In this document: one piece after another, positions 1 to 59,010 of the stretch
How positions within the stretch are numbered: position 1 is the stretch's first letter
Layout of the letters: every line of letters begins with the position of its first letter
Assembly (NCBI GenBank): GCA_050943615.1
Contig: JBMNPN010000004.1
Span: 1 to 59,010 of the forward strand
Source: Coriobacteriales bacterium
Lineage (GTDB): Bacteria > Actinomycetota > Coriobacteriia > Coriobacteriales > QAMH01
Direction of reading: 5' to 3'
Length of the DNA: 59,010 nucleotides
Notes under the pieces: model-generated
What the model was told of the DNA's origin: nothing
Databases searched by the model: none
What the model saw: only the letters and a program-made list of their open reading frames with translations
Position numbers and translations under genes: made by a program

Positions 1-41
1 GTTTTCGAGACCGCCGCATTCAACCACTCTGCCACCCCTCC
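1..41 (-). tRNA. tRNA-Ser(CGA), 5' half only (cut by the window edge)
   Basis: Reverse complement reads GGAGGGGTGGCAGAGTGGTTGAATGCGGCGGTCTCGAAAAC: acceptor strand, D-loop with GG, and anticodon loop CT-CGA-AA. Confidence 0.85.
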
Positions 42-72
42 GCGAGGCAGCCCGAAGCGGGCGCGTTGCAAG

Positions 73-78
73 ATTATA
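73..78 (-). promoter_or_regulatory. Candidate -10 box (TATAAT) for tRNA-Ser
   Basis: Exact TATAAT on the minus strand about 30 nt upstream of the tRNA 5' end. Confidence 0.45.
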
Positions 79-217
79 ACGCACACGGCTCGCATGAAAA
101 GCCCTGCTTTGGGGGTAAAATTCTCTTACAGTTTCGCGTCGAGCCGTCCGCAAGTTCCACTGCAAGCCAGGCGCAAAGGTGGAAATACCGGCAATTGCAG
201 TGGCGCGAAGGGAGATC

Positions 218-1609
218 ATGGCGCGGCGAGAAAAGCGCGACCGGGATTACGTGTTCGCGCAGATGCCCGTTGGGCGAGCGGTTCTGTACCTGGCGGTGCC
301 GACGGTGCTCACCCAGGTCATCTCCATTCTCTACAATCTGGCAGACACCTTCTTCATCGGGCAGCTCTCAGATCCGGTTCTCGTTGCGGCGGTGGGAATC
401 TGCCTTCCGCCCATGATGCTCATGACCGCCTGCGCGAACCTCTTTGGCGTGGGCGCCTCCTCGGTAATCTCACGTGCGCTGGGGGCAGGCGACCAGGAAC
501 GCGCACGCAGCGCCTCGGGCTTCAGCTTCTGGGCGGGCATCCTCCTTGCAGTGGCCTACATCCTGCTCACTACCGTGTTCCGGCAGGACTTCGTCTCGCT
601 CATCGGGGCAACAGAGCAGACGGCCCCTGCGGTCAACACCTACCTCGATTGCACCATGCTCGCCGGCGGCCTGGTCTTCTTCCTGAGCAGCCTGCTCGCG
701 CACTTCACGCGCACGCTCGGAAAATCGCTTGCCGCATCCGTCGGCGTTTCGGTCGGCGCGGTGCTTAACATCGTGCTCGACCCCATCTTCATCTTCGTGT
801 GCGGATGGGGCATCTTCGGCGTCGCGCTCGCCTCGGTCTTAGGTCAGCTGCTCTCGCTTCTCCTGTTCACTGGCTACCTGATCGCAAACAAGGGGTTCGG
901 GATCATCGCCTTGCGTCCGCGTGCCGCCTGCTTTGAAGATGGCATTCCAGCGTCGGTCTTCGGCGTCGGCTTCGTGAGCTTCTGCATGACCGCGCTCGCC
1001 CAGGTCTCGAATGCCGTGGTGAACATCCTCGTCTCCCCGTATGGCGCCGCCTACCTGGCCGCCTCGACGGTCGCTGTCAAGGTGAACATCGCTGTCTTCT
1101 CCCTTACTCAGGGGCTCACCGTCGCTATCCTTCCCCTCATCGGCTTCAACTACTCCGCGCGCAACGCTGCTCGCGTCAAGAAGACGCTTGCCTGCATCGT
1201 GGGCTTTGCCCACATCGTGTGCGGGGCCTGCGCGGTGCTCACGGCGACCTTCTCGGATGCCATCACCGCCTTCTTCATCGACGACGAGCAGACCATCGCC
1301 TGCGCAAGGAGCTATCTTTTCGCCGTCTCCTTGTGCATGGTGCCCGCCTCGCTCGTGTTCGTCGCGACGACGTTTCTGCAGGCAACAGGCGAAAAGAAGC
1401 GCCCGCTCATCCTGGCGTTCACGCGCATGGGGACGGTCGACGTCGTGTTCATGGTCATCTGCAATATGGTGTTGGGAGCTCCTGGCGTGCTCTTCGGAAA
1501 GCCGATAGCAGATTGGCTCTGTGTTATCACGGCCTGTCTTGTCATCGCCAATCTGAAAAGGCACCGTCCGCTCTTTGCCGCACCTCAAGAGCAGGAGCGC
1601 ACAGCTTAA
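218..1609 (+). CDS. MATE family efflux transporter
   Basis: About 12 hydrophobic segments with MATE motifs (LYNLADTFFIG, LNIVLDPIFIF, GIFGVALAS). ATG 218 follows AAGGGAG; the ORF track starts at 179. Confidence 0.92.
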   Translation: MARREKRDRDYVFAQMPVGRAVLYLAVPTVLTQVISILYNLADTFFIGQLSDPVLVAAVGICLPPMMLMTACANLFGVGASSVISRALGAGDQERARSASGFSFWAGILLAVAYILLTTVFRQDFVSLIGATEQTAPAVNTYLDCTMLAGGLVFFLSSLLAHFTRTLGKSLAASVGVSVGAVLNIVLDPIFIFVCGWGIFGVALASVLGQLLSLLLFTGYLIANKGFGIIALRPRAACFEDGIPASVFGVGFVSFCMTALAQVSNAVVNILVSPYGAAYLAASTVAVKVNIAVFSLTQGLTVAILPLIGFNYSARNAARVKKTLACIVGFAHIVCGACAVLTATFSDAITAFFIDDEQTIACARSYLFAVSLCMVPASLVFVATTFLQATGEKKRPLILAFTRMGTVDVVFMVICNMVLGAPGVLFGKPIADWLCVITACLVIANLKRHRPLFAAPQEQERTA

Positions 1610-1813
1610 AGATGCGACGGCGTCAATTGCTACTCGACGGCAGAGAAGACTTGCCCTGTTTCGGGCCTCTGCGCGAACACTTTGCCGGCATGCTGCCAAT
1701 TATCTAGCACGTGCAGCGGTGCGTCTATGTGCTCCGTGCACTTCGGATGCTGGTCATCTGGTAGTATGGCGGGAAAACGACTCAGTTCGGCGCAATGCAT
1801 AAAGGAGCGGCAT

Positions 1814-2374
1814 ATGGCTCAGCAAAACCTCGAGATGGACGATATCCTCGAACGCATCACGTTCTACTGTCTCGACGAGGCGAAAAAGAAGCTCGAGGCA
1901 GGCGAGGAGTGCACGCCGTTCACGGCCGTGGTCTCAGACGACCAAATGTACCTCGAGAACTACCCGGGCGACGATGTCATGCGCTGCCGCGCGGACGCGG
2001 AGGCAAACGTCAAGTCCTCGAGCACGTTTTCCACCCACTACGCGTTCTGCTATGACGGCTTTCTCATGACCGACGACGGCCAGATCGACTCGCTCATCGT
2101 CGAATGCGCCACGCGCGATATGGAAAAGGCCTATGTGATCGGGGTCATCTACAAGAAGAACGAGAGCGGCGAGCTCGAGTTCGCGGACACCCCCGCCCTC
2201 CTCGACCAGACCGAATCGTTTTACGACCGTGCCGCGGTCAATGCCGCAAAGGAGCTCGAGCGCGTCAAGGCGGGAGACAATCTCGACATGGACGCCGCCC
2301 AGGAGATGCTCAAGCGAAATCTTGGAGATTCCGAAGACGGGGCAGCAGACGACGAGAAGGAAGCGCAGGAATAG
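1814..2374 (+). CDS. Hypothetical acidic protein, paralog of 36547..36948
   Basis: AAAGGAG RBS before ATG 1814, strong GC3 bias, and 3 nt spacing to the next gene. Confidence 0.8.
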   Translation: MAQQNLEMDDILERITFYCLDEAKKKLEAGEECTPFTAVVSDDQMYLENYPGDDVMRCRADAEANVKSSSTFSTHYAFCYDGFLMTDDGQIDSLIVECATRDMEKAYVIGVIYKKNESGELEFADTPALLDQTESFYDRAAVNAAKELERVKAGDNLDMDAAQEMLKRNLGDSEDGAADDEKEAQE

Positions 2375-2377
2375 ACG

Positions 2378-3196
2378 ATGGATCAGTTCGTCGACTGGAA
2401 CCAGATGTGGAAAGAGGCGCAGGAGCTCAGGCGCCGATCGGATGATGCGGGGTATTGGGACAAGCGCGCCCCGAGCTTTGCGAAGACCGCGGGCACCTCT
2501 CCCTACGCACGGACGTTTCTCGAACGGGCAAAGCTCGTCGAGGGCGATACCGTCTTTGACATGGGCTGTGGGTCGGGTACGCTCGCCTTGCCCCTGGCGC
2601 GCGCTGGCTACGAGGTCTATGCGGCGGATTTCTCCTCCGTGATGATCGAGATCATGATGAAGCGTGCCGTCGATGAGGGCATCGAGCAGCGCATTCACAC
2701 CATCAATCTGTCCTGGGACGAGGATTGGGATGCACGCGACCTTCCCATCTGCGATGTCGCCTTCGCCTCGCGCTCGATTGCGACCGGCGACATGCAGCGT
2801 TCGCTCGAGCGGCTCGATTCAAGGGCGCGCCGCCGCGTGTGCGTGACCTTTGCAGCGGGCGAGTCCCCCCGCGAAGACGAGGTGCTTCTCGAGGTCATGG
2901 GCCGCAAGCGCACGTTCTACCCCGATTACGTGTTCGGCATGAACATCCTGTGGTCGATGGGCATCCTTCCCGACCTGAGCTATATCGTGAGCGCGCGCGA
3001 CGATGAGTTCGAGAGCTTCGATGAGGCCATCGAGAAGACCTGCACGGTGTCGCAGGCAAGTCCCGAGGAGCGGGAGCGTCTGGTGGCGTATGCAAAAGAG
3101 CACCTGCTCTTGCACGAGCACGATGACGGGAGCCAGGGTTGGGCGTTCGACCATGTGCGAAAGACCGTCTGGGCGTTTGCGAGCTGGGACAAGTAG
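2378..3196 (+). CDS. Class I SAM-dependent methyltransferase
   Basis: Motif I VFDMGCGSGTL, followed by VYAADFS and DVAFASRS. Confidence 0.9.
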   Translation: MDQFVDWNQMWKEAQELRRRSDDAGYWDKRAPSFAKTAGTSPYARTFLERAKLVEGDTVFDMGCGSGTLALPLARAGYEVYAADFSSVMIEIMMKRAVDEGIEQRIHTINLSWDEDWDARDLPICDVAFASRSIATGDMQRSLERLDSRARRRVCVTFAAGESPREDEVLLEVMGRKRTFYPDYVFGMNILWSMGILPDLSYIVSARDDEFESFDEAIEKTCTVSQASPEERERLVAYAKEHLLLHEHDDGSQGWAFDHVRKTVWAFASWDK

Positions 3197-3220
3197 CGCA
3201 CGCGTTTTTCGACTCGCGCC

Positions 3221-3248
3221 TTGTCTGATGCCTGTTTTATGGCATAAT
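3221..3248 (+). promoter_or_regulatory. Sigma70-type promoter for tRNA-Glu
   Basis: TTGTCT-N16-CATAAT with an extended TG, ending 12 nt before the tRNA. Confidence 0.55.
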
Positions 3249-3260
3249 GTGCGAGCCGTT

Positions 3261-3336
3261 GTCCCCATCGTCTAGCGGTTAGGACGCCGCCCCTTCAAGG
3301 CGGAGATCGCGGGTTCGAATCCCGCTGGGGGCACCA
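3261..3336 (+). tRNA. tRNA-Glu (anticodon TTC, atypical C33)
   Basis: Full cloverleaf: GTCCCCA/TGGGGGC acceptor stem, CCGCC/GGCGG anticodon stem with loop CCTTCAA, GGTTCGAATCC T-arm, encoded CCA. Confidence 0.92.
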
Positions 3337-3348
3337 ACGAGCAATGCG

Positions 3349-3381
3349 AGGGCCGGGCGATGGATGCGCCTGGCCCTTTTT
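3349..3381 (+). terminator. Intrinsic terminator after tRNA-Glu
   Basis: AGGGCCGGGCG/CGCCTGGCCCT hairpin followed by a T run. Confidence 0.75.
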
Positions 3382-3459
3382 GCTGCTCGTGTCTGCGGTA
3401 TCGGGATATGGGTGTACCGTTTGACGATAAGCAGGTGTCTACTGAGAGGAAGGGTTCCC

Positions 3460-4293
3460 ATGAGCAATGAGACCACGACGAAAGCGCAGGTTGTCGAGGC
3501 GGCAGAGGCCATACGCGCGCTTGTGGGAGACCAGCTCGTCGACATCGCGCTCGTTTTGGGCTCGGGGCTGGGGGGACTTGCCGAGCTGGTCGAAGACCCC
3601 ATTGCCGTCCCCTATGCCGAGGTACCCCATATGGCGCAGTCGACCGCTCCCGGCCATGAGGGGCGCTTCCTCTTCGGCACGCTCAACGGCAAGCGGGTGG
3701 CCTGCATGCAGGGGCGTCTGCATGCATACGAGGGCTACTCTGCCGCTCAGATCGCCTTTCCCATCTACCTGCTTCACGAGCTGGGTGCAGAAAAGCTCAT
3801 CGTCACCAACGCGGCCGGCGGCATCGACCCCGCCTTCGAGGTCGGCGACCTCATGCTCATCGACGACCAGATCAACTTTCTCGGCATGGACCCCTGCCTG
3901 GGGCCCGACCAGCCCGACCTGCACGCCCGCTTCTTCGACATGACGAACGCCTATGACGTGGAGTTCCGCAAGCTCGCGCGCGTGATTGCCGTCGAACAGG
4001 GCACGCGTCTGCGCGAAGGCGTCTACCTGGCCGAACCCGGACCCTCCTTCGAGACCCCTGCGGAGATTCGCGCGTTTGCCGCTCTCGGTGCCGATGCTGT
4101 CGGCATGTCGACGGTGCTCGAGGTCATTGCCGCCAGGTCAATCGAGATGCGGGTCCTGGGCATCTCGCTCATCTCGAATCCGGCGGCCGGCGTGACGGAC
4201 ACGCCGGTAGATGTCGACGACGTCAACCGTGCGGCGGCGGAGGCGGCAGGAAAGCTCCAGGAGCTCGTCGAGAGCTTTGTTTTGCGCGTCTAG
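3460..4293 (+). CDS. punA: Purine-nucleoside phosphorylase (trimeric PNP family)
   Basis: LVLGSGLG, GRLHAYEG, TNAAGG, GPSFETPAE, DAVGMSTVLE motifs. Confidence 0.93.
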   Translation: MSNETTTKAQVVEAAEAIRALVGDQLVDIALVLGSGLGGLAELVEDPIAVPYAEVPHMAQSTAPGHEGRFLFGTLNGKRVACMQGRLHAYEGYSAAQIAFPIYLLHELGAEKLIVTNAAGGIDPAFEVGDLMLIDDQINFLGMDPCLGPDQPDLHARFFDMTNAYDVEFRKLARVIAVEQGTRLREGVYLAEPGPSFETPAEIRAFAALGADAVGMSTVLEVIAARSIEMRVLGISLISNPAAGVTDTPVDVDDVNRAAAEAAGKLQELVESFVLRV

Positions 4294-4453
4294 AGAGCGC
4301 ATAGCAGGTGACGGGAACGTCACGTTTCGGCAACGCGACCGTTTACAGACATCAGGCGGAAAGTTTCGCACTACCATGGAGCAAGGTTATAATCCATGAC
4401 AAGGACACGCGTGCTCTTGTAGCATAATCGTATCCCCAAAGGAGGTGCACGCT

Positions 4454-4981
4454 ATGATCATGGTAAGCATCGAATCACTGGTAATCAGTCTCATGCCCGC
4501 GCCCTCCATCCTGACGCTCAAACCCAACGAGCATCGCGACGGGATCCCGGAGGACCAGATTCTTCCAATCTGGATTGGCTCGATGGAATCGACGGCGATC
4601 GCGGCGGCCCTCGAGGACAAGAACACCGAGCGCCCGCTCACGCACCAGCTCGCGCTCGACCTCGTCAGCTCGGTCGGCGGCTCCATCAGCCGCGTCGTCA
4701 TCGACCGTGTCGAGGGAACCGTCTTCTTCGCGACGATTTACGTGCGCTGCCCCAACGGCATGTTCACCCGTGTCGACGCACGTCCGAGCGATGCCATCGC
4801 TCTGGCCATTCGCGCCAATGTGCCGCTTTTCGTGGAAGAGGACGTCTTTCGCGCGGCAGCCTGCCCGCGCTCGTTCACGCCGGGGCAAGACGAGCGCATC
4901 GAGCTCGAGGAGTTCGACAAGTTCATCGAGCACGTCGAGCCGGAAGACTTCGTCTCGCACGAGAACCCGGACAACGGGTAG
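4454..4981 (+). CDS. Bifunctional nuclease family protein (DUF151)
   Basis: LPIWIG, RPLTHQL, DARPSDAIALA motifs; AAGGAGG RBS. Confidence 0.92.
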   Translation: MIMVSIESLVISLMPAPSILTLKPNEHRDGIPEDQILPIWIGSMESTAIAAALEDKNTERPLTHQLALDLVSSVGGSISRVVIDRVEGTVFFATIYVRCPNGMFTRVDARPSDAIALAIRANVPLFVEEDVFRAAACPRSFTPGQDERIELEEFDKFIEHVEPEDFVSHENPDNG

Positions 4982-5005
4982 ATTTTCAGCACTTCGTATC
5001 TTTAA

Positions 5006-5050
5006 CGAGAGGACCCGGCACGACTTCCAAGGTCGTGCCGGGTCCTCTCG
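5006..5050. terminator. Perfect 19-bp inverted repeat between convergent genes; probable bidirectional terminator
   Basis: CGAGAGGACCCGGCACGAC-N7-GTCGTGCCGGGTCCTCTCG lies between the DUF151 and dinG stop codons. Confidence 0.75.
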
Positions 5051-5063
5051 TATATAGGGCGCC

Positions 5064-7958
5064 CTAGCTGGGCCTGCCCGGTTTTTCGCTTGCGAGGGTC
5101 TCCGCGATCTCCTCGCTCGTCATGGTGCGGATGTCGGTTGTCGGCATGGCCTTCAGGAACTGCGACCCGTAACGGCGCGTCTGCAGGCGCGCATCGGCGA
5201 GGATAATCCAGCCGCTGTCCGTCGAGCTGCGGATGAGGCGCCCGCAGGCCTGCTTGAGGTCCTTGATAGCCTCGGGCAAGGAATAGCGCCTCCAAGCGGC
5301 GCGCGATTCGCGATTCTCGCGTTCGCGGGCGATGGGGTCGTTGGGACGCCCGAAGGGAAGTTTGGGGATGACGACGCAGCGCAGCGTGTCCCCCGGTGCA
5401 TCGAAGCCCTCCCAAAACGATTTCAGCGCGAATAGGGATAGCTCTCGTTCCTGCAAGAATCGATCGCGCAGCGCCTTCGTGCTGTTCGTGCGCAACTGGG
5501 CTGCCAAGTCTATGCCCTCGGCGGCGAGTTTGGGCTTGAGCAGGCGGTACTGCTCTTCCATCTCGCGGCGGTTCGTGAACAGCGTCAGCACCGATCCGCC
5601 CATGGCCACATGGACCTGGAAGAGCAGGTCGGCGAGGGCGTCGCGGTAGGCACGGTCGTTGGGCTCGGGGATGTCATCGGGAAGCAGGATGCTCATGTTG
5701 TGTTCGAAGTCGTAGCTCGAGGAAAGCGACACGCACCTCACGCGGTCTTTCTCGACGCGGTCGAGTCCCGTGGTGTGCAGGAAGTGCGCGAACGGGTCTT
5801 TTCCCGATCCGGTAGACAACGTCGCGGAGGTATAGACGACGGTTTTGAGCGCGGGGTAGAAGCTGTCAGCAAGCGTTTTTCCGATGTCGAGTTTCTGCGC
5901 GGTGAGCGTCTCGGTCGTGCGCTCTTTTGCCGCGCGCACCTCGACGGAGTAGACGTAGGAATCGTCGGTACCGTCGAGTACGAGCGAAAGGGCCTGACCC
6001 ATTTCCGAAAGCCTGCTGGTCGTCGCGGCTATCTCTGCCTCCTGGCTAGAAAACGAGCCCTCGAACTGCTCGAGCATAGAGGAGAGGTCGTTCAGGCGCT
6101 TGATGAGTCCGTCGAGCTTCTCCAGCAGCGTGCGCCCCGGTTGCACGAGGCGCTGCCACAGGGCGCCTTCGCGCAGCTCGCCCCCAATCCACAAGGTGCT
6201 CGTCCCGAAGGACCCGCCGTCTTCTGAGGCGAGGTCCTCGACGTAGGTGAAGAACATATCCGCGCACTCGATGAGCTGGTCTGCGCGCGTGTCGATGTCG
6301 ACGCAGACGCCGTAGAGCATGTCCCCGCCCTCCTCTGCGTCCGCTTTGCGCCGGATGGCGGCTGTGAGCCCGTTGCGCGTGCCCGTGATGCGACGCAAGG
6401 TGAACTCGAGGTCGCGCGACCCGATGGAGACGGAAAGCTGGCGACGTGCCTCGGATTCGACCGAATGCGCCTCGTCGATGACCCAGTGGCGGATGTGGGG
6501 GAGGATGCCGTTGTCCATCTGCAGGTCGCGAAAGAGCAGTGCATGGTTGGTGACGATGATATCGGCGCCCGTGGCAAAGCGCCGCAGCCCGTGGAGATAG
6601 CAGCGCTTGGGAAAGAACGGGCAGCGCTTCTTCAGGCAGTCGTTGGGGTTGGCGCGCACGGCCGTCTGCGGAAGGCCGGCCCAGTGGATGTTGAGGGCGT
6701 CGAGGTCGCCCCAGCTGGTCTGCGCGGTGAAGCCGGCGAGCGTCGCGATCATCTGTATGGCATCGACGTCGAGGTCGTCGCGGCGCGCCGCCTGCTCGAT
6801 CTTTCGCAGGCAGGGGTAGTGCTCATAGCCCTTCAAGGCGACGTAGTCGAGGTCGCCCCAGACGCGCTTCAGCCGCGGGAGCTCCTGGTAGACGAGCTGG
6901 TCCATCAACGTGTTCGTCTTCGTGGCGATGCCCACGGGTACGGCGTTTCTCGTCGCGAAGTGCGCACAGGGGATCAGGTAGGCCATCGATTTTCCGACGC
7001 CGGTGCCGGCCTCGATCACGCTGAAGCTCTCGTCGCGCAGGGCGTCGTTCACCTCGAGCGCCATCTGGACCTGCTCTTCGCGCTGCTCGTAGTTGGTATA
7101 CATCTGCCCGGCGAGGCCTTCGCTCGAAAGGTCGTTTCTGATGACCTCGTCGGTGCAATGGAAAAGCGGGATCTCGTCTGCATCGTACTTCTCCTTGGAG
7201 GCGTGGTCGCGAATGCGCAGGTCGCGGGATTGCCGAAACGAGAGGTAGGTGCCGGAGAGGGCATCGGCTGCCTCCGAGAAGAGCTTGCGCAACGGCCAGT
7301 CGGTCTCGGGGGAGAGGTCGGCGATGTAGCGCGCGAGTCCGGGCTCGAGCGCCTGCAGGCCGCGCAAAAGGATCTGCCAAAGGCCCACCGTCGCCTCGAC
7401 GTCGTCGTCGGCGCGGTGCGTGGAGGAGTGAAGCGTATAGGCGCATGCCAGGTCGTGTAGCCTATGCGACCTGAAGCGCGGCAGCACGATCTGCGAGAGC
7501 GTGAGCGAGTCGAGCCAGTCGCCCTTGAGCATGCCCGGGCGGGCCTGGCGCATGATAAAGGAGCGATCGAAGGCGGCGTTGTGGGCGACGAGGTCGTCGT
7601 CTTGCGCGAACTCGGCGAACGCGGCCACCGCCTCTTCGGGCGAGGGGGCGTCTTTCACGTCGGCGTTCGTGATACTCGTGAGCTCTTCGATCTCTGAGGG
7701 AATCGAGCGGCCCGGGTCCACGAAGGTGTCGAAGCGCTCGATGACGTCGTTTCCGCGCACGCGGGCCGCGGCGATCTCGATGAGGGCGCAGCGCGCGGGG
7801 TCGAAGCCCGTGGTCTCGGTGTCGACGACGATGTAGTCACGCTCGATGAGGGAAGGAGCGGTGAAGCGCTCCGGGTCGGCGAGCGTTAGGTAGGTATCGA
7901 TCACGTCCTCATCGGTACCGGGGATGAGGTAGCGCGCAAGGGTGTCTCTGTCAGCCAT
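5064..7958 (-). CDS. dinG: DnaQ-like 3'-5' exonuclease fused to a DinG-family helicase
   Basis: DEDDh motifs (VVDTETTG, AHNAAFD, HRADDD), Walker A EAGTGVGKS, IDEAH, four Cys in the FeS region, and C-terminal SFWEGFD and QACGRLIRS motifs. Confidence 0.92.
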   Translation of the reverse strand: MADRDTLARYLIPGTDEDVIDTYLTLADPERFTAPSLIERDYIVVDTETTGFDPARCALIEIAAARVRGNDVIERFDTFVDPGRSIPSEIEELTSITNADVKDAPSPEEAVAAFAEFAQDDDLVAHNAAFDRSFIMRQARPGMLKGDWLDSLTLSQIVLPRFRSHRLHDLACAYTLHSSTHRADDDVEATVGLWQILLRGLQALEPGLARYIADLSPETDWPLRKLFSEAADALSGTYLSFRQSRDLRIRDHASKEKYDADEIPLFHCTDEVIRNDLSSEGLAGQMYTNYEQREEQVQMALEVNDALRDESFSVIEAGTGVGKSMAYLIPCAHFATRNAVPVGIATKTNTLMDQLVYQELPRLKRVWGDLDYVALKGYEHYPCLRKIEQAARRDDLDVDAIQMIATLAGFTAQTSWGDLDALNIHWAGLPQTAVRANPNDCLKKRCPFFPKRCYLHGLRRFATGADIIVTNHALLFRDLQMDNGILPHIRHWVIDEAHSVESEARRQLSVSIGSRDLEFTLRRITGTRNGLTAAIRRKADAEEGGDMLYGVCVDIDTRADQLIECADMFFTYVEDLASEDGGSFGTSTLWIGGELREGALWQRLVQPGRTLLEKLDGLIKRLNDLSSMLEQFEGSFSSQEAEIAATTSRLSEMGQALSLVLDGTDDSYVYSVEVRAAKERTTETLTAQKLDIGKTLADSFYPALKTVVYTSATLSTGSGKDPFAHFLHTTGLDRVEKDRVRCVSLSSSYDFEHNMSILLPDDIPEPNDRAYRDALADLLFQVHVAMGGSVLTLFTNRREMEEQYRLLKPKLAAEGIDLAAQLRTNSTKALRDRFLQERELSLFALKSFWEGFDAPGDTLRCVVIPKLPFGRPNDPIARERENRESRAAWRRYSLPEAIKDLKQACGRLIRSSTDSGWIILADARLQTRRYGSQFLKAMPTTDIRTMTSEEIAETLASEKPGRPS

Positions 7959-8407
7959 ATTGCTCCTGGGTAGTCGTATGCGCTACAGACTACCACGCGG
8001 ATGTCTTCGTTGGAGGCTTCGCGCTTGCACATGAAGAAGACGAGCCGAGCGCAAAGTCCATGAGCCCCCTTCGTCTTCCTGCTCGCAGGGCAAGGGCGTC
8101 TTTCCAATACATACTGTTCTACAATGGCGGCGCCTGCCTCACTGGTGGGAGGCCCAGGCTGTTCTATCACACCAAAGCGCTTGTCCGGACTCGTTCCAAG
8201 ACGCTCACGTGCAATGCCCTCACGAAGCTCTGCGGTATCGAGGGCGATCGAGGACATCAACATGTACGTCGCTGCGCAACGTCAGCTTAAGGTGCCGTCG
8301 CCGTGCGTCTCGAGACAATCGCGGCAAGGGGGTGCATTTCTGTTTGCTGTTGGGGTCCTGCGGGCCTTGGAAATTTCAAAGTCTCGATGAAGGGGAACGG
8401 TGCCAAT

Positions 8408-9265
8408 ATGGCAGAGGTTACGGAAGCGGATGTGAGCGTCATCAAGCCCGATTGCAGGTCTGCTCTCGCACTTGAGCAGCAGGCGGAGGACATCGCCGTC
8501 GGCAAGGCGAACAACACGGTCGGGCGCACGTTCGTGCTTGCCATCATGGCGGGCATCATGATCGGAATGGGCGCGCTATTCATGACGTTCGTCAAGGCCG
8601 ACAAGACGCTCGGCTTTGCCGCCTCGAGTATCTTGGGCGGTCTGTGCTTTTCGCTTGGCCTGATGTGCGTCATCATCGCCGGCTCCGAGCTGTTCACCGG
8701 AAACTGCCTCATGGTAATCGCCGCCGGAAGCAAGCGCATCTCCTGGGGCGCGGTGGTGAAGAACTGGGTGACGGTCTGGATCGGCAACTTCGCAGGATCG
8801 CTCATCTTGGTCGGCATCGTCTTTGGCTGCGGGCTGATGGGGACGCAAGCGGGAGATAACACGATCGGGGCGCAGATGGTCTCCGTGGCTTCGGGCAAGA
8901 TCGGCCTCGATCCCTCGCAGATATTCTTCCGCGGCATCATGTGCAACCTTCTCGTGTGCCTGGCCGTCTGGATGGGCTTTGCCGGCCGTACCGTGATCGA
9001 TAAGGTCTTCACCTCGATTTTCCCGGTCATGGCCTTTGTCGCCATGGGCTTCGAGCACTGCGTGGCGAACATGTTCTTCCTTCCCATGGGAGTCATCGCC
9101 TCTCAGAGCGGCTACGGCGCAGTCGTGCTCACTTGGGGTGGCGTGTTCTACAACATCGGATTTGCCACGTTGGGAAACATCGTCGGAGGCGCCGTGTTCG
9201 TGGGGCTGATCTACTGGCTTGCCTACCATAAGAAGGAAAGCGGCGACGTGGAGGCTGCGCGGTAG
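8408..9265 (+). CDS. Formate/nitrite transporter (FNT, FocA-like)
   Basis: GSELFTGN, GIMCNLLVCLAVW, GFEHCVANMF and GNIVGG motifs; ATG 8408 follows AAGGGGA. Confidence 0.93.
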   Translation: MAEVTEADVSVIKPDCRSALALEQQAEDIAVGKANNTVGRTFVLAIMAGIMIGMGALFMTFVKADKTLGFAASSILGGLCFSLGLMCVIIAGSELFTGNCLMVIAAGSKRISWGAVVKNWVTVWIGNFAGSLILVGIVFGCGLMGTQAGDNTIGAQMVSVASGKIGLDPSQIFFRGIMCNLLVCLAVWMGFAGRTVIDKVFTSIFPVMAFVAMGFEHCVANMFFLPMGVIASQSGYGAVVLTWGGVFYNIGFATLGNIVGGAVFVGLIYWLAYHKKESGDVEAAR

Positions 9266-9463
9266 CCCGTCTTGGAGGCGGACAGTTTGAAAATCGCGGG
9301 AAAGAGCGGTGCGCATTGAAGAAGGCGTGCCGTCGCTGTCCGCAAATCCGATCCTTCATTTTGACGGTTTGGCGAACATGCGTCCCTGCCCGTTCGCGCC
9401 GCGCGCTTCGCGGTATATGCTTTTTGCCGCATGTTTTCCAACGCAATGGCATGAAGAGGGCAC

Positions 9464-10105
9464 ATGACATCACAGGGCATATCCTATTACGGAACCTACT
9501 GCCTGCTCGATGAGACGAGCGGGGACTCCGGCATCAAGGTCGACGGTAACAGCTGGCCCATCGGAAGCGAGGTCGAGCTGACGCCGCAGCTGCATGTCAC
9601 AGAGCGCGGCAAGGAGGTACCCCGTGTCGTGGTCGGGCGCAAGGACCAGGCGGCCGGGTTCGTCCCGCAAGACGTCTTCAAGCACCTCAAGAAGGCGATG
9701 GACGAGAACTGGGTGTGCCGTGCCTTCCCCTCTGCCGTCATCTTCGACAAGACCACGGACAAGTACACCGTCGAGATCGCCCTGATGTGCTACCCGCTCG
9801 AGCAGCGCGAGGCCTTCGACGCCTTCGTCGAAAGAATTGCCGAGCGCATCGCAAAAGGCGAGCACCCGGCAGTTGCCCTCTCGGAAAAGGAGCGCGCGCA
9901 CGTGCTCGAGTCCAACGGGCAGTGGTCGGCCACCAAATCACAGGAGCTCCCCAAGCTCCCCAAGGGGCGCGCCTACTTCAAGACACGGCGCACCTTTACC
10001 GAGGGCCTTGCCCTCTCGGCGGCATCCGGTCACTACGGAAAGCTCATCGCGTGCATTCTTGCGGTTGTGGTGGTAATTGCCGTTATCTTGTACTTTGTGT
10101 TATAG
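9464..10105 (+). CDS. Hypothetical protein with a HIRAN-like N-terminal region and a C-terminal membrane anchor
   Basis: 213-aa ORF with strong GC3 bias. GSEVELTP and AGFVPQDVFKHL resemble HIRAN strands; the C-terminus is hydrophobic (LIACILAVVVVIAVILYFVL). Confidence 0.7.
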   Translation: MTSQGISYYGTYCLLDETSGDSGIKVDGNSWPIGSEVELTPQLHVTERGKEVPRVVVGRKDQAAGFVPQDVFKHLKKAMDENWVCRAFPSAVIFDKTTDKYTVEIALMCYPLEQREAFDAFVERIAERIAKGEHPAVALSEKERAHVLESNGQWSATKSQELPKLPKGRAYFKTRRTFTEGLALSAASGHYGKLIACILAVVVVIAVILYFVL

Positions 10106-10165
10106 CTTCTAGACCGCAGGCCCTCAGGGGTGCTGCGCCTTTTCGCGTTCTTCTTTTGGAGGGTC

Positions 10166-11512
10166 ATGCTTTCCGAACGTCTCATAACCCAGGGCGTCCG
10201 CACGTTCGGCGGACACTATCTCGACCTGAAGGCGAGCAAGCGCGAGCGCCTGCCCAAGCCGACGCCGGGGCAGCACTACATGCTCTACATGCACATCCCC
10301 TTCTGCGAGCGGCTCTGCCCGTACTGCTCGTTCAACCGCTTTCCCTTCGAAGAGGAAAAGACGCGCCGGTACTTTTCCGACCTGCGCCGCGAGATGCAGA
10401 TGCTCGCCGATATGGGCTATGACTTCGAATCCGTCTATGTGGGCGGCGGGACGCCGACCATCATGCTCGACGAGCTCATCAAGACTATCAACCAGGCCCG
10501 TGAGCTTTTCTCCATCGGCGATGTGAGCTGCGAGACCAACCCCAACCACTTGGGGCCCGAGTACCTCGAGAAGCTCGAGGGCGTCGTGCAGCGCATGTCC
10601 GTGGGCGTGCAGAGCTTCGATGACAGCCTGCTCAAGCAGATGGACCGCTACGACAAGTACGGCTCGGCAGAGCAGGTCTTCAATGCGGTGCGCGGGGCAG
10701 CCGACTCCGGCGTGTTCAAGTCGCTCAACGTGGACATGATCTACAACTTCCCGGCCCAGACCGAGGACATGCTGCGCCACGACCTCGACGTCATCAAGCA
10801 GACGCACTGCAACCAGACGACCTTCTATCCGCTCATGGCGTCCCCCGCGGTGGAGAAATCGCTTGCCCGCACGGTGGGCGAAGTGAGCTACGAGCGCGAG
10901 CAGCGCTTCTACCAGATCATCCTTTCGCAGCTGGTGGAGGGCGAGAACGCGCCGTTCACCATGAGCAGCGCCTGGACCTTCGACGCCACGGAAAACGACA
11001 TGATCGACGAGTACATTGTCGACTACGAGGAGTATCCGGCCATCGGCTCGGGCGGCATGACCTTCATGGACAACACGCTGTTCGTGAACACGTTCTCGCT
11101 GAGCCAGTACGACGCGCGCATTAACGCCGGCAAGATGTCGGTGATGGGCGAGACGCACTTCACCAAACGCGACCACATGCGCTACCGCTTCATGATGCAG
11201 CTCTTCGGGCTGCGCCTGGACAAGAAGCAGTGGGAGCATGACTTTGGCTGCAGCGTGGCCGCGGGCCTTCCGATCGAGTACGCGTTCTTCAAGATGGTCG
11301 GCGCCTTCGACAAGGACAACGACGACGAGCTCACGCTCTCGTACAAGGGAAAGTACCTGCTCGTGGCGATGATGCGCCAGTTCTTCGTCGGCGTGAACAC
11401 CGTGCGCGACCGGGCGCGCGCCTCCCTTCCCGAAGACGAGCGCGAGCTGCTCTTTGGCGCGGGCGTGCCCTGCGACAAGGCAAAGTCCTTCGACTTCGAT
11501 TTCGAGGGTTAG
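10166..11512 (+). CDS. menK: HemN-like class C radical SAM enzyme, probably a menaquinone methyltransferase (MenK/MqnK family)
   Basis: HIPFCERLCPYC (CxxxCxxC) and GGGTPT; QTTFYPLM matches the QxTxYPLM signature I recall for the MenK/MqnK family. Confidence 0.7.
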   Translation: MLSERLITQGVRTFGGHYLDLKASKRERLPKPTPGQHYMLYMHIPFCERLCPYCSFNRFPFEEEKTRRYFSDLRREMQMLADMGYDFESVYVGGGTPTIMLDELIKTINQARELFSIGDVSCETNPNHLGPEYLEKLEGVVQRMSVGVQSFDDSLLKQMDRYDKYGSAEQVFNAVRGAADSGVFKSLNVDMIYNFPAQTEDMLRHDLDVIKQTHCNQTTFYPLMASPAVEKSLARTVGEVSYEREQRFYQIILSQLVEGENAPFTMSSAWTFDATENDMIDEYIVDYEEYPAIGSGGMTFMDNTLFVNTFSLSQYDARINAGKMSVMGETHFTKRDHMRYRFMMQLFGLRLDKKQWEHDFGCSVAAGLPIEYAFFKMVGAFDKDNDDELTLSYKGKYLLVAMMRQFFVGVNTVRDRARASLPEDERELLFGAGVPCDKAKSFDFDFEG

Positions 11513-11552
11513 GCGAAAACCTCTCCGGTGGGAGCCATGAGGCTCGGCCGCC

Positions 11553-12464
11553 TCATGATTTGTCGAGCTCTCCGAGCAGGCGCTCGGCGTAGTCGCGTGT
11601 CATATCAATCAACTTGTCGGGAGCCAAGGGCACGATAGTGCCACCCGATGCCGCGAGGCGCTGGGGCAGCCATTCGCTTCCATACCAGGGCACCGTGCGC
11701 TCGATGCTGCCATCGGCATGGTGCCCGCCCTTCCTGGTGCGCAAGCCCGGCCACTCCACGTCGGGAGCATCGGGAAGGAAGAGCAGGCGGGCTGTCTGGG
11801 AGCTGGAAGGCTCCGCGTCGTCTTGCGCACGCGCGGTGCTCGGGGCTGCAGCATCGAGGCGCCGGGCGCTCACGATGCGATCGGTTCTGAAGCTGCGCTC
11901 CGCACCGTCGGAAAGCTGCGCATGCAGGTAGCGAACGCCGCTTTTCGAGCTCAGCGAGACATTGTGGACTCTGTAGTGTCTGGCCTCGTCAGCGCCTTCT
12001 TTCAGGTAGTCGATGGCAAGGCCTGCATCCTTGTCCTCGCAGGCCTGCGCCACTTCGCGCATTGCAGCCGCGTTGTCGCGTGTCGTGGCCTTTGCGTCCG
12101 CATGTGCAAGGGGGCTTCCCGCAGCATCGAGGGCGCCGTGCTCGCAGAAGAGGGAGGCAAAGGGTTCTTCCTCTGGCGAGATTCCCTGTGTGCCGAGCAC
12201 GTTGACGAGCGTTTTCGTCTCGCGCTCGTTGAGCCGGGGCAGCGGGCGTTTTCTGCTCCCCGTGAGCTGCGAGAAGCTGTCCTGCTGCTCGACGTGTTCG
12301 TCTATGGGGATATAGCCCAGGGCGATCTCGTCGAGGGCTTTGGTGACGTCCTGCTCTGTGCACGAGAGCAGCTCTGCGGCCTGGCGATGCGAGATGCTCT
12401 TTGCGCTGTCGAGCAAGAAGAAGATCGCCATGCCGCGCTTGAGTTCGCTATCGGAGCGTGTCAT
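11553..12464 (-). CDS. WYL-domain transcriptional regulator, PafC-like
   Basis: N-terminal HTH-like segment, WYL core (IDYLKE, YLHA, RSFRTDRI), WCX-like tail (WLPQRLAASGG). ATG 12464 overlaps the end of the upstream gene and follows GAGGAG. Confidence 0.8.
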   Translation of the reverse strand: MTRSDSELKRGMAIFFLLDSAKSISHRQAAELLSCTEQDVTKALDEIALGYIPIDEHVEQQDSFSQLTGSRKRPLPRLNERETKTLVNVLGTQGISPEEEPFASLFCEHGALDAAGSPLAHADAKATTRDNAAAMREVAQACEDKDAGLAIDYLKEGADEARHYRVHNVSLSSKSGVRYLHAQLSDGAERSFRTDRIVSARRLDAAAPSTARAQDDAEPSSSQTARLLFLPDAPDVEWPGLRTRKGGHHADGSIERTVPWYGSEWLPQRLAASGGTIVPLAPDKLIDMTRDYAERLLGELDKS

Positions 12465-13467
12465 CTTCGCTCCTCTCGAGTGCTGCAAGCGTCTGCTCGA
12501 GGCGCTCGGCATATCGTGCTTGCGCAGCTGCGTCGAGGGGGTACACGCCCGGTCCGTTCTCGATGCACCAGCGTGCGAGCCGGTCGATGTCGTTTGCGGG
12601 CACGGTCCAGATGACGCCGGTTTCCGTGATCTCGATATTGCCCTGCTGACGTTGCTTTGACCTGATGCGGGAGAGGGCGGAAGGCTCGATTGCGATGCGC
12701 GCGTCAACCGCGGGACCCGTACCGAGCTGGAAGGGAAGGCGCATGTAGTCGCTTGCCTTCAGCTCGTGGCGCTCGAAATCAGGTGTCGCGGGGTTGGCTT
12801 CGTTTGCCTTTACCTTGCTCATGCGCTCGATGCGAAAGCATCGCATGGCCTTGCGGTCGAGGTCATAGGCGTAGAGGTACCAGCGCTCGTCGATCATGTA
12901 GAGCTCGTGTGGCTCGACAGAGCGCGTGCTCTTCTTCCCGTCAGCCGATACGTATGAGAAGGCAAGGCGTTTCCTGTTCCGGCAGGCAGCATCGATCTTC
13001 TCGAATTTCTTGCGCGACCCGATGGGACGTGCGTCTGTGTCGTCATGCGTGATCTGGTCTGCCATATCGGGCTCTTCGAGCAGGTCGGAGAGCTTGACGA
13101 GGATCATCTGCGCGTCATCGTACAGGTCGGTCTCGTCTCTCGAGATGGCGCTGAGCAGCACGCGCAATAGGCTCTCGTCGGCCTCGTCGAGCCCGGCATC
13201 AGAGACCGCATAGCTGCGCGTCTCGTCGATGCGGTAGGTTGCGGCGTTCGCATCGTAGACGAGAAAGCAGCCAAAGCTCTCGAGCAGCTGCTTGTCGCGC
13301 TCGAAGCGCTTGCGGACCGACTCGGCGTTACCGGAATCGCCATAGCATTCGTGCAGGTCGATTTGGATGTCCTCGAGTGTGGCATGCTTCTTTTCCGACA
13401 GGTAGAGCCATAGCGTGATGATCCGCTCGAGCGGGGAGGGGACGGGCTGCGTCTGTTCTGTGCTCAC
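12448..13467 (-). CDS. WYL-domain transcriptional regulator, PafB-like
   Basis: RKRFERDKQLLESFG wHTH, RSVEPHEL, WYLYAYDLDR and RCFRIERM motifs. The GTG start is inferred from GGAG spacing. Confidence 0.88.
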   Translation of the reverse strand: MSTEQTQPVPSPLERIITLWLYLSEKKHATLEDIQIDLHECYGDSGNAESVRKRFERDKQLLESFGCFLVYDANAATYRIDETRSYAVSDAGLDEADESLLRVLLSAISRDETDLYDDAQMILVKLSDLLEEPDMADQITHDDTDARPIGSRKKFEKIDAACRNRKRLAFSYVSADGKKSTRSVEPHELYMIDERWYLYAYDLDRKAMRCFRIERMSKVKANEANPATPDFERHELKASDYMRLPFQLGTGPAVDARIAIEPSALSRIRSKQRQQGNIEITETGVIWTVPANDIDRLARWCIENGPGVYPLDAAAQARYAERLEQTLAALERSEDDTLR

Positions 13468-13515
13468 GGCCACTCCCACCCCTTTCCAGTTCGTCGATCG
13501 TGTACGGCGTGTGTG

Positions 13516-13521
13516 ATTATA
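13516..13521 (-). promoter_or_regulatory. Candidate -10 box (TATAAT) for the WYL operon
   Basis: Exact TATAAT on the minus strand about 50 nt upstream of the inferred start. Confidence 0.5.
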
Positions 13522-13765
13522 CCCGCCTGGCTGGATGGAAGGGCATGCCGGCACCCGTGCATCCTTTTGACGCCGCAGATGCTGTGGATGCTGCGAAATC
13601 TGGATCGATTTGGCTGACGCAGCGGCTAAAAGCATCTAGTATGCTTGTCTGTGCCGGGGCTCGTTATTATCGCGGGCGCCGCATGAGCTGAATTCCACGC
13701 TGCCGCAATATAGATTTGGGCAGCGCAAGCTTTCGGAGACCACGTCAACGGAGGAGAGCTAAGAG

Positions 13766-15109
13766 ATGATCGAGCGCTACACGCGTCCCGAGATGGGGCG
13801 CATCTGGTCGCTTCAGAACAAGTTCGAGGTCTGGAAGGAAATCGAGATCCTCGCGTGCGAGGCGCAGGCCGAAATCGGGGCCTGTGGCATCACCAAGGAG
13901 GAAGCGGCCTGGATTCGCGAACACGCCGACTTCACGGTTCCCGAGATCGACGAGGTCGAGAAGGTCACCAACCACGACGTCATCGCCTTCACCACGGTCA
14001 TGGCGCGCTATATCGATGCCGATGTGCCCGAGGGAAAGCCCAAGCCGAGCCGTTGGGTGCATTACGGTATGACAAGCTCTGACCTGGGCGATACCGCGAT
14101 GTGCTATCTCATCACCCAGGCGCTCGACATCGTCATCGAGGACGTCCGCAAGCTCGGGCGCATCTGCAAGCGCCGTGCCTTCGAGGAGAAGGACACCATC
14201 TGCGTGGGCCGCACGCACGGCATCCACGCCGAGCCGATGACCATCGGCATGAAGTTCGGCATGTGGGCCTGGGCGCTCAAGCGCGCCGAGCAGCGCCTGC
14301 TCGACGCCCGCAAGGTCATCGCGGTCGGCGCCATCAGCGGTGCGGTCGGCTCGTACTCCAACATCGACCCCCGTGTCGAGCAATACGTCTGCGAAAAGCT
14401 CGGCCTCACCCCCGACCCGCTCTCCACGCAGGTCATCAACCGCGACCGCCACGCCCAGGTGCTCGCCGCGCTCGCCAACAGCGCGGCAACCCTCGAGCAG
14501 ATCGCAACCGAGATCCGCAGCCTGCAAAAGACCGACACGCTCGAGATGGAAGAGCCGTTCAGAAAGGGCCAGAAGGGCTCGTCTGCCATGCCGCACAAGC
14601 GCAACCCCATCACCGTCGAGCGCGTCTGCGGTCTATCGCGCGTCATCAAGGCCAATGCGCAGGTCGGTTTCGACAACGTCGCCCTTTGGCACGAGCGCGA
14701 CATTTCCCACTCCGGCGCCGAGCGTGTGGTCTTTCCCGACAGCTTCACAGCCTTCGACTACATCTGCGGCAAGATGGAGACGATTCTCGACGGCCTCAAG
14801 CTCTATCGCAAGAACTCCGAGGCCAACCTGCACCGCACGCGCGGGCTCATCTTCTCGAGCCGCGTTCTGCTCGCGCTCGTCAACACCGGCATTACGCGCG
14901 AGGACGCCTACGTCATCGTGCAGCGCAACGCCATGAAGGTCTGGGGCGATCTGCAAGAGGCCGTCGACGGCCCGACCTTCAGAGAGCTCCTCGAGGCAGA
15001 CGAGGATTGCACGCTTACGAGCGATCAGTTCGATGACATTTTCGATCCCTGGGCGTTCCTGCAGAGAAAAGATGTTATCTTCGAGCGTCTCGAGACACTC
15101 GAGTTCTAG
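13766..15109 (+). CDS. purB: Adenylosuccinate lyase
   Basis: GRTHGIHAEP, GSSAMPHKRNP signature, and LWHERDISHS. Confidence 0.97.
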   Translation: MIERYTRPEMGRIWSLQNKFEVWKEIEILACEAQAEIGACGITKEEAAWIREHADFTVPEIDEVEKVTNHDVIAFTTVMARYIDADVPEGKPKPSRWVHYGMTSSDLGDTAMCYLITQALDIVIEDVRKLGRICKRRAFEEKDTICVGRTHGIHAEPMTIGMKFGMWAWALKRAEQRLLDARKVIAVGAISGAVGSYSNIDPRVEQYVCEKLGLTPDPLSTQVINRDRHAQVLAALANSAATLEQIATEIRSLQKTDTLEMEEPFRKGQKGSSAMPHKRNPITVERVCGLSRVIKANAQVGFDNVALWHERDISHSGAERVVFPDSFTAFDYICGKMETILDGLKLYRKNSEANLHRTRGLIFSSRVLLALVNTGITREDAYVIVQRNAMKVWGDLQEAVDGPTFRELLEADEDCTLTSDQFDDIFDPWAFLQRKDVIFERLETLEF

Positions 15110-15137
15110 GACGAAGATTTTGACTGGAGCGACAAGC

Positions 15138-15410
15138 ATGTCTGAAGAAAAACCTGAATACGTCTTTCGAAACAACGGAACCTGTTCTGTTGCCGTGGGC
15201 TTCGACCTCGATGATGAGAACAAACTCCACAACGTCGCCTTCATGGGCGGCTGCAACGGCAACCTGCAGGGCATCGGCCGCCTCGTGGAGGGCATGCCCG
15301 CCGACTGGGTCATCGAGCGCTGCAAGGGCGTGAAGTGCGGCTACAAGCCCACGTCCTGCCCTGACCAGTTTGCAAACGCGCTCGAAAAGGCGCTCGAGCA
15401 AAGGCAGTAA
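15138..15410 (+). CDS. Small TSCPD-domain protein (TIGR03905-like)
   Basis: GGCNGNLQGIGRLVEGM and C-terminal KPTSCPDQFA. Confidence 0.88.
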   Translation: MSEEKPEYVFRNNGTCSVAVGFDLDDENKLHNVAFMGGCNGNLQGIGRLVEGMPADWVIERCKGVKCGYKPTSCPDQFANALEKALEQRQ

Positions 15411-16663
15411 TGGCCACTCGACCCTCACAGGAATCATCGGGCGCACTCGTCTCGCGCCGCGCCTTTCTCGCGCGGGGCGCCGCGGTCTTTGCCGGCTGTC
15501 TGGCAGCGGGCTCGCTGCCAGCTGCGCTTTCGGGATGCTCGAGCTCGTCTGATGACAGCGCTGTCGATGTGCTGAGCGTTGATGATTCTGCGGTGACGAC
15601 GCTCGATGCGTTCACGGAGATCAAGAAGCCGTCGCGCTACTACGCCCTCTCCGAGCTCGCCACGCTCGATGACGGCACGCAGATCTTCTCAACCGACAAC
15701 AAGATCGGCGCCTGCCTGTGCACGGGGGCAACGGCAAGCCCCCTTTCGACCGTCGAGCTCATCGACCTTTCGACCGGCACGGTCTCGGAAGTGCTGAAGA
15801 AGGGGGTTCTCGATTCCAGGGGCTACAGCATCTATGCCGCCTGCACGAGTTCCGATCTGCTCGTGTGGGTCGAGGACAACTACCTCACCTCCGATTGGGC
15901 GGTCTACTGCGCCACCGTCGATGCCAGCAGTCTTTCCATTGGAGATGCGGTCAAGCTCGATGAGGGGACGGGCGACTACGATGCGCCCGAGATCTCGGTC
16001 ATCGGGCAGACGGCCTATTGGATCGTCCAGCCCGCAGAGTCCGGTTCCAAGACCTCGGACGACTCCTATCTCAAGGCCTCTGCCGGCGGTTCTGCCGCGA
16101 GCGTGCTCATCACGAGCCACGGGCGCTTCTGCGAGGGGCTCAGCGTGAGCGAGGACATCCTCACCTGCATGCCTCGTGCCGACACCTCTTCGGGTGTCTA
16201 CTACACGCTCACGGCGATTCAATCGGGCACGGGCTCGGTGGTGGCGACGCTCACGATGCCGCATTCCTTCAAGCCGCTGTGCGCAATCTATGTGGGCGGT
16301 GCGTTCTCCTTTGGCATCAAGGCCTCGTATGACTACGGCGGTGGCATCGCCAACGTGGGCACGTACTATCCGTTGAGCTCGACGGAGTGGCTGCGCATCG
16401 CCAAAGAGCCGGTTACGGCGCTCAGCACGTGCAAGGGATGGTTATGTTGCAAGTCGGGCTCGCGCACGGTCTTCATCGACCCCGACAAGCGGCGCTACTT
16501 CACCGTGTCATCGCCGTCGGATGCCACCTCGTATGGCGACTACCCCGCTACGGTTGGCGCTGTGAGCAGGGTTTATAATTATTCGACTATCAACAAGACC
16601 TCGGGTTCCAAGGAAGTGAGCTCGGTTCTGCTGCGCTCGATTGCCCCCGTCGATATCTCGTGA
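15410..16663 (+). CDS. Tat-exported lipoprotein of unknown function
   Basis: Twin-arginine motif SRRAFL, lipobox LSGC, Ser-rich linker and a beta-rich mature part. The start overlaps the upstream stop (TAATG). Confidence 0.85.
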   Translation: MATRPSQESSGALVSRRAFLARGAAVFAGCLAAGSLPAALSGCSSSSDDSAVDVLSVDDSAVTTLDAFTEIKKPSRYYALSELATLDDGTQIFSTDNKIGACLCTGATASPLSTVELIDLSTGTVSEVLKKGVLDSRGYSIYAACTSSDLLVWVEDNYLTSDWAVYCATVDASSLSIGDAVKLDEGTGDYDAPEISVIGQTAYWIVQPAESGSKTSDDSYLKASAGGSAASVLITSHGRFCEGLSVSEDILTCMPRADTSSGVYYTLTAIQSGTGSVVATLTMPHSFKPLCAIYVGGAFSFGIKASYDYGGGIANVGTYYPLSSTEWLRIAKEPVTALSTCKGWLCCKSGSRTVFIDPDKRRYFTVSSPSDATSYGDYPATVGAVSRVYNYSTINKTSGSKEVSSVLLRSIAPVDIS

Positions 16664-16808
16664 GTGCGCGTGCGCGGGGTTTCGAAGCGTTCGCCTGTTG
16701 CGGCGTGGTGAAATAATCATTACGGGTCCCCAACGGATGCACGGGCAAGCTGGCACAATGCTAAACTTCTACGTGTCGATTCACCGTTAGTGTGAAAGGA
16801 GTTTCATC

Positions 16809-17546
16809 GTGGACATGGGTTCTGAAACCCGTCGCATCCTCTTAGTCGAAGACGAGAAGGCTATCCGCGATGCCGTTGCGGCATATCTCGAACGTGAAAA
16901 CTACTGGGTGACCGGTGCAGAAGATGGACAGCAGGCAATCGAGGAGTTCGAAAAGCACCACTTCGACCTCGTTATCCTCGATCTGATGCTCCCGAAGGTG
17001 CCTGGCGAGAAGGTCTGCCGCGTGATTCGCGACACCTCTGATGTCCCCATCATCATGCTCACCGCCAAAGGCGAGGTCGAAGACCGCATTGTTGGTCTCG
17101 AACTCGGTGCCGATGACTACCTCATCAAGCCCTTCAGCCCCCGCGAGCTCGTCGCCCGCGTGCGCGCGCTGCTGCGTCGTGCCCATATCGATTCCGAGCC
17201 TCAGCGCGAGGTTCTCGAGTTCGGCGACCTCACCATCGATGTGAGCGGCCACAAGGTCATGGTCCGGGGCGAGGAAGTCGACCTGACCGCCAGCGAGTTC
17301 AAGCTGCTCACCACGCTGTCCCGTTACCCTGGGCGCGTCTATTCGCGCATGGAGCTGGTCGAGAAGGTGCTCGGCTACGATTTCGAGGGCTACGAGCGCA
17401 CCATCGACAGCCACGTGAAGAACCTGCGCGCCAAAATCGGCGACGACCCGCGTCACCCCACGTGGATCTACACCGTCCACGGCGTCGGCTATCGCTTCGA
17501 GTCACCAAAGCCCACCGAAGAGAAGAAGAAAGACGACGCGGAATAG
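16809..17546 (+). CDS. OmpR/PhoB-family response regulator
   Basis: Receiver motifs LLVEDE, DLMLP and KPF; winged-helix motifs RTIDSHVKNLRAK and TVHGVGY. Confidence 0.96.
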   Translation: MDMGSETRRILLVEDEKAIRDAVAAYLERENYWVTGAEDGQQAIEEFEKHHFDLVILDLMLPKVPGEKVCRVIRDTSDVPIIMLTAKGEVEDRIVGLELGADDYLIKPFSPRELVARVRALLRRAHIDSEPQREVLEFGDLTIDVSGHKVMVRGEEVDLTASEFKLLTTLSRYPGRVYSRMELVEKVLGYDFEGYERTIDSHVKNLRAKIGDDPRHPTWIYTVHGVGYRFESPKPTEEKKKDDAE

Positions 17547-17558
17547 GCCGGTGAGGCA

Positions 17559-18884
17559 ATGGGCGAGCGTCCGCCGAAGAAAAACCACATCTCCATAGTC
17601 AGCTACATCGCCGGGGCATTCATGCTGACGGCGGCCATGACCGTGCTCATCACGGCAAGCGCGCTCGTCATCGGATACAACATCAACCGCGGGTCCGAGT
17701 TCGGCGACGAGGGGGTCTATTTCGCCCTCATCATCGCCGCGGTCGCCGCGCTGCTGCTCTCCGTCGTGCTCGGGCTCTTCTTTGCCCGCAGCATCGGGCA
17801 GCCCATCCAGAAGATCACCAAGGCGGCCTCCTCCATCAAGGAAGGCGATCTCACGGCGCGCACGAACCTCTTTGGCGATGACGAGCTCTCGCAGCTCGGC
17901 AAGACCTTCGACGAGATGGCGGATTCCATACAGCGCGACCGCGACCTCGAGCGCCAGCTCATCGGAGACGTCGCCCACGAGCTGCGCACGCCGCTCATGG
18001 CCATCCAGGCGACGGTCGAGGCCATTCAAGACGGGGTCTTTCCCGCCGACGAAGAGCACCTGGCGACCATCTCCTCGGAGACGCGGCGCCTGGGGCGCCT
18101 CGTCGAGGCGCTACTGCACCTGAACCGGCTGGAGAACGGAACGGTCGAGGTCAAACGCGAGCTCGTCGACGTGAGCGACCTCGTGAACGACCTCACGCTC
18201 ACCAACGAGGCGCTCGTCGAATCATCCGGCCTCACCTTCGTCTCCGAAATCGAGCCGGAGATAAAGATCATCGGCGATCACGACCTGGTTATGCAGGCTG
18301 TGGCAAACCTGCTCTCCAACGCTGTACGCTACACACCCGAGGGAGGCACCATCACGCTGCGCGCCCGCCGCATCGAGGGCAACGCCTCGATCTCCGTGAC
18401 CGACACTGGCGTCGGGCTTGCCAAAGAGGACCTCGACAAGGTGTTCTCCCGCTTCTGGCGCGCTGACAGCGCCCGCTCCAATATCAGCGGTGGCCTGGGC
18501 ATCGGCCTTGCGCTGGTCAAGGAGGTCGCCGACCAGCACTCCGGCAGCGTTTCCGTCGAGAGCGTTCTCGGCGAGGGGAGCACGTTCACCATCAACATCC
18601 CACTCGCGCGCGAGGACGTTTCGCGCGCTTCAACCGAAAAACAGCCCCGGGCAGCTCGGCGCGTGGCACGCGAGGCCCGCCGCGAGGCAAAGCGCGAGCA
18701 GGACAAGCAGCGAAAGGCCCAGGAAAAGCTCCGCAAGCTGCAGGAGCGCCAGGACAGGGACGCACGTAGGGCTGCCGCACGCGAGCAGAAGAGTGGCATC
18801 AACATCCCCAACCAGCTCACGTTGTTTGGAATTCGCGTGCCGTTACCTAGCAAGAAGGACAATGACGACGATTCGGAATCGTGA
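17559..18884 (+). CDS. Sensor histidine kinase (2 TM, HAMP, HisKA, HATPase) with a charged C-terminal extension
   Basis: H-box VAHELRTPL, NLLSNAVRY, DTGVG, GGLGIGLAL. Confidence 0.95.
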   Translation: MGERPPKKNHISIVSYIAGAFMLTAAMTVLITASALVIGYNINRGSEFGDEGVYFALIIAAVAALLLSVVLGLFFARSIGQPIQKITKAASSIKEGDLTARTNLFGDDELSQLGKTFDEMADSIQRDRDLERQLIGDVAHELRTPLMAIQATVEAIQDGVFPADEEHLATISSETRRLGRLVEALLHLNRLENGTVEVKRELVDVSDLVNDLTLTNEALVESSGLTFVSEIEPEIKIIGDHDLVMQAVANLLSNAVRYTPEGGTITLRARRIEGNASISVTDTGVGLAKEDLDKVFSRFWRADSARSNISGGLGIGLALVKEVADQHSGSVSVESVLGEGSTFTINIPLAREDVSRASTEKQPRAARRVAREARREAKREQDKQRKAQEKLRKLQERQDRDARRAAAREQKSGINIPNQLTLFGIRVPLPSKKDNDDDSES

Positions 18885-18926
18885 AAGCGCCTACAATAGG
18901 CACACATATCGGCAAAGAGCAGGAAG

Positions 18927-19817
18927 GTGTCAGCCTTGAGTGAAATGGCAATGCGCCCTGATTCGCAGGGCAAGGTTCGCGACCTCTACGACCTCGGTGA
19001 CAAGCTCCTCATCGTGGCAAGCGACCGTATCTCGGCGTTCGACTACATTCTGAAAGACGAGATCCCGCACAAGGGCGAGGTCCTGACGCGCATTTCCCTG
19101 TTCTGGTTCGACCTGCTCTCCGACACGATCGACAACCACTTCATCTCGGCAGACGTCGCCGACCTGCCCGATCAGTTCAAGCCGTATGCAGACTATCTTG
19201 CCGGGCGCTTCATGCTCGTCAAGAAGGCCGACATGTTCCCCGTCGAGTGCATCGTGCGCGGCTACCTTGCCGGAAGCGGCCTGAAGGAATACCAGGCTCA
19301 GGGAACGGTCTGCGGAATCGAGCTGCCGGATGGCCTCGTCGAGGCGAGCAAGCTCCCCGAGCCGATCTTCACGCCCTCTACCAAGGCCCAGATCGGCGAT
19401 CACGACGAGAACGTCTCGTACGAGCGAATCGTCGAGATGCTCGGCGAGAAGGATGCCTCCGCGCTGCGCGACGCGTCCCTGAACATCTACAAGACCGCTG
19501 CGGACTATGCCGAAAAACGCGGCATCATCATCGCGGACACGAAGTTCGAGTTTGGCATGGTCGACGGCAAGCTCACCTTGGCCGACGAGGTCATCACGCC
19601 GGACTCCTCGCGGTTCTGGCCGCAGGCAGACTACGAGCCCGGCCGTTCCCAGGCAAGCTTCGACAAGCAGTTCGTGCGCGACTGGCTCCACGCCAACTGG
19701 GACCGCACGGGCGAGCCACCGCGCCTGCCCGCAGACATCATCAAGGCTACCTCGGACAAGTACATCCAGGCCTACGAGCTCATCACGGGCGAGAAGTTCG
19801 TCCCGGCGAGCGCATAG
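18927..19817 (+). CDS. purC: SAICAR synthase
   Basis: GKVRDLY, ECIVRGYLAGSG, IADTKFEFG, DEVITPDSSRFW and DKQFVR motifs. Confidence 0.97.
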   Translation: MSALSEMAMRPDSQGKVRDLYDLGDKLLIVASDRISAFDYILKDEIPHKGEVLTRISLFWFDLLSDTIDNHFISADVADLPDQFKPYADYLAGRFMLVKKADMFPVECIVRGYLAGSGLKEYQAQGTVCGIELPDGLVEASKLPEPIFTPSTKAQIGDHDENVSYERIVEMLGEKDASALRDASLNIYKTAADYAEKRGIIIADTKFEFGMVDGKLTLADEVITPDSSRFWPQADYEPGRSQASFDKQFVRDWLHANWDRTGEPPRLPADIIKATSDKYIQAYELITGEKFVPASA

Positions 19818-19868
19818 GCGTACACCCGAACGATTGAAGACACGAGTTTTTGGAAGGCACCCAGCACT

Positions 19869-20516
19869 ATGACGCAACGCAATCCCCTGAACCCCCGTAA
19901 CCAGAACAAGCCCAAGGGCAGCACCCGCAAGTCGGCAAGTTCGGCAAAGCCGGTCAGGGAGGCTGCCTCCTCGGTTCGCTCCGCACCGGCACCGACGTCC
20001 AGAAAGCAACGTCAGCAGGAGAAGAAGGAGCATCAGGCGGCAGACCGCGCCGAGCGCCAGCAGGAGCGCCGCCGCGAGCAGGTGCTCACCGCCGAGGCCA
20101 TGCGCGGCGAGGAATACAAGAAGTGGCGCAAGCAGTGGTGGATCGTCATCGTCATCGCCATTGTGGGCGTCGGGCTTTCGTGGCTGTTCTCCGCGGGCGT
20201 CAGAAACGGCGTGCTGCCGGAGAGCTTCTCCCAGTACTCCAACGCCGTCTCCATCATCGGCCTCATCATCGGCTACGGCGGCATCATCTACGCCTTCTAC
20301 ATCGACTTCAAGAAGATCAGGCCCATACGAAAGGCCCAGGAGCAGCGTGCCCGCAACCTCACCAAGAAGGAGCGCGAGCAGTTGGATGCCGCCATCGCGG
20401 AAAGCGAGGCGGCCTATGAGGCAGAGGCATCCAACAAGAACGGGTCGAAGCTTCCCTGGAACCGCAAGAAGAAGGCCGACGAGGATTCCGAGCCGGCCGA
20501 GGCCGAGACCAAGTAG
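19869..20516 (+). CDS. Hypothetical membrane protein (basic N-terminus, 2 TM)
   Basis: 215-aa ORF with two hydrophobic segments, tightly packed between purC and the amidohydrolase gene. Confidence 0.75.
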   Translation: MTQRNPLNPRNQNKPKGSTRKSASSAKPVREAASSVRSAPAPTSRKQRQQEKKEHQAADRAERQQERRREQVLTAEAMRGEEYKKWRKQWWIVIVIAIVGVGLSWLFSAGVRNGVLPESFSQYSNAVSIIGLIIGYGGIIYAFYIDFKKIRPIRKAQEQRARNLTKKEREQLDAAIAESEAAYEAEASNKNGSKLPWNRKKKADEDSEPAEAETK

Positions 20517-20528
20517 CGAGGAGCCACC

Positions 20529-21968
20529 ATGCTGTACACCGCAAAATACGTATTACCGGTAACCTCGCAGTTCATCGAGGATGGCGCCGTGCTCGTGCAA
20601 GACGACAGGATCTCCGATGTGGGGCCCGCTGCCTTCCTCAAGGCGAAGTACCCCAACGAGGAGGTGCGCGATTTCGGCCTTGCCGCCCTCATGCCGGGCT
20701 TCATCGACTGCCATACGCACCTGGGCTACACCGCCCTGCGCGGCATGGTCGATGACAAGCCGTACGCGGAGTGGAAGCGCGAGGTGCTGCAGGTCGAGCC
20801 CTTTTTCTCGGACGAGGACTGGGTCACCTCGGCGCGCATCGGCGCACTCGAGGCCGTCGCGAGCGGCATAACGACCATCGCCGACATCACTTCCACAGGC
20901 TGCTCGGCCGTTGCGGCAGACGAGATCGGCCTGCGCGGGCGCATCTACGCCGAGGTCATGACGACCAAGGGTGACCGTGCCCAGGCGGTCGTCGACGAGG
21001 GCGCAGACGAAATCGAGTCGTGGAAATCGAAGGTGGGATCCGACCTGCTGGACTTTGGCATCGCGCCGGGCCCACTCTATGCCTGCCATCCCAAAGTACT
21101 CGCGACTATCGCGGATTATGCAACTACGAATAAGGTGCCCGTTGCCATGCACCTGGCCGGGAGCCATGAGGAGGAAGATTTCATCCGCTATGGCTCCTCT
21201 CCCTTTGGCGTCCACGCGAGTGAATCCGAGCATCGGCTGAGCGGGGCCTTTCCTCCGTGGCTTCCCGCCGGCACCTCCCCGGTCCAGTACGTCGTCAACT
21301 GGGACATCCTCGATGTGCCCGAGCTGCTTGCCGTGCACTGCGTGCACGTCGACGAGCAGGACATCAAGACGCTTGCCGACCGCAATGTCGCCATCGCCTA
21401 CTGCCCGCGCGTGAACGCCAAGCTCGGCATGGGCTCGGCCCCGATCGTGAAGTTTCTGGCGGCCGGTCTGCGCGTCGGCCTGGGAACGGACTCGCCGGCA
21501 GCCGTCGACACCACCGACGTCATCGACGAGATGCGCACGGGCCTGATGATAGCCCGCGCGACCTCTCCCGACCCGCGTCTGCATATGAGCGGACGGGATG
21601 CACTGCACCTGGCGACAATCGATGCGGCGCGCGCCCTTGGCATGGACGACGAGATCGGCTCGCTCGAACCGGGCAAGAAGGCCGATATCATCGCGATTGA
21701 CATGCACAACTCGCACCAGAACCCGACGAGCAACCCGCAGAGCGCTATCATATACACCTGCAACCAGGATAATGTGATGTTCTCCATGATCGACGGCCGT
21801 GTCCTGTACGATAACTTCACCCACGTCTCCGGCGTCGACCGCGACAGTATCGTCGGCGCCGCACGCGAGCTGCGCAAGCGCGTGAAGCTGCAGATCCAGG
21901 ACTCGGGTCTGCACGACGAGCTCGTGAGCCGCGCGAAAGAAGACCGCCGCGACCGCTACAACCGATAG
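20529..21968 (+). CDS. Metal-dependent amidohydrolase (MTA/SAH deaminase-like, subtype uncertain)
   Basis: PGFIDCHTH, AVHCVH, LGTDS, GSLEPGKKADII motifs. Confidence 0.88.
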   Translation: MLYTAKYVLPVTSQFIEDGAVLVQDDRISDVGPAAFLKAKYPNEEVRDFGLAALMPGFIDCHTHLGYTALRGMVDDKPYAEWKREVLQVEPFFSDEDWVTSARIGALEAVASGITTIADITSTGCSAVAADEIGLRGRIYAEVMTTKGDRAQAVVDEGADEIESWKSKVGSDLLDFGIAPGPLYACHPKVLATIADYATTNKVPVAMHLAGSHEEEDFIRYGSSPFGVHASESEHRLSGAFPPWLPAGTSPVQYVVNWDILDVPELLAVHCVHVDEQDIKTLADRNVAIAYCPRVNAKLGMGSAPIVKFLAAGLRVGLGTDSPAAVDTTDVIDEMRTGLMIARATSPDPRLHMSGRDALHLATIDAARALGMDDEIGSLEPGKKADIIAIDMHNSHQNPTSNPQSAIIYTCNQDNVMFSMIDGRVLYDNFTHVSGVDRDSIVGAARELRKRVKLQIQDSGLHDELVSRAKEDRRDRYNR

Positions 21969-22041
21969 ACCGAGATACGACGAGAAGAGGAACCGGGCGA
22001 AACGGCCCTTTGGCACGAAAGCAAGATAGTAGGTAGGTACC

Positions 22042-22227
22042 ATGGCATCAAAGAACGACCACAAGAAGACCCAGCAGGAAAAGATCGAGGCCGAGCGCGC
22101 CGCCGCGGCAAAGCTCGAGCGCGCCGAGAAGCGCAAGCGCATGTGGATGACTATCTTCGTCGTCATCCTGTGCGTGCTGCTCATCTTTGCCTTCTGCTTC
22201 CCGTCCCTTTCCGTGCTCCTCTCGTAA
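22042..22227 (+). CDS. Small single-TM membrane protein (61 aa)
   Basis: RBS-like AGGTAGG before ATG; charged helical N-terminus followed by one hydrophobic helix. Confidence 0.7.
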   Translation: MASKNDHKKTQQEKIEAERAAAAKLERAEKRKRMWMTIFVVILCVLLIFAFCFPSLSVLLS

Positions 22228-22252
22228 GGACGGGCATCTATCTGCGATGACT

Positions 22253-22288
22253 GTGCGGGGCGGCGGCTTCCATGTCGCTGCCCCGCAC
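22253..22288 (+). terminator. GC-rich hairpin after the small gene
   Basis: GTGCGGGGCGGCGGC/GTCGCTGCCCCGCAC arms; no T tail. Confidence 0.45.
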
Positions 22289-22551
22289 GCGTGCTGCCCG
22301 CTCGCAGGTTTCGATCGGGGCGGCAGTGCAGCTCGCGCCTTTCTCGATGCGCCTTGCGTGGGCGTGCGCTCCTGTAGCCGCCCGTTGCGTGTCCAAAATT
22401 CTCACTATTGAAATAACAGCCCGCTGACCTGCATTTGTCTGAGAACTTCTGGGTTTTTGGTCAGATTGCGGGGGTGGTTTTTGTCGGTGCCCCTTGGGCA
22501 GAATCCCTCTTGCGCGATGTCGATACGGCACCGGAGAGGGGATGCTCGCAT

Positions 22552-23208
22552 ATGGGAAAGCAGAAACGACAAATCGTGATCGCGGCCGTCTGCGCATGTC
22601 TGGCCGTCATATGCGTTTTCGCCTATACGGCGAGCATCAAATCAGAGGCGTCGGTTGCGCGTGCCGCGAGCCTCGAGCATTACGGAGGCGAGCGGGTCCA
22701 GGTGGTCGTTGCCACCGAGGACATCCCCGTCGGACACGAGGTCGATCAGGCCAATGCCAAGGTGCAGGACTGGCTGGTCGATCTCTTGCCCCAGGGCGAG
22801 CCCGCGACCTCGCTCGACCAGGTGTCCGGCAAAGTCGCCCAGGTCGACATCGCAAAGAACGAGCCGGTGCTCTTGGGCCGCGTGGGTCAGGGCGCCTCGC
22901 GAATCTCGGTGCCCAAGGGCCTGTCTGCGGTGAGCGTGTCCTCGGATGACGTGCTCGCCGTCGGCGGCGCAATCAAGGCCGGCTCGTTCGTCGATGTCTA
23001 CGTCGAGAACGCAAAGGGGACAGTCGAGCGTCTCGGCGAGAAGATCCTCGTGCTCGAGACGAGCTCTGTGGAATCGGACGAAAAGGAGAAGATCAGCTGG
23101 GTCACGCTCGCCGTGACACCCGAAAGCGTCGAGGAACTCATCTACGCGTCGACCAAGGGCACGATTCACTTCGTATTGCCGGGAAGTTCCGGGGAGGCGG
23201 ATTCGTGA
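22552..23208 (+). CDS. cpaB: Flp pilus assembly protein CpaB (SAF and RcpC domains)
   Basis: N-terminal TM, VVVATEDIPVG SAF motif, AVGGAIKAGSFVDV, and VTLAVTPE. Confidence 0.88.
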   Translation: MGKQKRQIVIAAVCACLAVICVFAYTASIKSEASVARAASLEHYGGERVQVVVATEDIPVGHEVDQANAKVQDWLVDLLPQGEPATSLDQVSGKVAQVDIAKNEPVLLGRVGQGASRISVPKGLSAVSVSSDDVLAVGGAIKAGSFVDVYVENAKGTVERLGEKILVLETSSVESDEKEKISWVTLAVTPESVEELIYASTKGTIHFVLPGSSGEADS

Positions 23209-23987
23209 TGAGCGTCTCTTCAGCACACGGTCAGCGCGCCCCGCTCATCGTCTTCGCTTCTGCCAGCGGTGGCGTGGGCAAGAGCGCGGTCTCACTTGCC
23301 CTGGGGCAGCTTGCCTCACGGGCGAAGATAAAGACCTGCCTGCTCGAGGCGGATCTGCAGTTCGGGGACTGGGGCTTTTGGCTGGGACTTGCCGATGCCC
23401 CGCAAGACGCAGCGCTCCCCGCGGGGCTGAGCCTCCATATGCTCTCGAATGCGCTCGATGTATATCGGGCGCCCGAGTTTCCCGAGGTCGCAGAGGAGGC
23501 CTCGGACGCGGTCGCTGCTTCTCTCGACGAGCTCATCGGGGGTTACGACCTTGCCATTGCCGATACCGGGCAGTACTGGTCGGGGCTTACTGGCGCGCTC
23601 GTCTGCAGTGCCGATCTCATCGTTGTGATGTTCGATCAGCGCCCGTCGTCTTTGGCAGGGGCCGTGCGCGTGCAGGAGCTCCTTGGCCGCATGGGCGTTG
23701 TGCAGAGCCGCTGCGTCTACGTCTACAACCATTACGGTGCCCGTGCCAAGTTCAGGGCTTCGGAAGCCAGAAAGGCACTCGATTCAGAAGAGCTCGTCTG
23801 CATTCCCGATGCCAAGGGCAAGCCCGATACGTTTCTGTGCCGGGGCGATCTAGAGGGGCTGCTGCAGGGCTGCGACTCGTTTGCGCATGGTGTCGAGCAC
23901 CTTGCGCGCGTCTGCCTGCCTCCGCTTGGAATCGTGTACGCGCCTTCGGTATCCCGTGGCATGCGGCAGGGGAGGTGGCAGTCATGA
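23205..23987 (+). CDS. CpaE/TadZ-like MinD/ParA-family ATPase
   Basis: Deviant Walker A SGGVGKS, LLEADLQFG, position within the tad cluster. Confidence 0.82.
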   Translation: MMSVSSAHGQRAPLIVFASASGGVGKSAVSLALGQLASRAKIKTCLLEADLQFGDWGFWLGLADAPQDAALPAGLSLHMLSNALDVYRAPEFPEVAEEASDAVAASLDELIGGYDLAIADTGQYWSGLTGALVCSADLIVVMFDQRPSSLAGAVRVQELLGRMGVVQSRCVYVYNHYGARAKFRASEARKALDSEELVCIPDAKGKPDTFLCRGDLEGLLQGCDSFAHGVEHLARVCLPPLGIVYAPSVSRGMRQGRWQS

Positions 23988-25324
23988 GACTCGCTGACTA
24001 CGTATCGGCTCCTCCCGAAAAGCGCATGGAAGAGGAACGTCGCTCGGCGTTTGACCTCGAAGAGCTCGAGGGGAGGCTCCGCGAGCTCCTCTATGCCGAG
24101 GTCTCAAGCGAGCGCATCGCGCAATTGCTCGAGCGGGGGCGCACGCAGGCGCGCCGGGAGCTTGCCGCCACATCCGAGCAGATCATGCGCGCCAATGGGT
24201 TTCCAGAGCTCGACGATACGACGCGTGCGCGTCTGGTAGCAGAGGTGCTCGACATGGTGCTCGGCCTGGGACCGCTCGAGCCGTTGCTCGCCGATTCCAC
24301 AGTGACCGAGATTATGGTGAACGGGCCGCGTTCTATTTTCTTCGAGCGCGATGGCATCGTGCACAAAAGCTCCGAGAGCTTTGCCTCCGAGGCCCAGCTG
24401 CGTCTGGTCGTCGACCGTATCGTGTCCCCGTTGGGGCGACGCGTCGACGAGCAATGCCCGTATGTCAACGCGCGCCTGCCCGAAGGGCACCGTGTCAACG
24501 TGGTCATACCGCCGCTGTCCCTGGTGGGCACGGTCGTGACGATACGGAAGTTCCGTGCGCGTGCGTTCACTCTCCCGGAACTTGTCGAACTCGGAACGCT
24601 CGACGATGCGCTCGCGCAGTTCCTGCGCTGGGCGGTGCGCGCGCGAAAGAACCTTGCCGTATCGGGTGGGACGGGCAGCGGAAAGACGACGCTGCTCAAC
24701 GCGCTCTCCCGCGAGATTCCCTTTGACGAGCGCATCATAACCATCGAGGATTCCGCTGAGCTCAGGTTCGACCAGCACCCTCATGTCGTCAGGCTCGAGG
24801 CGAGGCTCGCCAACGCCGAGGGCAAGGGAGAGGTGACGATCAGAGAACTCGTCGTGAACTCCCTGCGCATGCGTCCCGACCGCATCATCGTCGGAGAATG
24901 CAGGGGTCCCGAGGCTGCCGACATGCTGCAGGCGATGACTTCCGGACACGAGGGCTCGCTCACGACGCTTCATGCCAATTCTCCTGCCGAGGTCGTCTCG
25001 CGCCTCGTGATGATGGTGCGCTATGGCATGGACCTGCCTGTCGAGGCGATACGCGAGCAGATTGCCTCGGCTCTTGACCTCGTGGTCCAGCAAGACCGCA
25101 TGCCGGACGGGGGCAGGCGCATCACCAGGGCCGTTCAGCGGAACCTGAGCTGGCGTGCGGGCGATAGCCCCGACGAGATCTTCGAGCCGGTCGTCTACTG
25201 GGACCGCCATGACAAGCGCTACGTCTGGCAGACGGTCCCGAGCTGGATCGACGAGCTCGTGTGGAACGGGACCGCGACCAAGGAGGAGGTGAGCTCATGG
25301 CTGCAGGAAGTGCGCTCCTCTTGA
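23984..25324 (+). CDS. cpaF: Tad pilus assembly ATPase CpaF/TadA
   Basis: GLGPLEPLL, EIMVNG, Walker A SGGTGSGKTT, LRMRPDRIIVGECRG, GHEGSLTTLHA; GGAGG RBS before ATG 23984. Confidence 0.95.
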   Translation: MRLADYVSAPPEKRMEEERRSAFDLEELEGRLRELLYAEVSSERIAQLLERGRTQARRELAATSEQIMRANGFPELDDTTRARLVAEVLDMVLGLGPLEPLLADSTVTEIMVNGPRSIFFERDGIVHKSSESFASEAQLRLVVDRIVSPLGRRVDEQCPYVNARLPEGHRVNVVIPPLSLVGTVVTIRKFRARAFTLPELVELGTLDDALAQFLRWAVRARKNLAVSGGTGSGKTTLLNALSREIPFDERIITIEDSAELRFDQHPHVVRLEARLANAEGKGEVTIRELVVNSLRMRPDRIIVGECRGPEAADMLQAMTSGHEGSLTTLHANSPAEVVSRLVMMVRYGMDLPVEAIREQIASALDLVVQQDRMPDGGRRITRAVQRNLSWRAGDSPDEIFEPVVYWDRHDKRYVWQTVPSWIDELVWNGTATKEEVSSWLQEVRSS

Positions 25325-26076
25325 TTGCCGCATTGGCGTCGAGCGGAGTCTGTGCATTCAATCTCGTCCGCTGTCTGCTGCAGCTCTTCTGCTCATGGGG
25401 ACCATGGAACCGTGCTGCGCTGCGGACGGCGTTGAGCAGGGCGCTCGATGTCGTCGCGCGCGTGCACGTCATCGAGCGGATGAGCAAGCGGGCCCAGGCG
25501 CGCAGGCGCGCGGCTGCCTTCGAGCAGGCGATGCCCGAGGCGCTACGGCTCCTTTCCGTTGCGCTCGATTCCGGTTCCTCTCTCGTGCACGCGCTCGAGT
25601 ACACGGCAGATAACTGCGATGAGCCGCTTGCCTCCGAACTCAAGCGCACGGTTTGGGACCTTCAGGCAGGGCAGGGCTTCGATGAGGCGATGGAGGGCCT
25701 TCGCTCGCGGACGGGAGGAACGGAGTTCTCCTATCTGGCGGTGGCGATGGAGATACAGCATCGGGCGGGAAGCAGCATGGGACGCGTGCTCGGCACGGTC
25801 TCCGAGCAGCTCAAACGCTCGCGCAAACTTTCCGATGAGCTCAAGACCAAGACGGCGCAGGGAAGACTCTCGGCGCGTATCGTGGTCGCGCTGCCCCTGC
25901 TGGTCCTTGCCGTGGTCTCGCTCTTTTCGCCTGGCTACCTGGCAGTTTTCTTCACGAGTCCGCTGGGCGCGTTTCTGCTCGTCGTTGCCTGTCTGCTCGA
26001 GGCGCTGGGAATCGTGATGCTGCGCAGGATTCTCTCACCCGACCTTTCCCGGCGAACGGGAGGTGCATGGAAGTGA
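25297..26076 (+). CDS. tadB: TadB-like T2SSF-domain membrane protein
   Basis: MPEALRLL..ALDSGSS, KTKTAQGRLSARIV, and TM helices; lies downstream of cpaF. Confidence 0.85.
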   Translation: MAAGSALLLIAALASSGVCAFNLVRCLLQLFCSWGPWNRAALRTALSRALDVVARVHVIERMSKRAQARRRAAAFEQAMPEALRLLSVALDSGSSLVHALEYTADNCDEPLASELKRTVWDLQAGQGFDEAMEGLRSRTGGTEFSYLAVAMEIQHRAGSSMGRVLGTVSEQLKRSRKLSDELKTKTAQGRLSARIVVALPLLVLAVVSLFSPGYLAVFFTSPLGAFLLVVACLLEALGIVMLRRILSPDLSRRTGGAWK

Positions 26077-26813
26077 GCACGGTGCTGCAGATTCTCAGCT
26101 GCTTTTTCGCCTTCGCTGCGGTGTATCGCTTCGCGGTGCTGGTCCAGGACAGGGTCTCAAGTCTCATGCGCCCTGCCAAGGACCTCGAGCTTGCCGAGGT
26201 ACTCCAGGACCGCGTGCTCTGCTTCACGATCCTTGCGGCTTGCGGCCTGGTCGCTTCTGCAGCGTCGAGCTGGTGGGCGCTCGTGCCCTGCCTTGCCTTT
26301 GCCGCTGTTGCCTCGGGGCGAGCACCCCAGCTGCTGGAGCGGCAAGAGCACGAGCAGCGTCGGCGTGCCATTGACGCCGAGCTCGATGTGCTGTCGGACA
26401 CGATCTCCATGGGGGTGAAGTCGGGGCTTTCGTTTGATGCGGCGCTCGAGCTGTACTGCACGAGGTTCTCTGGGCCGCTTGCCCAAGAGCTCGAGAAAGC
26501 ACGCCTGGTCTGGGAAAACGGCCTCGCCTCGCGCAGGCGCGCCCTGCAGGACATGTCACGGCGGGTGGGATCGAAGGAGCTGACGCGCTTTTGCGGCACG
26601 GTGCTCCAGGCGCTCGAGCGCGGAGCGCCTCTGTCCGCGATGCTCGATGCCTTCAGCGAGGACCTGCGCGACGAGCGCCAGGCCGAGCTCGAAGAGCGCG
26701 TCGAGAAAGTGCCGGTCAAGATGCTCGTTCCCACGGGTACCTGCATCTTGCCCGCCATGCTCATCTTGGTAATGGGGCCCGCGCTCGTCCAGTTTTTGCA
26801 GAATGGAACATGA
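26067..26813 (+). CDS. tadC: TadC-like T2SSF-domain membrane protein
   Basis: GVKSGLSFDAAL, ERVEKVPVKMLVP...ILPAML motifs. Confidence 0.85.
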   Translation: MEVSTVLQILSCFFAFAAVYRFAVLVQDRVSSLMRPAKDLELAEVLQDRVLCFTILAACGLVASAASSWWALVPCLAFAAVASGRAPQLLERQEHEQRRRAIDAELDVLSDTISMGVKSGLSFDAALELYCTRFSGPLAQELEKARLVWENGLASRRRALQDMSRRVGSKELTRFCGTVLQALERGAPLSAMLDAFSEDLRDERQAELEERVEKVPVKMLVPTGTCILPAMLILVMGPALVQFLQNGT

Positions 26814-26827
26814 GAAGGGAAAAGAAG

Positions 26828-27034
26828 ATGAAACGAATCGGAGCAATTTCGCAGAATGCATGTGCATACCTATCGGCTCGTCTGTGCTGCCTTAGGGAAG
26901 AGGGGCAGGGGACAACGGAATACGCGATTCTCGTTGGCGTGCTCGCAGTTATCGCCATGATTGCCATCGTCGCCTTCAAGGACAAGGTGTCAGAGCTTTG
27001 GAATGCGATCAAAGATGGCATCAACGGGCTCTGA
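26828..27034 (+). CDS. flp: Flp/Fap major pilin
   Basis: Class III signal EEG/QGTTEY followed by a hydrophobic helix; 68 aa. Confidence 0.9.
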   Translation: MKRIGAISQNACAYLSARLCCLREEGQGTTEYAILVGVLAVIAMIAIVAFKDKVSELWNAIKDGINGL

Positions 27035-27059
27035 GCGCAAATGGATACGGCAGCTCCGG

Positions 27060-27254
27060 GTGCGTTTTTGGGAGGAGTCGGGTCAGGCAACGGTCGAGTA
27101 CCTGCTCATCGGCATCGTGCTCATCGCCCTCATCTGCGCCGTCGCCGCGCTCTGGCACTTCGTGGCCGATGGCGGCATGGACGAGCTCGTCAGGCTCCAG
27201 GCATCCCATGCAATCGAGAACCCGGGAGGCGTGCTCGATGCGATCCTGTTCTGA
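27060..27254 (+). CDS. Second Flp-like pilin or minor pilin (start uncertain)
   Basis: EESG/QATVEY followed by a hydrophobic helix. The only nearby in-frame start is GTG 27060; ATG 27041 is out of frame. Confidence 0.75.
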   Translation: MRFWEESGQATVEYLLIGIVLIALICAVAALWHFVADGGMDELVRLQASHAIENPGGVLDAILF

Positions 27255-27314
27255 GAGCGTGCTCGGGTGCTTGTCAGTTGCCCAGCAGATACAGGTGAGG
27301 AGGGGAGTGTGATT

Positions 27315-27785
27315 ATGGGCGTGCGCGACGAATCAGGCCAGGCATCGGTCGAGGCGGCATTTCTCCTGCCCTTGCTCTTTGCCCTGTTCGGCCTTCTGCT
27401 GCAGCCGTCGATTCTGCTCTACGACCGCTGCGTCATGAACGACGCGGCAGCTCAGGGGTGCCGTCTGCTCGCGACGGCGACCACGGGGCAGGACACGGTC
27501 AGAGACTACGTAGAGCGCAGGCTCTCCTCGATTCCCCGTCTCGCGTGCTTTCACGAGGGGACTGACTGGCAGATCGAGCTTTCCGGAGGCGAGGGGGACG
27601 ACGTGCAGACCGTCCGCATCATCAACCGTGCGCAGGCGCTGCCGCTTTTTGGGATCACCGCAGGTCTTGCAGGTCAAGTCGACAGGGGAGGGGCCATCGA
27701 GCTCGAGGTCGAGCAGAGCACCAACTGCATTCCCGCGTGGGCACGTGGGGGCGATCCAGGTACCTGGGTCGCGCATTGGAAATAG
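27315..27785 (+). CDS. tadE: TadE-like pseudopilin
   Basis: DESG/QASVEAAFLLP and NDAAAQGCR motifs. Confidence 0.85.
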   Translation: MGVRDESGQASVEAAFLLPLLFALFGLLLQPSILLYDRCVMNDAAAQGCRLLATATTGQDTVRDYVERRLSSIPRLACFHEGTDWQIELSGGEGDDVQTVRIINRAQALPLFGITAGLAGQVDRGGAIELEVEQSTNCIPAWARGGDPGTWVAHWK

Positions 27786-27803
27786 GAGAGGAGGTGGCAG
27801 ACG

Positions 27804-29894
27804 ATGAGGTTCGTAGACGATGAAGGGGGCTTCTCGACGCCCGCTGCGGCGGTCGCCCTGCTGCTGGTATTCGCGCTGCTCGCGCTCTGTGCACGGGGCA
27901 TCAGCGTGGGGACGCGCTCGGGGCAGATTCAATACGTTGCCGATGCCGGCGCGCTTGCAGCTGACAAGGTCGTTGCCGAATACGTGGCGGCAGGCCAGGT
28001 CGTCGATGCGCTGCTCCTCTCCTGCTCACTTGCCTCTGTCACCGTCTACGCCGCCTCGGCGGCCGTCTCCTTCATTCCCGGTGGTGCTCCCGTTGCGGCG
28101 CGTCTTTCCTCGGCGGGACGTTCCCTTTTGAAGACGCGCGACAAGCTCGCCAAGTCCGCAAATCAGTGCCTCGGAAAAGTGCAAGCGGCACTTCCTGCTC
28201 TTGCCGCGGTCAGGGCGGCTTCCTGCGTTCAGGCGAATGCGCAGGCAAGCGGCGTCTCCTATGTCGGATTTGCCATTACCTGCCCCTTACAGGGGGTGAA
28301 GGCAGAGATTCCCGAATCATCCGAGATGGAGGACTCCTTCGACAAGATGGACGAGCAGGAAGCCGAAGCTCAGAAGCGACGTGCACAGACTGATGCAGCT
28401 CAGAAGGACCTCGATGCCGCAAAGCTCAGGGCATGGAATATGGACTGCGGCAAGTCGGGGATGAACATGCGCGAGCGGGCGGGCCATCTCGCGGGTCTCT
28501 CACCTGCGCTCAACCCGAATTATCGAAGCGTCGAGGATTGGAGCTTCTCAGTCCCCCTGCGGCGTGTGAAGGCCTATTATCGGGCGCGTCTGGATGCAGA
28601 ACCCGGAGGCGGGTCAAGCGGCTCTCCTGAACTGGTCGGGGAAAGCGTCGCCCGCAAGGCGTTTTACCGCTATGCCCTCTCAGAGGTGTCCAAAGGCTCG
28701 GTTGGCCGGAGCGCGTCTGGTGGGGAGCGTCCCGATTTGAAAGAGCTTGCCCGCAATACCGAGGGAATCAAGCGGACGTTTCTCTACGATGAATCGACCT
28801 ATCCGGTTTCCCGTTCCTCGAAGGGAACGCTCACGTTGCACGCTTATTCCGAATGTCCCGTCTGCAAGCGTCAACAGGCCGCCGGGAAGGCCTCGGTCCA
28901 CGATATCGAGAGGGGCAAGGTGAAGCGCTGCGACCAGTGCAAGTTCTCCGTGCGCACTCTGGGGCGCGTTCCCTCGGCGTCCACGTCCATAGACAACGGA
29001 TTCGAATACTACTACCGTGCTGTCGTCGAGGCGTCGCGTGCGTACAACGCAGCACAAGACAGGCTCGCACGCGAGCGCCGAGGGCTCGAGTCTTCCAAAA
29101 AGGGGCTTGTGTCCGCTTTGAAATCCGCGCTCCAATCGGCAGGAAAGGCGCGCTTCGACCCCCAGCCCCCAGGGCGTTACGGGTGCGTGTGCATCGTCAT
29201 GTCCCCGCGCCAGCAGGTCGACAAGCTGCCGTTTCTCAAGGAACAGGGAACGCTCCCCTATCGTGTTGCCCTGTCGGGGGCAACGCTTGCGCCCGACACT
29301 TCGCAGGATGGGGCGACGGTGATCACCGATGCGGCGGCAGGACTTATTCCCGATGGGTCTGCAGGCGGTTCTCTCGCGCGCTCCGTCGTCGGGGCTTGGT
29401 CGGGAGCGCTCGATGCTTACAAAAAGGGGAATGACGGGCTGCTCGACGCCTTCGACAGGATTCTCGGCTCAGTCCCCCTCGTGGGAGACGACCTTTCCGA
29501 GTGGGCGTGCAAGTCGATTCGCGATGCGCTCGATTCAGCGGGGCTCGAGCCATGCGATATGTCTACGTACAAACCCGTGCTGGTAAACACCTCCCGTGTT
29601 ATCGAGAGAGACGAGGGAGCTGCAGCAGAGGCGCTGCGAAATCTGAAATGCTCTGCCGAGATTGCTAGCGCGGTAAAGGCAGAGGACTTCAAAAAGGCTG
29701 TCGATTTGGTGGGGGAGTGCCCGTCTCTCAAAGGCATCGCGAGCAATAAAGGGCTCGTGCTCGCGCGCATCACGCTGACGCTTTTCGGTCAGACGCTTGC
29801 AAACGGGGAGATCACGATGCCGGCGCCGCAAGACCTGCAGTCCGCATTCGAACAGGCGGCATCTGCCCTGGAAAACTGCGGAGGCGGACCATGA
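27804..29894 (+). CDS. Large TadG-like pilin-anchored protein (696 aa)
   Basis: DEGG/FST pseudopilin start, TM helix, QYVADAGALAA (TadG-like), and internal CPVC...CDQC. Confidence 0.75.
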   Translation: MRFVDDEGGFSTPAAAVALLLVFALLALCARGISVGTRSGQIQYVADAGALAADKVVAEYVAAGQVVDALLLSCSLASVTVYAASAAVSFIPGGAPVAARLSSAGRSLLKTRDKLAKSANQCLGKVQAALPALAAVRAASCVQANAQASGVSYVGFAITCPLQGVKAEIPESSEMEDSFDKMDEQEAEAQKRRAQTDAAQKDLDAAKLRAWNMDCGKSGMNMRERAGHLAGLSPALNPNYRSVEDWSFSVPLRRVKAYYRARLDAEPGGGSSGSPELVGESVARKAFYRYALSEVSKGSVGRSASGGERPDLKELARNTEGIKRTFLYDESTYPVSRSSKGTLTLHAYSECPVCKRQQAAGKASVHDIERGKVKRCDQCKFSVRTLGRVPSASTSIDNGFEYYYRAVVEASRAYNAAQDRLARERRGLESSKKGLVSALKSALQSAGKARFDPQPPGRYGCVCIVMSPRQQVDKLPFLKEQGTLPYRVALSGATLAPDTSQDGATVITDAAAGLIPDGSAGGSLARSVVGAWSGALDAYKKGNDGLLDAFDRILGSVPLVGDDLSEWACKSIRDALDSAGLEPCDMSTYKPVLVNTSRVIERDEGAAAEALRNLKCSAEIASAVKAEDFKKAVDLVGECPSLKGIASNKGLVLARITLTLFGQTLANGEITMPAPQDLQSAFEQAASALENCGGGP

Positions 29895-30349
29895 GGCAAG
29901 TGAATCTGACGGGCACATGGCGCAAAGGACCCGACGAGCGCGGCCAGATGGCCGTCGAGCTCGCCGTCATTACCCCTGTGATTCTCGTAGTGCTCGTCAT
30001 CGCACTCGACCTCTTCGTCTTCTTGGACGAGTGCGCGCGCTTCGACAACGTCGCCGCGCAGGTGCTGCTCGCCCGGGCGGGGTCTCCTGCACGCGAGCAG
30101 GTCGATGCAGACGCATGCAGTGCGGCAGCTCAGCAGGACCTGTCATCCTCGTTTTCCCATGAGGGGGAGCGCGTCGAGGTCGCACACGAGTCCGGGTCGG
30201 GGCGCACGTGTGTCTACATCTGCACGCTGCACCTCGTTCCCTGGCCTTTCACAGGAAGCAGTCTCGGTGTCTTCGGGTTCCGTGCGCCGCCCGAGCTCAC
30301 GCACTCCTGCAAGCTCGCCCTCGATGCCTACGTTCCCGGAAAGCTCTGA
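29891..30349 (+). CDS. TadE/TadF-like pseudopilin
   Basis: DERG/QMAVELAVITP followed by a hydrophobic helix; ATGA overlap with the upstream gene. Confidence 0.8.
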   Translation: MRQVNLTGTWRKGPDERGQMAVELAVITPVILVVLVIALDLFVFLDECARFDNVAAQVLLARAGSPAREQVDADACSAAAQQDLSSSFSHEGERVEVAHESGSGRTCVYICTLHLVPWPFTGSSLGVFGFRAPPELTHSCKLALDAYVPGKL

Positions 30350-30816
30350 TGCGCTCCCCGTTTCGCATGGGGCGCAAGGCAGGAGGTTTTCAGCTCATGC
30401 AAGAAAGGATGGACAATAGAGAGGCGGTACGAGTGCAAGGCAATGTGAGGACTCGATGGGCGACGTCGTTTGCGCAACGGCTTCGTGGCTTGATCGGTCG
30501 CTGCCCTGAATGGCTGGGAGACGGAGGGGTGCTCGTCATCGCACCGTGCAGTGACATCCACACCTTTGGCATGCGCCGCGACCTCGATGTCGCCTTCCTC
30601 GATGCCAGCGGGAAAGTGCTCGCGTCGTATGTGGCGGTGGGCCCGCACAGGCGCATACGATGCACCGGTGCGGTGGCAGTCCTCGAGCGGTTCTCGCTGG
30701 GAAATGGGAGAGGAGGGGCATGCTGTCTTTCCTGGGCACGTGATGCGTGGTATCGCAAGGGTGATTACGTCGTGCTCGGCGATCGCTGCGCACTCGATGC
30801 TGCTCGACGCGTATGA
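30349..30816 (+). CDS. DUF192-domain protein
   Basis: ATSFAQRLRGL, PCSDIHTFGMRRDLDVAFLD and VLE motifs. The start could be 30349, 30397 or 30409. Confidence 0.85.
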   Translation: MRSPFRMGRKAGGFQLMQERMDNREAVRVQGNVRTRWATSFAQRLRGLIGRCPEWLGDGGVLVIAPCSDIHTFGMRRDLDVAFLDASGKVLASYVAVGPHRRIRCTGAVAVLERFSLGNGRGGACCLSWARDAWYRKGDYVVLGDRCALDAARRV

Positions 30817-30918
30817 GGTTCGAGCGTGGCGATGGGGTCTGCTCGTCTGCGTTTTGCCTGATGGGGCTTTTGGGATACCATGCACCGTATCAAGTCGGGT
30901 GTCGAAAGGTACCAGAAT

Positions 30919-31563
30919 ATGAACATCATCGTGGTCGGATGCGGGCGCGTGGGGAGCCATCTTGCGACGCTTCTCTCCGAAGACGGTAATAACGTGTCGA
31001 TCATCGACAGAAACAACGATGCCTTCAAGAACCTCGGGCGCACCTTCAACGGACGCATGGTGAGGGGTATCGGCTTTGACGAGGACGTCCTGACCGACGC
31101 CGGCGTCGATGAGTGCGACGTGCTCGCCGCGGTGACTTCGAGCGACAACGCCAATCTCATGACCGCCGAGGTCGCGCGGCGTATCTTCAACGTCCCCCAT
31201 GTGATTACCCGCCTCTACGAGTCGCGTCGTGAGAAGACGTACATGCAGCTCGGGATTGATTTCTCGTGCGGGACCACGCTCGTCGCAGAGGAGATATTCG
31301 CCAAGATCCAGTCCGGGCACGGCAGCCACATCGACACCTTCGGCAACTTCGAGCTCGCCCGCTGCGCCGTCAACTTGGAAGATGACGAAACGCTCGTCTG
31401 CCAGGACCTCGAGAGCGCCTACGGTGCGCGCGTTGTGGTCATCGAGCACAACGACCAGACCGAGCTTGCCGACCGAAAGAGCGTTCTCCACGACGGGGAC
31501 GTCGCCATCATCTGCGTCCCCCGCGAGAACTACGGCGCCCTCTCGCAATTCATAAGGAGCTGA
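30919..31563 (+). CDS. trkA: TrkA/Ktr-type potassium uptake regulatory subunit (RCK)
   Basis: IIVVGCGRVG Rossmann motif, AVTSSDNAN, and an RCK_C tail. Confidence 0.92.
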   Translation: MNIIVVGCGRVGSHLATLLSEDGNNVSIIDRNNDAFKNLGRTFNGRMVRGIGFDEDVLTDAGVDECDVLAAVTSSDNANLMTAEVARRIFNVPHVITRLYESRREKTYMQLGIDFSCGTTLVAEEIFAKIQSGHGSHIDTFGNFELARCAVNLEDDETLVCQDLESAYGARVVVIEHNDQTELADRKSVLHDGDVAIICVPRENYGALSQFIRS

Positions 31564-31564
31564 G

Positions 31565-32230
31565 ATGTTCATAGTCATCACCGGCGGCAGTACGACTGCC
31601 GAATACCTCATAGGCATGATGCTCGAGCAGAACCACCGCATCGTCGTCATCGAGGAAGAACATGAGGCAGTCGAGCATCTCTCGGTCGCGCTCCCGCCCG
31701 AGGTCTTAATCGTCGAGGGAGATGGCACGGACCCCTCTGTCCAGCTCGATGCGGGCGTTGACAGCGCCGACCTTTTCATCGCGCTCATGGGACACGACGA
31801 CGCAAATCTCGTCGCCTGCGAAATCGCGATGACCGCCTTCAACGTGCCGCGCTGCATTGCGAGCGTGAACAGCCCCAAGAACAACCGCATCTTCCGCGAG
31901 GTCGGCATCGAGCCAGTTTCCTCGACTGAGCTCATCGCCCGCATGGTGGAAGAGGAGGCCATCGTCGGCGATATGCGCATGGTGTTCTCCTTGCGCGAAG
32001 GGGACATCGTCATGGTCGAGACGAAGCTTCCGACAAAGATGCGCCACCACGACGGCGTGCGCGTCGCGGACATCCCCTTCACGGAGAACACCCAGCTCAT
32101 CGCCGTGATTCGCGATGAGGACTTCGTGATGATCAACGGCGATACGGTCCTCATGCCGGGGGAGACCGTCATCGCCGCCACTAAATCCAGCACTGAAGAC
32201 CAGTTCCGCGCCGTCATGCGGCACCTGTAG
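31565..32230 (+). CDS. trkA: Second TrkA-family RCK subunit
   Basis: IVITGG, EGDGTD, DDANLVAC and IAVIRD motifs. Confidence 0.9.
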   Translation: MFIVITGGSTTAEYLIGMMLEQNHRIVVIEEEHEAVEHLSVALPPEVLIVEGDGTDPSVQLDAGVDSADLFIALMGHDDANLVACEIAMTAFNVPRCIASVNSPKNNRIFREVGIEPVSSTELIARMVEEEAIVGDMRMVFSLREGDIVMVETKLPTKMRHHDGVRVADIPFTENTQLIAVIRDEDFVMINGDTVLMPGETVIAATKSSTEDQFRAVMRHL

Positions 32231-32336
32231 GCTGGGAGTTCACCGTCGCATCAGAGGCTGGCTTTACTTCCAACCTCACTCCAACATCGCTGTCCCAGTG
32301 GCCTGTCTTGTTCCCGGGCTTGTCTTTAGCTTCGCC

Positions 32337-32462
32337 GCCCCCGGAGCCGGTCTTGCCCCCAGGTTCACGCTTCGCGTGAAAAGAAGGGCCGCTCGCTTTC
32401 GCGCTCCAAGGCGGCTTGAGCTGCTCCGCAAGGTCACCTGGGGGCAAGACCGGCTCCGGGGC
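32337..32462. repeat. Hairpin element family H1, copy 1 (26-27-bp terminal inverted arms)
   Basis: Arms GCCCCCGGAGCCGGTCTTGCCCCCAGG and CCTGGGGCAAGACCGGCTCCGGGGGC; about 70 bp is homologous to the reverse complement of 38547..38616. Confidence 0.85.
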
Positions 32463-32529
32463 TACCCTTCGATGATGAACAGGTTGCGATGCGGTTCTCC
32501 CATAGCTTCACTTAACTTTCAGCCGTAAA

Positions 32530-33058
32530 GATGCATCGAAAGGCCCCTGGTGGTCGACCACGCGGCGGGCTTCGGCGCAACTTGCATCGAGACGTCCCTA
32601 GTGGTCGACCACATGGCAGAGTTCGATGCGCTTAGCGTCTGGAAATTCGCCCATGTGAAAGGTCTCGATGCGCAATCCGCATCCAAACGTCTCTGGTGGT
32701 CGACCACGTGACAGACTTCGGCGCAACCAGCATCGAAAGGCTCCTGGTGGTCGACCACATCCGTGGGTTCGATGCGTCCCTTACCCAGCAACTCGCCCAC
32801 CTGGCAGACTTCGATGCGGAATCTGCACAGATGGTCGACCACGTGGCGGGCTTCGGCGCAACTTGCATCGAGACGTCTCTGGTGGTCGACCACGCGGCGG
32901 GCTTCGATGCACCTTCAACCCATTAGCTCGACCACGTACAGGACTTCGATGCGGAATCTGTGCCGAAACACCCATGGTGGTCGACCATGTAGCTGGGTTC
33001 GATGCGTCTTGCATCGAAAGGGTTCTGGTGGTCGACCACCTGCTGGACTTCGATGTGG
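32530..33058. repeat. Array of 11 palindromic units with core GTGGTCGACCAC (family A)
   Basis: Unit approximates GCATCGAA-N8-GTGGTCGACCAC-N9-TTCGATGC. Core spacings read by eye: 51,42,53,51,42,42,51,42,53,51. Confidence 0.92.
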
Positions 33059-33083
33059 CAGGAATGTGGGGCAGATGACATGA

Positions 33084-33118
33084 AACGGGCCGTCAGGCTG
33101 TTTGCCTGGCGGCCCGTT
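33084..33118 (-). terminator. Terminator hairpin downstream of tRNA-Gly
   Basis: AACGGGCCGTCAGGC/GCCTGGCGGCCCGTT arms, ending in TTT on the minus strand. Confidence 0.7.
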
Positions 33119-33126
33119 GAGTTCGA

Positions 33127-33201
33127 TGGAGCGGGTGACGGGACTCGAACCCGCGAATACCAGCTTGGGAAGCTGGGGCCTTACCACTTGGCAACACCCG
33201 C
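33127..33201 (-). tRNA. tRNA-Gly(CCC)
   Basis: Reverse complement is GCGGGTGTTGCCAAGTGGTAAGGCCCCAGCTTCCCAAGCTGGTATTCGCGGGTTCGAGTCCCGTCACCCGCTCCA. Confidence 0.96.
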
Positions 33202-33274
33202 GTTTGCGTGGAGCGAATTCTAGCACAAACCGCCCTGAGACTCGCAGCGCGGTAACTCGTGCCAGCAAGAAGAC

Positions 33275-34561
33275 CTAGGAAAGCAGGAGCTTCTCGATGG
33301 TTACGATGCGCGCGCACAGGGTGAAGACGCGCGCGGCCTGCTCGAGTTCTTCGAGGGGCGGCAGGCTCGGGGCGATGCGGATGTCGGCATCGTGCGGGTC
33401 CTGGTGCAGAGGCCACGTCGCACCCGCGCCCGTGAGCTTGACGCCGGCGTTCGCAGCCATTTGCACGGTCTGCTTGGCCGTGCCCTCCATGCCGACGTAG
33501 CTGATGAAGTAGCCGCCGCGCGGCTTTGTCCAGGTGCCGATGCCCGTTTCCCCGAGGTCCTCTTCGAAGATGCGCTCGACGAGCTCGAACTTGGGGCGGA
33601 GCAGTTCGGCATGCTTGGCCATGTGCTCTTCGATGCCGCGGGCGTCCTTGAGGAAGCGCACGTGGCGCAGCTGGTTGAGCTTGTCGAAGCCGATGGTCTG
33701 CACGGACATCGCCTTTGCGATGCGCGCGACGTTTGCCTCGCTGGTCACGAGTGCAGCGATGCCGGCACCCGGGAAGGTCACTTTCGATGTCGAGCAGAAC
33801 TCAAAGACCAGGTCGGGATTTCCCGCCTTCTCGCATTCGTCGAGGATGTTGAGGACGTGGTCGCGCTTATTGGGGCCGTAAAGATGATGGACGACGTAGG
33901 CGTTGTCCCAGAAGACGCGGAAGTCGGGGGCCGCCGGCTTCAGGGCCGCAAAGGCGCGCACGGTGCCGTCAGAGTAGGTATAGCCCTGCGGGTTCGAGTA
34001 CTGGGGGACGCACCAGATGCCCTTTACGGCTGGGTCGCCCTGGACGAGCTTTTTCACGGTGAACATGTCGGGCCCCTCATCGGACATCTCGATGGGGATC
34101 ATCTCGATGCCGAAGTGCTCGCAGATGCCGAAATGTCTGTCGTAGCCAGGGGAGGGGCAGAGGAACTTGACCTTTTCCTGGCGCCCCCAGGGCTCGCAGC
34201 CCGCAATGCCGTGGGTCCAGGCGCGGGCAATTGTGTCGTACATGAGGTTCAGGCTCGAGGCGCCGCCGACTATGACCTGCTCGGGACGGGCGCCGACCAT
34301 TGCACCGAGCAGCGCACGTGCTTCGGGAAGGCCGAGTAGCACGCCGTAGTTGCGGCAGTCGGTGCCATCGGATGCGGTGAGGTTGCTCTTCGAGTTGAGC
34401 ACATCGAGTATGGGAAGGCTGAGCTCGAGCTGGGCTGCGCTCGGTTTGCCACGGGCCATGTTGAGTTCTAGGTCCTTGGCTCGCCAACCGCGGTACTCTT
34501 GCTCGAGGTCGTCGTGAAGCGTGCGGAGCTCATCGATTGAGAGGTCCTGGTACTTGGTCAT
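33275..34561 (-). CDS. PLP-dependent aminotransferase, class I/II fold (putative aspartate transaminase family)
   Basis: LNMARGKP, PGYDRHF, WDNAY, STSK (PLP Lys), GGYFIS and IRIAPS motifs. Confidence 0.92.
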   Translation of the reverse strand: MTKYQDLSIDELRTLHDDLEQEYRGWRAKDLELNMARGKPSAAQLELSLPILDVLNSKSNLTASDGTDCRNYGVLLGLPEARALLGAMVGARPEQVIVGGASSLNLMYDTIARAWTHGIAGCEPWGRQEKVKFLCPSPGYDRHFGICEHFGIEMIPIEMSDEGPDMFTVKKLVQGDPAVKGIWCVPQYSNPQGYTYSDGTVRAFAALKPAAPDFRVFWDNAYVVHHLYGPNKRDHVLNILDECEKAGNPDLVFEFCSTSKVTFPGAGIAALVTSEANVARIAKAMSVQTIGFDKLNQLRHVRFLKDARGIEEHMAKHAELLRPKFELVERIFEEDLGETGIGTWTKPRGGYFISYVGMEGTAKQTVQMAANAGVKLTGAGATWPLHQDPHDADIRIAPSLPPLEELEQAARVFTLCARIVTIEKLLLS

Positions 34562-34725
34562 TTCCGCTCCTTGATACTGCTGGGATATGCTCGAAAAGCG
34601 CCTGTATTATAGCCAAATGCGCACCGAGCGTTGTTAAGGAACAGTTGCCAGTCCGCCGCGTGCCGAAGGGCAGCTTCGGTAGGTTCTTTGATGCGAGCGC
34701 AGACTGTGCGGAACATGCTTGCCCT

Positions 34726-34731
34726 TATACT
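34726..34731 (+). promoter_or_regulatory. -10 box TATACT 7 nt before ATG 34739; probable leaderless transcript
   Basis: Sequence TATACT-TACTCGC-ATG, with no Shine-Dalgarno before the ATG. Confidence 0.5.
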
Positions 34732-34738
34732 TACTCGC

Positions 34739-35656
34739 ATGCAGGCAGATTCGACTGACAATGAAAACGACACCGTAGGCAGGTCTCGTCCGGACTCTGG
34801 CGCCTCCGATACGGATGTCGTCGTCTTCGACGAGGTGGGCTTTACGTATCCCTCATCTTCGGCGACCGCATCCGGCCGCCCCGCGCTCGATGGGGTCTCG
34901 TTTCGCATCGCGCAAGGCGAGTTCTGCTGCGTGCTCGGCGCGAACGGCTCGGGAAAGTCGACGCTTGCCCACCATATCGATGCGCTTCTCACCTGCGCCT
35001 CCGGCAGGGTCGACGTGCTCGGTCTCGATGCCTCGGTTCCGGAAAACGCGAGCCGGATCAGGCAGGGCGTCGGCCTGGTCTTCCAGAACCCCGATGACCA
35101 GTCCCTCGCCCCGACCGTGGCACGTGATGTCGCGTTCGGCCCGGAGAACCTCGGGCTGAATCCCTCAGAGATCGAATCTCGCGTCTCAAAGGCGCTCATC
35201 GCAGTCGGCATCTCTGATCTGGCAGATGAAGAGGTCTCCCGCCTTTCCGGAGGCCAGCGTCAGCGGGTTGCGATTGCGGGTGCGCTCGCCCTGCAGCCGG
35301 AAATCCTCGTGCTCGATGAGCCGGCGACGATGCTCGACCCGCGGGGACGCCAAGAGCTCATGCAGCTTCTCGAGCGCCTCAACGCGCAAGGCCTCTGCAT
35401 CGTGCTCATCACGCATTTCATGGATGACATCGCATCGGCAGGACACGTGCTCGTCATGGACGGCGGCCACCTTGCGTTCGACGGCACGCCCGAAGAGCTC
35501 GTCGCCTCTCCAAAGAAGGTGGAAGAGTTCGGCCTCGAGCTGCCCTTCTCGTACCGCGTCTCCCTTGAGCTCAACAAGCGCGGTATCGAGGTGGTCCCCA
35601 CTCTCGATGTAAGAGAATTGGAGGCGGAGCTGTGCCGCTCGTATTCGACCAGGTGA
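34739..35656 (+). CDS. ecfA1: ECF transporter ATPase EcfA1
   Basis: GANGSGKST, VFQNPDDQ, LSGGQRQRVAIAG, LDEPATMLDP, ITHFMD motifs. Confidence 0.9.
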   Translation: MQADSTDNENDTVGRSRPDSGASDTDVVVFDEVGFTYPSSSATASGRPALDGVSFRIAQGEFCCVLGANGSGKSTLAHHIDALLTCASGRVDVLGLDASVPENASRIRQGVGLVFQNPDDQSLAPTVARDVAFGPENLGLNPSEIESRVSKALIAVGISDLADEEVSRLSGGQRQRVAIAGALALQPEILVLDEPATMLDPRGRQELMQLLERLNAQGLCIVLITHFMDDIASAGHVLVMDGGHLAFDGTPEELVASPKKVEEFGLELPFSYRVSLELNKRGIEVVPTLDVRELEAELCRSYSTR

Positions 35657-36486
35657 GCTTTTCCTATGACGAAAGCCCCCGTCCCGCTCTCGATTGCGTC
35701 TCGTTGCAGGTCGAGGAGGGCTCGTTTACCGCTTTGATCGGCTGCACCGGTTCGGGAAAGTCGACGCTCGCGCAGCTTGCCGATGCGCTTCTCGTTCCGG
35801 ATTCGGGATGTGTGCTGGTCGACGGGATGGATACGGCGGATAAGAAGCACCGGCGCCGGGTGCGTCAGACGGTCGGCGTCGTGTTCCAGCGCCCCGAACA
35901 GCAGCTCTTCGCGGCGACGGTTGCAGACGAGCTCGCCTTTGGCATGAAGTGCGCAGGAATCGAGCGCGAAGAGTTCGAGAACCGTTCCCGAGTGGCCCTT
36001 TCCCGTGTGGGCCTTGCCTACGATGCCCTTTCCGAGACGAGTCCGTTTGCGCTTTCGGGAGGGGAACGGCGACGCGTTGCCCTGGCGAGCATCCTGGTAC
36101 TCGAGCCGCGTTACCTCGTGCTCGACGAGCCTGCTGCGGGCATGGACCCCAGGTCAGTCGAGCTTGTCTATCAATCTCTTGTGGAAATCAACCGCCAGGG
36201 CACGGCAATCGTCCTCATCTCGCATGACATGGACGCCGTGGCGCGCCTTGCCGACCACATCATTGCGCTCGACAATGGCCAGGTGCTCGTAGACGGGGCG
36301 CCTGAAGAGGTCTTTTCATCTAGAAACGTCGAGATGTTGCGTGCAGCGGGGCTCGATGTTCCCCCGGCAATGGCGTTTGCCCTAGAATTGGGCACGCGCG
36401 GGCTGGACCTCGGCGCCACGCCTCTCACGACACCGCAGCTCGTCGAGGCACTGTCCGAGCAGCTGGCCAGAACAGACGACAGGTAG
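35632..36486 (+). CDS. ecfA2: ECF transporter ATPase EcfA2
   Basis: GCTGSGKST, VFQRPEQQLF, PFALSGGERRRVA, LDEPAAGMDP motifs. Confidence 0.9.
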   Translation: MPLVFDQVSFSYDESPRPALDCVSLQVEEGSFTALIGCTGSGKSTLAQLADALLVPDSGCVLVDGMDTADKKHRRRVRQTVGVVFQRPEQQLFAATVADELAFGMKCAGIEREEFENRSRVALSRVGLAYDALSETSPFALSGGERRRVALASILVLEPRYLVLDEPAAGMDPRSVELVYQSLVEINRQGTAIVLISHDMDAVARLADHIIALDNGQVLVDGAPEEVFSSRNVEMLRAAGLDVPPAMAFALELGTRGLDLGATPLTTPQLVEALSEQLARTDDR

Positions 36487-36546
36487 ATTTCGCATCAGAT
36501 TCGAACAGGGCATCTTGATGCGCGCGAACAAGGAGAAGTGAAGGCC

Positions 36547-36948
36547 ATGGCAGATATTTCAGACGAGCTCGACCAGCTCGCGGTCTCTCTCGTCCAGGCG
36601 GCGATTGACCTTCTCGATGCGGGAGAGGACGTGCCCGTGATGCTCGCCGTCGACGGGGAGGAAGGGTTCGAGACCTTCGAGGACGACAGCCCCGATGGCT
36701 GCTATCGCGCGGCATGCGAGCGGGTCGCAAGTCTGGGAGATGCCTGCACGCGCTATGCCCTGCTCTACTCTGGCGTGGTGCAAGACGAGGGCATGGACGA
36801 GGGCATGCCGGCGCTGCTCTTCGAGTTCGCCGAACGCGGAATGGACAACGCCTGGAGCGGATACTTGCTCTACCGCAAAGGCAAAGACGGCTCCTACGAG
36901 TACACCGATCCGTATCCCGCAGGGCAGGAGGAGCTTCTCTTTCGATAG
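36547..36948 (+). CDS. Hypothetical acidic protein, paralog of 1814..2374
   Basis: AAGGAGA RBS, 133 aa, shares a motif series with the 1814 protein. Confidence 0.8.
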   Translation: MADISDELDQLAVSLVQAAIDLLDAGEDVPVMLAVDGEEGFETFEDDSPDGCYRAACERVASLGDACTRYALLYSGVVQDEGMDEGMPALLFEFAERGMDNAWSGYLLYRKGKDGSYEYTDPYPAGQEELLFR

Positions 36949-37365
36949 GGAGTGTGCATAACTCTGCTCTAGGGCATGCGCAGAGGCTTCGATCGCCCGC
37001 GCTCCCGATGTGCAAACGGTGCGAAACAGGACTTGACCGGTTCATCCTCCATAGACATTTAAGCTCCATCTTGGCAATTACAACTTACAGTACTAGGTAA
37101 ACAAGCCTTTGACCTGCAGTTTTATTTTTCACGAAGATTCGTCTTGGAAGCCGTTTCGAAGTCGGACTCAGACCTGGCTTGATAAAATTTTCCTTGTCCA
37201 AATTGTTCCGAGCCGGCTTTCCATCAAGGGCGCTGGCGTCACTAGGCGCGTGTCCGGAAAGCGGCCAGGACCAGTTGAAGGTGAATGGTCGGGGGCCGAT
37301 CTCCCGAACTTCCGTAACCTCCGCTCTAACTGTGTCCAACGACAAAGAGAAAAGAGGAATGGACA

Positions 37366-38424
37366 ATGGCACAAAAGGTAATCGACGACAACATGCACTT
37401 CCTCCCGCTGGATCTGTTCACGAACGAACATATCCTCAACGGGTTCTTGAAGTCTGCGCCCATCACGATGGGCCTCAAGGCGTATCTGGACAAAACGCCT
37501 GACGGCACCAAGCGCCAGGTTGTCCTCGCCGACGACAACGGCGAGCAGATCCTGAACTACGTCGAGGGCGACTACACGCTCGAGACCAAGCTCGCCGCCA
37601 TGGACGAGGCCGGCGTCGACGTCTGCATGCTGCGTATGCCGGTGTGGCAGGAGTGGCTGCCGCTCGATATGTGCAAGGAAGTCAACCGTCAGGCAGCCGA
37701 GATGTGCAAGCAGTCCGAGGGCCGTCTCGTCGCCAACGCCGTCGTTCCGCCTTGGGGCACCTCCGAGGACCTCGACGAGGTCAAGCGCTGCATCGAAGAC
37801 TACGGCATGGTCGGCGTCCAGTTCGCCTGCTGCTACGGCAACAAGTTCCTGGACGACGAGCTGTTCGCTCCCTATATGGAGTACCTCAACGAGCACAAGA
37901 TCCCGGCCGTCGTGCATCACACCCCCGGCCAGAACGCCTTCCAGAACTTCCATGAGTACACTGTGCTCCGTCGTGAGCTCGGCCGTATCCATGCTCAGGC
38001 TGCTGCTGTCGGCCGTGAGATCTACTCCGGCATGTTCGAGAAGTGGCCGAACCTCATCTTCGTCCACACCATGTTCGGTGGCAACTGGTTCGGTCTCCAG
38101 GAGATCCTGGCTCCGCACAAAAGCACCAAGAAGAAGGAGGCCATGAACCGCCTCCAGGCCGGCATCAGCAAGGAGGACTACGACAAGTACCTCAAGAACA
38201 ACATCTACTTCGACGCGACGCACCCGATGAGCTGGGGCAAGACTGCGCTCGAGGCTGCTGTCAAGATCTGCGGCGCTGACCATATTCTCATGGGCTCTTC
38301 CTTCCCCGTGTTCTACGAGTGGATGGCCCGCTCCGTCGAGACCATCAAGGGCCTCGACATCACCGACGAGGAGAAGGACCTCATCCTCGGCGGCAATGCT
38401 CAGCGCCTGTTCCACATCGAGTAA
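37366..38424 (+). CDS. Amidohydrolase_2-family TIM-barrel protein (decarboxylase/hydratase-like) with atypical ligands
   Basis: LAAMDEAGVD, GMVGVQF, VVHHTP, FVHTMFGG, IYFDAT, DHILMGSSFP, ILGGNAQRLF motifs. Confidence 0.88.
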   Translation: MAQKVIDDNMHFLPLDLFTNEHILNGFLKSAPITMGLKAYLDKTPDGTKRQVVLADDNGEQILNYVEGDYTLETKLAAMDEAGVDVCMLRMPVWQEWLPLDMCKEVNRQAAEMCKQSEGRLVANAVVPPWGTSEDLDEVKRCIEDYGMVGVQFACCYGNKFLDDELFAPYMEYLNEHKIPAVVHHTPGQNAFQNFHEYTVLRRELGRIHAQAAAVGREIYSGMFEKWPNLIFVHTMFGGNWFGLQEILAPHKSTKKKEAMNRLQAGISKEDYDKYLKNNIYFDATHPMSWGKTALEAAVKICGADHILMGSSFPVFYEWMARSVETIKGLDITDEEKDLILGGNAQRLFHIE

Positions 38425-38474
38425 GGACAGATTTCTGACGAGAGAGTTTGCCCTGTACGAAGTTTTGGCCTAGA

Positions 38475-38516
38475 GAAGGGCCCTGCACTGAAAGGTGTGG
38501 GGCCCTTCGTCTTTCT
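38475..38516 (+). terminator. Intrinsic terminator
   Basis: GAAGGGCCCTGCAC/GTGTGGGGCCCTTC hairpin followed by GTCTTTCT. Confidence 0.65.
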
Positions 38517-38525
38517 GCTGGTGGA

Positions 38526-38703
38526 GCCCCGTGGGGGGCCGGGGTTGTCCCAGGCGACTTTGCGGAGCAGCTCATGCCGGCTCGCTGCGCGAAAGCGAGC
38601 GGCCCTTCTTTTCGCGCAGAGCGCGAAAATCGCGAGCTGCGCACCGAGCCGGCATAAGCGGGTGCGGAGCGTGAGCCTGGGACAACCCCGGCCCCCACGG
38701 GGC
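38526..38703. repeat. Hairpin element family H1, copy 2 (29-30-bp arms, reverse orientation)
   Basis: Arms GCCCCGTGGGGGGCCGGGGTTGTCCCAGGC and GCCTGGGACAACCCCGGCCCCCACGGGGC. Confidence 0.85.
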
Positions 38704-38804
38704 GGCGAACTGTCCAGGGGATGCGGCGCTAGATCTATCAAGGCTACCGAACGCGGCCGACCACCTAGGCAAGGTTCTGTGAACGACGTGCTGGGGCACG
38801 CCCT

Positions 38805-39035
38805 ACCTGTGTCCGCGCACCAAGGCCGCTTGCGCGCAGCGTGCACGGAAACCTCGCTCGTGCGCGCACACTAGGACAGGTTCCGCGCGAGAATCCGCGC
38901 ACGTGAGGGAGTTCGGTGCAAATCGAGCCCAATTCCTCGCGGAAGTCCTGTTCGTGCGCGCACACCAAGGCAAGTTCGGTGCACCGCGTGCAGAACCTCG
39001 CTACGTGCGCGCGCACCAGCGGCGCTCCGATGCAC
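38805..39035. repeat. Array of about 5 palindromic units with core GTGCGCGCAC (family B)
   Basis: Cores at 38811, 38860, 38893, 38954 and 39005; flanks such as GCAGAACCTCG and TTCGGTGCA recur. Confidence 0.75.
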
Positions 39036-39039
39036 GGGA

Positions 39040-39232
39040 CGCATCGAACCCAGCCACGTGGTCGACCACCAGAAGGGTTTGGATGCAACCCGCATCGAAC
39101 CCAGCCACGTGGTCGACCACCAGGGGCACTTGGATGCAGGATCCGCGCCGAACCCTGCCACGTGGGCGAGCAACCGACCAGAATCCGCATCGAACCCTCC
39201 CACGTGGTCGACCACCCAGGTCCTCTCGATGC
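39040..39232. repeat. Family A array, 4 units, inverted relative to 32530..33058
   Basis: GCATCGAACCCAGCCACGTGGTCGACCACC occurs twice. Core spacings are 51,53,42, which is 42,53,51 read in the orientation of the first array. Confidence 0.9.
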
Positions 39233-39382
39233 ATTGTGTGAGCGTCCAGAAATGACCTTTTTCGAAGAATATTGGCAACACCACAGGAAAGGCACATTCC
39301 GCAAGAGCACGAGCGTGGTATTCTATTGGCTTGTCTGTACTCACATTCGATAATCAGGTTCAGGTAACGGGAATTTAAGAGC

Positions 39383-41206
39383 ATGCTTCAGGAGAACATT
39401 CGCAATATCGCCATCATCGCCCACGTCGATCATGGCAAGACGACGCTGGTCGATCGCCTGCTGCAGACGGCGGGCGTCTTCCGCGAGAACCAGCAGGTCC
39501 AAGATCGTGTCCTCGACTCCAATGACCAGGAGCGCGAGCGCGGCATCACCATCCTTTCCAAGAACGTCTCGATTCGCTACAAGGGCGTCAAGATCAACGT
39601 CATCGACACTCCGGGCCATGCCGACTTCGGCGGTGAGGTCGAGCGCGTCTTGAAGATGGCCGACGGCGTCCTGTTGCTCGTCGATGCCTTCGAGGGCCCG
39701 ATGCCGCAGACCCGTTTCGTTCTCAAGCATGCCCTTGCCATCAACCTGACCCCGATTGTCGTCATCAACAAGATCGACCGCCCCGGCGCGCGCCCCGACG
39801 AGGTGCTCGACGAGGTCTTCGAGCTCATGATGGAACTTGGCGCGACCGACGAGCAGCTCGATTTCAAGACGGTCTACACGAGCGCGGTCAACGGCTACGC
39901 CCGTCTCGATCCCGAAGACGGCAACAACGATATGTACCCGCTCCTCGATGCGATTCTCGAGGATATTCCCGCACCCGATGTCGACCCGGACGGCCCGCTC
40001 GCGATGCAGATCTGCACGGTGGACCACTCCGACTACGTTGGCCGCATCGGCACAGGGCGCCTCTATTCCGGTTCGATTCACACGGGCGATAGGGTCCTGG
40101 TCGTCAAGAACGACCAGTCCAATCGCTACGAGACGACCATCAAGCAGCTCTACACCTTCGAGGCGCTCGGACGCCAGGAGGCCGACAGCGCCGAGGCGGG
40201 CGACATCATCGCCGTCGTCGGCGTGGAAGATGCCGACATCGGTGACGTCGTCACCGACGTGGAGAACCCGGTCGAGATGGAGCCCATCGAGGTCGAGGAG
40301 CCGACGCTTTCCGTCGTCTTCGAGGCCTCTACCAGCCCGCTCGTGGGGCAGGAGGGCGATATCGTCGGTGCCCGCCAGCTCAAGGAGCGCCTGATGCGCG
40401 AGGGCGAGGCCAACATCTCGATGCGCATCCGCGAGCTCGACGACAAGAGCGGCATCGAGGTATCGGGCCGCGGCGTCCTGCACCTCTCGGTCCTCATGGA
40501 GACGATGCGCCGCGAGGGCTTCGAGTTCCAGGTCGGCCGCCCGCGCGTCCTGTTCAAGGAAATCGACGGCAAGCGCATGGAGCCCATCGAGGAGGCCACC
40601 GTCGAGACGCCGGAGGAATATTCCGGCAAGATCATCGAGCTGTTCGGCACGGCCGGCGGCGAGATGACCAACATGGCATCCCACCAGGACCAGACCGTCC
40701 TCGACTTCAAGATCCCGACGCGCGGCATCATGGGCCTGCGCACCAAGATCTTGAACGTGAGCCACGGTGAGGCCATCTTCAGCCACCGTTTCAGCGAATA
40801 TGGGCCCTACCGCGGCGAGATCGTGGGACGCAAGAACGGCGTCATGGTCGCCATGTCCACGGACAAGGCCGTCGCCTATGCGCTCGATACCCTGCAGCAG
40901 CGCGGCACGATGTTCGTGGAGCCGGGCGATGAGTGCTACGAGGGCATGATCGTCGGCGAGAACGCCAAGGAAGGCGACATGGACGTCAACGTCTCCAAGA
41001 CGAAGAACCTCGGCAACCAGCGCGCATCCACCGCGGACAAGGCGATCCTCCTCACGCCGCCGGTGAAGTTCACCCTCGAAGAGGCGCTCGAGTACATTGC
41101 AGACGACGAGCTCGTCGAAGTGACCCCCAAGTCGATTCGCCTGCGCAAGCGCACGCTCGGAAAGCTCGAGCGCAAGAAGGAACGCGCCCGCGCTCTGGGC
41201 AAATAG
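39383..41206 (+). CDS. typA: Translational GTPase TypA/BipA
   Basis: [56 protein letters not shown] motifs. Confidence 0.98.
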
Positions 41207-41215
41207 GGGGTCACG

Positions 41216-41995
41216 ATGGCACAGGAGCTCCTGAGACTCAACAAGGCAAAGGTCAGGCGCGACGGGCGCTACATCCTCGACGTCGACTCCTTCGTGGTCG
41301 AGGAGGGCGAGACCGTCGTCATCCTCGGGCCCAACGGTTCGGGCAAGTCGACCCTCATCAAGTTGCTCACGCGTGAGATGATGCCGCTGTGGCACGAGGA
41401 CGTGCCCGTGCGCTTCATGGGCGATGACCATGCGTCGCTCGAGGACATCAACAAGACGGTCGGCATCGTCTCCATGAGCAAGCAGGAGTTCATGATGACG
41501 CACCGCAAGGTGCTCGACATTGTGCTCGGCGGCTTTTTCGGAAGCGTCGGCGTCCCCTATCACTTCGCCGCCTCCGACGAGCAGATCCGCGCCGCCTATT
41601 CCGCCATCCGCGAACTCGGCATCACGGGGCTTGCCGAGCGCGACATGCTCACGCTCTCCACGGGCCAGGTGCGCCGCGTCATGATCGCCCGTGCTCTCAT
41701 CAACGGCCCCAAGGTCCTCGTGTTCGACGAGCCCTGCACCGGCCTCGACGTCGAGGCAAAGTGGCACCTGCGCCAGTCCCTTTCCGCGCTCGCGAAGTCG
41801 GGGCGCACCATCTTGCTGGTGACGCACGACGTGGAGGACATCGTGCCCGAGTTCAAGCGCGTGGTCATGCTGCAGGATGCGCATATCGTCGCCGACGGAC
41901 CCAAAGAGGAGCTTCTCACTACAGCTCGACTGCGCCATTTATTTGGCGTTCCGATAACTCTCGTGGAAAACGATGGCCGCTATCACCTGCAATAA
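41216..41995 (+). CDS. Stand-alone ABC ATP-binding protein (ModF-like)
   Basis: GPNGSGKST, LSTGQVRRVMIARAL, FDEPCTGLD, VTH motifs; no adjacent permease. Confidence 0.88.
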   Translation: MAQELLRLNKAKVRRDGRYILDVDSFVVEEGETVVILGPNGSGKSTLIKLLTREMMPLWHEDVPVRFMGDDHASLEDINKTVGIVSMSKQEFMMTHRKVLDIVLGGFFGSVGVPYHFAASDEQIRAAYSAIRELGITGLAERDMLTLSTGQVRRVMIARALINGPKVLVFDEPCTGLDVEAKWHLRQSLSALAKSGRTILLVTHDVEDIVPEFKRVVMLQDAHIVADGPKEELLTTARLRHLFGVPITLVENDGRYHLQ

Positions 41996-42061
41996 GACAT
42001 GCGACCTGCAATTAGGCTAGAATAGCCACGAGTATCACTGAATGTCTAGGAGGAGGGCCAG

Positions 42062-45000
42062 ATGGCCGAACTCATGGATCACGTAAAGGTACTCGCCGAC
42101 CAGATAGGTCCGCGCCCTGTCAGCACGGAAGAGGAGCATCAGACCTCCCTCTATGTTGCCCAAGAGCTGACAGATGATGGACTCGATGTCACGGTCGACG
42201 AGTTCGCAACGCCGACAGGGACACGGTGGCCCTACGTCATCGCCTATGCCCTCGCCATTTTGGGAACGATAATCTCCGGTGTCGGCATCTTCGTTCCGGG
42301 AATCGCCGCTTCGATGTACTTGGTCGGCCTCATCTTCTTGGCCGTCGCCTTCTTCATCTACTATTCCGAGTATTACAACAAGCCGTTCCTTTCCAATCGC
42401 AGGGCCGGCGGCATCTCGCAAAACGTCGTCGCCAAGTACGTGCCTTCGAGCGTCCAGCGCGAGCAGCGACGCCGCAAGGTCGTCGTCGTGGCGCATGTGG
42501 ACACGGTCCGCGCGCAGCCCGAGGCCATGCCCGCCGTCATACAGCGACTGCCGCTTCTAAAGCGCATCCTCTTCTATGTGATGATTGGCGTGCTTGTCAT
42601 CGAGGTCGTGCGGCTTTTGCCGATCCCCTGGCCCGATGGCGTCGATTTTGCTCTCTGGATCATCTCCCTCATAGCTTGCGTCTATCTGCTGCTCGCGATG
42701 ATCTGCATCATCGCGAGCCGTTTCATGCCGTACCTCTCCGGTGCCAATGACAACGCCTCTTCCATCTCGGTGCTGCTCAGCGTCGCAAAGCGCCTCCTCG
42801 ACCCCGAGGAGCGCGAGCGCTACGCGGTGGAGCGTCCCGTAGAGCAGACCGGCGAGATTCCCGTCGAGACCCTTGTCAGCTCGACTGGCCAGATTCCCGT
42901 TGTGCACGACGCCGAGACCGCCCAAGAGGCGGGCGTCGTTCCCGAGGGCGCGGAGATTGCCTACGAGGCGGAACCCAGCGCGGCTCCCACGCAGGTCATG
43001 AATCCCGTCAACCTCGAGGAGAGCGTCCCTGCGCTTTCCGGTGAAGATGCGTTTTCGGCTGTCCCGAGCGTGCAAGATCAAGGTCAGCAGCAAGACCTGT
43101 CCGCAGCGCCGACAACGGTCATTCCGGTTCCGGGTGCCGAGGGGCAGGCCCCGGTTCAGCAGCAGCCCGCGCCCGCTCCTTTCCCCGAGGTTCCCGAGGC
43201 TGCTCCGCAACCCGAGGGCTACCAGCCGCTCCCTTCAGACCTCTTTGCGAAGACGCCGGAGGAGTCCGTGAGCGGTGTCGCGGCTCCACAGCAGTTCTCG
43301 CCCCAGGGGCAACCTGCATCTCAGCCTGTGCCCGAGCCTGTCGAAGAGACGCCTGCTGTCGCCGTGACGCTTCCCGAAAACGGCGAAGTCCCCGCTGGCG
43401 GCTATTGGCCCAAGGCAGGAGACGAAGCCGAGGCAGTGACCGTGGGCGATGTCGTGGCCGCGCCTGCCCCTGCCCCCGCTCCCGAACCCAAGCCTGCGCC
43501 GGCCCCCGAGCCGCAGGACAATATTCCCTCCTGGTACAAGACCGCAAAGAAGCGCGCCGCCGCCGATATGGCGGGCAAGGAGGACAAGGGCAAAGACGTC
43601 GACGCGAGCACGTACCGCTCCCGTTTTGCCGAAATCCCGCTGACCGGCCGTATGGGCGCTTCCCAAGAAGAGCCTTCCGAGCCAGAGCCTGAAAAGCCGG
43701 TTGCCAGTGCCGAGAAGGTGGCAGCTGCTGCTGCGACGGCGCAGCCCGAGCCCGCTCAGGTTCCCGAAAAGCAGCAGGAAGCCCCGCAGGCCGAGCCCGC
43801 TGCCCCCGCTGCCCGCGTTCCCTCGCCCAAGGTCGACGAGGTACTCGCCGCTCCGGTTCCCGCAGCGGCCGAGCCTGCCCCTGCACAGGCTGAGGATGTC
43901 GAGCGCCCCGCATTGAAGCTCGACTTCGACGAAGACGAGTTCGACGAGCTCACACCGGATCTGAGCGGCATGTTCGAGCCGGTGTCAACCGAACCTGCGT
44001 CGGCGCCTGAAAAGGCCACCCCGGCTGTGAGTCCGCTCACCGTTCCCGAAATCGACAAGAAGGATGTCCAGGAAGCGCCCGAGCAGGAAGAGAAGGCCCC
44101 TGGGGAATCTGAGGAAGAAAAGGGGCAGACCGGCGTTCTGCGCGGCCTTACCTCCCGCATCCCCATCATCGGCTCTTCTACAGGCTCGCATCGCGGTGCC
44201 GGAGCAGAAGAGGCGCAGGGCGACGCTGCGCAGCGCCCAAAGCCCAAGGTCGATCGCCGCAAGCCCACGGCACGCCACATTACCCAGGAATTCCAGCCCA
44301 CGCGTCCGGTCAACGAGCGCGAGAACAAGGCGCTCGATTCGATGCGCCAGCAGGCACCCGCGAGCTCGACCTACGAGGACACGCCTCAAGCCGGCCCCGA
44401 GACTGACCCGTTCGCCCCGCGCGAGGAGCGCATGGGCGCCACCCAGGCCTACTCCGAGCCCTCCGGCTCGTTCCCCTCGCTTTCGGGGCAGATGCCCGCC
44501 GTGGGCGCAGACCCGCTCTCCTCTCCGGGCAACTCCTCGTCCTTCCCGGCGCTGACCGGCTCGTTCCCGGCCATCTCGGGCGCCATCCCGACCATCGATT
44601 CCAGCGATTTCGGGGGCGATGACTTTGGCTACGAGCCAACGGCCGACGAGGTCGCCGATGACTTCATTTCTCCTGCCATGACCTCGGAGATCGACATTCC
44701 CGAATCGCGCTTCCACTCCATGACCGACAAGGTCTCTGGCTTCTTCAAGCACCGCAAGAAGCGCAGCCACAAGACCGACGACGGCATGGATCCCAACGAG
44801 GAACTCGGCAGCAACGACGTCGACAACTGGGACGATGACGACGACTTCGGTTGGAAGGGCGGCGGATACCTCGACGAGAACGAGTCGGCTTTCGAAGCGG
44901 CCAAGGCACGTGCGGCCGAGATCCGCGATTCGGTCATCCAGATGACCGAAAATGACCTGCTCGACAAGGAGGTCTGGTTCGTCGCACTCGGCGCTTCGAG

Positions 45001-45400
45001 CGCGAATGCCCAGGGCATGAAGAACTTCCTCGAGCTGCACGGCTCCGAGCTGCGCGGCTCGCTCATCATCAACCTCGAGGCCGTCGGCGCAGGCGAGGTT
45101 TGTTTCGTCGACAGCGAGGGCACCGGTAAGCCGCACCGCAGCGACCGCCGTCTCCAGAGTCTGGTCAAGAAGGCTTCCCGCGAGCTCGATGGCTCGGAGA
45201 TGCGCTCCCAGAAACTCGAGTGGCGCAATACCGATGCGACGCCCGCCATGCTGAGCGGCATGCGCGCGATGTCGATTATGGGCTTCGACGGGGAGGTCCC
45301 CGCCAACTGGCACTGGACCACCGATACGATCGATGGCATCGATCCCAACAACCTCGAGTACGTGACCAAGCTCCTGCTCAAGATGATCGAGAACAGCTAG
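42062..45400 (+). CDS. Membrane-anchored M28-peptidase-fold protein with a ~700-aa low-complexity insertion
   Basis: GPRP, QNVVAK, AHVDT and GANDNASS in the N-terminal part; EVWFVALG, INLEAVG and NWHWTTD in the C-terminal part; four hydrophobic segments. Confidence 0.85.
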   Translation: MAELMDHVKVLADQIGPRPVSTEEEHQTSLYVAQELTDDGLDVTVDEFATPTGTRWPYVIAYALAILGTIISGVGIFVPGIAASMYLVGLIFLAVAFFIYYSEYYNKPFLSNRRAGGISQNVVAKYVPSSVQREQRRRKVVVVAHVDTVRAQPEAMPAVIQRLPLLKRILFYVMIGVLVIEVVRLLPIPWPDGVDFALWIISLIACVYLLLAMICIIASRFMPYLSGANDNASSISVLLSVAKRLLDPEERERYAVERPVEQTGEIPVETLVSSTGQIPVVHDAETAQEAGVVPEGAEIAYEAEPSAAPTQVMNPVNLEESVPALSGEDAFSAVPSVQDQGQQQDLSAAPTTVIPVPGAEGQAPVQQQPAPAPFPEVPEAAPQPEGYQPLPSDLFAKTPEESVSGVAAPQQFSPQGQPASQPVPEPVEETPAVAVTLPENGEVPAGGYWPKAGDEAEAVTVGDVVAAPAPAPAPEPKPAPAPEPQDNIPSWYKTAKKRAAADMAGKEDKGKDVDASTYRSRFAEIPLTGRMGASQEEPSEPEPEKPVASAEKVAAAAATAQPEPAQVPEKQQEAPQAEPAAPAARVPSPKVDEVLAAPVPAAAEPAPAQAEDVERPALKLDFDEDEFDELTPDLSGMFEPVSTEPASAPEKATPAVSPLTVPEIDKKDVQEAPEQEEKAPGESEEEKGQTGVLRGLTSRIPIIGSSTGSHRGAGAEEAQGDAAQRPKPKVDRRKPTARHITQEFQPTRPVNERENKALDSMRQQAPASSTYEDTPQAGPETDPFAPREERMGATQAYSEPSGSFPSLSGQMPAVGADPLSSPGNSSSFPALTGSFPAISGAIPTIDSSDFGGDDFGYEPTADEVADDFISPAMTSEIDIPESRFHSMTDKVSGFFKHRKKRSHKTDDGMDPNEELGSNDVDNWDDDDDFGWKGGGYLDENESAFEAAKARAAEIRDSVIQMTENDLLDKEVWFVALGASSANAQGMKNFLELHGSELRGSLIINLEAVGAGEVCFVDSEGTGKPHRSDRRLQSLVKKASRELDGSEMRSQKLEWRNTDATPAMLSGMRAMSIMGFDGEVPANWHWTTDTIDGIDPNNLEYVTKLLLKMIENS

Positions 45401-45425
45401 AAAGTCTGATTCAAATACAAATCAA

Positions 45426-45462
45426 ACGAGGGCGCCTCTCTTCGGGGCGCCCTCGTCGTTTT
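45426..45462 (+). terminator. Intrinsic terminator
   Basis: ACGAGGGCGCC/GGCGCCCTCGT hairpin followed by CGTTTT. Confidence 0.7.
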
Positions 45463-45624
45463 GCGGCCTGTCTTTACCGCTCCTTTAGCATGACGCATGC
45501 CGGCCTTCAACGAAAAGAGCCGAAAGTGCACAGGCAGCACGCCGCGAGAGCGGCTATTGTCATATAGTGTCTGTGATTTGCGCTTTGGCGCGGTAGTCGG
45601 GTGACTTTGTTGAAAGGGGCTTTG

Positions 45625-47223
45625 ATGGCAGATCCTAAGATCAAGCGCGCAATCATCTCTTTGACTGACAAGAGCGGCATCGAGGACTTCGCACGTGCTC
45701 TCGTCGACGAGTTCGGCGTCGAGATCATCAGCACGGGCGGTACGGCCAAGGTGCTCGAGCAGGCGGGCATCCCCGTCACGCCGATCGAGGAGTACACGGG
45801 CTTTCCCGAGATGATGGACGGACGCGTGAAGACGCTGCATCCCAAGGTCCACGGCGGGCTCCTCTGTCGACGCGACCTCGAGAGTCACCGCAAGGACGCC
45901 GAAGAAAACGGCATCGGCATGATTGACCTGGTCGTCGTGAACCTCTACGCCTTCCAAGACACCATCGACAAGCCGGACGTCGACTACCAAGATGCCATCG
46001 AGCACATCGACATCGGCGGCCCGTCCATGCTGCGCTCTGCTGCGAAGAACCACGCTTCGGTCACGGTCGTCACGGACCCGGCCGACTATGGCAAGATTCT
46101 CGAGGAGATGCGCGCCAACGACGGTGCCACTACGCTCGAGACCCGCAAGCGCCTCGCGCTCGAGGTCTTCCGCACGACGAGCGCCTACGACAACGCCATC
46201 TACACCTGGATGTACAACCAGATTGTGGGCGACGATGAATTTGCCGACGACAAGCGCATCTTCCTCGAGAAGGCGGCATCCCTGCGCTACGGCGAGAATC
46301 CTCATCAGCGCGCCGCGTTCTACAAGACGACGCACCCCGGCAAGCCAACGCCTGCAAGCGACGCCTATACCCTCGCCAACGCCGTCAAGGTCCAGGGCGA
46401 AAAGGACCTGAGCTACAACAACTACCTCGACACGGATGCCGCATGGAGCTCGGTGCGCGAGTTCGGCACCGACAAGCCCGCCTGCGTTATCATCAAGCAC
46501 CTCACGCCCTGCGGCATCGCGGTGGCAGACACCCAGCTTGACGCCTACCAGCGTGCCTTCGAGTGCGATTCCGTGAGCGCCTTCGGCGGCGTCATGGCCT
46601 TCAACGGCAAAGTCGAGGCGGCGACGGCACGTCAGATCGTCGAGGTCAACAAGCAGTTCATCGAAGTCGTCATCGCCCCTGATTACGAGCCCGAAGCGCT
46701 CGAGATCCTCGCGCAGAAGAAGAACGCGCGCATTCTCAAGACCGGCGGTATCAACCCCGCTGGCGGCACGGTCGACATCCGTGCGGTCGAGGGCGGCGTC
46801 GTCGTCCAGGACACCGACCACGTGGCCGAAGACCCCAAGGAGTTCACGGTCCCGACCAAGACCCAGCCCACGCCCGAGCAGATGGACGAGCTCCTCTTTG
46901 CCTGGAAGTGTTGCAAGTGCATCAAGTCCAACGCCATCGTGCTCACCAAGGACCACGCCACGGTCGGCGTCGGCGCAGGCCAGCCCAACCGCGTGAACTC
47001 CGCGCGAATCGCCGTCAACCAGGCGGGGGAGAAGGCCAAGGGCGCGGTCGTGGCAAGCGATGCGTTCCTGCCCTTCCCCGATACGCTCGAGGTCGTGCGC
47101 GACGCCGGTTGCACGGCGCTCATCCAGCCGGGTGGCTCGATTCGAGACCAGCTCTCCATCGATTGCGCCGATGAAGCGGGCATCCCGATGGTGTTTACCG
47201 CGCACCGTCACTTCAGGCACTAA
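45625..47223 (+). CDS. purH: Bifunctional AICAR transformylase/IMP cyclohydrolase
   Basis: ISTGGTAK, GRVKTLHP, IDIGGPSMLRSAAKN, LRYGENPHQ, SYNNYLD, ASDAFLPF, TAHRHFRH motifs. Confidence 0.97.
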   Translation: MADPKIKRAIISLTDKSGIEDFARALVDEFGVEIISTGGTAKVLEQAGIPVTPIEEYTGFPEMMDGRVKTLHPKVHGGLLCRRDLESHRKDAEENGIGMIDLVVVNLYAFQDTIDKPDVDYQDAIEHIDIGGPSMLRSAAKNHASVTVVTDPADYGKILEEMRANDGATTLETRKRLALEVFRTTSAYDNAIYTWMYNQIVGDDEFADDKRIFLEKAASLRYGENPHQRAAFYKTTHPGKPTPASDAYTLANAVKVQGEKDLSYNNYLDTDAAWSSVREFGTDKPACVIIKHLTPCGIAVADTQLDAYQRAFECDSVSAFGGVMAFNGKVEAATARQIVEVNKQFIEVVIAPDYEPEALEILAQKKNARILKTGGINPAGGTVDIRAVEGGVVVQDTDHVAEDPKEFTVPTKTQPTPEQMDELLFAWKCCKCIKSNAIVLTKDHATVGVGAGQPNRVNSARIAVNQAGEKAKGAVVASDAFLPFPDTLEVVRDAGCTALIQPGGSIRDQLSIDCADEAGIPMVFTAHRHFRH

Positions 47224-47247
47224 GCGATAAACAACGCGATCTGCAAG

Positions 47248-47279
47248 GGCCGCCTGTCGACGTTTGTTGGCAGGCGGCC
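47248..47279 (+). terminator. Hairpin after purH
   Basis: GGCCGCCTGTCGAC/GTTGGCAGGCGGCC arms. Confidence 0.55.
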
Positions 47280-47311
47280 TTCATATTGCGCTTCAAACGG
47301 TGGCATGTTCA

Positions 47312-47484
47312 GGTCCCAGCGGGGGTTTCGGATGGGCGATTTCGCAGAGCTGCTCGGGAGGGCCCCGCCCGCGCCCTTGCGAGGACTGTTTGAGCGCACG
47401 AAGTGCGCGAGTTCCGCAGCGGCGGGCGGGGCCCTCCCGAGCGGGAGCGGAGCGCTGAGCACATCCGAATCCCCCGCTGGGACC
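47312..47484. repeat. Hairpin element family H2, copy 1 (nested inverted repeats)
   Basis: Outer arms GGTCCCAGCGGGGGTTTCGGATG/CATCCGAATCCCCCGCTGGGACC and inner arms CTCGGGAGGGCCCCGCCCGC/GCGGGCGGGGCCCTCCCGAG; about 100 bp is near-identical to the reverse complement of 58905..59010. Confidence 0.85.
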
Positions 47485-47619
47485 GGGGCCTCGCTACGTG
47501 CACCGGCTTCCCGATTTTTCCGTCGGTGGAATTGCCGTGCTTGTTTACGTGCCGTTTCCGCAAAACGGCTACCCTAGGTTCCTGTAGATGGATAAGTCAT
47601 GCGGCAGCAAGGAGCTTTG

Positions 47620-48324
47620 GTGGCAGACGATCAAGACAAGAACGAGAAGATGCCCTACAACATCATCGGGGAGGGGCAGACCGACCAGGCCGACATCGAC
47701 CGTGCGGAGATGGCCGAGCGCGAGGCGATGAGCCTCGAGGAATGGTCCAAGAGAAACCTTCCGTCCGAGAAGATCACCTTTCGCTGGCGCTATGATAACA
47801 AGTCGATCCAGCTCTACGAACGCCGCCTGCATTCGCTTGCCAAGTTCAACGTCGGCCCCGCGATCCAGGCTTGGGCGCGCTCGCGTCTGGAGTGGATGCG
47901 CGATGAGCGGCTCTTCGAGATGCCCGACGGCGTGCTCGTCTTCTCGATCGACCCGGAAGGCGATATCGATATCCAGATGGAGCCGCAGCAGCCGGCACCC
48001 GTTATCGTAGACGCCGACCTCGTCTGGAAAGACGGTGTGCTCGTCGGGGCGAACATCCCGGGGAGCATCTGGGTGGTGCGCGATGGCTCTATCTCGATGG
48101 CGCCCGGTCCCATCAGACACGCGGCAGACACGCTCGTGCGCGATCTTGCCCAGGCGTTCCACCTCGAGCTTTCCGATGAGCCGATTGCCGAAGGGGATAT
48201 CGACGACGCGGAGGTCTTCTTCGCAAACGACGAGTTCGGCGTCATTCCCTGCACGGGCCACGAAGGCGAGACCGTCGACAAGTTCGTCAAGAGCTTCGAC
48301 AAGCTCTGGACCCTCAAACGGTAG
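47620..48324 (+). CDS. Hypothetical protein resembling a shortened class IV aminotransferase/ADC-lyase fold
   Basis: AAGGAG RBS before GTG; YERRLHSL, IWVVRDG, and LAQAFHLELSDEPI...AEVFFANDEFGVIP resemble class IV motifs. Confidence 0.7.
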   Translation: MADDQDKNEKMPYNIIGEGQTDQADIDRAEMAEREAMSLEEWSKRNLPSEKITFRWRYDNKSIQLYERRLHSLAKFNVGPAIQAWARSRLEWMRDERLFEMPDGVLVFSIDPEGDIDIQMEPQQPAPVIVDADLVWKDGVLVGANIPGSIWVVRDGSISMAPGPIRHAADTLVRDLAQAFHLELSDEPIAEGDIDDAEVFFANDEFGVIPCTGHEGETVDKFVKSFDKLWTLKR

Positions 48325-48403
48325 GTGCAGGGCACGGCGCGGCGCGTGAAACGCTACGATCCCTCACAGCAAGAGAAACGGCACAGGAAAGAGGAGCAAT
48401 CCC

Positions 48404-49768
48404 ATGGCGCTTGAACCCGAACAGGTAGTCGAGACCCTGCAGATGGTGACGCAGGAGCACCTGGACATTCGAACGATCACGCTCGGGCTCAACTTGCGCG
48501 CCTGCGTCCATGAGGACATCGACGTCATGGCACGCCGCGTTTACGACCGCCTCACCACGGCTGCTGCCGACCTCGTCCCGACAGCCGAGCAGCTCGAGCG
48601 CGAGTACGGCATCCCGATCGTGCACAAGCGCATCGCGGTGACGCCCATCGCCGAGATCTGCGGTGCCTGCAAGGACGAGGACCTGACGCCCATCGCCGTG
48701 GCGCTCGACAAGGCGTCCAAGGAAGTCGGCGTCAACTTCGTCGGCGGGTTCACGGCGCTCGTGGAAAAGGGCGCGAGCGACTCCGACCGGCGTCTCATCA
48801 ACAGCATCCCGCATGCGCTTGCAGAGACCGAGAACGTCTGCTCGTCGGTCAACATCGGCTCGACGCGCGCGGGCATCAACATGGATGCCGTGCTGCGCAT
48901 GGCCGAGGTCGTGCGCGAAAGTGCCGAAATCACGGCCGACCAGGACTCCATCGCCTGCGCCAAGCTCGTGGTCTTTTGCAACATGGTCCAGGACAACCCC
49001 TTCATGGCCGGTGCAATGCACGGCAGCGGCGAGGCTGACGAGGTCGTCAACGTGGGCGTCTCCGGCCCCGGCGTGGTGCATGCCGTGCTCGACAGCATGC
49101 CCGATGACGCCTCGATCATGGAGGTCGCTGAGGCCATCAAGGCCACAACTTTCAAGATCACCCGTGCAGGCGAGCTCATCGCCCGCGAGGCGGCAAAGCG
49201 CCTCGGCTATCAGAAGGGCATCCTCGACCTCTCGCTGGCGCCGACCCCCGCACGTGGCGACTCCGTCGCCGACATCATCGAGAGCATCGGCGTCGGCCAG
49301 GTGGGCGGTCCGGGCACGACGGCGGCTCTTGCCCTGCTCAACGACGCGGTCAAGAAGGGCGGCGTCATGGCGAGCTCTTCGGTCGGCGGCCTTTCCGGTG
49401 CCTTCATTCCGGTCTCGGAGGATGCGGGCATGATCCGCGCGGCAGAGGACGGGACGCTTTCCATCGAGAAGCTCGAGGCCATGACGAGCGTGTGCTCGGT
49501 CGGGCTCGACATGATCGCGATTCCCGGCGACACGACGGTCGAGACGATTGCGGGCATCATCGCCGACGAGGCGGCCATCGGCCTCATCAACAACAAGACG
49601 ACGGCCGTGCGCGTGATTCCCGCCGTCGGCAAGAAGGCGGGAGACACGCTCGAGTTCGGCGGTCTGCTCGGCAGTGCCCCCATTATGCCGGTCAACACGC
49701 ATGCGGGCACGGTCTTCGCACACCGTGGCGGTCGTTTCCCGGCACCCATCAACTCGCTCAAGAACTAG
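48404..49768 (+). CDS. UPF0210/DUF711 family protein
   Basis: [65 protein letters not shown] motifs. Confidence 0.93.
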
Positions 49769-49788
49769 CGTCTCTCGCGCTCTGGCAA

Positions 49789-50268
49789 TTAAGGCTGCGT
49801 GAGTTCTGTAGCGCCTGTGGAGGGTGTGAAGGAGTATCTGCCGTAGATGTCGTTGAGCTCGGAGTTGAAATCTGCGTCAAGGCGGGAGTAGTCATCGTCT
49901 CCCGCCATGCCGGTTTCCTTTTGCTGGTATTTTTTCACAAGGTTCAGAAGGTCGTTTTTGAGGTGCTTGCGCTCTGTCCGCGTGAGGTTTTTCGATGACT
50001 CCGACTGGAAAGGCGGCCCCGAGAGCTCTTGGATGACGGTCTCCACCTTGGCGAGCTCGTCGTCGAACTCGTCTTTCGAGACGAACTTTTCCTGGGTTGC
50101 AGCCGGTGTCGTCTCGTAGCTCGAGGAAAGGTACCCGGCGGCGGTCAGTCCGTAAAGCACCGCGAGTACGCAGATGACGGCAACGATGGCAGGGAGAACC
50201 TTCGAGAGTTTTCCCGGCGCGCGCTTTTCCGCAGCCTGCGCATGCTTTTCTTTGCCGTCTTCCGACAT
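49789..50268 (-). CDS. Hypothetical single-TM membrane protein
   Basis: 159-aa ORF with one N-terminal hydrophobic helix; it fills the gap between convergent and divergent neighbours. Confidence 0.65.
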   Translation of the reverse strand: MSEDGKEKHAQAAEKRAPGKLSKVLPAIVAVICVLAVLYGLTAAGYLSSSYETTPAATQEKFVSKDEFDDELAKVETVIQELSGPPFQSESSKNLTRTERKHLKNDLLNLVKKYQQKETGMAGDDDYSRLDADFNSELNDIYGRYSFTPSTGATELTQP

Positions 50269-50457
50269 GTTCGAGATGAGACCTTTCGCCCTTTTTGCGA
50301 TGATCTTGTCACCGGTGCCGCTGTGTTTTCATTGGACACAAGTATAGCGTGTGTATCTGTCTTTCGCCCCTTTGGGAGGCGAAGGCAAGTTTCTATCGCT
50401 CCAGCGTGAAAAAGCGCTAGACTTTGTGCACGTTCTCCAATAGAAAAGAGCTCCTTT

Positions 50458-51489
50458 ATGCCCACCATGAACTTCAAGCGCCGCCTTCCCATCCCGCAGG
50501 AGATCCGCGAGGAGATGCCGCTTTCTGCCGAGCTCGTCGAAAAGAAGAAGGAGTTCGACGCGTCCGTTGCCGCGGTCATCACGGGGGAAAGCCCAAAGAA
50601 GCTCCTCGTCATCGGCCCGTGTTCGGCGGACCGCGAAGACTCGGTGCTCGACTACGTCACGCGCCTGGCGGGTTTGCAGGAAAAGGTCGCCGACAAGTTC
50701 GTCATCGTGCCGCGCGTCTACACCAACAAGCCCCGCACCAAGGGCACGGGCTACAAGGGGCTGCTGCACCAGCCCGATCCCGAAGGCGAATCCGATCTTC
50801 TTGCGGGCATCAAGGCCATCCGCCATATGCACTTGCGCGTCATCGAGGAGACCGGCTTTTTCACGGCCGACGAGCAGCTCTATCCGGCCAACTACCGCTT
50901 CCTGTTCGACCTGCTCGCCTACGTGGCCATCGGCGCACGCTCAGTGGAGAACCAGGAGCACCGTCAGGTGGCAAGCGGCATGGAGGTCCCGGTGGGCATG
51001 AAGAACCCGACTGGAGGCTCGCTTTCCGTGATGCTCAACTCCATCTATGCCGCCCAACAGGTCCAGACCTTCATCTACCGCAACTGGGACGTGACCAGCA
51101 CGGGAAACCCGTATGCGCATGCGGTCCTGCGCGGCTACCAGGGCTTCGATGGGAGAAACCACCCGAACTACCACTACGAGCACCTCGAGCGCCTGTCCAA
51201 TGCCTATCTCGAGGGCGACTACCAGAACCCGGCCGTCATCGTGGACTGCAACCACGACAACTCCGGCAAGCGCCCCTTCGAGCAGATTCGCATCTGCAAG
51301 GAGGTCCTCGACAGCTGCCGCCGCAACGCCGACATTGCCAAGATCTTCCGCGGCTTCATGATCGAAAGCTACATCGAGGACGGCAACCAGCCCGTCGACG
51401 GCGAGGTCTACGGCAAGTCCATCACCGACCCGTGCCTGGGCTGGGACAAGACCGAGCGCCTCGTGCTGGAGCTTGCCGACCGGCTGTAG
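50458..51489 (+). CDS. aroF: Class I DAHP synthase (AroF/AroG/AroH type)
   Basis: IGPCSAD, RVYTNKPRT, IGARSVENQEHRQVASG, PVGMKNPT, VDCNHDNS, GKSITDPCLGW motifs. Confidence 0.93.
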   Translation: MPTMNFKRRLPIPQEIREEMPLSAELVEKKKEFDASVAAVITGESPKKLLVIGPCSADREDSVLDYVTRLAGLQEKVADKFVIVPRVYTNKPRTKGTGYKGLLHQPDPEGESDLLAGIKAIRHMHLRVIEETGFFTADEQLYPANYRFLFDLLAYVAIGARSVENQEHRQVASGMEVPVGMKNPTGGSLSVMLNSIYAAQQVQTFIYRNWDVTSTGNPYAHAVLRGYQGFDGRNHPNYHYEHLERLSNAYLEGDYQNPAVIVDCNHDNSGKRPFEQIRICKEVLDSCRRNADIAKIFRGFMIESYIEDGNQPVDGEVYGKSITDPCLGWDKTERLVLELADRL

Positions 51490-51572
51490 GCGAATCTGAG
51501 CGTCTTCTCAACATGAAACAGAATAGTTCCATCAGCGTGCTGGGGCGATTAGTGACACTTTGGTGAAGTGAC

Positions 51573-51601
51573 TTGCGCAGGTGACGGGTGCTTCTTATAG
51601 T
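51573..51601 (+). promoter_or_regulatory. Sigma70-type promoter of the tetR-activase operon
   Basis: TTGCGC-N17-TATAGT. Confidence 0.6.
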
Positions 51602-51603
51602 GT

Positions 51604-51643
51604 AAATCGACAAGATGTTTAATAAACTGCTCTGTGTCGATTT
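51604..51643. promoter_or_regulatory. Candidate TetR operator (nested palindrome overlapping the predicted transcription start)
   Basis: AAATCGACA...TGTCGATTT outer arms around an inner GTTTA-A-TAAAC palindrome. Confidence 0.5.
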
Positions 51644-51658
51644 CACATTGGAGGAGAC

Positions 51659-52306
51659 ATGGCCCAAGCGATAGTCAATGAGCCTGCGGACAGGCGCAAG
51701 GCGCACCCGCGTTCCGACCGGCGCATCATCCGCACCAAGCGTGCATTGCGCAGGGCGCTCATAGAGCTCATCGAGGAGCGCGGTTACGATGGCTTTACCG
51801 TCAACGACCTTTGCAAGCGCGCCGATATCAACCGCGGAACGTTCTACAACCACTACCGGGACAAGGACGACCTGCTCAACTCGCTCGAAACCGAGTTCTT
51901 CGAGAAGCTCGGGGATTACCAGGAGCGGATGGGGGATCTGAGCCTCGTCACGCTCGGCAAGTATATGTTGACCGAGCAGCCCCTGCCCCTGCTCGTTGAC
52001 CTGTTCACGTACCTGCGCGAGCAGGGAGGCTTCTTGCATGCCGTGATCGGCAAGGGCGGAGATGCGAGCTTCAGCGGACGCCTCTGTGATGCCGTTTGCA
52101 CCAACTTCATCCAGTGCATACTTCATGAGCGCTACCGCAACAGCGACGATCCCTTCGTCGGCTACTACGTCGCCTTCTTCTCTAATGCGTATCTGGGTGT
52201 CATCACGCGCTGGATCGAGACGGGCATGCAGGAGAGCCCTGAGAAGATGGCCCGTATCGCCACCCGCCTGCTCTTCATCAAGCCGGGCGAGTCGATCGAG
52301 CTGTAA
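51659..52306 (+). CDS. TetR/AcrR family transcriptional regulator
   Basis: DRRIIRTKRAL, FTVNDLCKRADINRGTFYNHYRDK HTH, and C-terminal WIETGMQESPEKMA. Confidence 0.95.
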   Translation: MAQAIVNEPADRRKAHPRSDRRIIRTKRALRRALIELIEERGYDGFTVNDLCKRADINRGTFYNHYRDKDDLLNSLETEFFEKLGDYQERMGDLSLVTLGKYMLTEQPLPLLVDLFTYLREQGGFLHAVIGKGGDASFSGRLCDAVCTNFIQCILHERYRNSDDPFVGYYVAFFSNAYLGVITRWIETGMQESPEKMARIATRLLFIKPGESIEL

Positions 52307-52319
52307 GAGGAGATAGATA

Positions 52320-55300
52320 ATGTCAGCAACTAACGCAAGCTATAGAATCGGCGTCGACGTCGGGTCGACCACGGTCAAGCTGGTCGTGCTCGACAAACAG
52401 GACAACATCGTCTTTTCCGTCTACCGGCGCCACCACTCAGATATCCGCGCCACCATCATCGGCATCATCGATGAGGCGCTCGAGCAGGTCGGAGACGATC
52501 CGGCCACGATGACGATCACCGGCTCGGGCGGGCTGTTGCTCGCCAACTGGCTCGGCGTTCCCTTCGTACAGGAGGTCATCGCCAACAAGACCGCAATCGA
52601 GCGGATCATCCCCGCCACCGACGTGGCCATCGAGCTTGGCGGAGAAGATGCCAAGATCATCTACTTCGACGGTGGCATCGAGCAGCGCATGAACGGGACC
52701 TGCGCCGGCGGCACAGGTGCCTTCATCGACCAGATGGCAGCACTCCTCGACACCGACGCGGCCGGCCTCAACGAGCTGGCCAAGAACCACACGGTCATCT
52801 ACCCGATCGCCTCGCGCTGCGGCGTGTTTGCAAAGACCGACGTGCAGCCGCTCCTCAACGAGGGCGCCAAGAAGGAGGACATCGCCGCCTCCATCTTCCA
52901 GGCGGTCGTCATGCAGACCATCTCCGGCCTTGCCTGCGGGCGTCCCATCCGCGGTAACGTCGCCTTCCTCGGCGGCCCGCTCCACTACCTCTCCGAGCTG
53001 CGCCAGCGCTTCGTCGAGACGCTCGAGCTGACCGATGAGACGACCATCGTTCCCGAGGAATCGCACCTGTTCGTCGCGCGCGGCGCGGCGCTCGCGTCCG
53101 AGGAGAACGTCGAGACGGTGAGCTTGGGCGAGCTCAAGGAGCGCATCAAGGGACTCGGCAGTATCCAGGGCTCCGAGGTCGAGCGCCTCGACCCGCTGTT
53201 CGCCAACGAGAACGAGTACAAGCTGTTCAAGGAGCGCCATGCTCAGGCAACGGTGCCCAAGGCCGACCTCGCTTCCTACAGCGGGCGTGCCTACCTTGGC
53301 ATCGATGCCGGCTCGACCACGCTCAAGTCCGTGCTCGTCGGCGATGACGGCCAGATTCTCTACAGCTTCTATGCAAACAACAAAGGCGACGTGCTCGGTA
53401 CGACGCGCCGCATGCTCGGCGAACTCGAGGAAAAGGTTCCCAAGGACGTCGACGGCAAGCCGCTCGTCGAGATTGCCCACTGCACGGTGACCGGCTACGG
53501 CGAGGCGTTGCTCCTCGAGGCCATCCAGGCCGACAGCGGGGAGATCGAGACCGTGGCGCACCTGCGCGGCGCGCGCGAGCTCGAGCCCAACGTCGACTTC
53601 ATCCTCGACATCGGCGGGCAGGACATGAAGTGCATGCGTGTCAAGGACGGCGTCATCGAGCACATCATGCTCAACGAGGCCTGTTCTGCCGGGTGCGGCT
53701 CCTTCATCGAGGCCTTCGCTACCTCGCTGGGACTTTCGGTCGAGGAGTTTGCCGCCGAGGCGCTCAAGGCCGAGGCGCCCGTCGACTTGGGAAGCCGCTG
53801 CACCGTCTTCATGAACTCCCGCGTCAAGCAGGCGCAAAAGGAGGGCGCGAGCGTCGCCGACATCAGCGCTGGTCTGAGCTACTCCGTCATCAAGAACGCG
53901 CTCTTCAAGGTCATCAAGCTGCGCGACGCAAGCGAGCTGGGGGCCCACGCGGTCGTTCAGGGCGGCACGTTTCTGAACGATGCGGTCCTGCGTGCCTTCG
54001 AGCTTCTGGCCGGCCACGATGCGATACGCCCCGACATCGCCGGCAACATGGGCGCCTGGGGCGCGGCGCTTCTGGCGCGCGATAGGGCAACCGATGCCCC
54101 CTCGACGCTCCTCACCACCGCCGAAATCGATGCGCTCGAGATCAAGCACACCACCGTGCGCTGCGGGCGCTGCGAGAACAACTGCCTGCTCACGATCAAC
54201 GACTTCGGCAGCGACCCCGAGACGGGCAAGCGTCGTCGCTTCATCACGGGCAACCGCTGCGAGCGCGGTGCCGGCGTGAAAAAGGACAAGGCCAAGGTCC
54301 CGAACCTCTTCGAGTTCAAGAACGACCTGCTCTTCAACCGCGAGTCGCTTTCCCCGGAGGCGGCCAAGTACGGCACGGTGGGCATCCCGCGCGCGCTCAA
54401 CATGTACGAGAACTACCCGTTCTGGCACACGTTCTTCACGACGCTTGGGTACCGCGTGATCCTCTCCGACCCGTCCACCAAGGCGACCTTCCAAGCGGGC
54501 ATCGAGTCGATGCCCTCGGAGAACGCCTGCTATCCGGCAAAGCTCAGCCACGGCCACATCATGCAGCTGCTCGACGAGCACCCCGACTTCATCTGGATGC
54601 CCTGCATCCGCTGGGAGCGCCAGGAGGACAAGGGCGCGAACAACCACTACAACTGCCCGATGGTCATGAGCTACTCCGAGGCGCTCAAGCTCAACATCGA
54701 CGAGCTCCAGAATTCGGATACCGACTTCTTGAACCCGTTCATTCCCTATGACGACAAGGAAGCGCTCAAGAAGCGCCTCTACGAGCATCTGAGCAAGGAA
54801 CGCCGCGGTAAGGGCAAGCCGGTGCCGACGCGTAAAGAGATCAACGCTGCCGTGGACCGTGCCTGGCAGGCCGACCTCGACTTCAAGAACACGATGCGCG
54901 CTAAGGGCGAAGAGACCATCGCCTGGATCGAGGAGCACCATGCTCACGGCATCGTGCTCGCGGGGCGTCCCTACCACATCGACAACGAGATCAACCACGC
55001 CATCCCCGAGCTCATCACGAGCTACGGGCTGGCCGTGCTCACCGAGGACTCGGTGGCGCACCTCGGCAAGCTCGAGCGCAACCTGCGCGTCTACGACCAG
55101 TGGATGTTCCACACGCGTCTCTACAACGCCGCCAAGGTCGTGACCGAGCGCACCGACCTCGACCTGGTGCAGCTCAACTCCTTTGGCTGCGGCCTCGACG
55201 CCCTTACCACCGACGAGGTGCAGGAGATCATCGAGGGCTCGGGCAAGGTCTACACGGTTCTGAAGATCGACGAGGTCAGCAACCTCGGCGCCGCGCGCAT

Positions 55301-56750
55301 CCGCATCCGCTCGCTTCTGGCCGCCCTCAAGCAGAAGTCCGACGGGAAGCCGCAGGGCGAGCAGGCGGCGATGAAGGAGATCCTCGAGGAGGGTTGCAAG
55401 GAGTGCACCGATGCGCCGACCTTCGAGTTCGAGCCGAACCGCGTGGCCGCCTCCACGGAGTTTCCGCGCGTGGAGTTCACCGAGGAGATGCGCGATGCGG
55501 GCTACACGATTCTGGCGCCGCAGATGTCGCCGATCCATTTCGAGCTGCTCGTGCCGATCTTCCACCACTACGGCTATAACCTCGAGCTTCTGCCCTCGGT
55601 CGACCCGAGCGCCGTGGACGCGGGCCTCAAGTACGTCAACAACGACATCTGCTATCCCTCAATCCTGGTCACCGGCCAGATCATGGAGGCGGCGACGTCC
55701 GGGCGCTACGATATGGACAAGACCGCCTTCGTCATCACGCAGACCGGCGGCGGATGCCGTGCGACCAACTACATCAGCCTGATCCGAAAGGGGCTGCACG
55801 AGGCGGGTCTCGACCAGGTCCCGGTCATCAGCATCGCCTTCAACGACACTGGTGAGAAGAACTCCGGCTTCGAGGTGACGCCAGCCATGCTCAAGACGGC
55901 CATCCCCGCCCTGCTCATCGGCGACCTGCTCATGATGTGCCTGTACCGCGTGCGCCCGTACGAGGCCGAGCCCGGCAGCGCCGACAAGCTGTTCCGCAAG
56001 TGGATGGACTACACCAAGGAAAACGTCTGCGAGATGTCGTTGCGCGACGCGAACAAGGTCTACGCCGCCATCGTCAAGGACTTCGACGAGCTGCCCTGCG
56101 TGGACTTCGGCAGCAAGCCGCGCGTGGGCGTGGTCGGCGAGATCCTGGTCAAGTTCCACCCGACGGCCAACAACCAGATCGTGAAGACCATCGAGGCCGA
56201 GGGCTGCGAGGCGGTCGTCCCCGGGCTGGTCGACTTCTTCCTCTTTGCGATTCTGAACCCGGCGTTTCGCCACAAGGAGCTCACACCGAGCCTCAAGAAG
56301 TACGTGACCGCCGTGGGCGTGGTCCGCGCGCTCGAGAAGCTGCGCGATCCCATCAGGAAGGCGCTTGCCAAATCGGAGCGTTTCGAGCCGTTCGAGACGA
56401 TCGAGGAGATTGCCAAGGGCGCAAGCGAGATCATCGACCTCGGCAACACGATGGGCGAGGGCTGGCTGCTCACCGGCGAGATGGTCGAGCTCGTCAACGA
56501 AGGCGCGCCCAACATCGTGTGCACGCAGCCCTTTGCCTGCCTGCCCAACCACGTGGTCGGCAAGGCGGTCATCAAGGAGATGCGTCGCCGCTACCCGCAG
56601 TCCAACATCGTCGCCGTCGACTACGACCCCGGCGCCTCCGAGGTCAACCAGCTCAACCGCATCAAGCTCATGATTGCGGTTGCCTTCTCCAACCAAAAGG
56701 AGCAGCGCGAGGCGGAGCAGGCCAAGAAAAACGAGCCCGTACCGGCATAA
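52320..56750 (+). CDS. 2-hydroxyacyl-CoA dehydratase activator-like multidomain protein (2 BadF/BadG/BcrA/BcrD ATPase domains plus DUF2229-like regions)
   Basis: [16 protein letters not shown] and SRCGVF; [18 protein letters not shown] and SRCTVF; [45 protein letters not shown]. Confidence 0.92.
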
Positions 56751-56828
56751 GGCTGCCGCGGGAAACTGCGCCGGAGAATATCTGGCGTTCGAGATGAGGG
56801 CTTGCAGGGAGAGTGGAAGGATCGAATC

Positions 56829-56857
56829 GGGCGCGCAACGATGCGTGTTGCGCGCCC
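56829..56857 (+). terminator. Hairpin after the activase gene
   Basis: GGGCGCGCAAC/GTTGCGCGCCC arms. Confidence 0.55.
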
Positions 56858-56860
56858 TGA

Positions 56861-57000
56861 TGTCAGGTTTAGCAACTTTTGGCTCGAATCTCAGCGCGCA
56901 AGCGCTCTGGGGGAGGTCAAAAAAGTGCCAAACCGAAAGAAAGTCGCAGATTTTACGCGCGGCTACTTCATTATCGGGCCAAAAGTTGCTAAACGTGACA
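56861..57000. mobile_element. 140-bp MITE-like element with 23-bp terminal inverted repeats (TGT...ACA)
   Basis: TGTCAGGTTTAGCAACTTTTGGC and GCCAAAAGTTGCTAAACGTGACA (1 mismatch); no clear target-site duplication. Confidence 0.5.
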
Positions 57001-57028
57001 ATGGCATGTTCAGACGGACTATGGAGAT

Positions 57029-58270
57029 GTGGTCGCGATGGGGTCTAAACGGGTGGTCATCGTCGGCGGAGGAGCGGCAGGGCTTGCCGCTGCTGTCGCC
57101 GCGGCGCGTGAAGGCGCCCAGGTCAGCGTGCTCGAGGAGAGAAAGCGCGTCGGCAAGTCGATTCTCGTCACGGGCAATGGGCGCTGCAACCTCACCAACA
57201 CGCGCGTTGGGCCGAACGCCTACAACGCGCCCGATTTCGTGGCGCCGGTGCTGTCCAGACTCGGATATGCGCAGATCAAGGACTTCTTCAGGAACCTGGG
57301 ACTTTGCGTGCGCGAGGAGGACGGCGGCAAGGTCTATCCGCTCTCGAACTCCGCCACGACGGTCACTGACGTGCTCTACAACGCCTGCCTGCGCTTGGGA
57401 GTCGAGATCGTCTGCAGGTTCAGGGCGCGGGGAATCGAGAAAGAAGGCGAGGACGCTGCCGTTGTCTCAGAGGCAGGAGAACGCGTGCTCGCAGATGCCG
57501 TCATCATCGCATCAGGTGGGGGAAGCAGACTTCTCGAGACCTGCGGCCATGAGCTTGTGCCGTTTCAGCCAGTACTTTGCTCGCTTGCCACGGACACAGG
57601 TCCGATTAGAGGGCTTTCGGGCGTGCGCGCCCGCGCTCGCGTGAGCGCCTATCATGGCGGGGACCGCCTTCGAGCATCGGGGGCCGTAACCCAGAACCGC
57701 GAGGTGAACAAGCCCTTTGCAAGCGAGTCGGGCGAGGTGCTCTTTCGCGACTACGGCCTTTCGGGCATCGTCATCTTCGACCTCTCCCGCTATGTCGAGC
57801 CCGGCGACTACCTCTCGCTTCACCTGCACCCGGCAACCGACGAGGTCGAGGCCGTGCACCATCTCGAGGGGCGCGTGGAGCGCTTGGGCATCGAGGGCAA
57901 GCCTTTCAGCTACGGCGACCTGCTGCGCGGCATGTTTCATTCCCGCATCAACGATGCGCTCATCGCCTACGCGGGCCTGAAGCCGCGCGACCAGGTCGAT
58001 GCGAACCGGCTCGACGACCTCGCGCACGCGTGCGTGGACTTTCGCCTGCAGGTCAAGGGCATAGGCGATGCCAAGCACGCACAGGTCACACGTGGCGGTG
58101 CGAAGCTGGACCAGTTCGACCCAACAGCGCTTGAGTCGCTCGTCGTTCCCGGCGTCTATGCGGCAGGAGAGTGCCTGGATGTCGATGGTAGATGCGGCGG
58201 CTTCAACCTCCATTGGGCCTGGGCAAGCGGCATCGCAGCAGCTCGGGCTGCCGTGGGAAAGGGACGTTAG
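57029..58270 (+). CDS. HI0933/YhiN-family flavoprotein (NAD(P)/FAD oxidoreductase)
   Basis: GGGAAGLAAA, GKSILVTGNGRCNLTN, GKVYP, AQVTRGG, GECLDVDGRCGGFNLHWAWASG motifs. The start could be 57029 or 57038. Confidence 0.93.
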   Translation: MVAMGSKRVVIVGGGAAGLAAAVAAAREGAQVSVLEERKRVGKSILVTGNGRCNLTNTRVGPNAYNAPDFVAPVLSRLGYAQIKDFFRNLGLCVREEDGGKVYPLSNSATTVTDVLYNACLRLGVEIVCRFRARGIEKEGEDAAVVSEAGERVLADAVIIASGGGSRLLETCGHELVPFQPVLCSLATDTGPIRGLSGVRARARVSAYHGGDRLRASGAVTQNREVNKPFASESGEVLFRDYGLSGIVIFDLSRYVEPGDYLSLHLHPATDEVEAVHHLEGRVERLGIEGKPFSYGDLLRGMFHSRINDALIAYAGLKPRDQVDANRLDDLAHACVDFRLQVKGIGDAKHAQVTRGGAKLDQFDPTALESLVVPGVYAAGECLDVDGRCGGFNLHWAWASGIAAARAAVGKGR

Positions 58271-58879
58271 ATGGAACTCGAATACAAGTGGGCGCTTTCA
58301 GAAAACGCCGACCCCAAGCGCACACTCGCAATCGCGGAGCTTCTCGGCCCGCTCGTGAAGGGGCGGGGCGAAATCCAGATGCGCTCGCATTACTTCGATA
58401 CGAAAGGCGGTCTGATCAAAAGCCTGAAGGGAGCCCTGCGCATGCGGGCAGAAAACGAGCGCACCGTGTGCTGCCTCAAGCTCCCCGTTGAAAACCAGGG
58501 CGGCTACGCGCTTCGCCATGAGTTTGAAGTCGAAGCGCCGGATATCGCCGAGGGAATAGCACGGCTCAAGTCGACCGAGGCACCGCTCGACGTGCTCGAG
58601 AAGCTCGAAACGGCAGACCTCATCGAGGAATGCCACATCGAGTTCTCACGCGACGTGTTCCGGCTCGAATCCAAAGGCTCCTCCACCTTCAAAGCCGAGC
58701 TCTCCGTCGACCGCGGCACGATGTATCACGAAGGACGCTCGTGCACATTCCAGGAGATGGAGCTCGAGTTCAAGGACGGAGACGAGCAGGCCTTCCACCG
58801 CCTCGCTGCAAAAATCCAGAAGACGGGCTATCTCGAGCCGCAAACCCGTTCCAAACTCGAGCGCGCGATGAGCGTGTAG
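58271..58879 (+). CDS. CYTH-domain protein
   Basis: ELEYKW (ExExK), YFDT, ALRMR, EMELEFK, SKLERA motifs. Confidence 0.9.
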   Translation: MELEYKWALSENADPKRTLAIAELLGPLVKGRGEIQMRSHYFDTKGGLIKSLKGALRMRAENERTVCCLKLPVENQGGYALRHEFEVEAPDIAEGIARLKSTEAPLDVLEKLETADLIEECHIEFSRDVFRLESKGSSTFKAELSVDRGTMYHEGRSCTFQEMELEFKDGDEQAFHRLAAKIQKTGYLEPQTRSKLERAMSV

Positions 58880-58898
58880 GGGCTCGCAAGCCCCCCGA

Positions 58899-59010
58899 GG
58901 GGCGGCGGGGATGCGGATGTGCTCAGCGCTCCGCTCCCGCTCGGGAGGGTCCCGCCCGCCGCTGCGGAACTCGCGCACTTCGTGCGCTCAAACAGTCCTC
59001 GCAAGGACGC
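58899..59010. repeat. Hairpin element family H2, copy 2 (reverse orientation, truncated by the window edge)
   Basis: CGGATGTGCTCAGCGCTCCGCTCCCGCTCGGGAGGG...AACTCGCGCACTTCGTGCGCTCAAACAGTCCTCGCAAGG is the reverse complement of about 47372..47475. Confidence 0.85.

Follow-up and report, generated by a model that had tools for sequence, protein, structure and literature searches.

Dispersed hairpin repeats are common in bacteria, where they are normally lineage-specific and defined by conserved ends. Gene modules can also be framed by inverted recombination sites, as in the pdif modules of Acinetobacter plasmids, which lie between inverted XerC/D sites; the pdif site itself is 28 bp long and binds XerC/D. 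Among the hairpin repeats, the REP elements of Pseudomonas and E. coli are imperfect palindromes of 20–40 nt with a GTAG/CGTC tag, associated with RAYT transposases (Di Nocera et al. 2013, PMC3733652). The family described here reverses the usual repeat pattern, as its apex is constant across phyla and its stems are free in sequence, yet perfectly paired.

The window, i.e., the whole stretch of 59,010 nt that was analysed, belongs to a metagenome-assembled genome (MAG) of the Coriobacteriia, of 2.69 Mb in 205 contigs (G000). The first-pass annotation had singled out a hairpin element, H1, as a two-copy element separate from another hairpin, 'H2'. This separation could not be maintained. H1 and 'H2' are one family, of which four places were located in the window by nhmmer, and H1 has three copies, two in the window and one on another contig. 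These members and the arms of the first copy are positioned as follows, coordinates without a contig name being those of the window:

32339..32461, (-) in family orientation: H1 copy 1, a truncated member of the H1 subtype
32339..32364, unstranded: left arm of the outer stem of copy 1, partner 32436–32461, 26 nt, 100% complementary
32436..32461, unstranded: right arm of the same outer stem, with 71 nt between both arms
38526..38703, (+): H1 copy 2, full-length member of the H1 subtype, upstream of typA
47322..47475, (+): canonical member ('H2'), core GAGGACTGTTTGAGCGCACGAAGTGCGCGAGTTCCGCAG at 47381–47419
58884..59010, (-): canonical member, cut by the end of the contig and of the window, core at 58962–59000
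C54:16021–16159: third H1-type copy, in the same genome

Copy 1 contains a perfect 26-bp outer stem (P1), the 5′ junction TTGCGGAGCAG, half of the inner stem and an H1-type apex, as well as a small TCACGC-GAA-GCGTGA hairpin. Its 3′ inner arm and 3′ junction motif are missing, and it is a truncated derivative. The P1 stem of copy 2 extends over 28 bp, of which 22 bp are perfect (arms 38534–38555 and 38675–38696, 22 nt, 100% complementary), within a 65-nt imperfect palindrome spanning 38526–38703. It is followed by the 5′ junction GCGACTTTGCGGAGCAG, the inner stem CTCATGCCGGCTCG / CGAGCCGGCATAAG and the 3′ junction CGGGTGCGGAGCGTGAGC, with an H1-type apex that bears a GCGCG-A-GCGC hairpin. By our own estimate, chance would produce a perfect 26-bp inverted repeat within a span of 200 nt about 1e-8 times in 59 kb. 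Folding of the H1 copies as single-stranded DNA gave a z-score of -11.3 for copy 2; the values for copy 1 were -9.5 and -7.9, depending on the strand, and 0 of 200 shuffles folded as well.

The arms GGAGCCGGTCTTGCCCCCAGG of copy 1 and GGGGCCGGGGTTG-TCCCAGG of copy 2 differ by four substitutions and one single-base indel. The opposite arm in each copy is the exact complement; with perfect pairing inside each copy, any difference between the copies is mirrored on the partner arm. The compensatory changes initially reported between the two copies were thus confirmed. Their shared interior, first put at about 70 bp, corresponds in BLAST to 65 nt with 89% identity; the motifs quoted from it do recur, but as reverse complements in copy 2. 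The match lies on opposite strands, which means that the two copies are inverted with respect to each other. The H1 apex is devoid of the canonical core, so the H1 copies may be inert relics, and the subtype was not found among 60 related genomes. H1 is a minor, atypical and lineage-specific subtype of a larger hairpin family and is probably decaying; the main interest lies in the family, not in H1 itself.

Some features were also observed around the H1 copies. Arrays of short palindromic modules adjoin both of them (32520–33060 and 38720–39232), with the module cores GGTCGACCAC ('family A') and GTGCGCGCAC ('family B'). A linkage between family copies and these arrays was considered and set aside as weak, 3 and 4 of the 33 copies being nearby, while random placement gave means of 1.5 and 0.7. 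The segment 36949–38424, located between the acidic-protein gene and typA, holds about 400 nt of AT-rich DNA and an amidohydrolase gene. Both are absent in G003, a genome of the same genus, and in genus g4, where the flanking genes are adjacent; the segment looks like an insertion 5′ of H1 copy 2. Genes for tRNAs lie 50–700 nt from two family copies (window 33130–33201, near H1 copy 1, and L014 482–555, near C15:20621–20833), a proximity that may be due to chance.

Comparison of copy 2 with its own assembly by BLAST gave partial matches on other contigs, and a search with the motif TTGCGGAGCAG delivered a set of elements of about 200 nt sharing one layout. The nhmmer profile was built from seven members, namely six canonical ones and copy 2, with copy 1 left out. 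Its matches in the genome fall at 36 non-overlapping places, of which 33 have E <= 1e-3, and copy 1, although outside the profile, was matched at E = 4e-8. The family consists of non-coding hairpin repeats with at least 33 copies in this genome, and none of the Pfam spurious-ORF families was matched by translations of the repeat. Seventeen of the 33 copies abut contig ends; the repeat therefore breaks the assembly, and its true copy number is uncertain. The family would account for many contig breaks in these MAGs. The copy at 58884..59010 is almost identical to copies of contig C3, and since near-identical copies are found at the ends of C3 and C4, these two contigs may join there. A short form devoid of the centre was also observed in this genome (C72:3471–3548).

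The family is unnamed in Rfam 15 and in the literature searched. When the window and 12 other copies were scanned against Rfam 15, tRNAs alone passed the gathering score; the check for a known element, which had been proposed at the outset, returned none even at E <= 1, where only chance matches to miRNA/sRNA hairpins, far below thresholds, were obtained. Literature searches, which included strings of the core sequence and the terms REP, MITE, kink-turn, Coriobacteriia and Gallionella, gave no description of the element.

The canonical member is a rod of 150–210 nt. Its two long stems are copy-specific in sequence, with Watson–Crick pairing kept, and its apical module is almost invariant (GAGGACTGTYTGAGC-hairpin-GAGTTCCGCAG). 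The outermost part is the P1 stem, of 20–30 bp, inside which lies a junction helix where GCAGA is paired with UC-GGG-UGC, the GGG being bulged. Then come the inner stem P2, of about 20 bp, and a small internal loop. The apical helix UUGCG(A)GGAC / GUUCCGCAG includes a bulged A and a fixed G·U pair (G·T in DNA), and is followed by the asymmetric loop UGUYUGA / GA and by P3, a hairpin that is small and variable. Constancy of sequence is restricted to the irregular parts (bulges, loop and wobble pair), whereas the long stems vary, provided that they remain Watson–Crick paired. In one subtype, the core, invariant in other respects, is interrupted in its 3′ strand by about 26 additional nt (TCCCTAAAGGGACTAGCTTCGCGTCG); this form was seen at two loci in two species (L207 in G018, between rplK and rplA, and L211 in G012, between leuC and leuD).

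Covariation was analysed in an alignment of 41 family members from six genera. Paired cells amount to 95.1%, compared with 71.9% in column shuffles, none of the 500 shuffles being as high. The idea of a long stem kept paired while its sequence changes, first drawn from the two H1 copies, thus holds, and much more firmly than a pair of copies alone would have allowed. Twenty-five of the 37 pairs are changed on both sides, the cells with such double changes number 344 versus 100 in shuffles, and sliding the 3′ partner columns by 1–3 positions lowers pairing to 23–51%. P1 is too variable to be aligned; the self score of its outer arms is 20, compared with 5.6 across copies (99th percentile 10.5). 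With covariation extending over the family, the compensatory changes of H1 are the family's ordinary signature.

Near-invariant unpaired or irregular nucleotides, combined with covarying helices, are the usual signature of a functional RNA. The strand carrying GAGGACUGU could thus be transcribed and folded into a rod, the apical module of which (K-turn-like loop, tandem G·A, bulged A and G·U) would bind a conserved protein or itself be a small ribozyme, with stems for which double-strandedness would be the sole requirement, for instance if they served the flanking mRNAs as an RNase III or stability element. Several observations are in line with such a structured RNA. The apical G·U pair is kept in 40 of the 41 copies and the bulged A is fixed. 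Among the isolated mismatches of a wider set of 172 copies (G:T 60, A:C 33, other 102), G:T exceeds A:C on this strand (p = 0.007). Copies favour gene 3′ ends; of the 104 cross-phylum copies flanked by a called gene on either side, only 14 are located between divergent genes. In our reading, the loop CUGUYUGA-stem-GA also recalls the tandem-GA cores known from K-turns and hammerheads. A kink-turn layout agrees with the stems and with the GA/GA positions, and the flanking helices covary; however, the bulge has 5 nt instead of the canonical 3 nt, and RNAalifold favours a U–A pair using one A. Readings of the core as a group II intron domain V or as a T-loop were rejected by eye, their pairing registers being a misfit.

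The variable stems, however, do not favour G·U. It represents about 2.4% of stem cells, i.e., about 30% of the non-Watson–Crick cells, as expected under neutrality, and most stem positions show all four Watson–Crick pair types, one-sided changes being very rare. Selection of the kind usual for RNA helices is therefore not acting on the stems. With respect to genes, the orientation of the copies is variable, and since both orientations occur within operons, about half of the copies would be transcribed as the wrong strand. The absence of Rfam matches at E <= 1 extends to hammerhead, twister, pistol, hatchet and the K-turn-bearing riboswitches. Mimicry of rRNA was discarded as well: against a 6-kb stretch with the 23S rRNA gene of G006, the scores of the core and junction motifs do not exceed those of shuffled sequence. 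Presence or absence of copies in sister species and one in-frame insertion, both detailed below, point to selfish DNA, and we consider a structured RNA unlikely. Between the two options left by the first-pass annotation, a structured non-coding RNA or a MITE-like element folding as single-stranded DNA, the latter is the better fit; a host RNA agrees poorly with Watson–Crick stems, with the use of both orientations and with presence/absence between species.

On balance, and with a confidence only slightly above even, we favour the reading that the H1 hairpins are degenerate members of a non-autonomous, hairpin-folding family of mobile DNA, REPIN- or MITE-like and recognised by its structure. 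The modest excess of G:T, the fixed G·U/G·T pair and the bulges indicate that it is one strand in particular that folds. The element would fold as this single strand, presumably the one carrying GAGGACTGT, and a trans-acting enzyme might recognise its shape through the conserved bulges and the apex. Such shape reading would be analogous to that of integron integrases on folded attC sites, or of RAYT/TnpA on REP/IS200 hairpins. Arm identity would then be kept by correction or templating inside the hairpin, and not by slow selection on RNA pairs. One complete genome has 8 copies, too few for a comparison of leading and lagging strands.

Insights into mobility were obtained by comparing orthologous spacers in five species of genus g4. 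Empty sites, the search for which had been suggested with the first description of H1, were indeed encountered. The hisC|hisB spacer has a copy in G021 only. Three species have a copy in the rplK|rplA spacer, which is empty in G006. At leuC|leuD, G021 and G012 carry copies that differ in subtype and are oppositely oriented, whereas G006 and G018 have an empty spacer. None of the three filled-versus-empty comparisons disclosed a target-site duplication, and the compared sites show no clean excision footprint. The filled sites carry extra unrelated sequence, with unclean junctions, and simple insertion is therefore not proven. In a Paceibacterota MAG (L071, core 646–682), an 84-nt copy lies in frame within a GT2 glycosyltransferase gene, its own reading frame being free of stops (...AKTFENAGRKESRVFFGEDCLSDQDASSADEKNTRLFPLVRVFHKENGG...).

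The site upstream of typA was compared as well. It is occupied by H1 copy 2 in the window and by a canonical copy, in the same relative orientation, in G006 and G021; no copy is present there in G003, from the same genus as the window. The G018 copy (L177), compared with that of G006 (L178), has lost its centre by deletion between two GCATC direct repeats, the outer stem being left. Comparison of the G006 and G018 arms by eye shows differences at 5 of 25 positions, 4 of which are compensated, and this divergence is, again by eye, about that of the synonymous sites of the flanking gene. Arms that change at a synonymous-like rate while remaining perfectly paired suggest templating or correction from arm to arm instead of classical compensatory evolution. 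Such correction within the hairpin would explain how the arms diverge at this rate and yet stay paired.

Several copies of genus g4 look orthologous between species, being at the same loci, which implies that turnover is slow there. Combined with the very stable hairpins and the location of most copies after gene ends, this would also suit a host element that is domesticated or passive, immobile and vertically inherited, comparable to E. coli REP/BIME. The latter act as terminators, as mRNA stabilisers, or as binding sites for gyrase or nucleoid proteins. We consider this explanation very improbable. It conflicts with the filled and empty sites of sister species and with the single spacer occupied in opposite orientations, and the hairpins have no T-run of the kind found in intrinsic terminators. 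Moreover, the exact core is, within the class, confined to one family, although it occurs in many other phyla, a distribution that speaks against vertical descent.

The extent of this distribution was established with the search pattern GAGGACTGTYTGAGC-N6-30-GAGTTCCGCAG in species-representative genomes. The exact core is present in at least 118 genome stretches from many phyla, often in several copies. Its carriers include Gallionellaceae, other Burkholderiales, Rhodocyclaceae and several Gammaproteobacteria, many CPR/Patescibacteria lineages, Gastranaerophilales, Spirochaetota and Nitrospiraceae, as well as Omnitrophota, Desulfobulbaceae, Clostridia and Coriobacteriales. In all carriers the core caps a long hairpin, the stems of which are lineage-specific. 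A Falkowbacteria genome of 0.8 Mb holds eight copies, and the apical motif is identical over at least 26 nt between gut Coriobacteriia, iron-oxidising Betaproteobacteria and tiny CPR genomes. Within the Coriobacteriia, the exact core was detected in 3 of the 401 sampled genomes, all in the taxonomic family of the window; a BLAST match was obtained in 23 of the 32 genomes of that family and in one genome of a second one. This patchy spread argues for horizontal transfer of the repeat. Phages and plasmids were considered as vehicles and rejected: the 2.9 million viral contigs gave 2 matches, phage records none, and plasmids 3 that were partial and mostly weak.

Neighbouring copies follow a preferred arrangement, 32 of 37 pairs being head-to-head (-,+), many of them with a separation of just 150–400 nt. 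Their core-to-core spacing falls into two groups, one of about 150–500 nt without a cargo gene (empty dimers), the other of about 870–6,900 nt, enclosing an ORF or a gene cluster. The enclosed DNA has a GC content below that of its surroundings. The cargo genes are mutually unrelated (McrB-like AAA_5 ATPase, RelA/SpoT-type, KilA-N, DUF4357, IS4-type transposase), and some cargo proteins have no family match. Pairs often frame low-GC, defence-type genes. Solo copies predominate in G000 itself, where the following framed segments were observed:

C72:2705–3403: framed gene for a 232-aa secreted protein, low GC3, in this genome
C3:57579–57757 and C3:64486–64677: framing copies, inverted, 96.7% identical

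The C3 pair frames a 6.9-kb segment of lower GC3 with a gene for a molybdoenzyme of the DMSO-reductase family.

The single polarity, the two spacing groups and a low-GC cargo of defence or phage type that differs at each locus would all be expected if the head-to-head pair were the functional unit. A structure-specific recombinase would then insert or exchange single foreign genes at its centre, in an integron- or pdif-like manner, and copies found alone, H1 among them, would be remnants. However, no recombinase gene is linked to the pairs, and copies in Coriobacteriia are mostly solo and lie in the spacers of housekeeping operons. The H1 copies of the window are also (-,+), but they span the ecfA genes, the acidic-protein gene and typA; this is the ancestral gene order, and therefore no single cassette is framed. 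A recombination site or cassette frame as the primary nature of the repeat thus looks rather doubtful to us.

The preferred reading, that of a mobile hairpin recognised by structure, can be given a broader and more tentative form. The repeats may represent a cross-phylum class of such hairpins, with the apical module (bulged A, G·U/G·T pair and tandem-GA loop) serving as the handle for a widely distributed enzyme, or being itself catalytic. Head-to-head dimers would capture single defence-type genes, and this would constitute a third cassette system, beside integrons and pdif modules. We regard this extension as a possibility worth stating, with the odds against it.

The mobilising enzyme was not found among the neighbour genes or through co-occurrence with Y1/RAYT genes. 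All-against-all BLAST of 2,091 ORFs near the 118 cross-phylum loci disclosed no neighbour protein family shared across phyla, the matches being limited to translated repeat sequences and a generic ABC-ATPase cluster, and no parent IS with the ends of the family was found near these loci. Adjacency to lepA or typA was dismissed as a conserved neighbourhood, position and strand being inconsistent. RAYT/Y1 proteins were also rejected as mobilisers: their co-occurrence with the family is imperfect, and the Y1 genes of relatives are flanked by their own GAGACA...TGTCTC repeats. PF01797 had no match in G000, a MAG that may be incomplete, and Y1/RAYT genes are absent from 2 of 5 distant carriers. No family element was detected in any of the three Y1 loci scanned (L220–L222). 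One of these, L221 (G028, genus g4), carries at about 1420–2220 a gene for a RAYT-like Y1 transposase (about 260 aa) with its own hairpins on both sides (ATGAGACA...TGTCTCAT), and constitutes a separate REP–RAYT system in genus g4.

Should the proposed mechanism be correct, it would involve either a trans-acting enzyme not yet recognised or a nucleic-acid activity of the core, with a very wide host range. The family would also provide a natural case of arm-to-arm copying in hairpins, in which 'compensatory' changes arise without selection at the RNA level, and this would call for caution in covariation-based RNA discovery. Hairpin repeats would, in addition, be linked to the placement of defence-type gene cassettes.

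How the family relates to known systems can be described feature by feature. Its apical part shares with K-turns and hammerheads a succession helix, CUGUYUGA, helix, GA, helix, which permits tandem sheared G·A pairs by the apical hairpin; this is a resemblance only. It departs from the K-turn in the length of its bulge, and from the hammerhead in having neither CUGANGA / GAAA nor a three-way junction, since its core is CUGUYUGA ... GAG within a two-way junction. As in pdif modules, two inverted repeats resembling recombination sites frame single accessory genes, but nothing dif-like is present in the family and its location is chromosomal.

Like REP/REPIN sequences, the family is non-coding, multi-copy, intergenic and hairpin-forming, lies mainly after gene ends, occurs as head-to-head doublets, with no target duplication seen at the sites compared, and is probably read as folded single strands. 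In contrast, its members are five to ten times longer (150–210 versus 20–40 nt) and have no GTAG/CGTC, no common terminal tetranucleotide being visible among 12 full copies with flanks. Their variable part is the stems and not the apex, no cognate RAYT flanked by family repeats was found in G000 or at the Y1 loci scanned, and one core is common to many phyla, whereas each REP family is specific to a lineage. The MITEs and nested palindromes of bacteria (Correia/NEMIS, ERIC/IRU, RUP and the Rickettsia palindromic elements) are similar in size, hairpin potential, insertion polymorphism and operon sites. The family is, as MITEs are, small, non-coding, multi-copy and insertion-polymorphic, and the in-frame copy of L071 recalls the Rickettsia palindromic elements found within protein genes. 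It is, however, the termini that are conserved in MITEs, where they match those of the parent IS, while the P1 termini of the family are copy-specific and its centre is conserved.

The attC sites of integrons share with the family an apparent recognition based on structure, with bulged bases and one folded strand, as well as free stem sequences and single-gene cassettes. They differ in several respects: the ends of the family are without R''(RYYYAAC)...R'(GTTRRRY) or L''-L' boxes, the conserved part is apical in the family and basal in attC, and family copies are dispersed, with inverted pairs, whereas attC sites form one-direction arrays next to intI. The attC site is the closest counterpart for the recognition of structure on a folded strand, and REP/REPIN–RAYT systems and bacterial MITEs are the closest kinds of element known.
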